From: Spirochaetia bacterium | Lineage (GTDB): Bacteria; Spirochaetota; Spirochaetia; SZUA-6; Bin103 | Length of the DNA: 64,000 nucleotides | Direction of reading: 5' to 3' | Assembly: GCA_965203055.1 (NCBI GenBank) | Contig: OZ241863.1 | Span: 3,104,001 to 3,168,000 of the forward strand | In this document: piece by piece, positions 1 through 64,000 of the stretch | How positions within the stretch are numbered: the stretch's first letter is position 1 | Layout: every line of letters starts with the position of its first letter | The notes under the pieces: generated by a model | Told to the model about the DNA's origin: nothing | The model's database searches: none | The model's input: the letters and a program-made list of their open reading frames with translations, nothing else | Made by a program: the position numbers and the translations under genes

Positions 1-38
1 GACTGCGCGACGCCGCCGACCCCTACAAGTGAGCGGGT

Positions 39-1118
39 TCAGGCGGCGGAGGGGGAGCGCGGCGGCAGCGGCGGAACCATCAGGCAGTTCGAGTCGCGGC
101 GCTGGCGCCACAATACCGGGAGCATCTGCGCCCAGGCGCGCAGCAGGCCGCGCGGCGCGGGCGGCAGATCGGCGGCGATGGCCGCCCGCAGCTTGTGCAG
201 GTTGTAGAACGGCACGCTGGGGAACATGTGGTGCTCGACGTGGTAGTTCATGTGCCAGTAGAGGAACCGTGTGAACGGCCCCAGCAGGATGGTGCGGCAG
301 CAGAGCCGGTGGTCGGGCGTGTTCGCCGCCAGTCCGGAGTGTTGCGTCTCCACCAGCAGGAAGCTCAGCCACGGCGCCAGCCAGCGGGCGAAGGTTACCA
401 CCAGCAGCATGATCCAGGCATCGGTCGCAATGAACAGCGCCGCCAGCGCCAGATGTCCCAGCAGCACCACCCGCGCCCAACCGAACAACGCCGCGCGCTT
501 GGCGGCATCTCCCTGCCCCACCGGGCGGTCGGCGAAGCAGTGCTGCTCCCAGGTGACGCCGGGACCGCTGTCGTCGAGCCGGCCCAGGCTCCAGCGCAGC
601 AGGGTGCGCAGCTCCGCGGCCATGCTCGGCACCGCCAACACGAAGCGGAACAGCCATTGCAGCGGCCGCAGCGGGCGCGGCAGCCGCACCTCGCCGTCGA
701 GCTCGTCGTGCACCGTGTACTGGTGATGGCGCACGTGGCTGGCGCGAAAGTAGTCGGGGCTGGACCAGTGCAGGAATGAGAACAACCGCAGAAACAGCTC
801 GTTGAGCAGGCGGGAGCGAAACACGGTGCGGTGCGACAGCTCGTGCCGCGAATGTTGCAGGGTACGGAACAGCGAGCCGTGCAGGAACAACGCGGCGACC
901 AGCCACGGCCAGCTCAAGTGGCGCTCGGCCAGCACCACGATGCCGCCGCTGGCGGTGAGCAGGACGATGAAGCCGAGCGCGTGCAGCAGCGGCCGCAGGT
1001 TGCGGCGCTGCGACAGGGCGCGCAGCTCGGTCATGGGAAGCGGCGACCGGTACCAGCGAACCCGCTGATTGGCGGCCCAGTCGTGTTCGAGGGGCGCCGT
1101 CGTGGGCGAACCAGCCAT
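39..1118 (-). CDS. Fatty acid desaturase / membrane di-iron oxygenase family protein
   Basis: Three His boxes (HELSH, HVRHH, HVEHH) plus hydrophobic segments; start moved to the ATG at 1118 (MAGSPTT). Confidence 0.85.
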   Translation of the reverse strand: MAGSPTTAPLEHDWAANQRVRWYRSPLPMTELRALSQRRNLRPLLHALGFIVLLTASGGIVVLAERHLSWPWLVAALFLHGSLFRTLQHSRHELSHRTVFRSRLLNELFLRLFSFLHWSSPDYFRASHVRHHQYTVHDELDGEVRLPRPLRPLQWLFRFVLAVPSMAAELRTLLRWSLGRLDDSGPGVTWEQHCFADRPVGQGDAAKRAALFGWARVVLLGHLALAALFIATDAWIMLLVVTFARWLAPWLSFLLVETQHSGLAANTPDHRLCCRTILLGPFTRFLYWHMNYHVEHHMFPSVPFYNLHKLRAAIAADLPPAPRGLLRAWAQMLPVLWRQRRDSNCLMVPPLPPRSPSAA

Positions 1119-1129
1119 GAGACCGCGGC

Positions 1130-1441
1130 TCAGCCCTGCTCCGCCTTCTGGATGAACTTCTGCTTGGCGTAGTCGCTCACGCCCTCGGCGGCCTTGGCCG
1201 CCCGCTCCCACTCGCCCCGTTGCTCGTGATAGTGCATCGCCTTGTAGGGCTCCTCATCCTCGGCCAGCGCGCCCGTGGCGCCGATGTTCGGGGAGGCGAA
1301 GCTGTGGCTGGCGTAGTCGCGCGGAGCGGGCGCGCCGCAGGCCGGGCAGCGCGTGCGCGCCGCCTCGGTGGTCCGGCTGCTGAGCAACAGCTTCTCGAAT
1401 ACCTGCGCGCAGGCACTGCAGCGATATACGTATACCGGCAT
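1130..1441 (-). CDS. FmdB-family zinc-ribbon protein
   Basis: MPVYVYRCSAC...FE...CPACG, the typical MPxYxYxCxxC / CPxCG signature. Confidence 0.85.
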   Translation of the reverse strand: MPVYVYRCSACAQVFEKLLLSSRTTEAARTRCPACGAPAPRDYASHSFASPNIGATGALAEDEEPYKAMHYHEQRGEWERAAKAAEGVSDYAKQKFIQKAEQG

Positions 1442-1504
1442 GGACCGCCAGCATACCACGTTGGCCTACCCGGCGTCACGCATCGGTTTCGCGCGGCTGC
1501 GGGA

Positions 1505-3112
1505 CTACTTCGCGACCGTGCGGTACCACACCTGATCGAAGCTCAGGCCGGTCGCGAACCCGGTGACGTTGCGGCGCCGCGCGATCTGTTCGGTCTGCTG
1601 GAACATGATCACGTAGGGGCCCTCGTGCTGCAGGCGGCGCTGCAGGCCGCGGTAGAGCTCGGCGCGCCGCGCCGGGTCAGGTTCGTTGCGCGCCGCTACC
1701 ACCGCGGCGTTGATCTCGTCGCGCGCCCAGGCGTTGCGCCAGGCCAGCACGCCGGTCAGGTTCGCTTCCGGGCGGTTGTCGGGGTTGTGCGCGAAGGCCG
1801 CGGCGTTGGCGTGCGGGTCGACGTAGTCGATCGACCAGGGGGCGAGAATCAGCTCGTGGCGGCGCGCGCGGTACCAGGGCCACAGCTCCGCGCCATCCTG
1901 CGTCACCACCTGCGCCTCGATGCCGGCCTCGGCCAGGGTTGCCCGCACCGCCTGCGCAATCGCCGGAAACGGCGGCGTGGTGAGCGTGTCGAGGCGCACC
2001 GCGAAGCCGCCGCCGTGGCCGGCCTGCGCCAGCAGCGACTTCGCCCGCTCCAGGTCGAGGCGGTAGGGCGCCGCCGGCCAGGCCGCCCACAGGCCGCGCG
2101 GCCAGAATGCCTGCTGCACCGTGAACTGGCCGGCGAGAAAGGAATCGGCCATGCCGTGATAGTCGACGGCGTGGCGCAGCGCCCGCACCACCTGCTCCTT
2201 GCCGAGGATCGGATGGGCGGCGTTCGCCGCCAGATAGACCACCGTGCCCTTCGGATGGCTATCGACCGCCACGTCGGCGTTGCCGGCCAGGCCGGCGATC
2301 AGGTCAGGCGTGAGGTCGCGCGCCAGGTCCACGGCGCCCGACTCCAGCAGCCGCCGCTGGGCGGCGGGCTCCGGCACGTGGCGCAGGATGACGCGCCTCA
2401 CTCCCGGCGCGCCGCCGTGGTAGTCGGGATTGGCGGTCAGAATCACCGTCTCGCCCGGCTCCCACCGCTGCAGCCGAAACGGACCGGAGCCGGCGCTGTT
2501 GGCGCGCAGCCACCCCGCGCCGAGGTCGCCCTCCTGCTCCTGCGCCAGCGCGAGCTTCCGGTCCACCACCGATCCGAGGCCGGCGGAGAGCACGTGCAGC
2601 ACCAGCCGGGGCGAGAACCGCTCGACGAGGGTCAGGCTGACCCGGCGGTCGTCCACCGCCTCGATCAGCTCGCCGACGTTGTCCGCGTTCCAGCCGAACT
2701 GCGCGAGCAGGGAGGCCGGCGATCCGTCCCGCCGGATCACCCGCTCCAGGGAGAACTCGACGTCCTCGGGGCGCACCGGGTTGCCGGAGTGGAACCGCAG
2801 GCCGTCGCGAATCCGCAGCGTGATCGTCTTGCCGTCGCCGCTCACCGTGTGACTCTCGGCGACGCCGCCGGTCAGCGCGCGCGGGTCCTCCGGCGCGAAC
2901 GTCATGATCCGATCGTAGAGGTTGGCGATGATCTCGCCGGCGGTGAACTCGAACGCTTCCGCCGGATCCAGGGTGATGAGGTCGGCGATGTCCTTCGCGA
3001 TGACCAGGGTGTCCGCGCCGGTCTCGGCCGCGGCCGGCGCGGCGGCCAGGGCGAGGAGGGCGAGGATGCCGAGCAGGGCGATGAACGCCCGCGTGAACCG
3101 AGATGCCACCAT
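1505..3112 (-). CDS. ABC transporter peptide/nickel-type substrate-binding protein (family 5)
   Basis: Signal peptide, TLDPA, LRFHSGNPVRPEDVEFSLER and GSGPFRL motifs; start at ATG 3112. Confidence 0.9.
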   Translation of the reverse strand: MVASRFTRAFIALLGILALLALAAAPAAAETGADTLVIAKDIADLITLDPAEAFEFTAGEIIANLYDRIMTFAPEDPRALTGGVAESHTVSGDGKTITLRIRDGLRFHSGNPVRPEDVEFSLERVIRRDGSPASLLAQFGWNADNVGELIEAVDDRRVSLTLVERFSPRLVLHVLSAGLGSVVDRKLALAQEQEGDLGAGWLRANSAGSGPFRLQRWEPGETVILTANPDYHGGAPGVRRVILRHVPEPAAQRRLLESGAVDLARDLTPDLIAGLAGNADVAVDSHPKGTVVYLAANAAHPILGKEQVVRALRHAVDYHGMADSFLAGQFTVQQAFWPRGLWAAWPAAPYRLDLERAKSLLAQAGHGGGFAVRLDTLTTPPFPAIAQAVRATLAEAGIEAQVVTQDGAELWPWYRARRHELILAPWSIDYVDPHANAAAFAHNPDNRPEANLTGVLAWRNAWARDEINAAVVAARNEPDPARRAELYRGLQRRLQHEGPYVIMFQQTEQIARRRNVTGFATGLSFDQVWYRTVAK

Positions 3113-3150
3113 GCTTCCAGGATACCGGCCGCGTCGCAGGATGAGCACTG

Positions 3151-3804
3151 TCATGATCCGGATTGCCGGCCGCCGGCAGCGGGCGGGCCGGCCTGCAGAT
3201 GGCTGGTGTCGTTCAGCAGTTCGAGCGCGGTGTGGCCGCCGGCGAACACGGTGATGACGGACAGACTGCAGTTGTCCAGCGCGAACCGCCACATGCTGGC
3301 CGGCGGCAGCTCCAGCAGCCGCACGATCGCGGCGCGCAGCGAGCCGCCGTGCGCCACCAGCAGCAGGTTGCCGTCGTCCCCGGCGTGCGCGTCGCGCAGC
3401 CGGTCCACCGCGACCCCTACCCGCGTGAACAGGCGCTGCATGCTCTCCCCGCCCGGCGGCGCCCAGGAGACGCCCCCGGAAAGGCGCGCGGCGTGGCGTT
3501 GCGGGTCGCGGGCTGCGATTTCCGCGTCAGTCAGCCCCTCCCAGGCGCCGTAGCTCCGTTCGCGCAGCGCGGGAAGGGTGATCAGCGGCAGCTCCCGGCC
3601 GCGCATGATCGGCTGCGCCGTGCGCATGACGCGCCCCAGGTCGCTCGCGTACGCCGCGCTGAAGCGCATAGGGCGCAGCCGCGCCGCGGTGGCCTGCGCC
3701 TGCGCGCGTCCCCGGGCGTTGAGCGGCACGTCCGACTGCCCCTGCCCGCGGCCGGTGAGATTCCAGTCGGTCTCCCCGTGGCGCACCAGAAACCATCTAC
3801 CCAT
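3151..3804 (-). CDS. cobC: Histidine phosphatase, probable alpha-ribazole phosphatase
   Basis: RHGETDWN, LRE.SYGAWEG and VAHGG motifs; lies directly after cobU/cobS/cobT. Confidence 0.8.
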   Translation of the reverse strand: MGRWFLVRHGETDWNLTGRGQGQSDVPLNARGRAQAQATAARLRPMRFSAAYASDLGRVMRTAQPIMRGRELPLITLPALRERSYGAWEGLTDAEIAARDPQRHAARLSGGVSWAPPGGESMQRLFTRVGVAVDRLRDAHAGDDGNLLLVAHGGSLRAAIVRLLELPPASMWRFALDNCSLSVITVFAGGHTALELLNDTSHLQAGPPAAGGRQSGS

Positions 3805-4369
3805 CAGTCATGCTCCCGAACGGCCGGGCGCCCAGTTCCTTCAACTCCAGGGCCAGCCCGGCCACCATCAGGTACACGCGGCCGGCGCGCGCGGCGCAGA
3901 GCTGGTTCACCCGGCCGAGCGCGTCGCGGTAGGTCCGCCCGAGCGGCCACGCCGGCACCACCCCCAGGCCCACCTCGTTGCTGACCGCGATCCAGGTCGC
4001 CGCGGAGCGTTCGATCAGCTCCAGCAGCCGGCCGGCGGCGTCAAGTATGATCTGCTCCGCGTTGGCGTCCGCTTCGTGCCGCAACAGCAGATTGCTGACC
4101 CACAGCGTGAGGCAATCGATCACCACGGTATCGTAGCGGTTCATGATCGGCGCGGCCGCGCCGGCCAGGTCGAGCGGCTCCTCCAGCGTGTCCCAGCCTT
4201 CGGGCCGCCGCGCGCGATGGGCGGCGATGCGGCGCTCCATCTCGGCGTCCAGCGCCTGCGCGGTGGCGATGAACAGCACCCGGCCGCCGCGCCGCTCCGC
4301 GAGCCGCTCTGCGGCCGTGCTCTTGCCGGAGCGAGCGCCGCCCAGCAGCAGGATCAACTCGCCGCTCAT
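3797..4369 (-). CDS. cobU: Adenosylcobinamide kinase / adenosylcobinamide-phosphate guanylyltransferase
   Basis: GGARSGKS, EMERRIAAHR, IDCLTLWVSN and VSNEVGLGVVP motifs. Confidence 0.95.
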   Translation of the reverse strand: MSGELILLLGGARSGKSTAAERLAERRGGRVLFIATAQALDAEMERRIAAHRARRPEGWDTLEEPLDLAGAAAPIMNRYDTVVIDCLTLWVSNLLLRHEADANAEQIILDAAGRLLELIERSAATWIAVSNEVGLGVVPAWPLGRTYRDALGRVNQLCAARAGRVYLMVAGLALELKELGARPFGSMTDG

Positions 4370-5169
4370 GATGCCAGCGGCGAACGCAGCGCGTCCGCAT
4401 CGGCCGCCGTCAGGAGGACGGCCAGCACCAGGACAGCGGCCTCGGCAATCTCGTTCGCCGCGCCGTAGACGTCGCCGGTCACCCCGCCGAGCAGGCGCGC
4501 CGCGGCCGCCCCGACGCCCCACGCCGCCGCGCCGGCGAGCGCCGCCAGCGCCAGCCCCGGCGGCCCGGCCAAGGCCGCGGCCGCGGCCAGCGCCGCCGGC
4601 AGTCCGCACCACAGTGGCAGGCGGCCGCGGCAGTTGGCGAACGGAGTGCCAAGTCCCTGCCGCCGGAGATATGGAAACGAGTCGATGACCGGCAGCATCG
4701 CCGCGCGCGACAGGCAGGGGAACAGCATGATCACGCCGATGCGGCTCGCCTCCGGAAGCGTCGCGAGCGCGGCGAACTTGACCAGCAGCAGGCAGACCAC
4801 GCCGACCACGGCAAACGCGCCGACATGGGGATCCTTGAGTATCTCCCGGCGCCGGGCGCGGTCGAAGCCGCCGAACAGCGCGTCGCAGGTGTCCATGAAC
4901 CCGTCCAGGTGCAGGGCTCGGGTCAGTACGGCAAGGGCGGCCACCAGCAGGGCGGCGGCGAGCAGCGCCGGCAGGTGCAGCGCCCGCAACGCCGCGTCCA
5001 GCGCGGCCAGCATCGCCCCCAGCAGCAGGCCGACCGCCGGGAACCAGCCGCGCGCGCCGGCGAGCGGGGCGCCCGCGCCGCGCGTTGCGACCGGCAGGAT
5101 GGTCAGGAAGCCGAGCGCCGCGTGGCAGGACGCGAAGCAGGAGGAGACGGCGCGGAGAGTCTTCGTCAT
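4366..5169 (-). CDS. cobS: Adenosylcobinamide-GDP ribazoletransferase (cobalamin synthase)
   Basis: FLTILP, LHLDGFMDTCD, ILKDPHVGAF and GGVTGDVYGA motifs. Confidence 0.95.
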   Translation of the reverse strand: MTKTLRAVSSCFASCHAALGFLTILPVATRGAGAPLAGARGWFPAVGLLLGAMLAALDAALRALHLPALLAAALLVAALAVLTRALHLDGFMDTCDALFGGFDRARRREILKDPHVGAFAVVGVVCLLLVKFAALATLPEASRIGVIMLFPCLSRAAMLPVIDSFPYLRRQGLGTPFANCRGRLPLWCGLPAALAAAAALAGPPGLALAALAGAAAWGVGAAAARLLGGVTGDVYGAANEIAEAAVLVLAVLLTAADADALRSPLAS

Positions 5170-5178
5170 ACGGCTAGT

Positions 5179-6252
5179 TCAGGGCGCGCGCGCCGCGGCG
5201 CCGCGGGCGCTGACGCCGGCCTCGGCGAAGGTGGCCATCTCCGCCAGGCAGGCCGCGGCGGCGGCGATGATCGGCACGGCAAGCAGGGCGCCGGTGCCTT
5301 CGCCGAGCCGCAGCTCCAGGTCCAGCAGCGGGCGCAGTTGCAGATGAGACAACGCCGCCTGATGTCCCGGTTCGGCGGAGCGGTGCGCGGCGATCAGGTA
5401 GTCGCGCGCCGGCGGGCACAGGCGCTGCGCCAGCAGGGCCGCGGCGCCGGCGATGAAGCCGTCCAGCACCACGGCGCGGCGCCGGCCGGCCGCGCCCAGC
5501 ATGACGCCGGCCAGCACGCCAAGCTCGAAGCCCCCCACCTTCGCCAGTACGCCGAGGGGGTCGCCCGGGTCGGGCGCGTTGACCAGCAGCGCCCGCCGCA
5601 CCACCTCGATCTTGCGGCGCAGCTCGTCCGCGGTCCGGCCGGTGCCGGGACCGGTGGTCCGCTCCGGCGCGGTTCCGGTCATTGCCGAGGTGACCGCGCT
5701 CGCCGCGGTGGTGTTGCCGATGCCCATCTCCCCGGTCGCGATCAGGTCTGCCCCGCCGGCGGCGGCCTCGGCCGCGAAGCCCGCGCCCGCTTCGACGCAG
5801 CGCTGCGCCTGCTGCCGGGTCATCGCCGGTCCGCGGCTGACGTCGCCGGTACCGCGCCCGGCGCGCAACGCGCGCAACTGCGGCTGCGGCGGTAGCTCGT
5901 CCGCCGCGATTCCGGCGTCCACCACGATCTGCCGCACGCCCAGCCGGCGCGCCATGACGCTGACCGCGGCGCCGCCGGCCAGGAAGTTCCGCATCATCTG
6001 CGCGGTCACCGCCTGCGGGTAGCCGGTCACCCCCTGCGCAACCACGCCATGGTCGCCGGCCGCGACGATCACGGCCGAGTTGCGGATCGCCGGCCGGTCG
6101 CTGCCATAGATCCCGGCAAGCTGAATCGACACCTCCTCCAGGCGCCCCAGGCTGCCCGGAGGCTTGGTCAGGGTCAGGTGGCGGGCCGCGGCGCGCTGCC
6201 GGGCGCCGGCGTCCGCCGGCGCGATGCGGCCGAGCGTTTCGGCCAGCGTCAT
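5179..6252 (-). CDS. cobT: Nicotinate-nucleotide--dimethylbenzimidazole phosphoribosyltransferase
   Basis: LTKPPGSLGRLE, GEMGIGNTT and LRLGEGTGA motifs; start at ATG 6252. Confidence 0.95.
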   Translation of the reverse strand: MTLAETLGRIAPADAGARQRAAARHLTLTKPPGSLGRLEEVSIQLAGIYGSDRPAIRNSAVIVAAGDHGVVAQGVTGYPQAVTAQMMRNFLAGGAAVSVMARRLGVRQIVVDAGIAADELPPQPQLRALRAGRGTGDVSRGPAMTRQQAQRCVEAGAGFAAEAAAGGADLIATGEMGIGNTTAASAVTSAMTGTAPERTTGPGTGRTADELRRKIEVVRRALLVNAPDPGDPLGVLAKVGGFELGVLAGVMLGAAGRRRAVVLDGFIAGAAALLAQRLCPPARDYLIAAHRSAEPGHQAALSHLQLRPLLDLELRLGEGTGALLAVPIIAAAAACLAEMATFAEAGVSARGAAARAP

Positions 6253-7046
6253 GCCGGGGCCGCGGCCGGCGCCGCCGGACCGATCAGGCGGACCTGCGGC
6301 ACTCCGGTGGCGGGATCGCGCTCCACCGCGGCTTCCACGCCGAACACCTCCCGGAACCGCGGCGGCGTGAACACTTCGGCGGGGGCGCCTTCGGCCACCA
6401 CCGCGCCGCGCGCCAGCAGCGTCAGCCGGTCGCAGTAGCGGCTGGCCAGCGCCACGTCGTGCAGCGCCGCCACCGCGGCCGCGCCGCCGGCGGCCTCCGC
6501 CCGCAACGTCTCCATGGCCGCGAGCTGGTGCCGCAGGTCGAGCCCGGCGGCGGGTTCGTCGAGCAGCAGGACCCGCGCCTGCTGGGCCAGCGCGCGGGCC
6601 AGCAGCACCCGCTGCCGCTCGCCGCCGGAGATGCGGTCGAGCTGCCGGTCGGCGAACCGTTCGGTCCCGGTTCGCGCCAGCGCCGCGCGCGCAATCCGCC
6701 GGTCGTCGGCGCCCTCCAGTGCGAACCGGCTCAGGTGCGGGTATCTGCCCATCAGCACCGTTTCCAGCGCCGTGAACGGGTGGGCCGCTTCCTGCTGCGG
6801 CAGATACGCGATCAGCCGCGCGCGTTCCCGCGCCGCCAGCGCGGTCAACGGCGCCGTTCCCAGCCACACCGAACCGGAGTCGGGACGCAGCACGCCGGCC
6901 AGCACCCGCAGCAGGGTGCTCTTGCCGGCGCCGTTCGGCCCGACCAGCCCGGTCACCTGGCCGGGCCGGGCCGCGCACGACACCGCGCGCAGCACCGGTA
7001 CCCCGGCCAGCTTCAGCGACACGCCGCGCGCCGCCAGCACGCTCAC
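6249..7046 (-). CDS. Cobalamin/siderophore-type ABC transporter ATP-binding protein (BtuD-like)
   Basis: GPNGAGKST, ISGGERQR, LLLDEP and LHD motifs; riboswitch operon context. Confidence 0.9.
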   Translation of the reverse strand: MSVLAARGVSLKLAGVPVLRAVSCAARPGQVTGLVGPNGAGKSTLLRVLAGVLRPDSGSVWLGTAPLTALAARERARLIAYLPQQEAAHPFTALETVLMGRYPHLSRFALEGADDRRIARAALARTGTERFADRQLDRISGGERQRVLLARALAQQARVLLLDEPAAGLDLRHQLAAMETLRAEAAGGAAAVAALHDVALASRYCDRLTLLARGAVVAEGAPAEVFTPPRFREVFGVEAAVERDPATGVPQVRLIGPAAPAAAPA

Positions 7047-8068
7047 GACCCCCGGTAGGGCGCGAAGTCGTCGAACGCAACGTCCCGGAACCGATCCGGG
7101 TACAGCAGCCGCGCGGTCTCCTCGATGCCGCGCACGTTCCAGTGGGAGAGCGTGGTGTAGTAGCGTGAGGCGACGATGGTCACCCGTTGGCCGGCGATTG
7201 CCGGCACGCCGGCGAGCGCCCGCTCGCCCAGCAGGTCGGCGCGGAGCTGCGCTCCGCCCGAGTCCGCCGGTTGGGTGATCAGGATCACGTCCGGGTTCAC
7301 GGCGGCGATCGCTTCCACGCTCACCGTCTGATGGCCGACGATGCCGGCGCGCGCCGCCGCGTTGACGCCGCCGGCAGCTTCGATGATGCCGCCCTCGGTG
7401 GAACCGCCGCCCGCGGCGCTGGTGGTGTCCGCGTAACGGGCGATGGAAAGGACCGCCGGCCGCGACCGATCGCCGGGCGGCGGGACCCGCTCCGCGACCA
7501 GCGCCAGCCGCCGCTCGATCTCGGCGACCAGCTCCAGGGCGCGCTCTTCGACGCCGAGCAGGTAGCCGAGCAGCAGGATGTTGGGAATGTTGCCGGCGGT
7601 CGAGTTCTCCAGCGCGGCGCGCGCCACCGGTACGCCGGCCTCCTTGATCAGCGCTGTCAGGTCCGCATCGGTGTAGCGGGAGACCACCACCAGATCCGGG
7701 CGCAGCGCCAGCACCGCCTCGACCTCGGCTCGCGGGAGGGTGGCCATGCCGGCCACCTGATCGGCCACGTTGGAATAGGTGGCGTTGCCGGTGAAGGTGC
7801 CCACGCCGGCAAACCGGTCACGGCCCGCCAGCGCGAGCAGCATCTCGTCGTGGCCCAGCGAGATGGCCAGTATCCGCTGCGGCGGGGCCTCCAGCCGGAC
7901 CCGGCCGGCGGCGGTCTCCACCTCGCGCGGCCAGCCCCGGTTCGCCGCGTCCACGATGCCGGGCACCGCCGGGTAGGAGCCCGCCGTTTCGGCGACCGCG
8001 GCGAGCGCGCCGGCGGCCAGCAGTCCGGCCCCGGCAACCAGCCGTATCACCTTGTTCCAGTTATCCAT
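7043..8068 (-). CDS. Cobalamin ABC transporter substrate-binding protein (BtuF-like)
   Basis: PPQRILAIS, EAVLALRPDLV and NPDVILI motifs; signal peptide; GGAGG RBS upstream. Confidence 0.85.
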   Translation of the reverse strand: MDNWNKVIRLVAGAGLLAAGALAAVAETAGSYPAVPGIVDAANRGWPREVETAAGRVRLEAPPQRILAISLGHDEMLLALAGRDRFAGVGTFTGNATYSNVADQVAGMATLPRAEVEAVLALRPDLVVVSRYTDADLTALIKEAGVPVARAALENSTAGNIPNILLLGYLLGVEERALELVAEIERRLALVAERVPPPGDRSRPAVLSIARYADTTSAAGGGSTEGGIIEAAGGVNAAARAGIVGHQTVSVEAIAAVNPDVILITQPADSGGAQLRADLLGERALAGVPAIAGQRVTIVASRYYTTLSHWNVRGIEETARLLYPDRFRDVAFDDFAPYRGS

Positions 8069-8128
8069 GTCGATATGCCTCCTCCGGAAGTTGCATTTGG
8101 GTTTGTGTGCCTGGTTGGCTCGATTCCT

Positions 8129-9202
8129 CTACAGCAGCCCGGCGCGCGCCTTGTGCCGCGCCAGCAGGAACAGAAAGAACGGCGCTCCGACCAGTGCCGT
8201 GACAATGCCGACGCGCACCTCGGCCGGCGCGATGGCGACCCGCGCGACCGTGTCCGCGGCCAGCAGGAACACTGCCCCGCCGAGCGCGCTCAGCGGGACC
8301 AGCACGCGGTGGTCGGCGCCGGTGATCAGGCGCAGCGCGTGCGGCACGATCAGCCCGACGAACGCAATCGTCCCCGAGAACGCCACCGCGGCGCCGGTGA
8401 TCAGCGACGCGGCGAGCAGCAGCGCGGTTCGGGTCAGCCCCACCCGCACGCCAAGCGCGCGCGCTTCCTCCTCGCCGACCATGAGCAGGTTCAGGTCGCG
8501 CGCCAGCAGCACCGCGACCGCGATACCGGCCAGCACCGGCGGCGCCGCCAGCCGCACGTCCGGCCAGCGCGACGCGTCGAGGCCGCCGGCGAGCCAGAAG
8601 ATCATGGCGCGCTGCGCCCCGAGATCAGCGGTGAAGAGCACGATTGAGGAAATGATCGCGGCGATGAACGTGCTTACCGCCACCCCCGCGAGCAGCAGCG
8701 CCGCCATCGAGAAGCGGCCGCCGGCCGCGGCCACCGCGAACACCAGCGCCAGGGCGCCGGCGGCGCCGGCGAACGCCGCCGCCGGCAGCGCCAGCGGCGA
8801 GGCCGCCGGCGCCCCGGCGGCGATGGCCACCACCGCGCCCAGCGCGCCGCCGGTGGACACGCCGATGATGCCGGGGTCGGCCATCGGGTTGCGGAACAGC
8901 CCCTGCATCACGGCGCCGGCCACGCCGAGGGCGGCGCCGACGGTGAGCGCCAGGACGATGCGCGCCAGCCTGATCGACTCGACGATGGCGCGCTCGGTGT
9001 CGCCGGTTGCCAGCAGCCGCACGCCGACCTGCTCCAGCAGGATGGCGGCGGTGTGGGACAGCGGGATCGGGTAGGGGCCGACCGCGGCCGCGGTCACGAT
9101 CAGGGCGGCGGCGCAGGCGGCCAGCAGCGCGCTGCCGCCCGCCAGCCGCGTAACGACCGGCGACCGCAGCCGCGTTGAATGGTCTGTCTGTCCCCCCGGC
9201 AT
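8129..9202 (-). CDS. FecCD/BtuC-family ABC permease
   Basis: QGLFRNPMADPGIIGVSTG, GEEEARALGV and IAFVGLIVPH motifs; start at ATG 9202 below the riboswitch. Confidence 0.92.
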   Translation of the reverse strand: MPGGQTDHSTRLRSPVVTRLAGGSALLAACAAALIVTAAAVGPYPIPLSHTAAILLEQVGVRLLATGDTERAIVESIRLARIVLALTVGAALGVAGAVMQGLFRNPMADPGIIGVSTGGALGAVVAIAAGAPAASPLALPAAAFAGAAGALALVFAVAAAGGRFSMAALLLAGVAVSTFIAAIISSIVLFTADLGAQRAMIFWLAGGLDASRWPDVRLAAPPVLAGIAVAVLLARDLNLLMVGEEEARALGVRVGLTRTALLLAASLITGAAVAFSGTIAFVGLIVPHALRLITGADHRVLVPLSALGGAVFLLAADTVARVAIAPAEVRVGIVTALVGAPFFLFLLARHKARAGLL

Positions 9203-9299
9203 CGGCGCTCCTTCGCGGCTCTCTGCGCGGGTAGAGGAACGCCATCGAGGAGGCTCGATCTGAGGCGCTCCCTGAAGCGGAGAGCGGCCACTCAGCCTG

Positions 9300-9465
9300 T
9301 GCCCGGCAGGTCTCCTGGCTCCCGGCTCAACGCCTGCCCCGCGCCTTCCCATCCCTGGAGGACAGTGGCATTCGGCGGGCGGCTGACCGGTCACAGTGGC
9401 GCCACCGCAGCGGATTCGCACCGCTTTCCCTGTTCGGCTTCGTCCCCGAAGCACCGGGCAAGGTC
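9300..9465 (-). promoter_or_regulatory. Cobalamin (AdoCbl) riboswitch
   Basis: The minus strand reads AGGGAAAGCGGTGCGAATCCGC...GCCACTGTGA...GCCACTGT...GGGAAGGCG...GAGCCAGGAGACCTGCC (B12 box), upstream of btu/cob genes. Boundaries are approximate. Confidence 0.93.
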
Positions 9466-9587
9466 TGCCTTTAGTGACTTGTTCGGCGCCCAACCTACGA
9501 CTTGGCCGCCCCGGTGTCAACGCCTGCCCCCGTCGGCGCAGGTAGACCGCTAGCCCGGTCGCTGTCCATGTGCTACGATGCTGAAAG

Positions 9588-10670
9588 ATGGCACCCGTAC
9601 GCGAGACGCGCTCCAGGTACGATGAGCAGTACAAGCGGCTGTTCGCCTTCCCGCCCATGGTCGAGGACTTGGTACGCGCCTTCGTCAGTCAACTCGACGC
9701 CGCCGACTTCTCGACGCTGCAGAAGCTGTCGTCAGATTACGTCAGCGACGAACTGCTCAAACGCCACGGCGACACCGTTTGGCGGCTGCGCCTGCCCGGC
9801 GGTTGGGCATACCTGCTGCTGCTCCTGGAGTTCCAGTCGCGCGACGAGTACTACATGGCGCTGCGCATCCTGATCTACACCGGCATGCTGTACCAGGAAC
9901 TGGTGCGCAACGCGGCGCCGGAGCAACGCCAACCACTGCCGGCGGTGCTGCCCATCGTACTCTACAACGGCACGCCGCGGTGGCGGGCGCCGCAGCAGAT
10001 CGGCGAACTGATCGCGCCGGTCGAGGCGGGGCTGGCGCCGTACCAACCAGCGCAGCGTTACTTGGTGATCGAGGAGCAGCACGTAGCGGTGGACACTGTG
10101 CCGGGCGACAATCTGATGGGAACGGTGCTCGGGTTGGAACAGAGCCGCACGGAGGCGGACCTGATACGGGTCGCGAACGCGTTGCCGGAGCGGCTGGATG
10201 GGCCTGAGAACGTCGAGTTGCGCAGGGTGTTCATCGACTGGATAACGAGTTCGATGGAGCAGGTCAGGCCGGCCGGTGAGAAGCTGCCGGCGATGAACAG
10301 TGTGAAGGAGGTAAGAATGACGGTGCAAGAACGCTTGCGGGAGTGGCCCGCGCAGTGGATGCGGAAAGGTCGCGAACAGGGCCTCGAGCAAGGCCGCAAG
10401 CAGGGGCTTGAGCAGGGGCTTGAGCAGGGCCGCGAGCAGGGCCGCGAGCAGGGCCGTGAGCAAGGCCTTGAGCGGGGGCTTGAACACGAACGGGCGCTGC
10501 TCTGCCGGATGACGGCGTTGCGGTTCGGGGCAGAGACAAGCGAGCGTTTGGCGGCTCTGTTGGCCAACATCGCGGACCCGGATCAACTGGCCGATATCGG
10601 CGACCGGCTGGTGCAATGCCGCGCGGACGACGAATTTCTAGCGCAAGTAGCGCTGGTCACTCGGTCGTGA
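9588..10670 (+). CDS. Rpn/YhgA-like recombination-promoting nuclease (PD-(D/E)XK)
   Basis: YDEQYKRLF, GDTVWRL, LLEFQS, MALRILIY and VLPIVLYNG motifs; C-terminal G(R/L)EQ repeats. Confidence 0.9.
   Translation: MAPVRETRSRYDEQYKRLFAFPPMVEDLVRAFVSQLDAADFSTLQKLSSDYVSDELLKRHGDTVWRLRLPGGWAYLLLLLEFQSRDEYYMALRILIYTGMLYQELVRNAAPEQRQPLPAVLPIVLYNGTPRWRAPQQIGELIAPVEAGLAPYQPAQRYLVIEEQHVAVDTVPGDNLMGTVLGLEQSRTEADLIRVANALPERLDGPENVELRRVFIDWITSSMEQVRPAGEKLPAMNSVKEVRMTVQERLREWPAQWMRKGREQGLEQGRKQGLEQGLEQGREQGREQGREQGLERGLEHERALLCRMTALRFGAETSERLAALLANIADPDQLADIGDRLVQCRADDEFLAQVALVTRS
10368..10487 (+). repeat. Ten imperfect in-frame 12-bp tandem repeats encoding G(R/L)EQ
   Basis: Units such as ggccgcgagcag and gggcttgagcag are read directly in the sequence. 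Confidence 0.9.
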
Positions 10671-10798
10671 CGGCAGCGCAGCACGGGGATCCGAGTTCGG
10701 CTGCGGGCGGCCGTGTGGAGAATCGAGCCGGTTCCGCTGACGGTCACGCTGCAGCGCCGCGGCTCTCTCGTGGTCGCCGTGCCACAGCTAGCGCATAG

Positions 10799-12142
10799 CT
10801 ACCGGAACGCGTCGAGGCGGGCGCGCAGGCGCTGCAGGCGGGCGGCGTAGGCCGGGTCGTCGATCAGGTTGCGCGTCTCCCCGGGGTCGGCGGCCAAGTC
10901 GAAGAGTTGCTCCGGCCAGTCTCGGCCCCGGAAGCGGAAGTACTTCAGGTGGTCCTGCTTCACCATCTCGGAGGGGCCGTTGAGCTCGTGGTACAGCTCG
11001 CAGTAGACCTCGTTGGGCCAGCCTGCGGCGTCGCCCTCCATGAGCGGCACCAGCGAGCGACCGTCCAGACCTTCGGGTACCGGGATGCCGGCGATCTCGC
11101 ACAGGGTCGGAAACAGGTCGACCAGCGAGACGTTGTGGCCGACGGTTCGCGCGCCGCCGGTGAAGCGCCGCGGCGCGGTAATGCTGAACGGCACGCGCGC
11201 CGAGCCCTCGAAGAACTGCTGCTTCTCCCATAGCCCCTTCTGGCCGAGCATCTCGCCGTGGTCGCTCAGGAATACGATCACGAAGTCGTCGAGCACGTTC
11301 AGCTCGTCCAGCTTGGCGATCACCCGGCCGTACTGGCGGTCCACCCACTCGATCATGCCGTAGTAGGCGGCGGTGGCGCGGTGCGCCTCGCGCCAGGTCA
11401 CGTCGGTGCCCACCCGCACCTTGAAGAAGTCAGCGCAGTCGAACCGCTCCGGCAGCTCCTCGACGTAGGGTTCGACGCGCCGCAGGTAGTAGCTGAACAG
11501 CTCCTCCGGGCACTGATAGGGATAGTGCGGGCTGTTCAGGCTGACCGCGAGCAGCAGCGGGCCTTCGCCGGGGCGGTCGTAGGGCTCGCCGACGAAGTAC
11601 TCATCCAGGTACAGGAGCGCGCCCTCGACGGTGTAGAGATCTTGTTGCATGTGGTGGCCCTTGCCGGCCCGGGCGTTGGTGATCTCCTTTGCCGTCGGCC
11701 ACTTTCCCGTGCCGGGCACGTGCGGGCGGCCGGCGCGCAGGCGTGTTTCCCCGGTACGCGGCAGGCCCATGTTCACCGCGACGTCGCGCCCGATGCGCTC
11801 CCGCCAGCCATGCATCTGGTCGTACCCGAGAAAGTGCATCTTGCCGGCGCAGGTGGGGTTGTATCCGTAGTTGGCGAAGTGCGCGGGTATGGTGAGCACC
11901 TCGCTCGGCAGCGGCGTATCGAACCCGGTGCAGCCGTTGTGGCGCGGATAGAGGCCGGTGAGGAAGCTCTGCCGCGCCGGCACGCACACCGGCGCCGGCG
12001 TATACGCGGACCGGAAGTAGGTGCCCTGCCCGATGATCCGATCCAGGGTGGGCATGCGGATGTGTGGGTTGTCCTCGACCGCCATCACGTCGGGCCGATG
12101 CTCATCGTCGATGAGCAGTAGAACGTGCGGTTTCTCGCTCAT
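10799..12142 (-). CDS. Sulfatase (choline-sulfatase-like)
   Basis: CVPARQSFLTG (CxPxR), GKMH, SDHGEMLG and LFDLAADPGE motifs. Confidence 0.92.
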   Translation of the reverse strand: MSEKPHVLLLIDDEHRPDVMAVEDNPHIRMPTLDRIIGQGTYFRSAYTPAPVCVPARQSFLTGLYPRHNGCTGFDTPLPSEVLTIPAHFANYGYNPTCAGKMHFLGYDQMHGWRERIGRDVAVNMGLPRTGETRLRAGRPHVPGTGKWPTAKEITNARAGKGHHMQQDLYTVEGALLYLDEYFVGEPYDRPGEGPLLLAVSLNSPHYPYQCPEELFSYYLRRVEPYVEELPERFDCADFFKVRVGTDVTWREAHRATAAYYGMIEWVDRQYGRVIAKLDELNVLDDFVIVFLSDHGEMLGQKGLWEKQQFFEGSARVPFSITAPRRFTGGARTVGHNVSLVDLFPTLCEIAGIPVPEGLDGRSLVPLMEGDAAGWPNEVYCELYHELNGPSEMVKQDHLKYFRFRGRDWPEQLFDLAADPGETRNLIDDPAYAARLQRLRARLDAFR

Positions 12143-12153
12143 TGATCCCCAGT

Positions 12154-12636
12154 TCAGAACATGGTAGGACCTTCGGCGGTCTGCTCCGGAATTGCCTGCT
12201 GGACCTCCCAGTGTTCGACTACGCGACCGTCTTGCAGGCGATAGATCTCGATCAGCGCCAAGCCGACCAACTCATTGCCGCGCTCGCCGGTCGGATTGAT
12301 CTGGGCATGGACCCAGACCAGATCATCTTCTGCGGCCATGCGCTTGATCTCCCAGATGGCCTGCGGGAACTGGTCGAAATTGCCTTGAAACGTCTTCTTC
12401 AGCGTCGCCACTCCGCCGGCCAGCGATGGGCTGTGCTCGGTGTAATCCGGCGCATAGATGGCATCCAGTACCTCCAGGTCGCGGCCGTTGAGAGCCTCAT
12501 CGTATAGGCGCACGATGATGGCCTTGTTGGCGTCGGTGGCGGGCGATGCGGGCACCGGCAACGGATTCGCCAGGTGCAGGATGGCGAAGACGAGGGCTCC
12601 GACTACCGGTATCCATCGCCTCGGGTAGAGCTTCAT
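12154..12636 (-). CDS. SnoaL/NTF2-like protein with N-terminal signal or anchor
   Basis: ANKAIIVRLYDE, AEDDLVW and IYRLQDGRVVEHWE motifs. Confidence 0.85.
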   Translation of the reverse strand: MKLYPRRWIPVVGALVFAILHLANPLPVPASPATDANKAIIVRLYDEALNGRDLEVLDAIYAPDYTEHSPSLAGGVATLKKTFQGNFDQFPQAIWEIKRMAAEDDLVWVHAQINPTGERGNELVGLALIEIYRLQDGRVVEHWEVQQAIPEQTAEGPTMF

Positions 12637-12885
12637 CGAATCATCCTCCTCCAGTTCGGAACAGCATAGCCGATCCCCTCCTGATCGTCTATAGTCCAGG
12701 CGGACGATAGCAAATGAATGCCAAGGTGTGGATGTGAGGCAACAGCCTCGCTTTACGAATTCCGAAGGCGCTTGCCGCGGAGGCCAACGTCGTGGAAGGG
12801 ACTACACGAGGAGACAGGGACCGGGCCAGGCGTCGGACGCGAGACTTGGTAAGCGGCACCTTGGGTGCCCGAAGGAGGACTTCGT

Positions 12886-13620
12886 ATGGTTCCGAATCAG
12901 ATTTTGCAGCGGATGAGCCGCGGCGAGAAGGCGCTGGGATTGTCGCTCACCGAGCCGTCAGGGCTGCTGGTGGAGCTGGCCGGCCGCTGCGGGCTCGACT
13001 TCGTGAGCTTCGACGCTCAGCACACGCCGTTGACTCCGGCCGAGATCGGCGAGATGTGCCGCCTTGCCGACGCCTATGAAATGACGGTCTCCATGCGCAT
13101 TCCGGACGGCGCCGAGAGCACCATCCTCAGCTTTCTGGACCGCGGCGTGCGCGTGATCACGGTCCCCAACCTTCTCACCGCGGAGCAGGCTGAAGAACTG
13201 GTCAAGTACAGCTTCTTCGCTCCCCTCGGGCTGCGCAGCGCCACCAGCATCGCCACCATGCATGGCCAGGTGGACGGCGATCACGTGCGCCTGTTCCGGG
13301 AGGTCAACGCCAATACGGTGATCGTGCCGCAACTGGAGAGCATCGTCGCCCTGGAGAACCTCGATGAGATTCTCGCGGTAGCCGGCATCGATTTCTTCGG
13401 CGCCGGGGCCGAGGACATGGCGCAGAGTCTGGGCCTGCCCGGCCAGCCCCAACATCCGCGCGTGGCGGAGACCTACGCCAGGATCAGGGAGAAGCTGCAT
13501 GCGGCCGGCAAGCGGATGCTCTCCGAAGTGAGCGCCGGCATCTCCGCGTTTGATCTCACCAAGGAGGCAATCGCCGAGCTGTTGCGCGAGCATGGCCGGC
13601 GCACCCGGCTCGGCTGGTAA
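12886..13620 (+). CDS. HpcH/HpaI aldolase family protein
   Basis: FVSFDAQH, FAPLGLRS, PQLES.ALENLDEI and GAEDMAQSLG motifs; AAGGAGG RBS before ATG 12886. Confidence 0.9.
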   Translation: MVPNQILQRMSRGEKALGLSLTEPSGLLVELAGRCGLDFVSFDAQHTPLTPAEIGEMCRLADAYEMTVSMRIPDGAESTILSFLDRGVRVITVPNLLTAEQAEELVKYSFFAPLGLRSATSIATMHGQVDGDHVRLFREVNANTVIVPQLESIVALENLDEILAVAGIDFFGAGAEDMAQSLGLPGQPQHPRVAETYARIREKLHAAGKRMLSEVSAGISAFDLTKEAIAELLREHGRRTRLGW

Positions 13621-13670
13621 AGCGCGCGTCAGCGCCTCGGCCAGTGGCGCGAGCGCTTGGCGCAGCTAGC

Positions 13671-15227
13671 CTAGCGCCGGCGCCACCAGACGATGGCCGC
13701 GGCCACCACCAGGAGCAGGGGCAGCAGCCCGACGCTGGACAGGTTGAGGAACCGCGCCTCCTCCGGACTCAGCACCAGGCGCCGCACCGGCAGCACCTTG
13801 CGGTCGACCGAGAAGATCTCCTCGCCGGCGCCCAGCCAGTTGACCATGGTCAGGAACAGGGCGCTGTTGTTGCCGTTGCGGAAGTGCTGGTTGGTGGCGA
13901 AGTCGGAATCGCCGACCAGCACCAGCCGGCTGGTATCCGAGCGCACCGGGACTTCCGCATCGGGAGCCGCGGGGCGCTGCACCGCCACCGCCAGCGCCAG
14001 CGGCCCCCGGGCGTCGGCGTCAGGGTCGAACTCCGGGGCCGCGGCCCCCAGGCGGGAACGCTCCACCCAGCTCCCCCTGCTGGTCCAGGCCAGCGGCTCC
14101 AGCTTTGCCTCTTCAGGCACCTCGGTGGCCGGCGAGATCGCCGCCGCGCCGGGGAAATATGCCTCGCGCAGCCCGTATGCGTTGCGCGCGCGGTCGACCA
14201 GCGGGACGTCGACGTTGGGCGCGACGTGGGCCGGCGGGTCCACCAGGATGCCCTCCTCGATGGTCAACCACCAGTCGCCGGCGAAGTCCCGGAACTCCTG
14301 CTGCGGGTTCGGGTTGAGGAGCAGCGCCAGGCGCCCGCCGGCGCGCAGGTAGCGGCCGAGCAGCTCAATTTCGTCCGGCGCGTAGGGTGCCTGGGGACCG
14401 GCGACGATGACGACGTTGGCGTTGGGCGGAATGTCGTCGACCTGGTCGAGATTCAGCTCGCCGATCTGAAACAGGTTGTCGCGCAGGCCGCGGCGGGCGC
14501 TCTCGTATTCGCCGAGGATGCTGCCCTCGCCGTGGCCGGTCAGGAAGTAGATCACGCGCTGGCGGGTGCCGGTCACCTGCAGCAGGGCGCTGGTGAAGGC
14601 GCTCTCCGCCTCCCCCTGAATCTGCGGCCCGTAGACGTTCATCTGGCCGAATTCGCCGCGAAAGACGACCGTGCCCACCGCGGCGCCGAACGGGTTCACC
14701 CCGTACTGGCGCGCCAGGTCGGGGCGCAGCTCGGGATCCTCGCGCCGGATCCGCAGCCGGTCGGAATAGGTCTCATACTCCTTCAGCAGCTCGAACCCGA
14801 AGGAGTTGACGGCGGCGATTTCCGCGCTGTTCTCCATGTTCGGATTCGGCTCCGCGAAGAAGCTCACCACCTCGACTTCGCTGTCGAGCTCGGCGAGGAC
14901 CTCCTTGGTCTGGGTCGTGAGGGTGAACTGCTGCAGCCCGGTAAAGTCGAAGCGGTGGAACAGGGTGGAGCTCACGAGATTCGCCAGCACCACGGTGCCG
15001 ATGGCCAGCGAGAGGCTGACCGAGGCGCCGATTCCGATTACCCCGCGCCGGCTGGCCAGCGCGCCGCGCACCCGCCGCAGGTCCCATAGCGCGGCGGCGG
15101 CGACGAAGCCGGCGCCGACCGCGACGATGGCCCAGACCGCGATGCCGCTGCCGGGCAGGACGAAGTTCAATACCCAGGCGGCGAACAGCAGGCCGACGCC
15201 GATGAGCGCCAGGAGTCCGGTCCGCAT
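13671..15227 (-). CDS. GldG-like ABC-associated auxiliary protein
   Basis: RFDFTG.QQFTLT.QTKEVL, YFLTGHGE, LVLVGDSDF and VNWL motifs; C-terminal TM ending WWRRR; TGATG coupling to the permease. Confidence 0.85.
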   Translation of the reverse strand: MRTGLLALIGVGLLFAAWVLNFVLPGSGIAVWAIVAVGAGFVAAAALWDLRRVRGALASRRGVIGIGASVSLSLAIGTVVLANLVSSTLFHRFDFTGLQQFTLTTQTKEVLAELDSEVEVVSFFAEPNPNMENSAEIAAVNSFGFELLKEYETYSDRLRIRREDPELRPDLARQYGVNPFGAAVGTVVFRGEFGQMNVYGPQIQGEAESAFTSALLQVTGTRQRVIYFLTGHGEGSILGEYESARRGLRDNLFQIGELNLDQVDDIPPNANVVIVAGPQAPYAPDEIELLGRYLRAGGRLALLLNPNPQQEFRDFAGDWWLTIEEGILVDPPAHVAPNVDVPLVDRARNAYGLREAYFPGAAAISPATEVPEEAKLEPLAWTSRGSWVERSRLGAAAPEFDPDADARGPLALAVAVQRPAAPDAEVPVRSDTSRLVLVGDSDFATNQHFRNGNNSALFLTMVNWLGAGEEIFSVDRKVLPVRRLVLSPEEARFLNLSSVGLLPLLLVVAAAIVWWRRR

Positions 15228-15955
15228 CAGCGCCACCTGCCGGTTTCGATCGAGCGCACCGCCATGAACAGGAACAGCAGCGTCAAGCTCAGGTAGTAGA
15301 CGATCGCCTGCGTGTCGATGACGCCGCGCACGAAGTCGGGGAAGTAGCCGGCGAAGGCGAGGCGGCGCAGCACCTCCGCGGCCGCGCCGGACATCAGGTC
15401 GGCGACCAGCCCCACGGCCCAGAGGCCGAACAGGATGCCGGCGGAGACGACCACCGACACGATCTGGTTCGAGGTGACCGACGACACGAAGATGCCGACC
15501 GCCAGCGCGGCGCTGCCCATCAGCGCCAGCCCGACGTAGGCGGTCGCGATCGGCCCGAGGTCGGGATCGCCGAAGATGATCAGCAGCAGCGGATAGTAGA
15601 GCGTCAGCACCAGCATGCCGCCGAGAATCGCCAGGCTGCCCAGGAACTTGCCGGCGACGATCTCGCTGTCGCGGACCGGCGCGGTAAGCAGGAACTCCCA
15701 GGTCCCCAGCTTCTTCTCCTCGGCCACCAGCCGCATGGTGATGAAGGCGGCGAACAGCAGGATGAGGAACTGCGCGGCGTTGAGGAAGCCGCCGATGCTG
15801 GTGTCGGCGTAGTTCTGCGCGGCCAGCACGCTGGCGAAGAAGAAGCCCGACAGCCCCAGGAACACCGCGGTAACGATATAGGCGATCGGGGAGGTCAGGT
15901 AGGAGGAAAGCTCCTTGCGGGAGATGACGCCGACGTTGCGCAGGAAGAGTCTCAT
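15227..15955 (-). CDS. ABC-2 type permease (GldF-like)
   Basis: KELSSYLTSPIAY, TMRLVAEEKKLGTWEFLLTAP and GKFL motifs. Confidence 0.9.
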   Translation of the reverse strand: MRLFLRNVGVISRKELSSYLTSPIAYIVTAVFLGLSGFFFASVLAAQNYADTSIGGFLNAAQFLILLFAAFITMRLVAEEKKLGTWEFLLTAPVRDSEIVAGKFLGSLAILGGMLVLTLYYPLLLIIFGDPDLGPIATAYVGLALMGSAALAVGIFVSSVTSNQIVSVVVSAGILFGLWAVGLVADLMSGAAAEVLRRLAFAGYFPDFVRGVIDTQAIVYYLSLTLLFLFMAVRSIETGRWR

Positions 15956-16902
15956 TCCGTTGCTGTCTCGCCGGCCTCGTCCGCGCCGGCCTCGCCGGTG
16001 AGCTCCAGGAAGATGTCCTCCAGAGTGAGCGCGGCGTTCTCCATGGCCAAGAGGCCCCAGCCCCGCCGCACCAGGGCGGCCGAGATCTGCGCCTGCGGCT
16101 GCTTCCCGGCCTCCAGCCGCGCCAGGTGGAACGGCTCCTGATACTTCACCTCCAGCACGCCTTCCACGCTGCCGAGCGCCGCGCTGACCTGCGCCGCCGG
16201 ACCGTCCACTCGCAGCCGCAGCCGCTCGCCGCCGGTGACCGTGGATGACAGGTGCTCGATGCTGTCCTGCGCCACGATCCTGCCCTGATGGATGATGAGT
16301 ACCCGCTGGCACACCATGCTCACCTCGGGAAGGATGTGGCTGGACAGCAGGATGGTGCGGTTTTCGCCGAGTTGCTTGATCAGCGCCCGCGTGTGGGCCA
16401 CCTGAATCGGATCGATGCCGATCGTCGGCTCATCCAGGATCAGGACGCCGGGGTCGTGGATGATCGATTGGGCGAGTCCCACCCGCTGCCGGAAGCCCTT
16501 CGAGAGCTTGGCCAGGATCACGTCCCGGTACTCCTGCAGGGCGCAGGTCTCGATCACCTCGTCCACGCGCCGGGCGGCCGCCCTCTTGTCGAGCCCGCGC
16601 AGCCGGCCCGCGAACCGCAGATAGCCGCGCGTGGTCATGTCGTAGTAGAGGGGGACGATCTCCGGCAGGTAGCCGAGGTGGCGGCGGCCGGCCAGCGAAT
16701 CCCGCGTCATGTCGTGCCCGGCGACGAACACCTCGCCGCGGGTGGGCATCAGGAACCCGGTCACCATCCTCATGGTGGTGGACTTGCCGGCGCCGTTGGG
16801 GCCGAGGAACCCGACGATCTCCCCCTGCTCGACGTTGAAGGAGATGGCGTCCACGGCGAGCCGTTCCCCGTAGTACTTGGTGAGATTCTCTACTCGTATC
16901 AT
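15952..16902 (-). CDS. ABC transporter ATP-binding protein (GldA-like)
   Basis: GPNGAGKST, LSKGFRQRVG, ILDEPT and SSH motifs. Confidence 0.92.
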   Translation of the reverse strand: MIRVENLTKYYGERLAVDAISFNVEQGEIVGFLGPNGAGKSTTMRMVTGFLMPTRGEVFVAGHDMTRDSLAGRRHLGYLPEIVPLYYDMTTRGYLRFAGRLRGLDKRAAARRVDEVIETCALQEYRDVILAKLSKGFRQRVGLAQSIIHDPGVLILDEPTIGIDPIQVAHTRALIKQLGENRTILLSSHILPEVSMVCQRVLIIHQGRIVAQDSIEHLSSTVTGGERLRLRVDGPAAQVSAALGSVEGVLEVKYQEPFHLARLEAGKQPQAQISAALVRRGWGLLAMENAALTLEDIFLELTGEAGADEAGETATE

Positions 16903-16980
16903 ATTTCCGTTTGCCGGCGGCGCGAATATAGCAAGAAAGGGCAGCGCTGCGTACCGGCGCGGCGGCTCCGGCGGCTCAGC

Positions 16981-17538
16981 TCACTGCGGGAGGTAGGGCG
17001 GCTCGGTGACGAGGCGCTCCATGATCTCGTACCAACTGCGGTCCACCGTGTAGACCCTGGTGGAGCCGACCAGGTGGAGGTAGAAGCTGAAGGTGTCGGG
17101 GGTCTCGTTGCCGATCACCAGGTCCACCGTGCCCGGGCCGCCGTCGCCGTGCTCGCCGCCGTGCTCCAGGTGTATCGTCATGCGCGGCGCCCGCAGCCCG
17201 AAGATCTCCAGCTCCTCCGGGCGGGCCGCGCCGGTGATGAGCCGATTCGCCCCCGGCCCGCTCAACAGGTAGGGCACGCCGCCCCCCCAGCGATCCAGGT
17301 CCACCCGCGGCCTTCCCGGTCGATCGAAGTACCATACGTGGTCGAGCCGGAACCACGCCTCCGCCAGCTCCTCGCGCGGGAGCGCGATTTCCACCCGCTG
17401 CAGGTCGCGCAGGTCGAACGACCACATGATCGGCCGCTCCGCCTCACGCTCCGTCTCCTCCGGCCCGCCGATGAGCAACCAGACCGCCGCCAGAGCGGCG
17501 GCCGCCGCGCCGAGGAGCGCCGCCAGCCGCAGCTTCAT
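16981..17538 (-). CDS. Membrane-anchored protein, DUF4340-like
   Basis: N-terminal TM, LEIFGLRAP and IGNETPD...Y motifs; adjacent to the Gld-like ABC genes. Start could be 17556. Confidence 0.65.
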   Translation of the reverse strand: MKLRLAALLGAAAAALAAVWLLIGGPEETEREAERPIMWSFDLRDLQRVEIALPREELAEAWFRLDHVWYFDRPGRPRVDLDRWGGGVPYLLSGPGANRLITGAARPEELEIFGLRAPRMTIHLEHGGEHGDGGPGTVDLVIGNETPDTFSFYLHLVGSTRVYTVDRSWYEIMERLVTEPPYLPQ

Positions 17539-17552
17539 GTCCCGAGCGGCTT

Positions 17553-19328
17553 TCAACTGCGTTCATACCAGGCGGCCTGCGCCGAGAACATCTTCTGATA
17601 GAGTCCGCCGGCGGCGATCAATTCGTCATGGGTCCCCTCTTCCACGATGCGCCCGTGCTCCATTACCAGGATGCGGTCGGCGAAGCGCGCCGACCCGAGG
17701 CGGTGGGTAACGATGATCGCCGTGCGGCCGGCGCACACCTCGATGAATCTCTGATACAGCGCGGACTCTTCGAGCGGATCGATCGACGCGGTCGGTTCAT
17801 CCAGCACGATGGTGTCGTGGCTGCGGAACAGCCCGCGCGCGATCGCCAGCCGCTGCCACTCGCCCAGCGACAGGTCGCGCTCTCCGAACTCGCGCGACAG
17901 CATGAGGTCGAGCCCGTCATCCGAGCGCCACAGCTCGCGCGGCACGCCGCCCTCGGCCAGGGCCTGACGCAACGCCGCGGCATTCTCCGCGGAGGTGACG
18001 TCAGCCAGTATCACGTTCTCGCGCAGGGTCATCTGATAGCGCTGGAAGTTCTGGAATACCGCGGAGGTCCGCTCCCGCACGCCGTTCCTGGTCGCCTCCC
18101 GGGTATCGACGTTTCCTCTGATCACCTTGCCGCGGGTCGGGACGTACAACCCCAACAGGAGCTTGGCAAGGGTCGTCTTGCCGGCCCCGTTGGCGCCTAC
18201 CAACGCCAGCGTGGTACCGCGCGGGATCGAAAGGTCGATGTCCGTTACGCTGGCCGCGTCGGCGCCCGGATAGGCGAACGTCACGCCGCGCGCCGTGATC
18301 GCCCCCGAAATCGCGTCTCCGGCGCCGCGCCCCACCGGCCGCCCCTCGCCGCGCAGCAGAAACTCGATGAGATGAGCGGCGCGCGCACTATCCCGGTAGG
18401 ACCTCCCGATCAGATCCATGACCGATTGCGACCCCAGCATAAGTCTGGTCAAAGCGTAGACGACGGCGGCGAATTCTCCGACGCCAATGCTGCCGCCGGC
18501 CAACAACAGCGCCACCAGGACGAAGGAACCGCCGTAACCAAGCAGCACCAGCACGCTGAGTCCGAGATCGATGCCCCCCAGACGGAGCGCCTCACGCCAG
18601 TGCTTGGCGTTGAACAGTTGAATCCCGCTTCGATACCGCTGCAGCAGATGCTCCAGAATCCCCAAGGTACGGGTTTCCTTGAAGTACTCGCGATCCACCA
18701 TGCACCGTTCCAGGTAGCGAAACTCGCGCAGCGTGGGGATGGTCTTCGTTTCCAGCCGGTAATACCGGCTGCCCTGGATCACGTAGCTTGCGACGCGGGG
18801 CAGAAAGATCAATGGGACGATGACCGCAAGGAGCGGGGAAATCGTGTAGACGTACCCGGCTACCACGGCAGATGAGAGGAAACCGATAACCGGGTACATA
18901 AAATAGACCAGCATCGAAAGCGCGCCGGCGATTCCGGCTCGCGCCAACTCCAGGCGCTCGTTGGCATCGAGCGTCTCGAAGTCGATGAGCTCCAGACGCG
19001 CCGCCTTCTCGTTCATCAATTCAGCCGCGGAGCCTTCGACCTTGCCTTGAAAATAGATGCCGATGAGGTCGGCGAAACAGGCGAGTAGATCACGGGCCAA
19101 TATGACGGCGCCCAGGATCACGACAGCGCCCAACGCAGCCTCAATGAGCCCGGAGTTCGAGAGGATGGAAAGGGCGATCCGCAACTGATGAAACACGAGC
19201 AATTCCACTGCGGGTCGAAGAAGATTGATCAGCACGAAAGCGGTCAGAGCGAACGGTGTCCGGCGGGCGGCCATGCTCATCACCCTGCCGAGCGTGCGCA
19301 GATATGACAGTTTGCTAGGATAATCCAT
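17553..19328 (-). CDS. ABC exporter, fused permease-ATPase
   Basis: TM domain followed by GANGAGKTT, LSLGEWQR and LDEPTASIDP. Confidence 0.92.
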   Translation of the reverse strand: MDYPSKLSYLRTLGRVMSMAARRTPFALTAFVLINLLRPAVELLVFHQLRIALSILSNSGLIEAALGAVVILGAVILARDLLACFADLIGIYFQGKVEGSAAELMNEKAARLELIDFETLDANERLELARAGIAGALSMLVYFMYPVIGFLSSAVVAGYVYTISPLLAVIVPLIFLPRVASYVIQGSRYYRLETKTIPTLREFRYLERCMVDREYFKETRTLGILEHLLQRYRSGIQLFNAKHWREALRLGGIDLGLSVLVLLGYGGSFVLVALLLAGGSIGVGEFAAVVYALTRLMLGSQSVMDLIGRSYRDSARAAHLIEFLLRGEGRPVGRGAGDAISGAITARGVTFAYPGADAASVTDIDLSIPRGTTLALVGANGAGKTTLAKLLLGLYVPTRGKVIRGNVDTREATRNGVRERTSAVFQNFQRYQMTLRENVILADVTSAENAAALRQALAEGGVPRELWRSDDGLDLMLSREFGERDLSLGEWQRLAIARGLFRSHDTIVLDEPTASIDPLEESALYQRFIEVCAGRTAIIVTHRLGSARFADRILVMEHGRIVEEGTHDELIAAGGLYQKMFSAQAAWYERS

Positions 19329-21183
19329 ACCAATGCCGCTGCGTTTCGAACATCTGCGCGTACAAGCCGCGCTGTTCCATCAGTCCGGCGTGCGTGCCGC
19401 TCTCCGCGATCACGCCGTCATCGATCAACAGAATCTCGTCGGCGATCTTGGTCGACCCCAGACGATGACTGATGAACAGCGTGGTGACGCCGGCCGAGGC
19501 TTGAGCGTAGCGCCGATAGAGGTCGCTCTCGGCCAGCGGATCCAGCGCGGCGGTGGGCTCGTCGAGGATCCGTACCGGCGCTCCGCTGGCCAGGGAGCGG
19601 GCTATGGCCAGTCGCTGCCACTCTCCGCCCGACGCGTCCACGCCGCCCGGCAACACCTTGCCGAGCGGCGTGTCGATGCCGCGCGGCAACCGCCGGAGGA
19701 AGTCATCGAGACCGGCGCGTTGCAGGATCGCTTCCGTTGCGGGGCCGCCGGCGTTCGCCAGATCTCCGAACGCGACGTTATCGCGTACCGTGAGCGAGTA
19801 GCGGGCGAAGTCCTGGTACACGATGCCGTAGAGCCCGTTCAAGGCGTCCTGCGGCCACTCGTCGATGGAGGCGCCGTCGATGCGGATCTCACCCGCGGTT
19901 GGCCGATACAGCCCGGCCAGCAGCTTGATGATGGTCGACTTGCCCGACCCGTTCGCTCCGACGAGAGCGTAGTGGCGGCCTGCCTGCAGCGAGAAGCTGA
20001 CGCCGGCGAGCACCGGCTGCTGCGTATTGGGGTAGGTAAAGCCAACGCCGTCGAACTCGATGCGCTCGATCGTTCCCCGCGGCTTGCGCCGCGTGAACGA
20101 CGCGCCGCGCTCTTCCAACCGGCAGAAGGAGGTCAGATCGACCAGAAACTCGCGGTACTGGGCGATACGAGAGGTAATCTCGACGATCTGCACGGCTACT
20201 ATGTTCTCCGCCTGCAACAGCGCTGCCACCGCCGCGGTGTAGAAGGCGATGTCGATCGTCCCGCTGCGCAGCGGCGGCAGCAACGCCAGCATGGCGGCGA
20301 TGATACTGCCGATCACGATCACGCTCCCTGCTCTGAAGCGGAACCATTGGCGCGCGCATATCTTCAGGTCCAGCCGGCGCTCCCGGTCGTACGCCGTACG
20401 CCAGCGATCGTTTACGTACTTCGAGTATCCGAACAGGGTCCGTTCGCCGGCCGAGTCCCGTCCCTGCAGGACGCTTCCCGCCAGATACTCGGCGCGGCGC
20501 CGGAGGACCGACAGACGGCGCTCCAGCCGGTACACGCGCCGCCCTCCTCTCACGCCTAAGAGAATGAGCGGCGCCATGACCACAACCACCGCGGGGATGA
20601 TCCACCACCCAATCCGGGCCAGCACGACGGCGATTCCGACCACCCGTACGATGAGGCCCGCGGCGCCGATCACGTCATCGAACGCCTGCTTGACGGGGCC
20701 TCGTTCGGGCGTCGGCTCCGCTTCCCCGCGCGGCCCCATCTCGAGTCGACGGATCAGGTCCATCGTACCCGGGTGCTCGACGTATCGGTACGCCAAGCGC
20801 GCCCGCTTCTCCGTCAAGTCGACCCGAAACCCGCGCCGCAGGCCCGCTTCGATCCGGGCGTCGGTAAGCGTACGCGCACTCGTTTCGAGCAGTTCTACGG
20901 TGAACAATGAAACCAGAACCGCGACCGGTACGGCAATCGCTTCCCAGGGAAGCCGGCCCGCCGCCGTCTCCAGGGCCGTGGCTATGAAGCGTTCGATTGC
21001 CAGGACCATGAGCGGGCCACTCGCGACGCCCGCGGCCAGCGCCAGTACCGCGCGGATCAGCGCCGCAATTGGCGCGTCCTCGAACACGATGCCGACGCCG
21101 CTCAGCAGCGTATAACACCGCCCGGAAAAGCGCCCTCGAAAGCCGGTGGATGGGCTATGGTTGGTCTTCAAAGGGCTGCCCAA
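19315..21183 (-). CDS. ABC exporter, fused permease-ATPase (probable heterodimer partner)
   Basis: TM domain followed by GANGSGKST, ASGGEWQR and LDEPTAALDP. Start is uncertain. Confidence 0.9.
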   Translation of the reverse strand: MGSPLKTNHSPSTGFRGRFSGRCYTLLSGVGIVFEDAPIAALIRAVLALAAGVASGPLMVLAIERFIATALETAAGRLPWEAIAVPVAVLVSLFTVELLETSARTLTDARIEAGLRRGFRVDLTEKRARLAYRYVEHPGTMDLIRRLEMGPRGEAEPTPERGPVKQAFDDVIGAAGLIVRVVGIAVVLARIGWWIIPAVVVVMAPLILLGVRGGRRVYRLERRLSVLRRRAEYLAGSVLQGRDSAGERTLFGYSKYVNDRWRTAYDRERRLDLKICARQWFRFRAGSVIVIGSIIAAMLALLPPLRSGTIDIAFYTAAVAALLQAENIVAVQIVEITSRIAQYREFLVDLTSFCRLEERGASFTRRKPRGTIERIEFDGVGFTYPNTQQPVLAGVSFSLQAGRHYALVGANGSGKSTIIKLLAGLYRPTAGEIRIDGASIDEWPQDALNGLYGIVYQDFARYSLTVRDNVAFGDLANAGGPATEAILQRAGLDDFLRRLPRGIDTPLGKVLPGGVDASGGEWQRLAIARSLASGAPVRILDEPTAALDPLAESDLYRRYAQASAGVTTLFISHRLGSTKIADEILLIDDGVIAESGTHAGLMEQRGLYAQMFETQRHWYGLS

Positions 21184-21185
21184 TC

Positions 21186-21221
21186 AAGAGAAGGAGGGCT
21201 CGGCGGCCTGCCAAGCCCTCC
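21186..21221 (-). terminator. Hairpin with pyrimidine tail after the peptide-binding protein gene
   Basis: GGAGGGCT (21193-21200) pairs with AGCCCTCC (21214-21221); the minus strand continues TTCTCTT. Confidence 0.55.
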
Positions 21222-21229
21222 CGTGGGGC

Positions 21230-22954
21230 CTAGTAGCCCATTGACCTCTTCAGATCCTGATCGATCCAGGTCCAGCCGAACGGCTGCAGGTAGGTATCGT
21301 CGTGGATCCAGCGGAACTCGCCGTAGTAGTTGTTGACCCACGGCCACCAGGCTTGCGAGATCGACTTCACGCCGTGCGGTATGTCGAGCGCCTGACTGAC
21401 CAGATACACCGCCGCTTCCTTGATGATCGCGGCCTGCGCGTCCGGGTCGGTCTCGGCGGCCATGCGCCGCATCATGTCGTCGAAGGTATCGTCGCTCCAC
21501 TGGTTGAGGTCGCGGGTGCGCCAGGACGACCAGTTGTTGGGCATGTCCAGCACCGGGTTGCCGGCGCCGTAGGCGTGCCGCGTCACGTGGTAGTCGTGGT
21601 TCCGGATCTTCTCCCGCTCCGCGGCCCCGGTCAGCCCGGAGATGTTGACGGTAACGCCGCAACGCTCCAATTGCGCCTTCCACAGCTCGCTGCGGCCGCC
21701 GCGAACGTGCATCGATTCCAGCTCGAATCCGTTCGGGAAGCCTTCCTCGGCCAGCATCTGCTTGGCCAGCTCGGGATCGTTGGAATACAGCACCGCCACG
21801 TCGTCCGGCAGCTCGGCGATCGGGGTGTACATGTTCTTCAGCGACGGGTAGATCGGCCACCAGTGAACCGGCAGCGCGCCCGGCTCCATCAAGCCGTGCG
21901 GGTCGGTAAGACCGTTGAACGCCTCGACGTCGGTGCAGATGAACAGCGCGCGCCGGACGTTCAGATTGTCCAGCGGCGGGCGCTTGACGTTCAGACCGAA
22001 GGCGGCGCCGAACGAGATCGCCAGGCGATCCTGAATCAGCTCCGGCGCGTTCTGGTCCAGCTCGGCCCACGACGGCCCGTAGACTGACGGCCCGCCGTCG
22101 GCGGTGCCGGTGCGCAGCGCCGCGACCTCGAACGAGAAGTCGGCCGCGATCGGCACCACGAATTCATCCAGGAACGGGAACTGGTACTCCTTGCCGTCGA
22201 TGACGGTGGTATTCCAGTAGTTCTCGTTCTTGACCATCGTGAAGTACTGGTCGGGCACGTACTGCTTGAACTGGAACGGACCGGTGCCGAGCTGGTTGTC
22301 CCACTCGCCGATGCCCTTCTCCAGCAGCTCCGGCGGGCTGATGTGCGACCGCCGCCGGCCCGCGAGCTCCAGGTTGAGCGAGGTATCGAAGGTCGCGAAC
22401 TCGATGATCACCTGATTGCCGTTGGCGCGGATGTCCTTGACCTTGTTGGTCCAGCTCGATCCCTCCGGGCCGTTCTTCCAGTGCAGCAGGTCGGACACGA
22501 TGTCCTCGGCGGTCAGCTCCCGGACCGGCATCCAGGACTGCTGCTGCTCGTTGGGCGCCCAGTTGATGCCCTCGCGCACCGTCCAGGTGATCTCCGTCGG
22601 AGTTACCTGCCAATCGGTGATCAACAGGCCCTTCCAGTACTTCTCGGGAATCGCGCCGATCAGCTTGAAGTCCCATTCGTTGCTGCCGCGCGGACCGTAG
22701 GTCTCGAAGTCGCCGATCATCGGCGTCTCCTGGATCAGCGAGGTGTACCACGTCCGGCCACCGTTCTGGTCCGCCGGATCCGGGCTGCCCGGCTTGTTGC
22801 CGGCGCGCGGCGCTATGGTGAAGGTCCCGCCGTAGACCGGCTCGCCGTCAGCCGCCATCGTGGCCGCGCTGGTCTCCTCCTCGCCGCTGGCAAACGACGT
22901 CGCCGCGGCGAGCGCCAAGGACAGCGCTGCCAACGTCAACTTTCTCATACGCAT
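21230..22954 (-). CDS. ABC transporter substrate-binding protein (family 5, DppA/OppA-like)
   Basis: Signal peptide, EPVYGGT, GTGPFQF, LNVRRAL and AKQMLAEEGFPNGF motifs; AAGGAGG RBS. Confidence 0.9.
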   Translation of the reverse strand: MRMRKLTLAALSLALAAATSFASGEEETSAATMAADGEPVYGGTFTIAPRAGNKPGSPDPADQNGGRTWYTSLIQETPMIGDFETYGPRGSNEWDFKLIGAIPEKYWKGLLITDWQVTPTEITWTVREGINWAPNEQQQSWMPVRELTAEDIVSDLLHWKNGPEGSSWTNKVKDIRANGNQVIIEFATFDTSLNLELAGRRRSHISPPELLEKGIGEWDNQLGTGPFQFKQYVPDQYFTMVKNENYWNTTVIDGKEYQFPFLDEFVVPIAADFSFEVAALRTGTADGGPSVYGPSWAELDQNAPELIQDRLAISFGAAFGLNVKRPPLDNLNVRRALFICTDVEAFNGLTDPHGLMEPGALPVHWWPIYPSLKNMYTPIAELPDDVAVLYSNDPELAKQMLAEEGFPNGFELESMHVRGGRSELWKAQLERCGVTVNISGLTGAAEREKIRNHDYHVTRHAYGAGNPVLDMPNNWSSWRTRDLNQWSDDTFDDMMRRMAAETDPDAQAAIIKEAAVYLVSQALDIPHGVKSISQAWWPWVNNYYGEFRWIHDDTYLQPFGWTWIDQDLKRSMGY

Positions 22955-23118
22955 TCCTCCTTAAGGAACTGATCGAGAGATACGGACCCCGCCTGCCGAC
23001 CGCTCGCTCCGCGAGGTGGCTCAGTGGAGGCCCGGACTCTCAGTGTACGACGTATCCCCGTCCCGTGTCTACCCACCCGCCGCCGCCGCGCCGTACGCAT
23101 GCGCCGGTACACTGCGGA

Positions 23119-24084
23119 TCAGGTTGCCGGCGGGGAGTCGGCGTCGCTCTTTTGCAGCTTGCGCCGGGCGGCGTTTCCGCTGAAGCGCCCGGCGCCGCCG
23201 CGCAGCCTGGGATCCAGGATGTCGCGCAGGGCGTCGCCGAACATGTTGGTGCCGTACACCACCAGGGCCAGCGCCACGCCGGGCCAGATCACCAGGTGAG
23301 GCGCCTGGAACATGTGGAAGCGCACCTGTCCGCTGAGCATCGCTCCCCAGCTCGGGGTGGGCGGGCCGATGCCGAAACCGAGAAAGCTCAGTCCCGCCTC
23401 GGCGAGGATGTATCCCGGAACGCTGCCGGAAAACAGCACGATGGTCGGCGCCAGGATGTTGGGCAGCACGTGGCGCAGCAGGATGCGCCCGGTGCCGCTG
23501 CCGATTGCATGCGCCGCCGCCAGATACATGTCTTCCTTGATGCGGATCACGGTGCTGCGAATCAGCCGCGAGCCGACGATGCCGCCCAGCGACAGGATGA
23601 AGATCATGGCCCATACCGAGGTGCCGATGATCGACACCATCACCATCAGGATGATCAGACCGGGTATCGCCATCCAGGCGTCCACGAAGCGTTGGATGAC
23701 CATGTCCACGATGCCGCCCAGGTAGCCTGAGAGAATGCCGAGGATCAGCGAGATCACGACCGACGTGGCCGACGCCGCCAGGCCGATCGTCAGCGACGTG
23801 CGGGTGCCGATGACGATGCGGCTGAACATGTCGCGCCCCAGCAGGTCCGATCCCAGCAGAAACTCCCGCCCCGGCGGCTGCAGCCGCTTGTTGATGTCCG
23901 AGGCGTTCATGTCGTAGGGCGCTATCGTCTCCGCGAACACCGCCGTCAGCAGCGACGCGACGGTGATCAGCAGACCGAACGCGCCGAGCGGATGGTGGCG
24001 AAACAGCTTCACGAAGAAGCCGCCGATCCGGTTCGGCTCCTGCGTCTCGGCGGCCAGTATGCGCGTTACGTTGGCGTCCGCCAT
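23119..24084 (-). CDS. DppC-like ABC permease
   Basis: LLGSDLLGRDMFSR, RHVLPNI and EAGLSFLG...PSWG motifs; start at ATG 24084. Confidence 0.92.
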   Translation of the reverse strand: MADANVTRILAAETQEPNRIGGFFVKLFRHHPLGAFGLLITVASLLTAVFAETIAPYDMNASDINKRLQPPGREFLLGSDLLGRDMFSRIVIGTRTSLTIGLAASATSVVISLILGILSGYLGGIVDMVIQRFVDAWMAIPGLIILMVMVSIIGTSVWAMIFILSLGGIVGSRLIRSTVIRIKEDMYLAAAHAIGSGTGRILLRHVLPNILAPTIVLFSGSVPGYILAEAGLSFLGFGIGPPTPSWGAMLSGQVRFHMFQAPHLVIWPGVALALVVYGTNMFGDALRDILDPRLRGGAGRFSGNAARRKLQKSDADSPPAT

Positions 24085-24086
24085 CG

Positions 24087-25076
24087 CTACTTGTACTGCA
24101 CCTTGGGGTCCAGAAATCCGTACAGGATGTCGGTGATTACGTTGATCACCACGATGCCGAACGAAATGACGATCATGATCCCGCTGATCAACGGATAATC
24201 GCGCGTGTTGAGCGCCGTGATCCCCATGAACCCCATACCCGGCAGGTTGAAGATCTGTTCGATGATGACCGAGCCGCTGATCAGAATCGGGATCTGCAGG
24301 CCCATCACGGTCACCACCGGGATCATGGTGTTCTTCAACGCGTGGCGGGCCACCACCAGCACCTCCCGGAGTCCCTTCGACCACGCCGTGCGGATGTAGT
24401 CCTGGCGCAGGACCTCGAGCATCATGGTCCGCACCCAGCGCATCATCCCCCCCCCCATCAGCAGCGCCGTGACCAGCGCCGGCACCCAGATGCCGCGCAG
24501 ATTCTTCAGCGGGTTGTCCAGGAACGGGGTCCACAACACCGGCGGCAGATAGCCCCACCACAGGCCGGGAAACACGATGACTACGGTGGCCACCCAGAAG
24601 CTGGGCGCCGAGATGAAGATGATCGCGAAGCTGCGCCCGGCGTAGTCGGCCAACGTGTTCTGGCGCAGCGCCGAGATGATCCCGATCGGCAGCGAGATGA
24701 GCTGCGCCAGGATGAAGCTGATCAGCCCCAGCTCGAAGGTGACCGGCAGCTTCTCGCCGATCATCTCCGTCACCGGCCGCCGCTGCTTCCACGAGATGCC
24801 CAGATCGCCCTGCAGCAGTCCGGCGTAGACGCCGTCCGCCTGCGGGGTCACCCCCAGGAACCGCCCGTACTGCAGCACCGGCGACTGGCCAAGGCCGTAG
24901 TGCGCCCGCAGCTTTTCCTCGTCCACCTCGGCGATCACCCCGGCCTCCTCCATCTGCCAGATCAGGTCGTCCACGATGTCGCCGGGCACCATCCGCATCA
25001 GGAAGAAGATGATGAGGGTGATGATGAAGACGGTCGGGATGACCAGCAGCAATCGCCTGATCAGGTAAGCTCGCAT
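24087..25076 (-). CDS. DppB-like ABC permease
   Basis: YLIRRLL, PGD, QDYIRTAWSKGL, HALKN and RDYP motifs. Confidence 0.93.
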   Translation of the reverse strand: MRAYLIRRLLLVIPTVFIITLIIFFLMRMVPGDIVDDLIWQMEEAGVIAEVDEEKLRAHYGLGQSPVLQYGRFLGVTPQADGVYAGLLQGDLGISWKQRRPVTEMIGEKLPVTFELGLISFILAQLISLPIGIISALRQNTLADYAGRSFAIIFISAPSFWVATVVIVFPGLWWGYLPPVLWTPFLDNPLKNLRGIWVPALVTALLMGGGMMRWVRTMMLEVLRQDYIRTAWSKGLREVLVVARHALKNTMIPVVTVMGLQIPILISGSVIIEQIFNLPGMGFMGITALNTRDYPLISGIMIVISFGIVVINVITDILYGFLDPKVQYK

Positions 25077-25422
25077 GTCCGTGGGGAGGCTTCTTCTACC
25101 GCACCGCTCGAACCCCTGTCAAGCTCTCAGGCCGCGCCGGGCGGGCGCAGGGCGCCGCGGCCAGCGCCCGGAGGGCCCGCGGCGCGGCAGCAACTCGGCG
25201 GCTCCGGCGGCGGGTGGCGGGCGGCGGACCGCGGCGGTGGCGGCGGCGCTACCGTCGGTCGCCGATGGAGCCGGCCAATAGCGCGTCGTGGTGGTCAGCC
25301 GCTGTGCAGCCCGGCAGGGCCGTAGTACCAGTCCACGCCGTCGGCGCAGCAAGGGTAGGGTAACTCCGTCTACCCCCCAGCAGCGGTTGACGGAACGGCC
25401 GCCCATCGTAAGATTGCGCGGC

Positions 25423-25836
25423 ATGGGCCTCATTTACGCCGAGGCGCGCCTGTCCAACCCCCGAGACGGCGCGCTGGCGCCGTTGCAGGTCAAGGCGCTG
25501 GTGGACACCGGAGCGATCACGCTCTGCATCCCGCAGCACGTCGCCGTCCAACTGAACCTGTCCGAGCTCGAACGACGGGAGGTGACGACGGCGGACGGAA
25601 CGCGCCGCGCCGTTCCCTACGTCGGACCCGTGCAGGTCGGGTTCGGGAACCGGTCGTGCTTCACCGGCGCGCTGGTCATCGGCGACAGCGTGTTGTTGGG
25701 CGCCATCCCCCTGGAAGACATGGACTTGGTCATCGACGCTTCCCGGCAGCGCCTGACCGTCAACCCGGACAGCCCCAACATCCCCTCCGCCCTGGTCAAG
25801 TCCTTCGTCCCGGTAGTTCCGCGATCCGTTTGCTGA
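25423..25836 (+). CDS. Clan AA (retropepsin-like) aspartic protease
   Basis: ALVDTGA catalytic motif, TADG flap and LLGAIPLEDMDL. Confidence 0.85.
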   Translation: MGLIYAEARLSNPRDGALAPLQVKALVDTGAITLCIPQHVAVQLNLSELERREVTTADGTRRAVPYVGPVQVGFGNRSCFTGALVIGDSVLLGAIPLEDMDLVIDASRQRLTVNPDSPNIPSALVKSFVPVVPRSVC

Positions 25837-27304
25837 CGTCATCGGCGACTTCGAGCATTTCGGCAGGAGCGCGAACCGTCTCCCCTTGGCGCTGCCGCAG
25901 GGCGACGATGAGCGGCGCCAACGCTGCTGCCTTTTCCGGTTCGGTCCGCAGGATTGCGATCACTTCGCTCTCCGGGACGCCGCCGGCGAGCAGGATGGAT
26001 ACGCCCTCGATGACCGCCGGCGCCATGGTTTCCAGTTCGGGAGCGAGCGCGGCGTACCCGGTGCAAAACCAGGCGCTGGGCGCCGCCATCCGGGGGTACG
26101 GCGCCTTCCAGGCGACCTCGGCGCGCGTGTCGCCGGTATAGAAGACCGTCATGAAGCGGAGCAGGCTTCTTACCGCGGCGGCTTGGTCACGTTCGCGCCG
26201 GAGTTTGTAGTAGATGCTGTAGAGGCGTTGCGCGGCGGAGTAGAGCCGGTGCGGGCCGCCGGGCCGCCGGATCACCGCTCCGCGATGGGCCAGCCGGCCG
26301 AGCATGGTGGATACCGTGCGGATGTCCAGGCGCGCGCGCCCGGCGATCTCTCCGGCCGTCGACGGTTGCCAGAGGTCGATCAGAGCGAGGTAGACGCGGC
26401 GCTCGGTCTTGCCGATGGTTTCCAGATGGCCGCGAAAGTACTCGGTGTGATCGTCGATCAGCTTTACCAAGTGTTCCGTCAACCGGCGAATGGACCGGTG
26501 TCGTGAGAATACGGCGGTAATTGCCAACAGACGCGGATCGCCGCCGGTGAGGATTTCCAAAGGTCTGATCTGGCGTTCGCTCACCGTGCGGCCGCTGAGG
26601 GTCTGCCACAGACAGCGGCACTGCGCCGTGTCCAAGGGCGGCAGACCGATTATCCGGAATAGCTCGAAGAACGGCTCCCGGGCATCGTCGAGCGCCTCGA
26701 AGCGGCTGGTCGCGGTGGCGAGCAGGATGATCTGAGGCTCCGTCTGCAGCGTCTTGCGCAGCTTCCACCCGAAGTCGCCATCCACGTTGCCGTACAGTCC
26801 CTGCAGGTTTTCCACCATCACCACGAGTTGCTTGCCGAGCCGGTCCGCCGCTTCGAGGACGGCGACCCGGGCGCGTTCATCCAGTTCTCGCTCCCGCCAG
26901 CGGGCGGCGAGATCGGCGTGCGTCTCTCGCAGGTTCCGCGCGAACTCCGGATGTTGCGTACTCGTCTCCAGGGCGAGGTAGAACAACGCGTCGAGCCAGA
27001 AATCCGCTGCGTTGAAGATCTCATGGCTCTCCTCCATGAAGCGGACCGGCAGCAGCCGCGCCGACAGTCCGGGGTCGGTGCGCAACTCGGCGGCCACGCG
27101 CGCCAGGAGCATGGTCTTGCCGCGGCCTCGGGGGCCGACGATCAGCGTGTGCTGACAAGACTCGGCATCGACGTTGCCGCGCAGGACCTCGAGCACCGCA
27201 TCGAGCTCGTGACGGCGAACGACGTACTGCTCGATGATCTCCGCGTCCGATTGGAACGTACCGGGATTGAACGTGCGTACGACGTGATTCTGCAAAGCGC
27301 TCAT
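25796..27304 (-). CDS. P-loop ATPase with winged HTH and degenerate Walker B
   Basis: GPRGRGKT, VVMVENL, TGGDPR, and an HTH-like STAGEIAGRARLDIRTVSTMLGRL segment. Confidence 0.8.
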   Translation of the reverse strand: MSALQNHVVRTFNPGTFQSDAEIIEQYVVRRHELDAVLEVLRGNVDAESCQHTLIVGPRGRGKTMLLARVAAELRTDPGLSARLLPVRFMEESHEIFNAADFWLDALFYLALETSTQHPEFARNLRETHADLAARWRERELDERARVAVLEAADRLGKQLVVMVENLQGLYGNVDGDFGWKLRKTLQTEPQIILLATATSRFEALDDAREPFFELFRIIGLPPLDTAQCRCLWQTLSGRTVSERQIRPLEILTGGDPRLLAITAVFSRHRSIRRLTEHLVKLIDDHTEYFRGHLETIGKTERRVYLALIDLWQPSTAGEIAGRARLDIRTVSTMLGRLAHRGAVIRRPGGPHRLYSAAQRLYSIYYKLRRERDQAAAVRSLLRFMTVFYTGDTRAEVAWKAPYPRMAAPSAWFCTGYAALAPELETMAPAVIEGVSILLAGGVPESEVIAILRTEPEKAAALAPLIVALRQRQGETVRAPAEMLEVADDVSKRIAELPGRRT

Positions 27305-28515
27305 CGGCGCGAGATCGGAACGTGGTGGTCACGGAAGCGCGCTGCCCACCAGTCTTTGAGAAGGCGGGACGGAAAGCGGTACCCGTCGTCCCGATGTTCA
27401 AGATAGCCGTCGTGCAGCAACACGTCCATCACCTCGATGATGCGGCCCTGCGCGTCGTCGAGCAAGCGGGAGTACAACTCACCGAGGCGGTCACGCGCAA
27501 CAGCGGTAAACACCTCTTGAGTGGCCGCTTCCGCAAGTACCTCCATGGCGATGGATCGGCTCTCGTTGTCGAGCCCGTCGCGGAGACGCGTCTCGTAATG
27601 CGCAAGATCGTTCTGGCCGGAAGGTCCGAGAAGGCGCGTATCGTATACCGTTCTGACGTCGTCTACCGTCACGCGGCCACGGTTCTCCATGACGGCGAAT
27701 TCACACAGATGGGAGAAGAACGACTGTACTTGGTAGGGAACACCAATGCCTAGCGCGTCGTATACTGCGCCGGCGACGCCATCATCGAAAGACGGCGAGC
27801 TGTTGCTCCTTGCGAGCAGGTCGAAGCATTCGACACTGAGTTCGCGGCTCCACGGTAGGAGACGAAAGAGCTGCAGGTAGTTGATGCGATCGGGTATTCC
27901 GAGGCGCTGCACCATGGGTGCGAGGCCGATGCTGCCGGACACCATGAGAACGGGCGAACCGCTGCCCAGACCTTGGAATGCACCGCGCAGCCAGCTCAGG
28001 AACCGCTCGACCCGTTGGGGACCGCCAGTTTCGTCCAGCATCCGCTTGAGAAAGACGGGCAGCTCGTCGATCACGAGGAGAACCTGCTTGTCGTGTTCGG
28101 CGCAGCTACGGAGCAGCCGCTCTCCGTGATCTCTCCAGTTTCCTGCTGCCAGCCGCTCGCGGACCCTCAAGCGGAAGCCACTTGCTCCGATCTCCTCGAC
28201 GGTTCCAAGAGCTTGCCGAGCCGCGGCTCCCCAGCGCGACATGATTGAGCGCACCTGGTACGCCGCGTGCGCGATGTCCGCGATCACGTCTTCGGGGCAG
28301 GTCGCGTCCTCCACGTTGGTGAAGAGCATGGTCCAATCGCCGGAGTCGGTGAGCCGGCGGCCGAGTTCTCGCGCGACGCTCGTCTTGCCCATGCGTCGTT
28401 GCCCGGCCAGCAGCACGTGATTGCCGGCACGCACCCGCATCTCCAGTATCCGAAGCTCGCGGTCGCGGTCGAAGAAGTCGGAGCCGCTCACCCAGCGGCC
28501 AGTCGCTGATTTCAT
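27301..28515 (-). CDS. STAND/archaeal-ATPase-like ATP-binding protein
   Basis: FFDRDRE, GQRRMGKTS, LLVIDELP and SGSIG motifs; C-terminal LLHDGYL...FPSRLLKDWW. Confidence 0.85.
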   Translation of the reverse strand: MKSATGRWVSGSDFFDRDRELRILEMRVRAGNHVLLAGQRRMGKTSVARELGRRLTDSGDWTMLFTNVEDATCPEDVIADIAHAAYQVRSIMSRWGAAARQALGTVEEIGASGFRLRVRERLAAGNWRDHGERLLRSCAEHDKQVLLVIDELPVFLKRMLDETGGPQRVERFLSWLRGAFQGLGSGSPVLMVSGSIGLAPMVQRLGIPDRINYLQLFRLLPWSRELSVECFDLLARSNSSPSFDDGVAGAVYDALGIGVPYQVQSFFSHLCEFAVMENRGRVTVDDVRTVYDTRLLGPSGQNDLAHYETRLRDGLDNESRSIAMEVLAEAATQEVFTAVARDRLGELYSRLLDDAQGRIIEVMDVLLHDGYLEHRDDGYRFPSRLLKDWWAARFRDHHVPISRR

Positions 28516-28536
28516 ATCGCAGGTCCTCGCACTTCA

Positions 28537-28565
28537 ACGATACGTAGATACTAACCTGTTGTCAA
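28537..28565 (-). promoter_or_regulatory. Sigma70-type promoter of the ATPase pair
   Basis: Minus strand TTGACA-N17-TATCGT, ending 21 bp before the ATG at 28515. Confidence 0.65.
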
Positions 28566-28836
28566 CAACATTGTGGACCACTGATCGGTTGAACTGATTG
28601 CTGCCCTGGACGCCTTGTGTCACGGGCTGATCTCGCTACGCCGACGCGAACTGACGTATCCGCTGTGGCAGGCAGCACACGGCAACGTCGTTTTGCGGTA
28701 TACTTCGGGCGATGTGTGCGCTGGCGCGCCACTCTCGTTCGGAAGCGCCAGCTTGGCCACTATTGAATCTGGCGCAGATGCAGGCCGGCGCGTTGTGTGG
28801 CGCAGGCTCGAAACCTCAAGCGTAGAGGCACTCACT

Positions 28837-30183
28837 ATGGAAAACGGACAGCGAGCAGAAGACGGTATCTGTTCAATCGCCGTGCATGGCTTCAAGTGCC
28901 TTGCAAAGGAGAGCCGCATCGAGATTCGCCCGCTGACGATCCTGGCAGGCGCCAACAGCTCCGGCAAGTCCAGCATCATGCAACCCCTGTTGCTGATGAA
29001 GCAGACGCTTCAGGCCAGCTACGATCCGGGAGCCTTGTTGTTGAACGGACCAAACGTGAGGCTCACGTCCGTCGACCAGCTTGTTTCGCGGCCGGAGCTC
29101 AGCAGCCATGCCTTCACATTCTCGGTCGAGGCTCCAAAGAGCATAACACATAGTATCACGTTCTTTCCTTCCAAGGACCGCGAGATCGAAATTCAGGCGA
29201 TGTACATCGACAGAGACAACGGAGGCGTCCATTCTATTCGCTTGACTCCAGGTCGCAAGGGAGATGACTTACAATTAGATCTGTCACGTCTTCTTCCCGG
29301 TGAATCAGTACCCGAACCACCTGACGGAACCCAACTCGTTATAAACAGATATCGATGTTATCTTGCCTTTACTTTCGAGGTTATTGCTGGTAACGAGTCG
29401 TCATTCTCTATACCAACATTTGGCCTATTTCCGTCCAACTATTTGGAGCGAATGATCCACGTACCGGGACTACGCGGCAATCCTGAGCGCATTTACGAGC
29501 GGACGGCATCGGGACCGTCGTTTCCGGGTACGTTCGAGAAATATGTTGCTACCATCATTGCAGATTGGATAAAGAACGACGATGATCGCTTGACGGAACT
29601 GGAAACCGAGCTCGCACAGCTTGGTATGACCGGAGAAGTTTCGGTACGGCCTGTCACTGATGCGCAACTGGAAATTCAAGTAGGTCGGCTTCCGGGAACG
29701 ACGTCGCGCGGCCAAGACTTGGTGAATATCGCGGACGTGGGCTTCGGAGTCTCGCAGGTGTTACCCGTACTCGTTGCGCTGCTGGTCGCAGAGAGAGCGC
29801 AGCTTGTATACGTCGAACAGCCGGAACTGCACTTGCACCCAAGAGCGCAGTACGCGCTCGCGGGAATCATGGCGGATACGGCGAAGCGCGGCGTCAAGGT
29901 GGTAGCGGAAACCCATAGCGCCCTGCTATTGCTGCAAATTCGAACGTTGCTGGCGAAAGGAAACCTTGACCCCGATCTGGTGAAGCTGCACTGGTTTTTG
30001 CGTGACCCGGAGGATGGAACGACATCGATCCATTCCACCGATCTGGACGAGAACGGCGCCTTCGGAGAGTGGCCGGAGGATTTCGGCGACGTCGACCTGA
30101 AGGCCGAGGGCGCGTACCTCGACGCGGTAGCGGAGCGCGGCAGCCATAATGACAAAGAAGCATCCTCGCAGATTGGTGATTGA
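28837..30183 (+). CDS. ABC-type ATPase (AAA_21 / DUF3696-like)
   Basis: GFKC, GANSSGKSS, DVGFGVSQVLP, EQPELHLHP, ETHS and WPEDF motifs. Confidence 0.88.
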   Translation: MENGQRAEDGICSIAVHGFKCLAKESRIEIRPLTILAGANSSGKSSIMQPLLLMKQTLQASYDPGALLLNGPNVRLTSVDQLVSRPELSSHAFTFSVEAPKSITHSITFFPSKDREIEIQAMYIDRDNGGVHSIRLTPGRKGDDLQLDLSRLLPGESVPEPPDGTQLVINRYRCYLAFTFEVIAGNESSFSIPTFGLFPSNYLERMIHVPGLRGNPERIYERTASGPSFPGTFEKYVATIIADWIKNDDDRLTELETELAQLGMTGEVSVRPVTDAQLEIQVGRLPGTTSRGQDLVNIADVGFGVSQVLPVLVALLVAERAQLVYVEQPELHLHPRAQYALAGIMADTAKRGVKVVAETHSALLLLQIRTLLAKGNLDPDLVKLHWFLRDPEDGTTSIHSTDLDENGAFGEWPEDFGDVDLKAEGAYLDAVAERGSHNDKEASSQIGD

Positions 30184-30676
30184 CGCCGACGTCGCCCGCT
30201 CCGCGGGTACATCGGAGCATCCCGTTTCAAGCGCCTGCCGCCTATTCCTGGAGATAGTGCGGGATGTCGGACATCACGTCGTGATGACGAGGGCGATCAT
30301 GGAAGAATGGAGCACCCATCTATCCAGGTTCTCGAGGAAGTGGCTCACACAGATGCACGGAAAGAAGCAAGTCCATGGCGACGATGCGCCGCGCGCCGAG
30401 AATCTGCGAAGACGTATCGTAGCCGCCGTCCCGGATAACCGTCAGCAGGCCGCCGAGAAGGATGTGCATCTCATCGAGGCGGCGCTCGGGACGGATCGTT
30501 TGGTAGCTTCTCAGGACGAGAGGGCGCGCGGAATATTTCGAGAGGCGTCCCGCGGCGTCCGGGAACTGAAGCCGATCGTCTGGGTAAATCCGACGCTGCC
30601 GGCTGACGATCCGATCGGTTGGCTTCGGAATGGCGCGCAATCCGAAGCGTGCCGGCGGTTGGGGTCAGGCGCGTGA
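30149..30676 (+). CDS. PIN-like hypothetical protein
   Basis: LVIDADV...EEW...KDVHLIEAA...SQD...WVNP spacing of acidic residues resembles a PIN fold; overlaps the ATPase stop. Confidence 0.6.
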   Translation: MTKKHPRRLVIDADVARSAGTSEHPVSSACRLFLEIVRDVGHHVVMTRAIMEEWSTHLSRFSRKWLTQMHGKKQVHGDDAPRAENLRRRIVAAVPDNRQQAAEKDVHLIEAALGTDRLVASQDERARGIFREASRGVRELKPIVWVNPTLPADDPIGWLRNGAQSEACRRLGSGA

Positions 30677-32557
30677 TGGGCGGGCTGCCGCAGTGGTGGT
30701 CCGGGTACGGGCGGTGGGCCGTGCGGCGCGCGGATTGGCGATCCGCTGCAGTTCCCGGAGGACCTTCCGCACGTCGTCGGGCACGGCGGCCATGGCGTCG
30801 ATGATCTCGGCATCCACGATCCGCAAGGGAAGCCCCTGCTCCTGCAGCCAAGCGCGCAGCCGCCGGAACACCTCCTTCGCGTCGCACCAGCGAGTCGGCT
30901 CCTCCCACGCCTGAAGCAGGAAGGCGTCCGCCCGCTCTATGGCCGTGGTCAGCGCCAAGCTGCGGTCGTCATTCTGAATGCGCGTGGCAACCGCCTGCCG
31001 GACGGGTTCCCGCTGCCCGTCCACAAGGGAACGCAACGCATCGACGAAGGCGTCCTGGTGCTGGCGCCACCGCTGTTCCTCGCCTTTCGCGGCGGCTTGC
31101 CGATGCAGGGCGCCGGTGAGCGCTTCGACATCGAGCAGATAGTTCTCGATCTCGTTGGCTTCCCACAACCGCACGATGAGTTCAAGCCCATACTCCTTGG
31201 CTTGCGCCCGCCTGGTGAGCTCAAGCCGATCCCTGCGCCACGCCGCGTCGGTGCGATAGTCGCGGTCGCCGATCACCACCATGCGCACCGGCTGACCTGC
31301 GACGCCGGTACTGCGGAGCAGATCGTTCACCTGCCGCGCCAAGTCCAGCACGCGCGCCTCCACCGGTCCCTGGTACGTGTACAGGAAGGTCAGGGCGCGC
31401 CAGACCGCCCGCTGCTTCTTCTCGCCCCACTGCCGGCGCGCAAACGCTTCGAGCAGCTTGCGATCGCTCCGGTTCTCGACGAAGACAAGCGCGCGGTTGG
31501 TCAGCAGCGGGACGATTTCCATGCGGTCCATGGCGCCCAGGTCTTCGAGCAGTCGGAGCTGCCACGGTCCAAGATCGAGCGGGATCACCTTCCCATCCCG
31601 GCAGACCCTGACCGATCCCTCGGGAGCCGCGCTCAGAAGCTGTGGGGAGTGGGTGGCCAGGATGAACTGGGCCTGCTCGTCGCGGGATAGCCGTACCATG
31701 ATGCCCATGAGCTGCTCCTGCAGCCGGGCGTGGAGATGGGCGTCGGGTTCGTCCAGCAGCAGCACCCGCGCTCCGGGAGTGAGTACCGACACCAGAATCT
31801 GCAGCGCCTGATGAAACCCCGATCCGGTGACCACCACGTCCAGTTCCCGGGTGAGCGCCCGGTCGCGATAGGCGGCGTTGATGAACCGGTCGACGTCCAC
31901 GTCGAAGGCGATGCGCAGGACGCTCTCCGGGAACAGGTCGCCGAGCAGCTCGAGCAGCGTCTTCCAGCGCGCTTCGTGGCGCTCCCTCAGCTCCCAGAGC
32001 AGATTGCGCACCATCTCGCCGGGGCGTTGCAGCCGCATCCGTTCCCGGCGCGCCGGGAGCGTCAGGTACTCCTCGCGCGGCAGGAACCCGGAAAATACCG
32101 GTATCAGGCGGATGTCCCGCTGATGGACGGCTGCCGCTACGTCGCCGCTTGACTGCGGGGTTATGCGGAACCGGTTGTAGCTGAGCTTCAACGTGAAGGC
32201 GATCTCGGCGCCGTTGTCGTACTCCGCGCGGAGCTCGATGGACTGCCTGCCGGGGCTGACCCGTCCGTTCGGCCACAGGTCGGTCGGTTCCGCAACCGGG
32301 AGGACGCCGAACTCATCGGGGCTCACCGACCGCTGCCCCAGATCGATTCGGCCGTTGCGCTCGTTGCCGCGGCCGTTGCCGTTGGCCCGGCGCGTCGTCT
32401 CGACGCAGTACTGGAACAGCGTCAGCGCCTGCAGGATGGTCGACTTGCCGCTGTTGTTGGCGCCCACGAGCACGGTCACCGGATCGAGGTCGATCGCCGT
32501 CTCCCGCTCGAACCGCTTGAATCCCTTGATCGTGAAGCGGCGGATCACCGCCGGCAT
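30665..32557 (-). CDS. ABC ATPase fused to a TOPRIM-like nuclease domain (OLD / PARIS-fused-like)
   Basis: GFKRF, GANNSGKST, GSGFHQ, LLDEPDAHLH and ATHS, then FVENRSD, GDRDY and EIENYLL. Confidence 0.8.
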   Translation of the reverse strand: MPAVIRRFTIKGFKRFERETAIDLDPVTVLVGANNSGKSTILQALTLFQYCVETTRRANGNGRGNERNGRIDLGQRSVSPDEFGVLPVAEPTDLWPNGRVSPGRQSIELRAEYDNGAEIAFTLKLSYNRFRITPQSSGDVAAAVHQRDIRLIPVFSGFLPREEYLTLPARRERMRLQRPGEMVRNLLWELRERHEARWKTLLELLGDLFPESVLRIAFDVDVDRFINAAYRDRALTRELDVVVTGSGFHQALQILVSVLTPGARVLLLDEPDAHLHARLQEQLMGIMVRLSRDEQAQFILATHSPQLLSAAPEGSVRVCRDGKVIPLDLGPWQLRLLEDLGAMDRMEIVPLLTNRALVFVENRSDRKLLEAFARRQWGEKKQRAVWRALTFLYTYQGPVEARVLDLARQVNDLLRSTGVAGQPVRMVVIGDRDYRTDAAWRRDRLELTRRAQAKEYGLELIVRLWEANEIENYLLDVEALTGALHRQAAAKGEEQRWRQHQDAFVDALRSLVDGQREPVRQAVATRIQNDDRSLALTTAIERADAFLLQAWEEPTRWCDAKEVFRRLRAWLQEQGLPLRIVDAEIIDAMAAVPDDVRKVLRELQRIANPRAARPTARTRTTTAAARPSRA

Positions 32558-32728
32558 CCCCCGTCCATCGCTGCATGGTAGTCCATAATGGCAATAGAGA
32601 CCAACACTTGCAGGCCGATGTGAGGAGCGCCGGCGTGGCGGGTGCGCGCTCCCGCGGCCGGCCCCGGCCGCCGGTCCGTTCGCGGTGGGGAGAACCGGGG
32701 GCGGCGGTTCCGGTATACTGCGGGCCAT

Positions 32729-33760
32729 ATGCCCCTTCCTTCATCCGACGAGCGTGCCCTGCAGGCGCAGCTCGCGCAGTACCGTACTCCTGACCGGGCC
32801 AAGGGCCTGGGACAGATCGCCAACTCTCTCCTTCCCTACATCGCCGGCATCATCGCCATGGGCGCCCTGTCTCAGGTCTCCTACTGGCTGGCGCTGCTCC
32901 TCGCTGTTCCCACTGCGGGCTTCATGGTCCGGGTGTTCATCCTGTTCCACGACGCCGGCCACGGCTCGCTGTTTCGGGATGCGCGCTGGAATCGCTTCAT
33001 CGGTTACCTGACCGGGATCATCGTCTTCACGCCGTTCCGGCACTGGACCCACGAACATGCCCGGCATCACGCCACTTCCGGCGACCTGGACCGGCGCGAC
33101 CTCGGCGACGTGTGGACCATGACGGTGGATGAGTTCATGGCGGCGTCGTTTCCGCTCCGGCTGGTGTACCGGTTGTTCCGCAATCCGTTGGTGCTGTTCT
33201 TCCTGATCTCACCCTTCGGGCACCTCGTCTACAACCGGTTGCCGGTGCCCGGCATCGACAGACGCGCGTTGTGGGCGATCATCTGGACCAACCTCGGCGT
33301 GGTGCTGTTCGTGGTGTTGATGTCGCTCCCGTTCGGCTTCGTGAACTTCGTGTTGACGTTTCTCCCCGTGATGATCGTGGCGTCGGCGGTCGGGACGTGG
33401 CTGTTCTACGTCCAGCACCAGTTCGAAGGGGTATACTGGTCCCGCGCCGGAACCTGGAATTACTCCTGCGCGGCGCTGCGCGGCTCCTCCTATCTGCGGC
33501 TGCCGAAGATTCTGCAATTCTTCACCGGCAGCATAGGCTACCATCACATCCACCACTTGGCCCCGCGCATCCCCAACTACAACCTGGAGCGCGCGCAACG
33601 GGAAGTGCCGGCGCTGCAGGCGGTGCCCGCGCTCCGCTTCCGCGACGTGATTCATTCGCTGACGTTGCGGCTGTACGACGAGGCCGGCGATCAGATGGTC
33701 AGCTTCCGCGAAGGGTTGCGGCGGGCGCGGCTGGCGGCCGCCGCCGGCGCCGCTGTCTAG
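32729..33760 (+). CDS. Acyl-lipid desaturase (Bacillus Des-like)
   Basis: FHDAGH, HARHH, WLFYVQHQFE and YHHIHH motifs. Confidence 0.92.
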   Translation: MPLPSSDERALQAQLAQYRTPDRAKGLGQIANSLLPYIAGIIAMGALSQVSYWLALLLAVPTAGFMVRVFILFHDAGHGSLFRDARWNRFIGYLTGIIVFTPFRHWTHEHARHHATSGDLDRRDLGDVWTMTVDEFMAASFPLRLVYRLFRNPLVLFFLISPFGHLVYNRLPVPGIDRRALWAIIWTNLGVVLFVVLMSLPFGFVNFVLTFLPVMIVASAVGTWLFYVQHQFEGVYWSRAGTWNYSCAALRGSSYLRLPKILQFFTGSIGYHHIHHLAPRIPNYNLERAQREVPALQAVPALRFRDVIHSLTLRLYDEAGDQMVSFREGLRRARLAAAAGAAV

Positions 33761-33854
33761 CCCGCCCGCACGTAATTGCCGACGCGCTACGGCTCGGCTG
33801 CGCGGCGTTCGCGGGCGCCGGAACCCACGTGGCGCGGCAGTGCGGCCGGGCGCA

Positions 33855-36179
33855 TCAGGCGCCGGCCCAGTCGCGCCAGACGCGCCGCACGGCGCTGACC
33901 GCCGCGGCGCCGGGCGCCCGCTTCTTGTAGGCGCTCAGAATCACCCGCCGCTGCTGGCGCTCCAACGTCCGGCCGGCAGGTGAGTGGCACAGCAGGTACA
34001 GGAAGATGAGCGCCGCGGTCGGCGAGTCGAGGCCGCCGTCGAGCAGCTCCTCGAGGGCTTCGATGACGACGGAGGGAAGGCGGCGCCTCAGCAGGTGATT
34101 GAGCGTCGGCGCGGGCGGCAGCGGACTCGCGTTCAGCGCCGCGACGAATTCCTCCGGTGAGATAGGGGGCAGCGGCGGCATGCGGTCCGCCATCGAGGCC
34201 GGCGGCAGACGACGATGTAAGTATTTGAGGCTTGAGCGTGCAGTGTCGGCATCTCCGACGCGCGTCCGGGCCGGCGCGCTGCGTGGCGCGCTGGGCGGCG
34301 TGGGAGGTGCACTCGGTTGGTGGACCCAGTCGTCGATGGGAAGATCGTCGTACTCTACCCGTTCCTCGAAGGTGGGGACGGGACGAGCGTACGCTACGCG
34401 GGCGTCGGCGGATTCGTGCACGGTTCCGGTGCCGTGCCAACCGGCGGCCAGTACCTGCGGGACCTTGGCCAGCTCCGGCAGATCGGGCGCCTTGTCAGCC
34501 TCCGCCCGCACGTGGACGACCAGATAATCGGTCCATTCGGAGACGAGCTGATAGCGAACCGCCAGCTCGGTCGCGGCCGCGGCATCGGCGAGCGCCGGCA
34601 ACCGCAGAGCGGCGCCGATGCGCGCCAGGTCGGAGCGCGCTACGGCCGTACCGGCCCCCGCCGCGGTGTCGGCCGGCGCCGGAGCGATCTCCATTCGCTG
34701 CCTGAACGTGCGCCCGTCGGCCAACTCCAGCTCCAGGACTACTGCGCCCTGCGGGCGCGCCGTGAACGTTCCGAACAGGTGCATGGTGTCGCCGGGGTAG
34801 GGCGGCGGCAGCGGGTCGGGAACCACCTGCCGGACGCCGGCCGGCCAGACCACCCGCGCGGCGCGCGCCAGAGGGGTGAGGATGCGCTGGAAATGGCGGT
34901 AGATGCGGTCCGCCATGTCTTCGCGCGGCGCCACCAGTTCGCATGCGCCGCCGGTCGCTTCGGCGAGGGCGCGGACGAACGGTTCGGCCACCGAGCTGCC
35001 GACGCCGACGGTGAAGATGCGGTGACCCGAAGCGCGCGCCTCCGCCACCACGCGGCCGGTGTCCCACACCTCGCCGTCGGTGATCAACAGCAGATCGCGG
35101 ACCATGCCGGCCTCGCCGGGCAGGCGGTAGGCGGCCCGCAGCGCGGCCCGGATCTCGGTGCCGCCCAGGTCGGCGTCCAGGCCGCGCACGAAGCGGCGCG
35201 CGTGCGCCAGGTTGGCGGCGGACGCCGGCATTTCGCGGCCGAACAGGATGCGCTGGCTGCTGCCGAACGCGACGATGTCGAACAGGTCTCCGGGACGCAG
35301 GCTGTCGAGGATCCGCTCCCCGGCGACCCGCACCTGCGCGATCGAGTCGCCGCTCATCGACCCGGAGCAGTCCACGACGATCTTGAGGCTGCGGGCCGCG
35401 GCGCTTTCCTCGCCGGTCAGCGCCGGGCGGAAGCTCGCCAGCACCACCCAATCCGCCGCGTCCCGGGCCAGCAACGCGCGCGGCTCAGCCGCGGCGGCGC
35501 CGCGCGCTTCCAGCACGACGTCGCGGTCCATCGCCGCGGGCCGCGCGATTTCGATCACCGTCTGGTGAGCGTCGGGCGTGACCGCAATGGCATGCGAAGG
35601 CGAGGCCCAGCGCGCCCCCTGCAGGACGCCGCGCACCGCGACCTGCAGCCGGAAGCACCGTTCGGCGTCGAAGGCGAACTCCGGCGTCTGGTGCGGATCG
35701 AGGCCGCCGGCGGCCGGGGCGCCGTAGCGCGGGGCGATGGTGGTGGGCATCATGAGCCGCACCAGGTCGCCGTTCCAGCGCAGCAGCAGCCCGTAGCGGA
35801 AGCGGACGGTCGCCGTCTCGCCCGGACCGAGGTTGCCGACGTTGGCGGTATACAGTCCCGGCTGCGGCTGTTCCAGGCGCACCGCCGCGTCGCCGTCGGT
35901 AATCGCGTCCTCGTACCGTTCTTCAGCCTCGCGCTTGGCGATGACCGTGCCGGTCAGCGTCCGATCCTGCAGCTCGAACGCGAAGTTCAGCAGCACGGCA
36001 TCCAACGGCAGCGGAAAGGTGTAGACCGCCTCGACGTGCCTGGCGCCGGGATTGCGGTACCGCTGGCATACGCTGACCACGGTCATCAGGTCGTCGACCG
36101 CGGCGTCGACGCCGACCTCCTCCAACACCACCTGACCTCCGGCGGTCTCCATCGTTGCGGCAAAGTACGTTCTCGTCAT
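33855..36179 (-). CDS. VIT + vWA domain protein
   Basis: EAVYTFPLP...EAEERYEDA...VGNL (VIT domain); DCSGSM MIDAS, GGTEI and LITDGE (vWA domain). Confidence 0.92.
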   Translation of the reverse strand: MTRTYFAATMETAGGQVVLEEVGVDAAVDDLMTVVSVCQRYRNPGARHVEAVYTFPLPLDAVLLNFAFELQDRTLTGTVIAKREAEERYEDAITDGDAAVRLEQPQPGLYTANVGNLGPGETATVRFRYGLLLRWNGDLVRLMMPTTIAPRYGAPAAGGLDPHQTPEFAFDAERCFRLQVAVRGVLQGARWASPSHAIAVTPDAHQTVIEIARPAAMDRDVVLEARGAAAAEPRALLARDAADWVVLASFRPALTGEESAAARSLKIVVDCSGSMSGDSIAQVRVAGERILDSLRPGDLFDIVAFGSSQRILFGREMPASAANLAHARRFVRGLDADLGGTEIRAALRAAYRLPGEAGMVRDLLLITDGEVWDTGRVVAEARASGHRIFTVGVGSSVAEPFVRALAEATGGACELVAPREDMADRIYRHFQRILTPLARAARVVWPAGVRQVVPDPLPPPYPGDTMHLFGTFTARPQGAVVLELELADGRTFRQRMEIAPAPADTAAGAGTAVARSDLARIGAALRLPALADAAAATELAVRYQLVSEWTDYLVVHVRAEADKAPDLPELAKVPQVLAAGWHGTGTVHESADARVAYARPVPTFEERVEYDDLPIDDWVHQPSAPPTPPSAPRSAPARTRVGDADTARSSLKYLHRRLPPASMADRMPPLPPISPEEFVAALNASPLPPAPTLNHLLRRRLPSVVIEALEELLDGGLDSPTAALIFLYLLCHSPAGRTLERQQRRVILSAYKKRAPGAAAVSAVRRVWRDWAGA

Positions 36180-36188
36180 CGTTCCTCT

Positions 36189-36611
36189 TCAATCCTCCTC
36201 CTTGCGTAGTTCGTCGATGAGCGCGGCTGCTCGACGAGCGAGCGCGCGCACCACGGCGGCGCTGAGGCCGGCCTCCTGCGGATCGATCACCAGCTCCACC
36301 CCCGGCACGAGCGTGACGTGGGTACGCAACGTCACGTCGCCGCGGCGCGGGCGGCGCGGCGGGGGCAGCGGTGAGCGCGCGTCCCCTTCCGCAACCAGCT
36401 CGCGGATGCGCTCCAGGTTCAATCCGGCGCGCTGCCACGTGCGAATCGCCATAAGCTGTTCGACGTGGCGTCTGGTGTAGTAGGCGCCCCGCTTGGCGCC
36501 AACCGGCCGGTCGACGAGTCCTTCCTGGATGTAGTAGCGGACGGTACGCCGGGGCAGGTTCACCAGGGCGCACAGTTCGTCTATCGCCAGCCGGTCGCCG
36601 TCGTTCGACAT
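36189..36611 (-). CDS. MerR-family HTH regulator
   Basis: IDELCALVNLPRRTVRYYIQEGLV...Y and GLNLERIRE motifs. Confidence 0.88.
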   Translation of the reverse strand: MSNDGDRLAIDELCALVNLPRRTVRYYIQEGLVDRPVGAKRGAYYTRRHVEQLMAIRTWQRAGLNLERIRELVAEGDARSPLPPPRRPRRGDVTLRTHVTLVPGVELVIDPQEAGLSAAVVRALARRAAALIDELRKEED

Positions 36612-36729
36612 CTCGCCGGTAGTATACGACACTAATACTGACAAAAACAAGTGTCTAAAAATAATTTCGAGTCACCCCGCGCGGAGCGGGTTCCCGGCCC
36701 CCGACGAGACCGGTTGGAACCGGCCCGGC

Positions 36730-36800
36730 GCACGGAGCGGGCGGTGCGGTACAGGTTGAGGCCCTTGGACGCGGCGTCGGTCGCCACCGGCACGCGCCGC
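36730..36800 (-). pseudogene. Short relic of a SNF2-type helicase C-terminal domain
   Basis: An unlisted minus frame reads RVPVATDAASKGLNLYRTAR, close to the vaTDaasEGlNLq helicase motif V; no full ORF. Confidence 0.5.
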
Positions 36801-36930
36801 CGCTTCAAGCGGGTGCGCGTGCCCCTCGCGGCGGGCGCGCGGCGAGCGGCGCCCCGGCCCCACGGCGCGGCGCCGGCGGGTTGGTACTTGCGGAGGTATT
36901 GGCTAGCGGGCGGTGGAGCGGTGCGGGGCG

Positions 36931-37863
36931 CTACTCGGCCGGCGGGCAGATGGCGGCGATGGCGGCGAGCTGCTCAGGCCCCAGCTCGCCATCGGCCGCG
37001 GCCGCGTTGGCGCGCGCTTGCTCCGGGTTCTTCATTCCCGGAATGGGGCAGGTCACGGCCGGATGGGCCAGCGTGAACTGCAAGGCCAGCTCCACCATGC
37101 TCTGGCCCGGGCGCAGGACCCGTCGCAGCCGGGACACCACGCCGAGCTTGGCCAGGACCGTCTCGCGCTGCCCCCCGCCCGGATTCCACGAGGCGCGCAC
37201 CTGATCGGTGAAGCGCGTGGTCTCGTCGAACTTGTCGGCCAGCAGCCCCTGCGCGATCGGCCCGCGCAGCAGCACCCCGACGTCGTGGTCGCGGCAATAG
37301 GGCAGAATGTCCCGCTCCGCGCTGCGATTGAGAATCGAGTAGTTGATCTGACACGCCGCGCACTGCCCGTTCACGTCGAGGGCGCGAAGCGCCGCCACGT
37401 CGTTGGTGGAGATCGCGTAGTGGCGAATCTTCCCCTGCCGCTTGAGCAGTTCGAACGCCTCCACGAAGATCTCGGGACGTTCGGGGGAGCCGACGTGACA
37501 CTGGTACAGGTCGATCGTATCGATCCCCAGCCGGTACAGGCTGGCGTGGCAGCAACCGATGACGCTGTAGATGCTCTTCAGGCCCGGCGGGTCGTCCTGC
37601 CGGCGCGCCCAGTTGCCCACCTTGGTGGCGACGTACGCGGCGCCGCGCCGGCCGGCCAGGGCCTTGCCGAGCAGGGTCTCGCTCTGACCCAGCCCGTATG
37701 AGTCGGCGGTGTCGAACAGGTTGACGCCCGCGTCCAGGGCGGCGTGCACCGCGGCGATCGCCTGCCGCTCGCTGACCTCCCCCCACTGGCCGCCGATGGC
37801 CCAGCAGCCCATCGATACGGCACTCACGTCCCATCCCGTCTTCCCCAATCGCCGTCGTGTCAT
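36931..37863 (-). CDS. Aldo/keto reductase
   Basis: FDTADSYG, ATKVG, IDLYQCH and PIPGMKNPEQ motifs. Confidence 0.93.
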   Translation of the reverse strand: MTRRRLGKTGWDVSAVSMGCWAIGGQWGEVSERQAIAAVHAALDAGVNLFDTADSYGLGQSETLLGKALAGRRGAAYVATKVGNWARRQDDPPGLKSIYSVIGCCHASLYRLGIDTIDLYQCHVGSPERPEIFVEAFELLKRQGKIRHYAISTNDVAALRALDVNGQCAACQINYSILNRSAERDILPYCRDHDVGVLLRGPIAQGLLADKFDETTRFTDQVRASWNPGGGQRETVLAKLGVVSRLRRVLRPGQSMVELALQFTLAHPAVTCPIPGMKNPEQARANAAAADGELGPEQLAAIAAICPPAE

Positions 37864-37943
37864 CGGCTCCCATCATAACAGATCGGCCGACCCGCGGCGC
37901 GGGAGGCGCCGGATTGCTATACTGAACGGCGGTGGGACCCGCC

Positions 37944-38315
37944 ATGAGAGTCGATCCGGCAGCCACGGTTGCCTTTCTGCGGCGGCGCGAGGCGGCGCGG
38001 CAGCGCGAGCTGGACGCGCGCTTCGCCGCGGCGTGGGCGGACTTCGAGCGCATCGCGGCGATGATCGTGCGCGAGTTCGATCCGTTGCGCATCTGGCAGT
38101 GGGGTTCGCTGCTGCACCGGCGCCACTTCTCGACTCGCTCCGACATCGACATCGCCGTGGAGGGATTGGGCAGGGCCGAGCGGCTGTTCCAGCTCTATGC
38201 GCGCGCCGAGGAGCTGACGGCGTTCCCGCTCCACGTCGTGGAGATGGAGCGCATCGAGGCGGAATACGCGCGCCTGATCCGCAGCACGGGCCGGTTGGTC
38301 CATGGCGTCCGCTGA
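37944..38315 (+). CDS. Minimal nucleotidyltransferase (MNT) antitoxin
   Basis: WGSLL...SDIDIAVEG (GS-x10-DxD motif). Confidence 0.88.
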   Translation: MRVDPAATVAFLRRREAARQRELDARFAAAWADFERIAAMIVREFDPLRIWQWGSLLHRRHFSTRSDIDIAVEGLGRAERLFQLYARAEELTAFPLHVVEMERIEAEYARLIRSTGRLVHGVR

Positions 38316-38802
38316 CCGTATCGCGGCGCTGGCCGCCGAACTCGACGCGGCGCTGCCCGTGCTCGACCGCATCAACGAGTTCTACGATCGGTTCGACCGG
38401 CAACCGGGCGCCGCCGGCCGGTCGGTAGAGAACGCTATCATCGTCAGCGACGTAGTGGTGTCGTTCTACACCTGCCTGGAGACCTCGTTTCTGCGTATCA
38501 GTCAGTTCTTCGAAAACGCGCTCGATGATGCCCGCTGGCACGAGCAACTGCTGCGGGCGATGACCTGGACCGTTCCGGGAGTCCGGGAACGGGTCATTTC
38601 CGAGGCCACCTGGAGTGCGCTTTCGGAGCTGCGCCGGTTCCGTCACTTCAAGCGCTACTACTTTTCGTTCGACTACGACTGGGATCGGCTGGAACTGGTT
38701 CGCGCCAAGTATCTGGCGTGCCGCGCTCCGGTACGCGGTGAGTTGGCAGCGTATTCGGCCTATCTCCAGCGCCTCGCGGAGGAGGCGCGCAAGTCGCCGT
38801 GA
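38302..38802 (+). CDS. HEPN-domain (HepT-like) toxin
   Basis: FYTCLE, WHEQLL and ELRRFRHFKRYY motifs; overlaps the MNT gene. Confidence 0.82.
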   Translation: MASADRIAALAAELDAALPVLDRINEFYDRFDRQPGAAGRSVENAIIVSDVVVSFYTCLETSFLRISQFFENALDDARWHEQLLRAMTWTVPGVRERVISEATWSALSELRRFRHFKRYYFSFDYDWDRLELVRAKYLACRAPVRGELAAYSAYLQRLAEEARKSP

Positions 38803-39956
38803 GGATTGCCCGCGTCCGTCCATTCATCCTCAGCGTCGAGCTGCCGGACGGCGAGGTATTCGCCTACTCGCAGGCGTGGTACCGCACGCGGCGCTCGCTG
38901 GTGGTGGAGATCGAGACCGCCGACGGAACCGTCGGCTATGGCGAGGCGTTCGGCCCGCCGGCCACCAATGCGGCGCTGATCGACGAGGTATACGCCCCGC
39001 TGCTGCGGGGGCGCGACGCCCGCGACCGCGAGACCTTGTGGCTGGAACTGTACAACGCAATGCGCGACCACGGCCGCAAGGGGACCGCGCTGGAAGCCCT
39101 CAGCGCGGTGGACATTGCGCTGTGGGACCTGCTGGGGAAGCACTTCGGCGTGCCGTGCCACCGCCTGGCGGGGCGCAACTACCGCGCCCGCGTCGCCGCC
39201 TATGCCACCGGCTTCTACCGCAAGCGCGCCGCCGGCAGCCTGACCGGGCAGGCGCCGCTGCTGGTGAAGGAGGCGCTGGGCTACGTTGCCGCCGGCTTCA
39301 CGGCGCTCAAGGTCAAGATCGGCTTCGGCGTCGAAGATGACGTCAGCGTGGTGCGCGCGGTGCGCGCCGCGGTGGGGCCGGAGGTGCGTCTCATGGTGGA
39401 CGCCAACCACGGCTACGACCGGGCCGCGGCGCGGGAGGTGGCGCGGCGCCTGGAGCCGCTGGCCATCGACTGGTTCGAGGAGCCGCTGGTGCCGGAGGAT
39501 CAGCGCGGGCTGGGCCGCTTCCGGCGCGAGTCGCCGATTCCGGTCGCCGCCGGGGAGGCGGAGTTCGGGCGCTGGGGGTTCGCCGAGCTGCTGCGGCGCG
39601 ACGCCGCCGACATCGTGCAGCCCGACTGCTGCGCCGCCGGCGGCCTCACCGAGGCGCTCAAGATCGCGGATCTGGCCGACGCCGCGCACGTGCGCTGCAT
39701 CCCGCACGTCTGGGGCACCGGCCTCGCGGTCGCCGCGGCGCTGCAGATGCTGGCCATGATCGCGCCCTGCCCGCCGGGCCTGGCGCCGCGCGAGCCGCTG
39801 CTGGAACTGGACCGGACCTGGAATCCGCTGCGCGAGGAGCTCAACCTGACCCCGCCCGAGGTCGGCGTCGGCATGGTCTTCACCATCCCCGCCGCGCCCG
39901 GCCTCGGCTTCGAGCCGGACCGCCGCGTGCTCGACCGCTATCGAACGCGCGCCTGA
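38799..39956 (+). CDS. Mandelate racemase / muconate lactonizing enzyme family protein
   Basis: DIALWDL.GK, KVKIG, MVDAN, WFEEP, GE and QPD motifs; GTG start overlaps the HEPN stop. Confidence 0.93.
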   Translation: MRIARVRPFILSVELPDGEVFAYSQAWYRTRRSLVVEIETADGTVGYGEAFGPPATNAALIDEVYAPLLRGRDARDRETLWLELYNAMRDHGRKGTALEALSAVDIALWDLLGKHFGVPCHRLAGRNYRARVAAYATGFYRKRAAGSLTGQAPLLVKEALGYVAAGFTALKVKIGFGVEDDVSVVRAVRAAVGPEVRLMVDANHGYDRAAAREVARRLEPLAIDWFEEPLVPEDQRGLGRFRRESPIPVAAGEAEFGRWGFAELLRRDAADIVQPDCCAAGGLTEALKIADLADAAHVRCIPHVWGTGLAVAAALQMLAMIAPCPPGLAPREPLLELDRTWNPLREELNLTPPEVGVGMVFTIPAAPGLGFEPDRRVLDRYRTRA

Positions 39957-40120
39957 CGGCGCCCGCGCCGGCCTCCGCCGCCAACCGGCCGGCTGACCCG
40001 GCCCGCCCGGCCCTTCGGCCGCCCCCTGCCCCCGCGGCGTCGCGCCGCGCGCCGGCAATTGTCGGTCGGCGTCCGGTTTGCTACTATGGCCGCCGGCCCG
40101 CTCCGGCCCGCGACAGCGCC

Positions 40121-41098
40121 ATGCGACCACCGACCACCGAGACCAGCCGCACCCTGCCGACCGCCGCCAACGCCAGCCGCGCCCGGCCCCGCCTGCAGTG
40201 GAGCAAAGTGACCGTCAACTGGGAGCTGTACCTGTTCGTGGCCCTGCCGCTGATCTGGCTGCTGCTGTTCATGTACGTGCCGATGGTCGGCAACGTGATC
40301 GCGTTCAAGAAGTTCGTGCCGATCAAGGGCATGCTGGGCAGCGACTGGGTCGGCTTCGATCACTTCGTGCGCTTCGTGAACTCGTTCAAATTCAGGAACG
40401 TGATGTGGAACACGTTCTACATCAACGCCTACCAGCTCGTGGCCGGGTTTCCGGTCCCCATCATTCTCGCCCTCGCGCTCCACTACTGCCCGGCGCTCGG
40501 CTACAAGAAGACGGTGCAGATGGTGACCTACGCCCCGCACTTCATCTCCACGGTGGTGATGGTGGGCATCATCCTGAAGGTACTGCAGACGCGCATCGGT
40601 CTGGTCAGCGTCGCGCTGGCCAAGCTCGGCCTGCCGGAGCCGCCGTTTCTCGGCAGCCCCGACTGGTTCGCGCACGTGTACGTGTGGACCGGCATCTGGC
40701 AGAACATGGGCTGGGGCACGATCATCTTCCTGGCGGCGCTGGCCGGGGTGGACGTGGAGCTGCACGAGGCGGCGCGGGTGGACGGCGCCACCATCTGGCG
40801 GCGGGTGTGGCACATCGACCTGCCGGGCATCATGCCGACGGTGATCATTCTGCTGATCCTGCAGTCGGGGCAGATGCTCGGCGTCGGCTTCGAGAAGATC
40901 TTCCTGATGCAGAATGCGTTGAACATCCGCGCTTCGGAGGTGGTGGAGACCTACGTCTACCAGATCGGGCTCGCCTCGGCCACGCCCAACTTCTCCTACG
41001 CGGCGGCGATCAACCTGTTTCGCAACGTGATCGCGTTCTTCCTGCTGGTGGCGGTGAACCGCATCTCGCGGCGGGTGTCGGAGACCAGCCTGTGGTAA
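40121..41098 (+). CDS. Carbohydrate ABC permease (LplB-like)
   Basis: WVGFDHF, YAPHFISTVV and ELHEAARVDGA motifs. Confidence 0.92.
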   Translation: MRPPTTETSRTLPTAANASRARPRLQWSKVTVNWELYLFVALPLIWLLLFMYVPMVGNVIAFKKFVPIKGMLGSDWVGFDHFVRFVNSFKFRNVMWNTFYINAYQLVAGFPVPIILALALHYCPALGYKKTVQMVTYAPHFISTVVMVGIILKVLQTRIGLVSVALAKLGLPEPPFLGSPDWFAHVYVWTGIWQNMGWGTIIFLAALAGVDVELHEAARVDGATIWRRVWHIDLPGIMPTVIILLILQSGQMLGVGFEKIFLMQNALNIRASEVVETYVYQIGLASATPNFSYAAAINLFRNVIAFFLLVAVNRISRRVSETSLW

Positions 41099-42075
41099 GG
41101 CGCTCCGGCGCCGATCTGCCGGCCCCGGCCGCTCCGCCCGTGCCGGCCGTGCCGGCCAGGCGCGGGCGCCGGATCAGGAACGCGCGCGAAGACCGGGTGT
41201 TCTACGCCCTCGACTATGCGTTGCTGACCTTCGCGTTCGTCATCGTCATCTATCCGCTGATCTACATCGTCAGTTCGTCGTTCAGCGACGCCCGGGAGGT
41301 GTTGGCCGGGCGCGTGTGGCTGCTGCCGATCAACCCCAGCCTGGACGGCTACAAGGCGGTGTTCGAGTACGGTGAGCTGTGGCTCGGCTACGGCAACTCG
41401 ATCTTCTACACCGTGTTCGGCACCCTCTACAACGTGGCGATGACCATGATCGTGGCCTATCCGCTGTCGCGCAAGGACTTCGTCGGGCGCAGTCCGATCA
41501 TGTTCCTGTTCACCTTCACCATGTTCTTCCACGGCGGCCTGATCCCCACCTATCTGCTGATCAAGAGCCTCGGCATGATCGATACCCGCGCCGTGCTCAT
41601 CATCCCCTGGGCAATCGGCGTGTGGAACGTGATCATCACCCGCACCTACCTGCAGAGCACCGTCCCCGGCGAGTTGTACGAGGCGGCGCGGGTGGACGGC
41701 GCTTCCAATACCCGCATGTTCTGGCACATCGTGCTGCCGCTGTCCGGGCCGATCATCGCCGTCATCACGCTGTTCTACGCGGTCCACCACTGGAACACCT
41801 ACTTCAATGCCCTGATCTTCATTCGCAACGACAACCTGCGCCCGCTGCAGCTCATCCTGCGCGAGATACTGATCCAGAACTCGATGAACATCCTGGACGA
41901 CATGATGGCCGACATGACCGCCGAACAGCTCGAGCAGATGACCCGGCGCGAGTTTCTGGTGGCGTTGCTGCAGTACGCCGTCATCGTGGTGGCCACGGTC
42001 CCGGTCCTGGTGATGTACCCGTTCGTACAGAAGCACTTCGTCAAGGGAGTGATGATCGGATCGATCAAAGGATGA
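41092..42075 (+). CDS. Carbohydrate ABC permease (LplC-like)
   Basis: AYPLSRK, GGLIPTY, ELYEAARVDGA and YPFVQKHFVKG motifs. Start is approximate. Confidence 0.9.
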   Translation: MVRRSGADLPAPAAPPVPAVPARRGRRIRNAREDRVFYALDYALLTFAFVIVIYPLIYIVSSSFSDAREVLAGRVWLLPINPSLDGYKAVFEYGELWLGYGNSIFYTVFGTLYNVAMTMIVAYPLSRKDFVGRSPIMFLFTFTMFFHGGLIPTYLLIKSLGMIDTRAVLIIPWAIGVWNVIITRTYLQSTVPGELYEAARVDGASNTRMFWHIVLPLSGPIIAVITLFYAVHHWNTYFNALIFIRNDNLRPLQLILREILIQNSMNILDDMMADMTAEQLEQMTRREFLVALLQYAVIVVATVPVLVMYPFVQKHFVKGVMIGSIKG

Positions 42076-42164
42076 CAAGGAAAGGACAGGACGCACCGCG
42101 GGCGTTGCCGCCCGCAACCGCCCGGGCGTTGCCCGGCGCAACCATCTTCACAAGGAGTTTGCAG

Positions 42165-43871
42165 ATGCGAAGTCTTGCAATCTTGATGATGCTCGCGGCC
42201 GCCGCGGCCATGAGCTTCGCCGCCGGCGAGGGGGAAGCCACCTCGTCCGGCGATTACGCCCTGAATCCACCGGGAACCTATCCGGTGGTCGAACCGACGT
42301 ACGAGTTCGACGTGGTCACCATCTACCTGAGCCACGAATCGTCGGGCCGGCCCGGGGACTCGAAGTTCTCGGCCTTCCTGGAGGACCTCACCAACGTGCG
42401 GGTCAACTTCATCGACGTGATCGAGAGCGGCGCCGCGGGCGAGAAGCTCAACCTGATGTTGGCCAGCGGCGACCTGCCCGACGTGATCATGACGCCGTTT
42501 CACGTCAACGCTCAAACCACCTTTCAGCACGGCGCCGCCGGCAGCTTCCAGCGTTTGAACGAGCTGATCGACAGCCACATGCCGGCGCTGAAGCGCGAGT
42601 TGGAGAAGTGGCCGCAGTACCGGGCGCAGCTCACCATGCCGGACGGCGGCATCTACAACCTGCCGGAGTTGGAGGCGGGCTGCTTCCACTGCCGCTTCCA
42701 GATCAAGTTCTGGATGTACCAGCCGTGGTTCGACAAGCTGGGACTCGACTTTCCGCCCACCACCACCGACGAGCTCTACGAAGTACTGAAGGCGTTCAAG
42801 ACCGGCGACCCCAACGGCAACGGCATTGCCGACGAGATTCCGATGCTCGGCGCCTCCACCGGCTGGAACGCGCTGCCGCTGAACTTCCTGATGAACGCCT
42901 TCACCTACACCCGGCGCGGCACCTACGGCGGCTATCTGGAGCGGACGCCGGATTCGATGCGCTTCGTGGCCGATACGCCGGAGTGGCGCGAGGGCCTGCG
43001 CTACATCCACCGCCTGTACGAGGAGGGGTTGATCGGGCGCGAGACCTTCACGCAGAAGAATGACCAGGCCAAGGCGACCATCGAGAACCCGGACGTAGAG
43101 CTGGTCGGCAGCTTCCCCGCCGGCTGGTTCGGCGTGATGACGGTCAACGGCGGCGGCACCGGGCGGTTCGCCGACTTCAAGCCGATCGCGCCGTTGAAGG
43201 GACCCGCCGGGGGACAGTACACGACCTACTTCCCGCCGCAGATTCGCTACCACACGTTCATCACCGCGCGCGAGGAGCACCCGGAGATCGTGGCGCAGTG
43301 GGCCAACTGGTTCTACGAGGATCCGTTGGTGAACTCCGCGTTGGCCATGGACTTCCTGGAAGAGGGGGTGCACTGGCGCTACCTGACGCCGGACGAGAAG
43401 ACCATGGGTTACGTGGCGCGCGACGGTTCGCCGGCGGTGACCTGGCCGCTGCTGACCAAGACCTACGGCGAGGTGAAGCGCGACGACGGCTGGAGCCGCA
43501 CCGCCCTGCGCTGGGGGCCGGTCGGCACCAGCGCCCTGAACCCGGAGTGGGCCAACGATCCCTCCAAGCAGGAGTGGATCCTGATGGTCGCCACCCGCGA
43601 CATGTACCAGCCGCTGCTGCAGGAGAACTACGTGCCCGCCAACCTCGTGTTCGATGAGGACGTGCAGGATGAGCTGGCCGATCTGACCGCCACCATCGCC
43701 GGGGGAACCGGCTTGGTGGAGCAGTGGAGCACCGAGTTCATCGTCGGCTCCCGCGACATCGACGATCAGGGTCAGTGGGACAACTACGTCAATGAGCTGC
43801 GGCGCGCCGGCGTGGAGCGCTACGTGCAGATCTGGGAGGACACCCTCAGGAACGCCGGCTACCTCAACTAG
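42165..43871 (+). CDS. Carbohydrate ABC substrate-binding protein (LplA-like)
   Basis: AAGGAG RBS, signal peptide, LMLASGDLPD and DPNGNGIADEIP motifs. Confidence 0.92.
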   Translation: MRSLAILMMLAAAAAMSFAAGEGEATSSGDYALNPPGTYPVVEPTYEFDVVTIYLSHESSGRPGDSKFSAFLEDLTNVRVNFIDVIESGAAGEKLNLMLASGDLPDVIMTPFHVNAQTTFQHGAAGSFQRLNELIDSHMPALKRELEKWPQYRAQLTMPDGGIYNLPELEAGCFHCRFQIKFWMYQPWFDKLGLDFPPTTTDELYEVLKAFKTGDPNGNGIADEIPMLGASTGWNALPLNFLMNAFTYTRRGTYGGYLERTPDSMRFVADTPEWREGLRYIHRLYEEGLIGRETFTQKNDQAKATIENPDVELVGSFPAGWFGVMTVNGGGTGRFADFKPIAPLKGPAGGQYTTYFPPQIRYHTFITAREEHPEIVAQWANWFYEDPLVNSALAMDFLEEGVHWRYLTPDEKTMGYVARDGSPAVTWPLLTKTYGEVKRDDGWSRTALRWGPVGTSALNPEWANDPSKQEWILMVATRDMYQPLLQENYVPANLVFDEDVQDELADLTATIAGGTGLVEQWSTEFIVGSRDIDDQGQWDNYVNELRRAGVERYVQIWEDTLRNAGYLN

Positions 43872-43893
43872 CCAGCTTTAGCTTCGTTGGCTG

Positions 43894-43934
43894 GAAGGGC
43901 GCGGGCAGCGACCCGTTCGCTGCCCGCGCCCTTC
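43894..43934. terminator. Perfect 18-bp stem-loop after the sugar ABC operon
   Basis: GAAGGGCGCGGGCAGCGA-cccgt-TCGCTGCCCGCGCCCTTC. Confidence 0.75.
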
Positions 43935-44043
43935 ATGGCCGTCTGGGCGATCGGCGCGGCCGTGAGGACGAGGCGTGTGTCAAGCCTACGATGCCTACGC
44001 AGGGCGCACTAGGCGCACCCATTTGTTGGTACCGCCCCCCCCC

Positions 44044-44520
44044 TTTGAAGCCGCCGGAAAGGCGTACTACGAGTACCGCTACGCCGCCATGGACCGCGCC
44101 GTGCTCGACGCCTGCGGCTGGAGCGACATTGCCACCGCCTGCGACCTCCTCTCGACTACGAGATCGACGAAGCCGCCTGGGGCCAGTTCCTCGACAGCAG
44201 TCATGTCCGATCGAACTTCGGGTTGTCCACCCGTTTGCCCAGCTCCAGGTTCTCATCGATGGTGAACCACCCGGCGGCGACTTTCGTCACTCTGATGCCG
44301 TCGCGGGTGTGGAGGATCGCCAGACTCCGGCGCGGCCGGCGTGGCGGAGGTTTATCTCCGTACTCCGGTCGTGTTATCGGCCTGCCGGAGTAGTCGGTAT
44401 CCGTGCCCATCCTTGCTCCACCATCAGTCTATCGAGCGCCTCCGCTATAGGCAAGAAGTCACCGAATGCCCAGACCTGGCGACGCCTGGGCCGGGTCGTA
44501 AGAAGAAACCCTGCCGCTCG
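44044..44520 (+). pseudogene. Degraded C-terminal relic of a large Eco57I-like (type IIG/IIL) methyltransferase, interrupted by about 300 bp
   Basis: FEAAGKAYYEYR / AAMDRAVLDACGWSDI...CDL / LDYEIDEAAWG, then GRKKKPCR near 44494. Matches the recalled C-terminus of such enzymes. Confidence 0.6.
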
Positions 44521-44625
44521 ACGCCGGCGACATTCACGGCAGTAGCATCTGACGGAACGTCCCAGCCGCTTGGAAATGCGCCGCCGAGTCATGCCCGCAG
44601 GTGGCATATTCCGGGCCGGAATAAA

Positions 44626-44654
44626 TTGACTCAAATAGTTTCCATGATTATACT
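44626..44654 (+). promoter_or_regulatory. Near-consensus sigma70 promoter, probably giving a leaderless mRNA
   Basis: TTGACT-N17-TATACT with the ATG (44661) only 6 nt after the -10 box and no RBS. Confidence 0.75.
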
Positions 44655-44660
44655 TATGTC

Positions 44661-46010
44661 ATGAACAATCATGCTTCCGACGGGGCCGTCACCACTACCG
44701 TTTCGCCCTCTCAGACGACCGCTTGCTGGAGCGGACCAAGGAACTGTCCGGCATTGAACACCATCTCGAAGTGGTCGTCATCGACCACCTGCGGGAGATT
44801 CATAAGCGCCGCCTGTATCTGCGCCGCGGGTTCTCGATCCTGTTCGATTATGCGGTGCGCGAACTGGGTTACAGCGACGCCGCAGCGTGGCGGCGCATCG
44901 AGGCGATGCGGCTCTGCGCGGAGGTCGAGGGCGTGCGGGAGCGCTGCGGAATGGCACGATGACGCTGAACGCAGCGGCGCAGTTGCAGCATGCCTTCGAC
45001 CGGCAGGAGCGCAAGAAGGAACGCGCGGCGAGCGGCGCGCCGGGCGGGGCCGGGTGCGGGGCTGCCGCTCAGTCGCAGAACGGCTCGGCGCCGCCGAGGC
45101 CGGCGGAGCGGAAGCCGGCGCCGGTGCTGGACCCGGAGGCGCGGCGGGAGCTGGTGGAGCAGGCGTCCGGCAAGAGCAGCCGGGAGGTGATGCAGTTGCT
45201 GGCCGAGGTGGACCCGGAGCTGGCGGCGCGGGCGGATCGGGTGCGGCCCCTGGGCGGCGGGCGCTGGGAACTCAAGGCGGTGATCGACGATGAGTGCCGG
45301 CGGGGCCTGGAGCGGCTCCATGGCCTCCTGTCCCACGTCGATCCGCACCTGACGATGGGCAGCTCATGGCGCGGCTGGTGCGGGAAGGGCTCGACCGCCA
45401 CGACCCCGCCCGGCCGCCGCGCGGGCGGCGCGCCGCGCCAGCCAAACGCGCCGAGCAAACTTCGGCGGCGAAGACGCAGGCGGCCGCGGCTCGCGGCGCC
45501 GCCTCGGCAGCGAAGCAGGAGACCAGCGCGGACAGCGCCGCTCCTTCGGCGGCGAAGGTATCGGCTCAGGCGCCGGCGCAGCCGGGAGACGAAGCCGCTG
45601 ACCGCCCGGACACTTCGGCAGCGAAGTCGGCGACCGACACCACTTCGGCGCCGAAGACGCGGCGCCTCGACCGGCAGGCTGCGACGGCCTGCGCGAAGCC
45701 GGCTGCCGCGCCGCGGACCCGGACTTCGGCAGCAAAGCCGGGCGTGACCGGCCGCGCCATCCCGGCGGCGGTCAAGCGCGAGGTGTGGCGGCGCGACCGG
45801 GGCCGCTGCCGCTACGTGGACCGCACCAGCGGACGCCGTTGCGGCTCCCAACACCTGCTGCAGATAGATCACGTCGTGCCGTATGCCCGCGGCGGCGCCG
45901 CCGAGCCGAACAATCTCCGCCTGCTGTGCGCAGCCCATCACCGCTACCGCCACGCCGGCGCCGGATTCGACCGCCCCGGCGAGGATCAGCAGGCGCCGGT
46001 AGACCGGTGA
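44661..46010 (+). pseudogene. HNH endonuclease with helical N-terminal (DUF222-like) region, three apparent 1-bp deletions
   Basis: Four frame segments join at about 44705, 44943 and 45359 into about 450 aa; C-terminal RAIPAAVKREVWRRDRGRC...C...IDHVVPYARGG...NLRLLCAAHH. Confidence 0.85.
45459..45737 (+). repeat. Seven spaced 15-bp quasi-palindromic repeats (ACTTCGGCRSCGAAG) encoding TSAAK-like peptides
   Basis: Copies start at 45459, 45501, 45543, 45612, 45642, 45684 (degenerate) and 45723. Confidence 0.85.
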
Positions 46011-46117
46011 TCAGATCGCCGAGAACGTCATCTTACACTGGGACTGGGACTGGGGCTTGGCCGTCAAGCGGCCTGACGCTTACCTACATTTGGAATGCGC
46101 CCGCCTACGCAATCGGA

Positions 46118-47089
46118 TCAGGGGCCGGCGAGCACCTCGGCGAACAGTTCGCGGTCGACGTTGCCGCCGGACAGCGCCAGCGCTACGCGGCGGCCGCGCA
46201 TGAGCGTTCGTTCCTGCAGCAATGCCGCCAGCGGGGCGGCGCCGGCGCCTTCGGCTACGTTGTGCGTGTCGCTGTAGCAGGCGCGCATGGCCGCCCGCAA
46301 CTCGGCTTCCGAGACTGCGGCCACGCGCGCCGCGCCGGCCAGGATCAGCGCCAGCGCGGTGGGGTCCGGGCTGCGCACCGCCATGCCGTCGGCCAGCGTC
46401 TCGCCCGCTTCGGTGCGGCGCGGCGCGCCGGCGGCGAACGAGAGCCGGTAGGCCGGCAGCGCCGCGCTCACCACCCCGATGACCGCCGTCGCCGGGGACA
46501 GCGCGTCGCGTGCCGCCATCACCCCGCAGATCCCCGATCCCAGTCCGATGGGGACGTACACCGCATCCAGGTCGGGCACCGCGCGGAACAGTTCCGCTCC
46601 GTAGCTGGCCGTTCCCGGCACCAAGTCCAGGCTGAACGACGGCAGCAGGCGCAGCCCGTCCCGCGCCGCCAGTTGCCTTGCGTGGGCCAACGCCTCGTCG
46701 AAGTCGCGCCCGTGCTCCACCAGCCGGGCGCCAAAGGCGCGCATCGCGGCGTTCTTCTCCCGGGCGTTGCCGCGCGGCACCACCACGGTGGCGGAGATGC
46801 CGGCCGCGCGGGCGGCGTAGGCGACGCTCTGCCCGTAGTTGCCGCGGGTGGCGGCGATGACGCCGGTCACCGCGGGGTTCTCCCGGAGCAGCCGGTCGAC
46901 CGCGACCAGCGCTCCGCGCAACTTGAACGAGCCGATCGGGGTGTGGTTCTCGTGCTTCACCCACACCGTGCAGCCGGCGCGTTCTTCCAGCAATGGCCAG
47001 CGGTACTGCGGCGTGGGCGGCATCGTCCGGTACACGATCGGGGCGGCCGCGTCGATCTCGTCGATGGTGGGAAGCCGAGGTTCGGACAT
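46118..47089 (-). CDS. Threonine/serine dehydratase family PLP enzyme
   Basis: KHENHTPIGSFKLRG, ATRGNYG, VPIGLGSG and LSGGNVD motifs. Confidence 0.92.
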   Translation of the reverse strand: MSEPRLPTIDEIDAAAPIVYRTMPPTPQYRWPLLEERAGCTVWVKHENHTPIGSFKLRGALVAVDRLLRENPAVTGVIAATRGNYGQSVAYAARAAGISATVVVPRGNAREKNAAMRAFGARLVEHGRDFDEALAHARQLAARDGLRLLPSFSLDLVPGTASYGAELFRAVPDLDAVYVPIGLGSGICGVMAARDALSPATAVIGVVSAALPAYRLSFAAGAPRRTEAGETLADGMAVRSPDPTALALILAGAARVAAVSEAELRAAMRACYSDTHNVAEGAGAAPLAALLQERTLMRGRRVALALSGGNVDRELFAEVLAGP

Positions 47090-47213
47090 GCCCGCACCCT
47101 AAGCCGGCAGCCTGCCGATAGGGAAGCGCGGGGGCCGGGTCGATTGGCGCGGTGGTTCGTGCGCGCTTCCGGCTATCCCTGCCGCCGGATGCCGGGGTAT
47201 TTTCAGGTACGCC

Positions 47214-47591
47214 ATGGGAGCGTTCACGGTCGACTGCGAGCTGCAGGAACTTACCGGCAATCGGCCGGCGGTGAGCATCGCCGGGGTAATGGTGGACACC
47301 GGGTCCGAGTACACGTGGCTGCCGGAGCAGGTGCTCACCGCCGCCGGGGTGCGAGTGACCAAGAAGGAGGTGGCGTTCGTGATGGCGAACGGCACGACCA
47401 TCACGCGCGACATTGGCTACGCCTACCTGCGAAGCAGCGGATTCGAGACCGTTGACGAGGTGGTATTTGCGCGCCCCGGCGATCTGCGGCTGCTCGGCGC
47501 GCGCACGCTCGAGGGGTTCGCGGCGCTGGTCGATGCGCGCCGGAAGCGCCTGGTGGCCTCGGGACCGCTGCCGGTGGCATCCGGGAGCTGA
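47214..47591 (+). CDS. Clan AA (retropepsin-like) aspartic protease
   Basis: MVDTGSEYTW, MANG flap and LLGARTLEG motifs. Confidence 0.82.
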   Translation: MGAFTVDCELQELTGNRPAVSIAGVMVDTGSEYTWLPEQVLTAAGVRVTKKEVAFVMANGTTITRDIGYAYLRSSGFETVDEVVFARPGDLRLLGARTLEGFAALVDARRKRLVASGPLPVASGS

Positions 47592-47608
47592 CCTGTCTCG
47601 AGCTGAGC

Positions 47609-48664
47609 ATGCATTCGTTTCGCGACAACCGGCTGCGCGATCATCGGCTGCCGATGAGCACGGCGTGGCTGCTCAACGACATCGCCGAATACAAGGGGAA
47701 GCAGGAGCGGCTTTCCCGGCAGCCGCAGCAGGCCCGCAAGGCGCTCCGCGACTCGGCCGTGGTTCAGAGCGTGGAGTCCTCGAATCGAATCGAAGGGGTG
47801 ACGGTCGGCCGCGACCGGCTGGTGGCGCTGGTACTTGGCCGGTCGGCTGCCCGGGACCGTTCCGAACAGGAGATCCAGGGGTACCGCCGCGCGCTGGGCG
47901 AAATCCATTCCCGCTTCGCGGCGCCGCTCCCGGTTACGCCGGAAACCCTGCAACGGCTGCACGCCCATTGCCAGCCCACCAGCGGCGACGCCGGCCAATT
48001 CAAGCGCGTCGATAACGACATCGTCGAACTCCGGCCGGGACGCGCGCCGGTGGTCCGCTTCCGCTGCGTGCCGGCGCGAGACACCCCGGGCGCCGCGGCG
48101 GAGCTGTGCGCGCGCTACCGCCATGCCCTCGATCAGGACCGCATCCCGCCGCTGATCGCCGGCGCCGCGCTGGTCCTGGACTTTCTCTGCATCCACCCGT
48201 TTCGGGACGGCAACGGTCGCGTGTCGCGGCTGCTCACCCTCCTGACGCTCGACCAGCATGGCTACGAGGTGGGCCGCTACCTCAGCCTCGAACGCCTCAT
48301 CGAGGAGTCGAAGGAGGAGTACTACGCCTGCCTGCACCGTTGTTCGCAACGGTGGCACCAGGGCCGGCACGAACTGACGCCGTGGTTCAACTTCCTGTTC
48401 GCCATCATTCGCCGCGGCTACGTGGAGATGGAGGCGCGCGCCGCGCAGGTGACGGCTCCGCGCGGCGCAAAGGCGGCGCTGGTCCATGCCGCGATTCGCG
48501 CGCAGCCGGGCGAGTTTCGCCTGAGCGATCTGGAACGAGCTTGTCCGGGGGTTGGCCGGGAGTGGATTCGCACCCTGCTGGCCGACCTGAAACGGTCCGG
48601 CGGCGTCACCTGCGAAGGCCGCGGCCCCGGCGCCCGCTGGCGGCTCAAGAATAAGGAGGAATAA
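47609..48664 (+). CDS. Fic-domain protein with C-terminal wHTH
   Basis: HPFRDGNGRVSR active site and SSNRIEG inhibitory-helix motif. Confidence 0.93.
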   Translation: MHSFRDNRLRDHRLPMSTAWLLNDIAEYKGKQERLSRQPQQARKALRDSAVVQSVESSNRIEGVTVGRDRLVALVLGRSAARDRSEQEIQGYRRALGEIHSRFAAPLPVTPETLQRLHAHCQPTSGDAGQFKRVDNDIVELRPGRAPVVRFRCVPARDTPGAAAELCARYRHALDQDRIPPLIAGAALVLDFLCIHPFRDGNGRVSRLLTLLTLDQHGYEVGRYLSLERLIEESKEEYYACLHRCSQRWHQGRHELTPWFNFLFAIIRRGYVEMEARAAQVTAPRGAKAALVHAAIRAQPGEFRLSDLERACPGVGREWIRTLLADLKRSGGVTCEGRGPGARWRLKNKEE

Positions 48665-48701
48665 GGGTAGTAACGCCTGAGTAAGGGTAGTAGAGAGGGT
48701 A

Positions 48702-49577
48702 TCAACTGATCCGTTCGCGGACCTGCTCCCACGGCACCACCTGGTCGGGGTTGCTGCTGGCCACGGTGATCGGCCGCATCCGGTAGTGGTCGTAGAGGGT
48801 GGCGTAACCCTGCCGTTCGTCGTCGCTACGCGCCGCGGCCGCTTCCGGAACCACGTAACGCAGATCGACGCTCCAGCGCATCTCAGCGGTGGTGTTGAGG
48901 GTGCTGGCGTGGCAGGTGAGGTTGCTGAACGCCAGCAAGCCGCCACGCCTCATTGGCAGCACGACCGGCGCGGCGCGCTGCTCCACGTCGTCGAACATGC
49001 GCACGATTCGCTGGGAGTCGCGCGCCCCGCCGAGCAGCCCCCAACGGTGGCTGCCGGGAATGAGGTGCAGGCAGCCGTTGCGCTGATCCACGTCCACCAG
49101 CGGAATCCATACCGAGATCACGTGGAGGTGGCGGGTAGGGTTGCCGTAGTACTGGGTGTCCTGATGCCAGGGGGCGGAGGTAGCGTCGCTCTCGGGCACC
49201 TTGGCGCGCACCGCAAAGCTGCCTGTCCAGGCGACTTCCGGCCCCAGCAGCGCGGTCATCAGCGCCAGCAGCCGGGGGTGGCGCACGAACTGGAACAGCT
49301 CCCGCGAGGCCGCGGCGCGCGTTCGCAGCTCCCAGATGCGCACCGCCGCCCGCGCCTGCTCGCACAGCAACACCAGACGCCGGTTGAAGGGCTGATCGGC
49401 GAAGCGCGAGCTGACCTTGCCTTCTCGGAAGAGGCGGCCGGCGAGCTGATCCACCTCCTCCTCGATGGCCGCGCGCACCGGCTCCAGGTCCGCTTCGGTG
49501 AACGTTTCGGGCAGCAGCAGGTAGCCGTCGTTGCGGTACGCTTCGACGCGCGCTCGATCGATCACCGCCGCAGGCAT
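48702..49577 (-). CDS. Phytanoyl-CoA dioxygenase (PhyH) family protein
   Basis: PWHQD, WIPL.D, NGCLHLIPGSH and H.S..N...RWSVD motifs. Confidence 0.92.
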   Translation of the reverse strand: MPAAVIDRARVEAYRNDGYLLLPETFTEADLEPVRAAIEEEVDQLAGRLFREGKVSSRFADQPFNRRLVLLCEQARAAVRIWELRTRAAASRELFQFVRHPRLLALMTALLGPEVAWTGSFAVRAKVPESDATSAPWHQDTQYYGNPTRHLHVISVWIPLVDVDQRNGCLHLIPGSHRWGLLGGARDSQRIVRMFDDVEQRAAPVVLPMRRGGLLAFSNLTCHASTLNTTAEMRWSVDLRYVVPEAAAARSDDERQGYATLYDHYRMRPITVASSNPDQVVPWEQVRERIS

Positions 49578-49672
49578 CGCTCAAGTGTGGCATGCCCCGA
49601 TCACGGCGTCAAACTCGCGGCAGGCGTTCCCTGCGATACCATGCCGCCGGCCGGTATACTGGCCGGCACCCG

Positions 49673-52600
49673 ATGCACCGGACGAGCAGCAGCCATTGGA
49701 TCGAGGTCACCGAGTCGGAGTACGCGTGGGAGCGGGAGGCGCTCCACTACCTGAAGACGCGGCTGCCGGACGGCGAGCCGTTTCGCGCGTGGTCCAACTT
49801 CGAGTTCATCGCCCATGACGGCAGCATCAACGAGGTCGATCTGCTGGTGGTGTCGCTGCACCACGTCTACTTGGTGGAGATCAAGAGTTGGCGCGGCGTG
49901 GTCTCCGGCGATCAGAGCACCTGGACCCGCCGCGTGGAGGGCAGGACGTTCCTGGCCGACAGCCCGCTGCTGCTGGCGAACCGCAAGGCGCGCAAGCTGG
50001 CCTCGTTGCTGAAGGAGCAGCCGGCTCTCGCCAAGGTGCGCCGGCCGTTCCTGGAACCGCTCGTGTTTCTGTCGCAGGCGCGGTGCCGGCTGGAGGGGTT
50101 GGCGCGGACCGGGGTGTACCTGTCGGAGAACCACGCCGGCGCCGGGGAGCCGTCGATCGTCGACGTGCTGAGCGGCGCCGCCGGGTTCGATCCCCGGCGC
50201 CCGCCGCCGCGCATCGACCGCCCGTTGGCGCGGGCGATTGCGCGCGCCATGGAGCAGGCCGGCATCCGTCGCTCGCAGCGGCACCGGCGGGTCTGGGACT
50301 ACGAGTTGCGCGAGCTCCTGCTGGAAACCGATGCGTGGCAGGACTGGGAAGCGGAGCACGTCGCGGTGCCGGGATCGACGCGCCGCATCCGCATCTACCC
50401 GCTGGCCCGCGCCTCGTCGGCGGCGGGCCGCCGGGAACGGCGCGCCGCAGCCGAACGCGAGTATCGCCTGCTCGACGGCGTGGGCCACGACGGCATCCTG
50501 CGCGCGGAGCTGCTGACCGACGCCGAGCAGGGGCCGGCCATCATATTCGAGCACCACCCGGCCGCCGAACGGCTGGATCACTTCCTGGACCGGCGCGGCG
50601 CCGAGCTGTCGCCGGAGACGCGGCTCGACTTGGTGCGCCAGTTGGCCCAGACCGTGCAGTACGCCCACGAGCGGCGGCTCTGCCACCGCGCGCTGAGTCC
50701 GCGCCGCGTTCTGGTGACGGACCCGGCCGCGGAGCGCCCGCGGCTCAAGATCTTCGACTGGCAGACGGCAACCCACGGCGCGAGCGGCACGCGCTCGCCG
50801 CTCGCGCCGGCGACCGCCCCGGCGACCGACCCCGTGAGCGACGAGGCGGAGGGCGTCTACCTGGCCCCGGAAGCCAGCCTGGGCAGCTACGACCCGATGA
50901 AGCTCGACCTGTTCTCGCTGGGCGCGGTTGCCTACCGGGTGTTCGCCGGCGCGCCGCCGGCGCCCACCGTGGCCGCCCTGCACGAGCGTCTGACCCGCAG
51001 CCGCGGCCTGAAGCTCTCCGATCAGATCGACGGCGCGCCGGAGGCGCTGCAACTGGTAGTCGAGTACGCCACCGATCCCGACGCCTCCGGGCGGCTCGAT
51101 TCCGCGGCTGATTTCTGCGGGCAGCTCGATGACGCGGAACGGGAGCTGGCCGCGGCCCGGGAGCCGCGTGAGAAGTTCGCGCACCCGCTCGACGCCGGCC
51201 CGGAAGATATGCTGGAGGGTGGATTCCTGGTGGTGCGCCGGCTCGGCCGGGGCGCGACCGCGCTGGCGCTGCAGGTGGAGCACGACGACCGCGGCGGGGT
51301 GCTCAAGGTGGCGCTCGACCCGACCCGCAACGACCGCGTGCGGCGCGAAGGCGAGCTGCTGCGCTCGCTGCGCCATCCCAACATCGTCGAGGCATACCGC
51401 GAGGTGGAGCTTTCCGGCCACGCCGCGGTCTTCATGGCGCTGGCCGGCGCGGAGAACAAAGGCCGCGCCTACACCCTCGCCGACCGCATCCGGGAGGAGG
51501 GCCGGCTGTCGCTCGATCTGCTGCAGCGCTTCGGCGATCAACTGGTGGGCGTCGTGCAGTGGCTGGAGGAGAAGGGCGTGTCGCACCGCGATCTCAAGCC
51601 CGACAACATCGGCGTGTCGGGCGCGCCGCTCAGCCTGGTGGTGTTCGACTTCTCGCTGGCCGACACGCCGGCGGAACAGATCCGCGCCGGCACGCCGCAG
51701 TACCGCGATCCGTTCCTGGCGTTGCGCCTGCCGCGGCGTTGGGACGCCGGCGCCGAACGCTTCAGCGCGGCCATGACGCTGCATGAGATGGCGACCGGTC
51801 AACTGCCCGGCTGGGGCGACGGGCAGAGCGACCCGGCGCTGCTCGACGAGGAAGTCTCGCTGGACGCCGAGTTGTTCGATTCGTCGGTGCGGGAGGCGCT
51901 GACCGCGTTCTTCCGGACCGCGCTGGCGCGCGACTACCGCGCCCGCTTCGACAACGCCGAGGAGATGCGCCGCGCCTGGTTCCGCTGCTTCGAGGCGATT
52001 GACGTGAGTGCGGCCGGCGGCGAAGAAGGCGAGCTGCCGGAGGAGTTCGACGGCGTGACCGAGGCCACCGCGCTGGCCGAGCTGGGCCTCAGCCCGCGCC
52101 TGCTGAACGCCCTGGAGCGGATCGGCGCGCACACGGTGGCCGAGCTGATCGGGCTGCCGCGCATCCGCCTGTACCGCAACCAGGGCATCGGGCAGCGCGT
52201 CGTCAAGCAGATTCGCCGGCTGTCGGAGGGGCTGGCCGAGCACCTGGCCGAACGGGGGCGGACGGTCGCCGCCACCACCGCCGGCGAGGCGCAGGAGTAC
52301 CCGGCCGACCCGGCGGTCTGGAGCATCGACCTGCTGGCGTCGCGGCTGAAGAGGCGCGGCTCCGCGCCCGCCGCCGCGGCCGGCGGCAGTTGGATGAAGC
52401 CGTTGCGCGACTCGGTGGCGGCGCTGGCGGCGGGCCACGGCGGCGTGATGACGGAGGATGAGCTGGTCGGGGCGCTGGCCGCGGCGCGCGGTTCGGCGGC
52501 GTCCGGCGGCGAACGGCTGCGCCGCGCCGGCCTGGTTGCCGAGGCGGCGCTGGAAGCGGAAGGCAAGCGCCGGGACTGCCGCTACCGCGCGCATCCCGGT

Positions 52601-53719
52601 GCCGCCGGCGCGCTGATCCTGGCGACGGCGGCGCTGGACCCCGCGCTGAGCGCGGCGCCGGCGGCGCGCGCCGACTACGTGCGGCGACTCGGCGCGGTGG
52701 CCGACCGGCTTGCCGATGCCGACCCGCTCGCCTCGCCGGCGCGCGTGCGCGAGGAGCTGGCGGCGGTCGAGGCGCCGGCGGGCATGCCGCCGCTCGACCC
52801 GGACCGGTGCGTGCGGCTGGCGGTGCGGGCGGCGGCGCGGGCGGAGCTCTCCTCGCGCGGCGAGCTGTACCCGCGCGGCATGGCCGCGGCGCGCGCCGTC
52901 AAGCTCGGCGCCAGCTCGCTGCTCGGCCCCCGGGAGCTGACGGCGCGGCAACTCCGGGAGCGGCTGGCGAGCCGCTACCCGGCAGCCGAGCGGCTGCCGG
53001 GGCGTCCCCGGCTGGATGAACTCCTGGATGCGGCCGGGCTCAAGCTGGCGTGGGACCGGGAGCGGGCGAGGTACCGCGCGCGGACCCCGCCGCACCGTCG
53101 CACGACCGGCACCACCTCGTCCCCGGCCGGCGCCGGCGACCAGGAAGCGTACGCCGCGGATGCTCTGGACGAACGGCTGCGGCGCACGATCCGCGCGCAA
53201 GGCTTTCTGACGCTGTCGGTCCCGCCGCGCTACTTCATGGACGCCGAGCGCTACCTGGCGGCCGGCTTCGAGCTGGCCGCGTTCAGCCTGGAGGCGGAGC
53301 TGATCCGCCACATGCGGGCGCTGGCGGCCGAACTGGGCGCCGATTGGCAGGTCGTGGTCGCCGCCGACGCGGCGCCCTCGGGCAGCGTCGATCACCGCCG
53401 TCTGAACCAGCTCGTGCAACGGGCGGCGGAGCGGCTGCAGCGCGCGCTCGTCGGCGCGGACGCCCCGCTGCTGCTGTCCCGTTCCGGTCTGCTGGCGCGC
53501 TACCGCCGGCTCGACCTGCTGGCCGCGGTGCAGGACGAATGCCAGCGCGGCGCGGCGCGCGCGGCGCGGATACTCTGCATCGCCGGAGGCGCGCCCGACG
53601 GTCTGCCGGTGATCGACCGCCAGGCGCTGCCGGTGGTGGTAGCCTCGGCCTGGGCGCGCCCCGGCGCCGCCTGGCTTTCCCGCGCCGCCGCCGCAGGTGA
53701 AGGAGGAAATCGCGGATGA
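49673..53719 (+). CDS. pglW: BREX type 2 serine/threonine kinase PglW
   Basis: N-terminal NERD (SEYAWEREAL, AWSNFEF, EVDLL, EIKSW); pseudokinase (HRALSP, IFDWQ); kinase (HRDLKPDN, VFDFSL, GTPQY.DPF); alpha-CTD-like LSPRLLNALER. Confidence 0.93.
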   Translation: MHRTSSSHWIEVTESEYAWEREALHYLKTRLPDGEPFRAWSNFEFIAHDGSINEVDLLVVSLHHVYLVEIKSWRGVVSGDQSTWTRRVEGRTFLADSPLLLANRKARKLASLLKEQPALAKVRRPFLEPLVFLSQARCRLEGLARTGVYLSENHAGAGEPSIVDVLSGAAGFDPRRPPPRIDRPLARAIARAMEQAGIRRSQRHRRVWDYELRELLLETDAWQDWEAEHVAVPGSTRRIRIYPLARASSAAGRRERRAAAEREYRLLDGVGHDGILRAELLTDAEQGPAIIFEHHPAAERLDHFLDRRGAELSPETRLDLVRQLAQTVQYAHERRLCHRALSPRRVLVTDPAAERPRLKIFDWQTATHGASGTRSPLAPATAPATDPVSDEAEGVYLAPEASLGSYDPMKLDLFSLGAVAYRVFAGAPPAPTVAALHERLTRSRGLKLSDQIDGAPEALQLVVEYATDPDASGRLDSAADFCGQLDDAERELAAAREPREKFAHPLDAGPEDMLEGGFLVVRRLGRGATALALQVEHDDRGGVLKVALDPTRNDRVRREGELLRSLRHPNIVEAYREVELSGHAAVFMALAGAENKGRAYTLADRIREEGRLSLDLLQRFGDQLVGVVQWLEEKGVSHRDLKPDNIGVSGAPLSLVVFDFSLADTPAEQIRAGTPQYRDPFLALRLPRRWDAGAERFSAAMTLHEMATGQLPGWGDGQSDPALLDEEVSLDAELFDSSVREALTAFFRTALARDYRARFDNAEEMRRAWFRCFEAIDVSAAGGEEGELPEEFDGVTEATALAELGLSPRLLNALERIGAHTVAELIGLPRIRLYRNQGIGQRVVKQIRRLSEGLAEHLAERGRTVAATTAGEAQEYPADPAVWSIDLLASRLKRRGSAPAAAAGGSWMKPLRDSVAALAAGHGGVMTEDELVGALAAARGSAASGGERLRRAGLVAEAALEAEGKRRDCRYRAHPGAAGALILATAALDPALSAAPAARADYVRRLGAVADRLADADPLASPARVREELAAVEAPAGMPPLDPDRCVRLAVRAAARAELSSRGELYPRGMAAARAVKLGASSLLGPRELTARQLRERLASRYPAAERLPGRPRLDELLDAAGLKLAWDRERARYRARTPPHRRTTGTTSSPAGAGDQEAYAADALDERLRRTIRAQGFLTLSVPPRYFMDAERYLAAGFELAAFSLEAELIRHMRALAAELGADWQVVVAADAAPSGSVDHRRLNQLVQRAAERLQRALVGADAPLLLSRSGLLARYRRLDLLAAVQDECQRGAARAARILCIAGGAPDGLPVIDRQALPVVVASAWARPGAAWLSRAAAAGEGGNRG

Positions 53720-54746
53720 TCCATCTCAGCAGCTTCGCGGCGGTTCACTACCGCGGCCTGGACGGCCTGTCCATCCCCCGGCTGTCCGCCGCCAACCTGG
53801 TGACCGGTGCGAACGGCATCGGCAAGACCGCGCTGCTGGAAGCGATCTGGCTGTTCGTGGGCCGTTACAACCCGGTGCAATTGTGGAATACGAGCATCCA
53901 GCGCTCCGCGTATCCCGTTCTTGATCCGGTCACACGCTTGTCTCATGGGGCAGTGGAACTGCACGGACACGAGAACGGGTCGCGCCACGAACTGAAATGT
54001 ACGTTTGAGTCCGTTCCCTACGCCGGAACGGCCGCGGCGGTTGGCCGCACCGCGGACTCTACGGTCGGCCGTCTGCAAACCCGTATCGACGGGAAGATCG
54101 CGGAAGGGAAGATCGAAGGATTGCATCAAGCACCTGGCGGCACAGTGCGATTCGCAAATCCTAACGCACCGGAGCTGCGGCCGAATTGCATCATAGAGGG
54201 TACCAAATATCAGCAGGATGACTTCGATCATTACCTGAAATACTATTCCGAAATGGTAAGAGAATCCCGAAAGGATGAGTTGACATCCACTCTCAACTCG
54301 ATTCTTCCGGGTATCCGCAGCATCGAGATTCTGATCGACGAGAGCCGGAACACTTACCTGTCAGCGGTTACCGCGGACGGCGAGCAGTTGCCCGTCGATC
54401 ATCTGGGTAGCGGCGTCGTCCGATTGCTGCGGATTCGCTGAGCATGTTCATGTCCAGATACGGAATACTGCTTGCGGATGAGCTGGAAAACGGCATCCAC
54501 TACTCCGCCTTGCAGGATGTCTGGAAGCACATTCGCCGCCGGATGGAGGCGTGGAACGTGCAAATCGTGGCCACCACACATAGCGATGATTGCATCGATG
54601 CGGCGATCGCGGCGTTTGATGATGCGCCCGATGACCTGTCCATACATCAGCTCTTCGTGAACGGAACAACCGGGGGAGTCGACGCAACGACCTTTACCGG
54701 CGTAGCCCTCGAAGGAGCACGCGATCTCAACCTGGAGGTCCGTTGA
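53716..54746 (+). pseudogene. ABC-type ATPase (AAA_21-like) split by an apparent 1-bp deletion near 54436
   Basis: YRGL, GANGIGKT and LGSG in the first frame; LLADELENGIHYS and ATTHS in the second frame. Confidence 0.8.
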
Positions 54747-54858
54747 CAGTGAGCACACGACATCGGACAGATGAGGCCCCTGTACGAGATGTAGGAAATA
54801 AGCAAAACCGAGCTGCAGCTAGCACTCGTGACGAGACGAGGATGATCCTGGACTAGCG

Positions 54859-55299
54859 ATGGCAGTCATATATGACGACCGGGAAATCGATGCGATGATA
54901 AAGGACCCTAAATGTGCCCCGTCCGACTGGCATGACCGGATTCGTCTGAAGCCAAAGTGCGGTCATAGCAGGCAGCAGGTGGAACTCGTCGGCCATAGCG
55001 GGAGTCGATTTCTTGTGATATTCAGGCAGAACTTGATCACTCATTTGGATTTTTCGATCATACTGGCAGTCCGATTGTCAACCTCTGTATTTAGACTCTT
55101 GCGCTACAACGGTAAGAGTCACGAACACTCCAACCATATTGAGCAAACCAAATTCTATGAATTCCATATCCATAGGGCGACAGAACGATACCAGAAGGTA
55201 GGACCAAGGGAAGATGTATATGCCGAACCAACGGACCGCTACAGTGACCGGAGTGGTGCACTGAAGTGTTTGATAGATGACGCCAACATCAAGATATAG
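54859..55299 (+). CDS. Hypothetical His-rich protein (DUF6978-like)
   Basis: DFSIIL, LLRYNGKSHEHSN, FHIHRATERYQ and YAEPTDRY motifs; markedly lower GC than the flanks. Confidence 0.65.
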   Translation: MAVIYDDREIDAMIKDPKCAPSDWHDRIRLKPKCGHSRQQVELVGHSGSRFLVIFRQNLITHLDFSIILAVRLSTSVFRLLRYNGKSHEHSNHIEQTKFYEFHIHRATERYQKVGPREDVYAEPTDRYSDRSGALKCLIDDANIKI

Positions 55300-55334
55300 T
55301 ACGATTCACAGGGCAGTCTCTTCGAGGAGTAATC

Positions 55335-56150
55335 GTGATGACCAAAGATACGATAGAACGCGACTTCCGCGACAAGGTATCAAAACAGATCAGACTACAC
55401 CCGGAAGGATTGAACCGCTTCCGTGTGTTCAACCCGTTTCTGTTCGAGGATGGCGATCATTTGGTTGTCGTATTGAAGAAGGAACGAGGTAAATGGGTGC
55501 TTTCCGATGAGGCGCATACCTTCATGCACCTTACCTATAGTATAGAAGAAGAATTTCTTCTACGTGGCAAAATCCGTAAGTTTGTCTCCTCTGTACTGTC
55601 GACGTTAGATGTCGAGGACCGTGATGGAGAATTGGTATTATACGTCCCTGAAGAGCGCTACGGGGATGCTCTCTATTCCTTCATCCATACGTTATTATTC
55701 ATAATAGGACACTTCGAATATCTGTCACCTGGACCTATTCAATCTACGTTCATGGAGGACTTTCGATCCCTGTTGAGCGAAGCGGTACCGGAAGATAGCA
55801 GGTCTTTCGACTGGACCGATCCGGAACGTGATCCGTTTCGAAAATATACCGTAGATTGTCGGATCAGTGGCATGCGGCGGCCGCTATTTATTCATGCTCT
55901 TGCCAACGACGACCGGACCAGGGACGCCACGATAGCACTGCTCAAGTTCCAGGAGTGGGGAATCGAGTTCCGCGCTCTCGGCATCTTCGAGGATCAGGAA
56001 TCGATCAACCGGAGAGTTCTGGCACGCTACAGCGACATCTGCGAGAAGCAGTTTTCCAGCCTTTTGGAGAATCGAGCAGGAATCGTCCATTATCTGAGCG
56101 AGACCATCGGCGTGCCTGATGGCCGAGCCGGGGCTCGCGATGCCGATTGA
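55335..56150 (+). CDS. DUF1828-like protein
   Basis: NPFLFEDGDHLVV, WVLSDEAHT, STFMEDF and YTVDCRI motifs; GAGGAG RBS. Confidence 0.7.
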   Translation: MMTKDTIERDFRDKVSKQIRLHPEGLNRFRVFNPFLFEDGDHLVVVLKKERGKWVLSDEAHTFMHLTYSIEEEFLLRGKIRKFVSSVLSTLDVEDRDGELVLYVPEERYGDALYSFIHTLLFIIGHFEYLSPGPIQSTFMEDFRSLLSEAVPEDSRSFDWTDPERDPFRKYTVDCRISGMRRPLFIHALANDDRTRDATIALLKFQEWGIEFRALGIFEDQESINRRVLARYSDICEKQFSSLLENRAGIVHYLSETIGVPDGRAGARDAD

Positions 56151-59100
56151 CCGGCGGGAGCTGCTGAGCGATCTGCGGCGCCAGCTCCGGCTGCTGGAGC
56201 GGGACCTGGCCGCGCGCGCCGACGGCGTGCCGGAGATGGCCGCCGCGCTGCAGGCGGAGTATCAGGCGGCGCGCGCCGCCGAGCGCACCGCCGCGACCTT
56301 CCGCGTCTGGCGCGCCGGCGAACTCACCCAGGCCGCAGTCGCGTGGCTGCTCGGCGCCGTGTTCGTGCGCTTCATCGAGGACAACGGGCTGATCGACGAG
56401 CCGCTGATCAGCGGCCCGAACCGCGCCATCGATCGGGCGGAGGAGCGCCAGCTACGCTACTTTCGCTCCCATCCCACCGCGACCGACCGCGACTACCTGC
56501 TTCACGGGTTCGCCGCCGTCGCCCGCCTGCCGGCGCTGGCCATGCTCTACGACCGCGCCCGCAACCCGGTGTGGCGCCTCGGCATCTCCGGCGACGCGGC
56601 GCGCGGCCTGCTGGAGTTCTGGCGCACCGTGAACCCGGACACCGGCGTGCTGCGCCACGACTTCACCGACTCCGAGTGGGACACCCGCTTCCTGGGCGAC
56701 CTGTACCAGGACCTGTCCGACGACGCCAAGAAGCGCTACGCCCTGTTGCAGACGCCGGAGTTCGTCGAGGAGTTCATCCTGGAGCGCACGCTGACGCCGG
56801 CGCTGGAACAGTTCGGGCTGGCCGCAGTGCGCCTGATCGACCCGGCCTGCGGCTCCGGTCACTTCCTGCTCGGCGCGTTCCAGCGGCTGCTGCGCCGGTG
56901 GCGCGCCTGCGAGCCCGAAGCGCCGAAACAGGAGCTGGCGCAGCGCGCGCTGGCCGCCGTGCACGGCGTGGACGTCAACCCGTTCGCGACGGCGATCGCG
57001 CGCTTCCGGCTGGTGGTGGCGGCGCTGCGGGCGAGCGGCATCAGGCGCCTGCGAGAGGCGCCGGCGTTCCCGCTCAACGTGGCCGCCGGCGACAGCCTGC
57101 TCCACGGACGCCGCTTCGGGGAGCTGGACCTGGGCAGCGGCGCGGAACAGCACGCGCTCACCGGCCAGGCCGAGTTCGCGCACGCCTTCCAGTCCGAAGA
57201 CCTCGACGCCCTGAACCGCATCCTCGGCCAGCAATATCACGTGGTGGTAGGGAACCCTCCCTACATCACGGTGAAGGACAAGGCGGTCAACCAGTTGTAC
57301 CGAGCCCGCTACACGACCTGCCGCATGAAGTACGCCATGGGCGTACCGTTCGCCGAGCGACTGTTCGATTTGGCGCTGCACGGCGACTCGGCCGGGTACG
57401 TCGGACAGATCACCTCCAACTCGTTCATGAAGCGCGAGTTCGGCAAGAAGCTGATAGAACGGTTCTTCTCACAGCTCGATCTGACTCACGTCGTCGATAC
57501 GTCGGGGGCCTACATCCCGGGACATGGCACGCCCACCGTGATTCTGGTTGGCCGATCACGCGCTCCGGCGGCCGATACCGTCAGATGCGTGATGGGACTC
57601 CGGGGCGAGCCGACGCCGCCTGCGGTCCCGTCGCGCGGGCGGGTATGGACGGCGATCGTCGAACAGATAGACCGGACCGAAAGCGAATCCGAATGGGTCA
57701 GCGTGGTCGATTACGAACGACGCCACCTGAACGTTCATCCCTGGTCGCTCGGCGGAGGCGCCGCCGTCGATCTGAAGCGGAAGCTGGATGAGTGCGGGGC
57801 CGCGACCCTTGGGCAACGATCGACCGCGATTGGGGTCATGGCGGTAACCGGAGAAGATGAGGTCTTCTCACGTCCAAGTGGTCGAGACTTCGAGCGTCTT
57901 GGCGTAGTGCAGCGTGTATTGCGCCCGTTTGTGGAAGGTAATCGCATTCGTGACTGGGCCATTGCATCGTCGTCCATTTGCGTCTACGACTATGATGCAA
58001 CGGGTTCATTCGTCGCATCCGACACGCCGCCGCCAGTTTTCTGGCCTTATCGAACCAGGTTGCGATCCGGATTAGCGTTTGGTAAGACACGTCAAGAGCG
58101 GGGGATGAACTGGCGTGAATTGTCGTTCGTTATGAAGGACAAGCTCTACACTCTCCTTTCCATTTCCTTAGCCGAAGTTGCTACTCACAATCACTTCGTG
58201 TTCGATCGCGGCGGACGAGTCTTCTCCCAAACCGCGCCCGTGATCAAACTACCGAAGGATGCCAGCGAAACGGATCATCTTGCACTGGTGGGAATCCTCA
58301 ACAGTTCCACGGCGTGCTTCTGGCTGAAGCAGGTAGCGCACAATAAGGGAAGTACCGTCGATGTGAGGGGTGCGCGCCAAACCACCGATTCATTCGAGAA
58401 CTTCTTCCAATTCAATGCTACCAAATTGAAGGGCATTCCGCTTCCTGCCGAGCGTCCTGACAAGCTTGCGGAAGCAATTGATCGCCTTGCTGCTGAGCGG
58501 CAGTCCCATCTGCCGGCGCAACTGACCGACCGCTTTCCCCTGACGCCGGAGGAACTGGATGCTCACTGCGACGCTGCGGCGTCTCTGCAGGCGCGCATGA
58601 TCGCCCTGCAGGAGGAACTCGACTGGGAGTGCTACCGCCTCTACGGCATCATCGACGAAGACTGCCGGTATTCCGCCGGCAACGGCACCGGAGACCGCTC
58701 CGAACCGCCTCCGCTGGCGCTGGGGGAGCGCGCCTTCGAGATCGTCATGGCGCGGCGGATGGCGGCGGGCGAACTGGAGACCCGGTGGTTCGAGCGCCAC
58801 GGCTCCACCCCGATCACCGAGGCGCCGGCCCACTGGCCGGAGGACCACCGCGCCCTGGTTGCCCGCCGCATCGAGCTGATCGGGTCCGACCGCTTCGTCG
58901 GGCTGCTCGAAAGGCCGGAGTACAAGCGCCGCTGGAACACCGAACCGTGGGAGGATCAGGAACGGCGCGCCCTCCGCGCCTGGCTCCTCGACCGGCTGGA
59001 GTCGCCCGCCTACTGGCCGGAGCCCCGGCTCACCACCGTCCGCGAGCTCGCCGCGCGGGCGGCCGCGGATGCCGACTTTCAGCAGGCCGCCGCCCGCTTC

Positions 59101-59790
59101 TCCTATCGCGCCTACGGCTACCTCGACGCGCTGATCGCCGAGCTGGTGGAGGCCGAAAGCGTGCCGGCGCTGCCGGCGCTGCGCTACAAGCCCTCCGGCC
59201 TGGCCAAGCGCGCCGACTGGGAGGCGGTCTGGGCCGCGCAGCGGCGCGAGGACGAAATCGACGCCGAAACGGCCGCCGCGACCCCTCGACTAGCCGGCGA
59301 GACCGAAGATCAGCATGCCGCCCGCCTCAAGACTGAACAGGACCGCCGCAAGCGGGACGAGCTCGGCGACCTGGCGCCGCCGCCCAAGTACCGCGCGGGC
59401 GACTTTCTGAAAGCCGGCTACTGGCGTCTGCGCGGCGCCCTCGACGTGCCCAAGGAGCGCTTCTTCAGCTTGCCGGGCGTGAGCGGCGACGACGATCCCA
59501 CGCTCCTGGTCGGCTGCGCCGGGTGGGACCACTTGACCCTCTGCCAGGCGCTGGCCGCCTACTACAACGAGGCCGACGAGCGCGACGGCTGGACCGCGGC
59601 CCGGGCCGCCCCGCTGCTGGCGGCGATCCGGGAGCACGTGCCGTGGCTCAAGCAGTGGCACAACGACCTCGACGAGGAATACCAGGAGCGTCTGGGCGAC
59701 GTCTACGACAGCTTCGTTCGCTCGCAACTCGCGCGGTTCCGTCTGACCGAACACGATCTGCGGCACTGGGCGCCGCCGGGGCGCTCCTGA
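56140..59790 (+). CDS. pglX: BREX type 2 adenine methyltransferase PglX
   Basis: [14 protein letters not shown]...[49 protein letters not shown] and [11 protein letters not shown] motifs. Confidence 0.95.
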
Positions 59791-59791
59791 A

Positions 59792-62791
59792 ATGCCCGCC
59801 ATCCGCCCGCTGCCTCTCGACCAGAAGTGGAAGCAGCGACTCGACCTCACTGCGCGCACGGCGCCCGATCTCTACGAGGACGCCGCCGCCGTAACGGACA
59901 CCCCGCACGCCCGCGCGATACGCACTACCTTTCGGGACTTGCGCGCGTCGGCCGTGTTCTGCACGCACCGCGTGCCGGCGGTCGTCATCCTGTCGGTCGA
60001 AACCTACGACCGCCGCGCCGTGATCGACCTGCAGGCGAAGCTGTGGAACCAGGGCCTCGCCCACCTGCTCCTCGTCATCGCCGGCGACACGGTACGAGCC
60101 TTTTCGCTGGCGCGCATCCCCCGCCGGGGGAACGACGAAGACTTCGACGACCGCTGCCTCGCCTGGGAGTTGGATGCGGTCGCGCAAGCGCTCGAAGTCA
60201 ACAACCTCATCCATGGCGCCGAATCCGGCCGCCTCTGGGAGCATCCCAAGTTCCGATCGGAGGAACGGATCGACCGGGTGCTCCTGGACAACCTGAAGGA
60301 GTCGCATACGCGGCTACTGGACGGCATGTCCCCGGCCGCAGCTCAGGCGCTGCTCATCCAATCGATGTTCATCGCCTACCTGGAGGACCGGGAGATCGTC
60401 AGCCCCGACTATCTGCGGGCTGCCACCGGCGGCCGCGCGGCCAGCTTTCTGGACATCCTGAAGTCGGGAAGCGTGGCCGCGCTCGATCGCCTCTTCGAGC
60501 GGTTGCGAGACGATTTCAATGGCGACCTCTTCATCGCGCCCTGCTCCTTCGCGGCGGCCAATCGTCATCCGCCTCCCGAACCTCGTCATCTGGAGATTCT
60601 GTCCCGCTTCCGTTCCAGTGAACAGGAGATGGGCAGCGGGCAGTATCGCTTCTGGGGGTATGACTTCAAGTACATGCCCATCGAGTTGATAAGCGCCGTC
60701 TATGACCGGTTCCTGGGCGATCTAGGAACGGTGCGGCGTGGCCGCGGCGCCTACTACACGCCGCGATTCGTCGCGGACCTGGCGATTTCGCAGATCGCCG
60801 ACAGGCTGCCGAGCGAGAAGTTACTCGACCTGCGATTTCTGGACCCGGCGTGCGGGTCGGGTATATTTCTCGTGCGTTGCTTCCAGCTCCTCTGCGAGCA
60901 GCGCCGGCGCGCAACCGAACGCTCCCAAAGGATCCCTTGGGAATCCCTGCTTGCGATGCTTTCCAGACTGGAAGGATGGGACATCGACGAGGCCGCCGTA
61001 CGGGTGGCAGTGTTTTCGTTGTACGTAGCGCTGCTCGAAGAGGTGGAACCGCCCGACATCCAGGCGCTCATCGAGCGTGGCAATCTGTTGCCCGGGTTGT
61101 GGGAGCGCACCCTTCGCGCGCGTGATTTCTTCGCCGTTGATCCAGGTGATGAGAGCGCGCAGGCGGACGTCATCGTTGGCAACCCGCCATGGTCCAGCCG
61201 CGGCCAACCGGAGCGGCGCTCCATCGAGTGGTGCGCGACAGAAGGTCTCCCCATGCCGGGTCGGGAAGAAGCGTGGGCGTTCGTCTGGAAGTCGCTGCGG
61301 CACCTGCGGACGGGCGGCGTCATCGCCCTGCTCCTGCCATCCATGGGGTTCCTGCACAACCACGCCGGCAGCGCGGTCCGGGCGCGAAAGGACCTTCTGC
61401 GCGCCGCCCGGATCTTCCGCATCGTCAATCTTTCCGATCTGCGATTCCAGTTGTTCGATAGCGCGGTCCGGCCCGCCGCCCTGATCGTCTTCGGCCACGC
61501 CGATCCGAAAGAGCGTCCTTATTCGTTCGAGTACTTGACGCCGAAGGCGGACCTCAACCTGAAGAATCGCCGCTTGATCACGCTCAGCAGCGCTGACAAA
61601 CACTCGCTCACGTCGCCGATGGTGGAAGATGATCCATCGATCTTCAAGCGCTTCATGTGGATAAGCGATCCTGAAGAAAAACTGTTTCGCTATCTGTCCT
61701 CTCTGCCCCGCTTAGAAGAGCAAATTACGATCCTCAGTTATCAATGGACCGATCACTTGTCCTGTTCGAGTCACAAGGGATTTGAGGAGGTGTTGACTGG
61801 ACCGCGCGTTCTGGTTCTAAGAGGAGCGACCTATACGAAACAGATGCGCCTGCGTGCTACGTACGTCGAAGCCCGTGTTACGTTTCAGGACAGGATTCAG
61901 ACGATTGTCCATCTGTGCGGCGGAGAACCTCGTGCGAAGCTGTTGACTGCGCTTATCAACAGCAAGATTGCGGTATGGTTCATGTTTCATGGTGCGCCGT
62001 TATTCGGGGTCGAGCGCCCGGACGTCCAAGGAGATGAGTTGCGACTTCTTCCTTTTCCTCGGCCTGACGACCTGCCCGACAGGGCGCGGTCTCGAGCGGC
62101 CGCCGACCAGATGATTTCCGTCATCAACGAGTTGATGCGGGCGTCGGATTATCCGTTCGGCAGTATCGACGACGCGGTCTTCGCGGAGATCGATCGCCTG
62201 GCCTACGACTTCTTCGGTCTGACCGATGAGGAGATCATCCTGGTCGAGGACACGGTGGCGCACGTCATCCCCGCCGTCCATCCGGCTCGCAACAGCGTTC
62301 CCGAAATATGGCGTTCCCCTACACTGGAGGACCGGCGGCGCTATGCTCAGGCGCTGCTGCGCCGTATGAGCGACTGGTTCGAAGGTGACTACACGGTAGC
62401 GGCGAGGCTCGAAGCGCATAACGAGGACTTGGCGATGCTGCGTCTCACCCTGCAGCGGGAGCATGGGGCGGCTGAGTACCACGAGCTGGAATCATCACGG
62501 GTCAATCACGTTCTGGCGGACCTGGCCGCGCAGGTGGGCCGGCCCCTCGCCGGCAACTTTCAGTTGCTGCCCAATTTTCGCCTTGTCACGGGCGACCATC
62601 TCTATCTCGTCAAGCCGGCGCAGAAGCGGTTCTGGCTGCAATCGGCGGCCATCGCCGACGCCGACGCCATAGCCCTCGATCTGCACGACGCCTTGAAGGT
62701 AACGCCGCGTTCGGCGGAGGGATTCGTGAGTGACCATATTCGGGAGAGTGGCACCGCGATCGAGATACGTCATACGATGCTGTCGTTCTGA
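59792..62791 (+). CDS. Large N6/N4 DNA methyltransferase (type IIG / Eco57I-like)
   Basis: LWNQG, FNGDLF, PIELISAVYDRFL, GAYYTP, LDPACGSGIFL and GNPPW motifs. Confidence 0.88.
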   Translation: MPAIRPLPLDQKWKQRLDLTARTAPDLYEDAAAVTDTPHARAIRTTFRDLRASAVFCTHRVPAVVILSVETYDRRAVIDLQAKLWNQGLAHLLLVIAGDTVRAFSLARIPRRGNDEDFDDRCLAWELDAVAQALEVNNLIHGAESGRLWEHPKFRSEERIDRVLLDNLKESHTRLLDGMSPAAAQALLIQSMFIAYLEDREIVSPDYLRAATGGRAASFLDILKSGSVAALDRLFERLRDDFNGDLFIAPCSFAAANRHPPPEPRHLEILSRFRSSEQEMGSGQYRFWGYDFKYMPIELISAVYDRFLGDLGTVRRGRGAYYTPRFVADLAISQIADRLPSEKLLDLRFLDPACGSGIFLVRCFQLLCEQRRRATERSQRIPWESLLAMLSRLEGWDIDEAAVRVAVFSLYVALLEEVEPPDIQALIERGNLLPGLWERTLRARDFFAVDPGDESAQADVIVGNPPWSSRGQPERRSIEWCATEGLPMPGREEAWAFVWKSLRHLRTGGVIALLLPSMGFLHNHAGSAVRARKDLLRAARIFRIVNLSDLRFQLFDSAVRPAALIVFGHADPKERPYSFEYLTPKADLNLKNRRLITLSSADKHSLTSPMVEDDPSIFKRFMWISDPEEKLFRYLSSLPRLEEQITILSYQWTDHLSCSSHKGFEEVLTGPRVLVLRGATYTKQMRLRATYVEARVTFQDRIQTIVHLCGGEPRAKLLTALINSKIAVWFMFHGAPLFGVERPDVQGDELRLLPFPRPDDLPDRARSRAAADQMISVINELMRASDYPFGSIDDAVFAEIDRLAYDFFGLTDEEIILVEDTVAHVIPAVHPARNSVPEIWRSPTLEDRRRYAQALLRRMSDWFEGDYTVAARLEAHNEDLAMLRLTLQREHGAAEYHELESSRVNHVLADLAAQVGRPLAGNFQLLPNFRLVTGDHLYLVKPAQKRFWLQSAAIADADAIALDLHDALKVTPRSAEGFVSDHIRESGTAIEIRHTMLSF

Positions 62792-62822
62792 CGAATCTAT
62801 CTGTGGATGGAGATGATGAGCT

Positions 62823-64000
62823 ATGGCTGACGAGATGAATCAGATGGAGTTCGAGCGACTCGGAATCGGCAGCGTGCTGCGAAGGTATCGTCTCTTCGTT
62901 CCGCCGAACCAAAGGGAATACGCATGGACCGAGCGCGAGGTTTCGACGCTCTTCCGGGACTATGGACGAGCGCTCGAAGACGGGTCATCATATTTTCTTG
63001 GCACCATCGTTGCCATATCGAGACCGGATGGCATGCTCGAGGTGGTGGACGGACAACAGCGTCTTGCTACCACGTCGCTTCTCCTTGCTGCCATCCGGGA
63101 CTATCTGGACGACGACAGGATCTACCAGTCGATCAATAGCGACTTCCTTGTCAGTTTCGATTGGGCAAAGCGGGAGAGTGTCCCCAAGCTGCGGATGAAC
63201 GTCGACGACAACGAGCTGTTCGAGCACATCATCACCGGGTCTTCCTCTGACGCGCATCCGCAGACGACGAAGGAATCGCAGGTGCGCCTGCGAACTGCGT
63301 ACCGAATCGCCAGCGAGCACGTGGAGAAGATCGCGCAGCCGTGGGACCCGTGGGAACGCCGTAACATCTTTGGCGATTGGGTTTCGTTCGTCGAGCAGGG
63401 CGCCTTTGTCGTTCTCATCCGTATGTCGAACGACGCGCACGCCTACCGCATGTTCGAGACGCTCAACGACCGGGGTCTGCGTACTTCTCAAGCTGATCTG
63501 ATAAAGAACTTTCTGTTCAGCCGGTCGGTCGACCGGGTGCAGGAAATACGGCACCGATGGTACCACATGCGGGGCGCGCTTGAGACGCTGGGAGATGATG
63601 ACGTCACGGTGGATTTCTTGCGCGCGGCGGTCATCGTGACTCGCGGCCACACCCGGGAATCGCAAGTCTACGAATCGGTTCAGAACATCGCCAAGACCGA
63701 AAACACGGCGCTGGGATTCGCCTCTACGATCGAACGTCTGGCCCATACGTACGTGGCGACGTTCATCAGTTCACATGAGAAATGGAACGGTTGCCCGCCG
63801 GGTGTCAGGAGTGCGATAGAGGTGCTCGATCTGCTGGACGTACGGGCCATGCGACCGCTGCTGCTTGCCGCGGCCAGCAGGTTCTCTCACAGGGAATTGG
63901 CGGCCACCTTCCGGTTTGCCGTCGCGTTGAGCGTTCGGCTTGTCGTTGCCAATTCGCCGCGCGGCGCGTCGGCTGAGATGCCGCTGGGGGAGGTTGCGAA
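62823..64000 (+). CDS. DUF262 (GmrS/ParB-like) protein, GmrSD type IV restriction family; truncated by the window edge
   Basis: Absent from the ORF track. Hand translation gives MADEMNQMEF...VPPNQREYAW...YFLGTI...VVDGQQRL...FETLNDRG...DLIKNFLF, with the last stretch before 64000 in the same frame. Confidence 0.9.
   Translation, partial: MADEMNQMEFERLGIGSVLRRYRLFVPPNQREYAWTEREVSTLFRDYGRALEDGSSYFLGTIVAISRPDGMLEVVDGQQRLATTSLLLAAIRDYLDDDRIYQSINSDFLVSFDWAKRESVPKLRMNVDDNELFEHIITGSSSDAHPQTTKESQVRLRTAYRIASEHVEKIAQPWDPWERRNIFGDWVSFVEQGAFVVLIRMSNDAHAYRMFETLNDRGLRTSQADLIKNFLFSRSVDRVQEIRHRWYHMRGALETLGDDDVTVDFLRAAVIVTRGHTRESQVYESVQNIAKTENTALGFASTIERLAHTYVATFISSHEKWNGCPPGVRSAIEVLDLLDVRAMRPLLLAAASRFSHRELAATFRFAVALSVRLVVANSPRGASAEMPLGEVA

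Follow-up and report, generated by a model that had tools for sequence, protein, structure and literature searches.

A divergent, probably eroding PDC-M24 gene pair in a spirochaete BREX-2 operon and a candidate clamp-docking tail in its relatives

A low-GC two-gene cassette inside a BREX-2 operon of a Spirochaetia bacterium (assembly GCA_965203055.1, contig OZ241863.1; the analysed window comprises the 64,000 nucleotides from position 3,104,001 to 3,168,000) is, judged by profile matches, a DUF6978 gene (A) followed by a DUF1828 gene (B), a divergent branch of PDC-M24 and not a new system. Intact relatives of A end in a conserved motif that likely docks the protein on the replication sliding clamp, and the window's locus is probably an eroding, damaged member of this catalogued family. 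The function that we tentatively favour, with chances falling just short of even in our judgement, is a toxin-antitoxin-like defence module in which B would keep a clamp-docked A effector inactive until infection sets it free.

The cassette, its host operon and its family

Genes A and B were confirmed as real open reading frames on the + strand, in the gap that separates pglW from pglX in a BREX-2 locus. Upstream in the host operon, the NERD-kinase gene pglW (49592..53719, + strand, start codon uncertain) matched NF033442 with 1328 bits (cut-off 990) and the PADLOC PglW model with E 0; downstream, the methyltransferase gene pglX (56140..59790, + strand) matched NF033451 with 1578 bits (cut-off 400). 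The same BREX-2 locus continues beyond the window with pglZ (NF033446, above cut-off) and a pglY-like gene (NF047891, 1017 bits, below the cut-off of 1700), and no brxHI helicase gene was seen in the 16 kb of the locus examined. Other cargo is present between pglX and pglY, namely a type IIG-like restriction-modification (R-M) gene and a GmrSD/HEC-06-like gene (from 59792), and pglZ is followed by two ORFs without known identity, after which come a further ATPase gene of the AAA type and two that are BrxD-like. An aspartyl-protease-like gene and a gene with a Fic domain (window positions 47214-48664) closely precede the BREX locus.

Gene A (54859..55299, + strand) encodes a DUF6978-family, PDC-M24A-like protein of 146 aa that matched phrog_27326 at E 1e-25, showed profile homology to DUF6978 and is truncated by a TAG codon. 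Behind this stop, translation revealed an orphaned in-frame tail (55300..55332, + strand), which encodes the residues QGSLF (55309-55323) and carries the ribosome-binding site of B; the TAG is the single one within the family-model match. Gene B (55338..56150, + strand) is PDC-M24B-like and drifted, with a DUF1828 N-domain and a restriction-endonuclease-like C-domain according to its PF08861, PDC-M24B and fold matches. Translation from GTG at 55335 would give 271 aa and from ATG at 55338 270 aa, the latter codon having GAGGAG 7 nt ahead. The end of B at 56150 overlaps the pglX gene, which starts with ATG at 56140, by 11 nt. The GC content was 0.478 in A and 0.504 in B versus 0.741 in pglW, 0.674 in pglX and 0.688 in the genome, and the value of 0.495 for the whole cassette was equally low in 7 of 3527 genome tiles of the same size. 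ORFs, GC content and profile scores thus agree with what the earlier note had described, two co-oriented low-GC genes between pglW and pglX with the second overlapping the pglX start. Scanning the cassette for promoters and terminators gave results at chance level, and no RNA holder is listed for the locus.

The A + B pair is cargo of the BREX-2 operon. That it is an insert within a BREX operon, as had been proposed, holds here for BREX-2 and elsewhere for type 3 BREX, but BREX-2 is not the usual host: pglW or pglX was found in none of 80 related loci (best 80 of 503 genome loci), and A and B do not belong to the BREX type 2 core. Two features add to the earlier note: the 146 aa represent a truncated allele, and the slot contains a frameshifted ATPase gene that the note had missed. 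This AAA_15/AAA_21-like, PDC-M38A/AbiLi-like gene (53716..54746, + strand, in pieces 53716-54441 and 54444-54746) had Pfam and PADLOC matches in both pieces. Contigs from three runs contain one extra base near 54433, and other strains have the gene in intact form. In a sister strain it is absent; contigs from two runs connect 53737 with 54806, which gives the order pglW-A-B-pglX. The ATPase is separate cargo outside the A + B pair; no partner gene is located behind it. Further variants of the pglW-pglX gap (window 53694-56139) were observed in runs X1, X3 and X5, where the pglW end is joined directly to B without A or B is shortened before pglX; these joins rest on overlaps of 23-43 letters, and the gap is tentatively regarded as a variable cargo slot.

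As to family membership, the larger protein had been called DUF1828-like, and window B indeed matched PF08861 (E 1.8e-19; 70.3 bits, cut-off 22). It also matched PDC-M24B (E 2.1e-10, 38.5 bits, residues 9-148), for which the B protein of the intact locus L005 reached 71 bits. Window A itself produced no direct match to Pfam, DUF6978 included, or to PADLOC. Among its relatives, four of five homologues tested (54-73% identity) passed the cut-off of DUF6978 (PF22398), 72 of 105 aligned members matched this family at E<=0.5, and the A profile aligned to canonical DUF6978 with a probability of 98.5 and E 1.8e-15. The PDC-M24A model PDLC04538 was matched by 20 of the 105 aligned relatives at E<=0.1 (best 1e-4) and by five of seven A proteins in a separate set (best 1.2e-8), with no match for the A protein of either the window or L005. 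RefSeq labels an E. coli prophage copy as DUF6978 plus DUF1828. Since the DUF1828/PDC-M24B matches are accompanied by DUF6978/PDC-M24A matches among the relatives, the cassette was assigned to a divergent branch of PDC-M24, as judged by E-values and bits without PADLOC's own score and coverage thresholds.

With B matching PDC-M24B, relatives of A matching PDC-M24A and the E. coli copies already annotated, the pair loses its standing as a candidate new system. The question raised by the earlier note, whether the pair matches an already named system, receives half an answer, because PDC-M24 is catalogued yet uncharacterised: the entry is one of 145 computationally predicted candidates in PADLOC-DB v2 (Payne et al. 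2024, bioRxiv 10.1101/2024.01.29.577857). Cassette and PDC-M24 have in common a two-gene layout with DUF6978 ahead of DUF1828, and embedding in BREX and type I R-M operons. The cassette differs as a divergent branch, in that window A has no direct match and window B only 38.5 bits, and in that B of the window's branch has no DUF1829 match whereas four of five canonical B proteins have one. In the published literature searched, neither a clamp motif nor an A-B complex was found for PDC-M24; the supplements of Payne et al., which were outside this search, may say more. The published RexAB-type pair of P. putida is a different pair.

The C-terminal tail of A

Full-length relatives of A are mostly 157-164 aa long versus 146 aa here; intact ones extend at least 11 residues past the site where the window's copy stops, with Q-x-x-L-F or a six-residue form of it at the end. 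Scored as Q-x-x-[LMF]-[FL] or Q-x-x-[LMF]-x-[FL] within the last 16 residues, the motif was present in 112 of the 114 close homologues that remained after 5 of 119 had been set aside as C-terminally incomplete, compared with 6.9 expected by tail shuffling and with 1.4% of body windows. As controls, it was absent from all 119 B proteins and present in 33 of 2168 ORFs from the window's genome. Among broader A representatives the strict motif was found in 56 of 128 (22 of 150 left out), and many others had near variants. In 66 loci the motif codons were degenerate (Gln as CAG in 33 and CAA in 33, Leu by all six codons, Phe by both), so selection acts at the protein level. The possibility that the motif is a mere by-product of B's ribosome-binding site was rejected, as such a site could account for the trailing EE/EG, yet would not give rise to degenerate codons for Q, L and F.

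Distant prophage members keep the motif in 18 of 24 unique tails, e.g. QLSFDL, QLGLF and QLDLDL. All six canonical DUF6978 proteins end in a related x-x-[DEP]-L-[FL] with Gln in only one of them, and a clamp motif lacking Gln is documented in actinobacterial EndoMS (PMC6159515). The bacterial clamp-binding consensus is given as C-terminal QL(S/D)LF (PMC9690074). On the strength of this resemblance the tail of A may bind DnaN or PCNA. In one metagenome contig (L178:3230-5995), the gene upstream of A also has a clamp-type end, EQSLFDQ.

A tail that serves the clamp would be expected to change its spacing in archaeal copies. All four A sequences assigned to archaea (ANME-2 L144 and L145; Thermoplasmatota L152 and P0387) end in L-x-x-F-G, a form that lacks Gln and the second aromatic residue; the assignment relies on contig neighbours or partners in 90% clusters with named members and concerns metagenome contigs, with no named archaeal genomes. 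The PIP box has been described as QXXhXXaa (PMC4929162), and L-x-x-F-G shares its hydrophobic h-x-x-a spacing. Tails with this PIP-type spacing numbered 0 of 72 from bacterial genomes, 0 of 24 from viruses and 8 of 58 from metagenomes; the metagenome scan had been queried with sequences picked for PIP-like tails, and the pattern was defined post hoc. Of these eight, L168 and L194 look bacterial-type, and L143, L146, L155 and L222 are without taxon. The four archaeal sequences probably form one clade; the grouping of P0366 and P0387 had a support of 96 in a quick tree of 121 A proteins, most of which was without resolved branches. As a sign of clamp-type adaptation, the spacing is suggestive only.

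In the window, the TAG at 55297-55299 cuts A ahead of the still-encoded QGSLF, and thus the window's own A is without the motif. The sister strain, covered by three runs from two samples, has a sense codon at this site and keeps the full tail. A contig from a second study shares the TAG with 0 differences over 55200-55420; it is near-identical to the window and may be a source of it, yet 2 of 588 letters differ between the two. Given the same stop in that contig, the TAG is unlikely to be a sequencing error, and amber read-through is unlikely too, with no CUA-anticodon tRNA among 60 tRNA genes and TAG ending 445 of 1442 long ORFs. Window B showed 25 departures at 124 conserved columns versus 11-14 in its five nearest relatives, the family maximum being 10, and window A showed 8 departures at 59 conserved columns versus 3-7 in relatives. 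The stop ahead of the motif, the drift of B at conserved sites and the broken neighbouring ATPase make the copy look eroding, and we consider it fairly probable that the locus, having lost its clamp tail, is decaying or under relaxed constraint. As the tail-less allele persists in two studies, the tail may also be dispensable or the pair neutral.

Protein folds and the predicted A-B complex

The RYNGKSHEH...HIH stretch pointed out in the earlier note is present in A, and its His cluster is conserved across the family: K18, R82, H90, N92, H103 and H105 are kept in nearly all of 18 diverse members. The predicted structure (pLDDT 84.7) is a β-sheet with flanking helices. A Foldseek search of the PDB returned nothing at E<=0.001; a wide fold search with VIA gave no clear match (best Z 5.0, rmsd 4.0, 96 aligned), and in a viral fold library there was likewise no clear match, the best being an uncharacterised phage protein at E 4.5e-3. 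These fold searches show neither a new fold nor absence of kin. Sequence searches of the PDB with the A and B profiles gave nothing below E 0.05. We infer from the conserved residues that the Arg/His/Asn cluster may form a catalytic, metal-dependent hydrolase-type site. An HUH/Y1 endonuclease, to which H-x-H plus a Tyr had been a lead, was dropped because Tyr111 is absent in several distant members.

The same residues recall TumE of TumE-TumA (DUF6516), also a two-gene system, and A might be a TumE-like toxin targeting translation, probably an RNase, with a tail that is incidental or serves some other purpose. The motif R-[YW]-[DN]...H...H-x-H runs in the same order in both families, on a β-sheet with helices (PMC10584680), and aligning the profiles brings their Arg motifs into register. 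The profile-profile probability was, however, only 0.2% and not significant, the TumE profile (PF20126) consisting of 5 rows only, and the 25 families shown for the 105 A members did not include PF20126. TumE moreover is usually encoded downstream of its antitoxin and blocks translation, according to the same source, and such a toxin would leave the selection on a clamp-type tail unexplained. All this makes a TumE-like role very improbable in our view.

The model of B had a pLDDT of 79 and a pTM of 0.48. In this model the N-domain resembles chaperones of type III secretion, Spa15 matching at Z 9.9 (rmsd 2.6, 109 aligned), and the C-domain resembles the restriction endonuclease PspGI (Z 9.8, rmsd 3.2, 121 aligned), with further matches of the latter to Cdn1 (Z 8.9, rmsd 4.1, 112 aligned) and NucS (Z 8.0, rmsd 3.6, 97 aligned). 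The restriction-fold-like end suspected earlier from the segment YTVDCRI, which is present, is therefore borne out at the level of a predicted fold for the C-terminal half. For this half, unrelated receiver domains reached scores as high as Z 7.9 (rmsd 3.2, 100 aligned). Asp173, the first catalytic-type Asp, was invariant in 18 diverse B sequences aligned, and by inspection no (D/E)-x-K follows on the next strand; the PD-(D/E)xK triad thus looks incomplete, with relocated residues being possible. DUF1829 (PF08862) had no HMM match in the C-half of B from the window's branch, and a profile comparison was not significant. In the nearest ESM clusters of B, at 0.94, DUF1829 occurs in 10-14% of members. 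Window B had no match in phage or plasmid collections, and P0366 had none in plasmids.

Co-folding of the intact pair from L005 scored 0.81, and the best control gave 0.00. Of solved complexes, 116 of 157 reach the mark, as do 2 of 215 mismatched pairs; with the alignments used, these counts are approximate. The runs shared at least 80% of contacts with a partner pLDDT of at least 85, and the co-fold supports A-B binding without proving it. The closest predicted contacts (L005 numbers) place B residues 38-41 on His90-Asn94 (His-x-His-x-Asn), His107 and Arg56 of A, and the A tail is not named in the predicted interface. Conservation within this interface exceeded that of the rest on both sides (0.81 vs 0.63 and 0.86 vs 0.77). 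In the model, the chaperone-fold domain of B is predicted to cap the conserved His cluster of A, and the loop with the invariant Asp40 of B may plug the site. The co-fold does not separate B as an inhibitor from an active site shared between A and B. Only 3 matches to A-B fusions were found in 7993 longer candidates, all resembling frameshift joins, which is weak evidence either way.

Under the favoured reading as a defence module, A would dock on the replication sliding clamp via its C-terminal motif while B binds A and plugs the His cluster. Infection would then release A, either through the nuclease-fold domain of B, which looks catalytically incomplete, or through turnover of B, and freed A would damage or block clamp-loaded, newly replicating DNA, leading to abortive infection.

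A different arrangement of the same parts would make A and B a standing clamp-tethered heterodimeric nuclease like EndoMS/NucS, in which A is the adaptor and foreign or aberrant DNA on loaded clamps is cut by the restriction-fold domain of B or by a composite of the A histidines and the acidic loop of B. The fold matches of the C-domain to PspGI, Cdn1 and NucS, the retention of Asp173 in 18 of 18 sequences and the higher conservation of both interface sides all fit such an enzyme. EndoMS/NucS itself depends on the clamp for activity and carries a PIP box in its archaeal and a β-clamp motif in its actinobacterial form (PMC6159515), and with A + B it has in common a C-terminal clamp motif that follows the host clamp type and a restriction-like nuclease fold. 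It is, however, a single-gene core repair enzyme with both on one chain, whereas A + B split the motif and the nuclease fold over a mobile cassette. The apparently incomplete triad and the receiver-domain scores on the same half of B also speak against a standing nuclease, as does HipAD/DS-6 (a HipA-like kinase with a DUF3037-DUF1829 protein), where the DUF1829 protein has been modelled as a DNA-binding antitoxin (PMC13092281). Defence by the two genes of HipAD/DS-6 has been validated, and the second protein terminates in DUF1829, the domain carried by canonical B proteins; the effector there is a kinase and the toxin-binding domain is DUF3037, not DUF1828. Kinship between DUF1829 and the C-domain of window B has only language-model neighbours as its basis. 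Altogether, we consider the heterodimeric nuclease unlikely, although it retains appreciable weight.

Distribution of the pair and its possible role

Relatives of A numbered 262 by word-indexed search and 1291 clusters at 50% identity, and those of B 3142. Genomic context was derived from the best 80 of 503 loci with 14 flanking marker genes. B follows A directly on the same strand in the window, in 78 of these 80 genome loci and in 37 of 38 viral loci, which bears out the idea of a self-contained, mobile pair. Thirty of the 80 are situated inside type I R-M (15), type 3 BREX (8) or SNF2/methylase/DUF499 operons (5) or between two probable methylase copies (2), 18 have a marker on one side only and 32 have none. 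Markers flanked 41 of 64 full-length loci versus 30 of 277 own-genome tiles, an enrichment that is inflated because the markers were derived from these loci.

Some slots have been reused, namely hsdS-hsdR, brxC-methylase and the position behind cI. A profile derived from the viral loci themselves placed a cI-like gene upstream in 18 of the 27 unique ones; annotated examples exist as well. In lambdoid prophages of Pseudomonas and enterobacteria (L104, L111-L132, L134, L135), the pair stands just behind cI, the position that rexAB has in lambda. In two Chloroflexota genomes (L073, L078) it lies inside the hrcA-(grpE)-dnaK-dnaJ heat-shock operon, the names being read from sequence starts. Within the genus, 5 of 11 genomes carry the pair.

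This distribution also bears on the question whether the pair is a selfish addiction module, that is, a SocB-type clamp-blocking toxin with its antitoxin that stabilises the carrier cassette or prophage and gives no phage protection. The 32 of 80 loci (best 80 of 503) without restriction or BREX markers, several of them among housekeeping genes, the patchy occurrence among congeners and the truncated and deleted forms in related strains are what such a module might leave behind. The repeated use of known defence-cargo slots argues against it, as does DefensePredictor, which rates E. coli DUF1828 genes as predicted defensive with log-odds of 5.6-6.3; in its Tables S6-S9 and S11, DUF1828 genes do not occur. 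SocB uses the usual clamp-binding motif (PMC9690074), and RipA of RipAB from Streptococcus pneumoniae is a clamp-targeting toxin (PMC12795458). Like SocAB of Caulobacter and RipAB, which have a small toxin acting at the β clamp, intact members of the family encode a small protein with a clamp-type motif, but scans of Pfam, NCBIfam and PADLOC gave no sequence kinship, A has a conserved His cluster suggestive of catalysis, and B is a partner with a chaperone fold and a nuclease fold. An addiction module without protection appears quite unlikely to us.

The clamp-docked defence module may also be extended to the whole family: PDC-M24, spread from lambdoid prophages to archaea, would then be a His-cluster enzyme riding the β clamp or PCNA, plugged by a secretion-chaperone-fold partner and attacking replicating DNA when unplugged. 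In this breadth the proposal is doubtful, if a serious candidate.

PDC-M24 is widespread and recurrent in defence slots and has been without a proposed mechanism. New here, as far as the papers searched go, are the tail of clamp type and the capping predicted for the His cluster, which together provide a mechanistic handle on the family and make its function directly testable. For such tests, nature offers an allele pair, tail-less in the window and intact in the sister strain, as well as the cI-adjacent prophage copies, which are tractable in the laboratory. If the favoured reading is true, a clamp-docked effector would be added to anti-phage immunity and two DUF families would gain functions.
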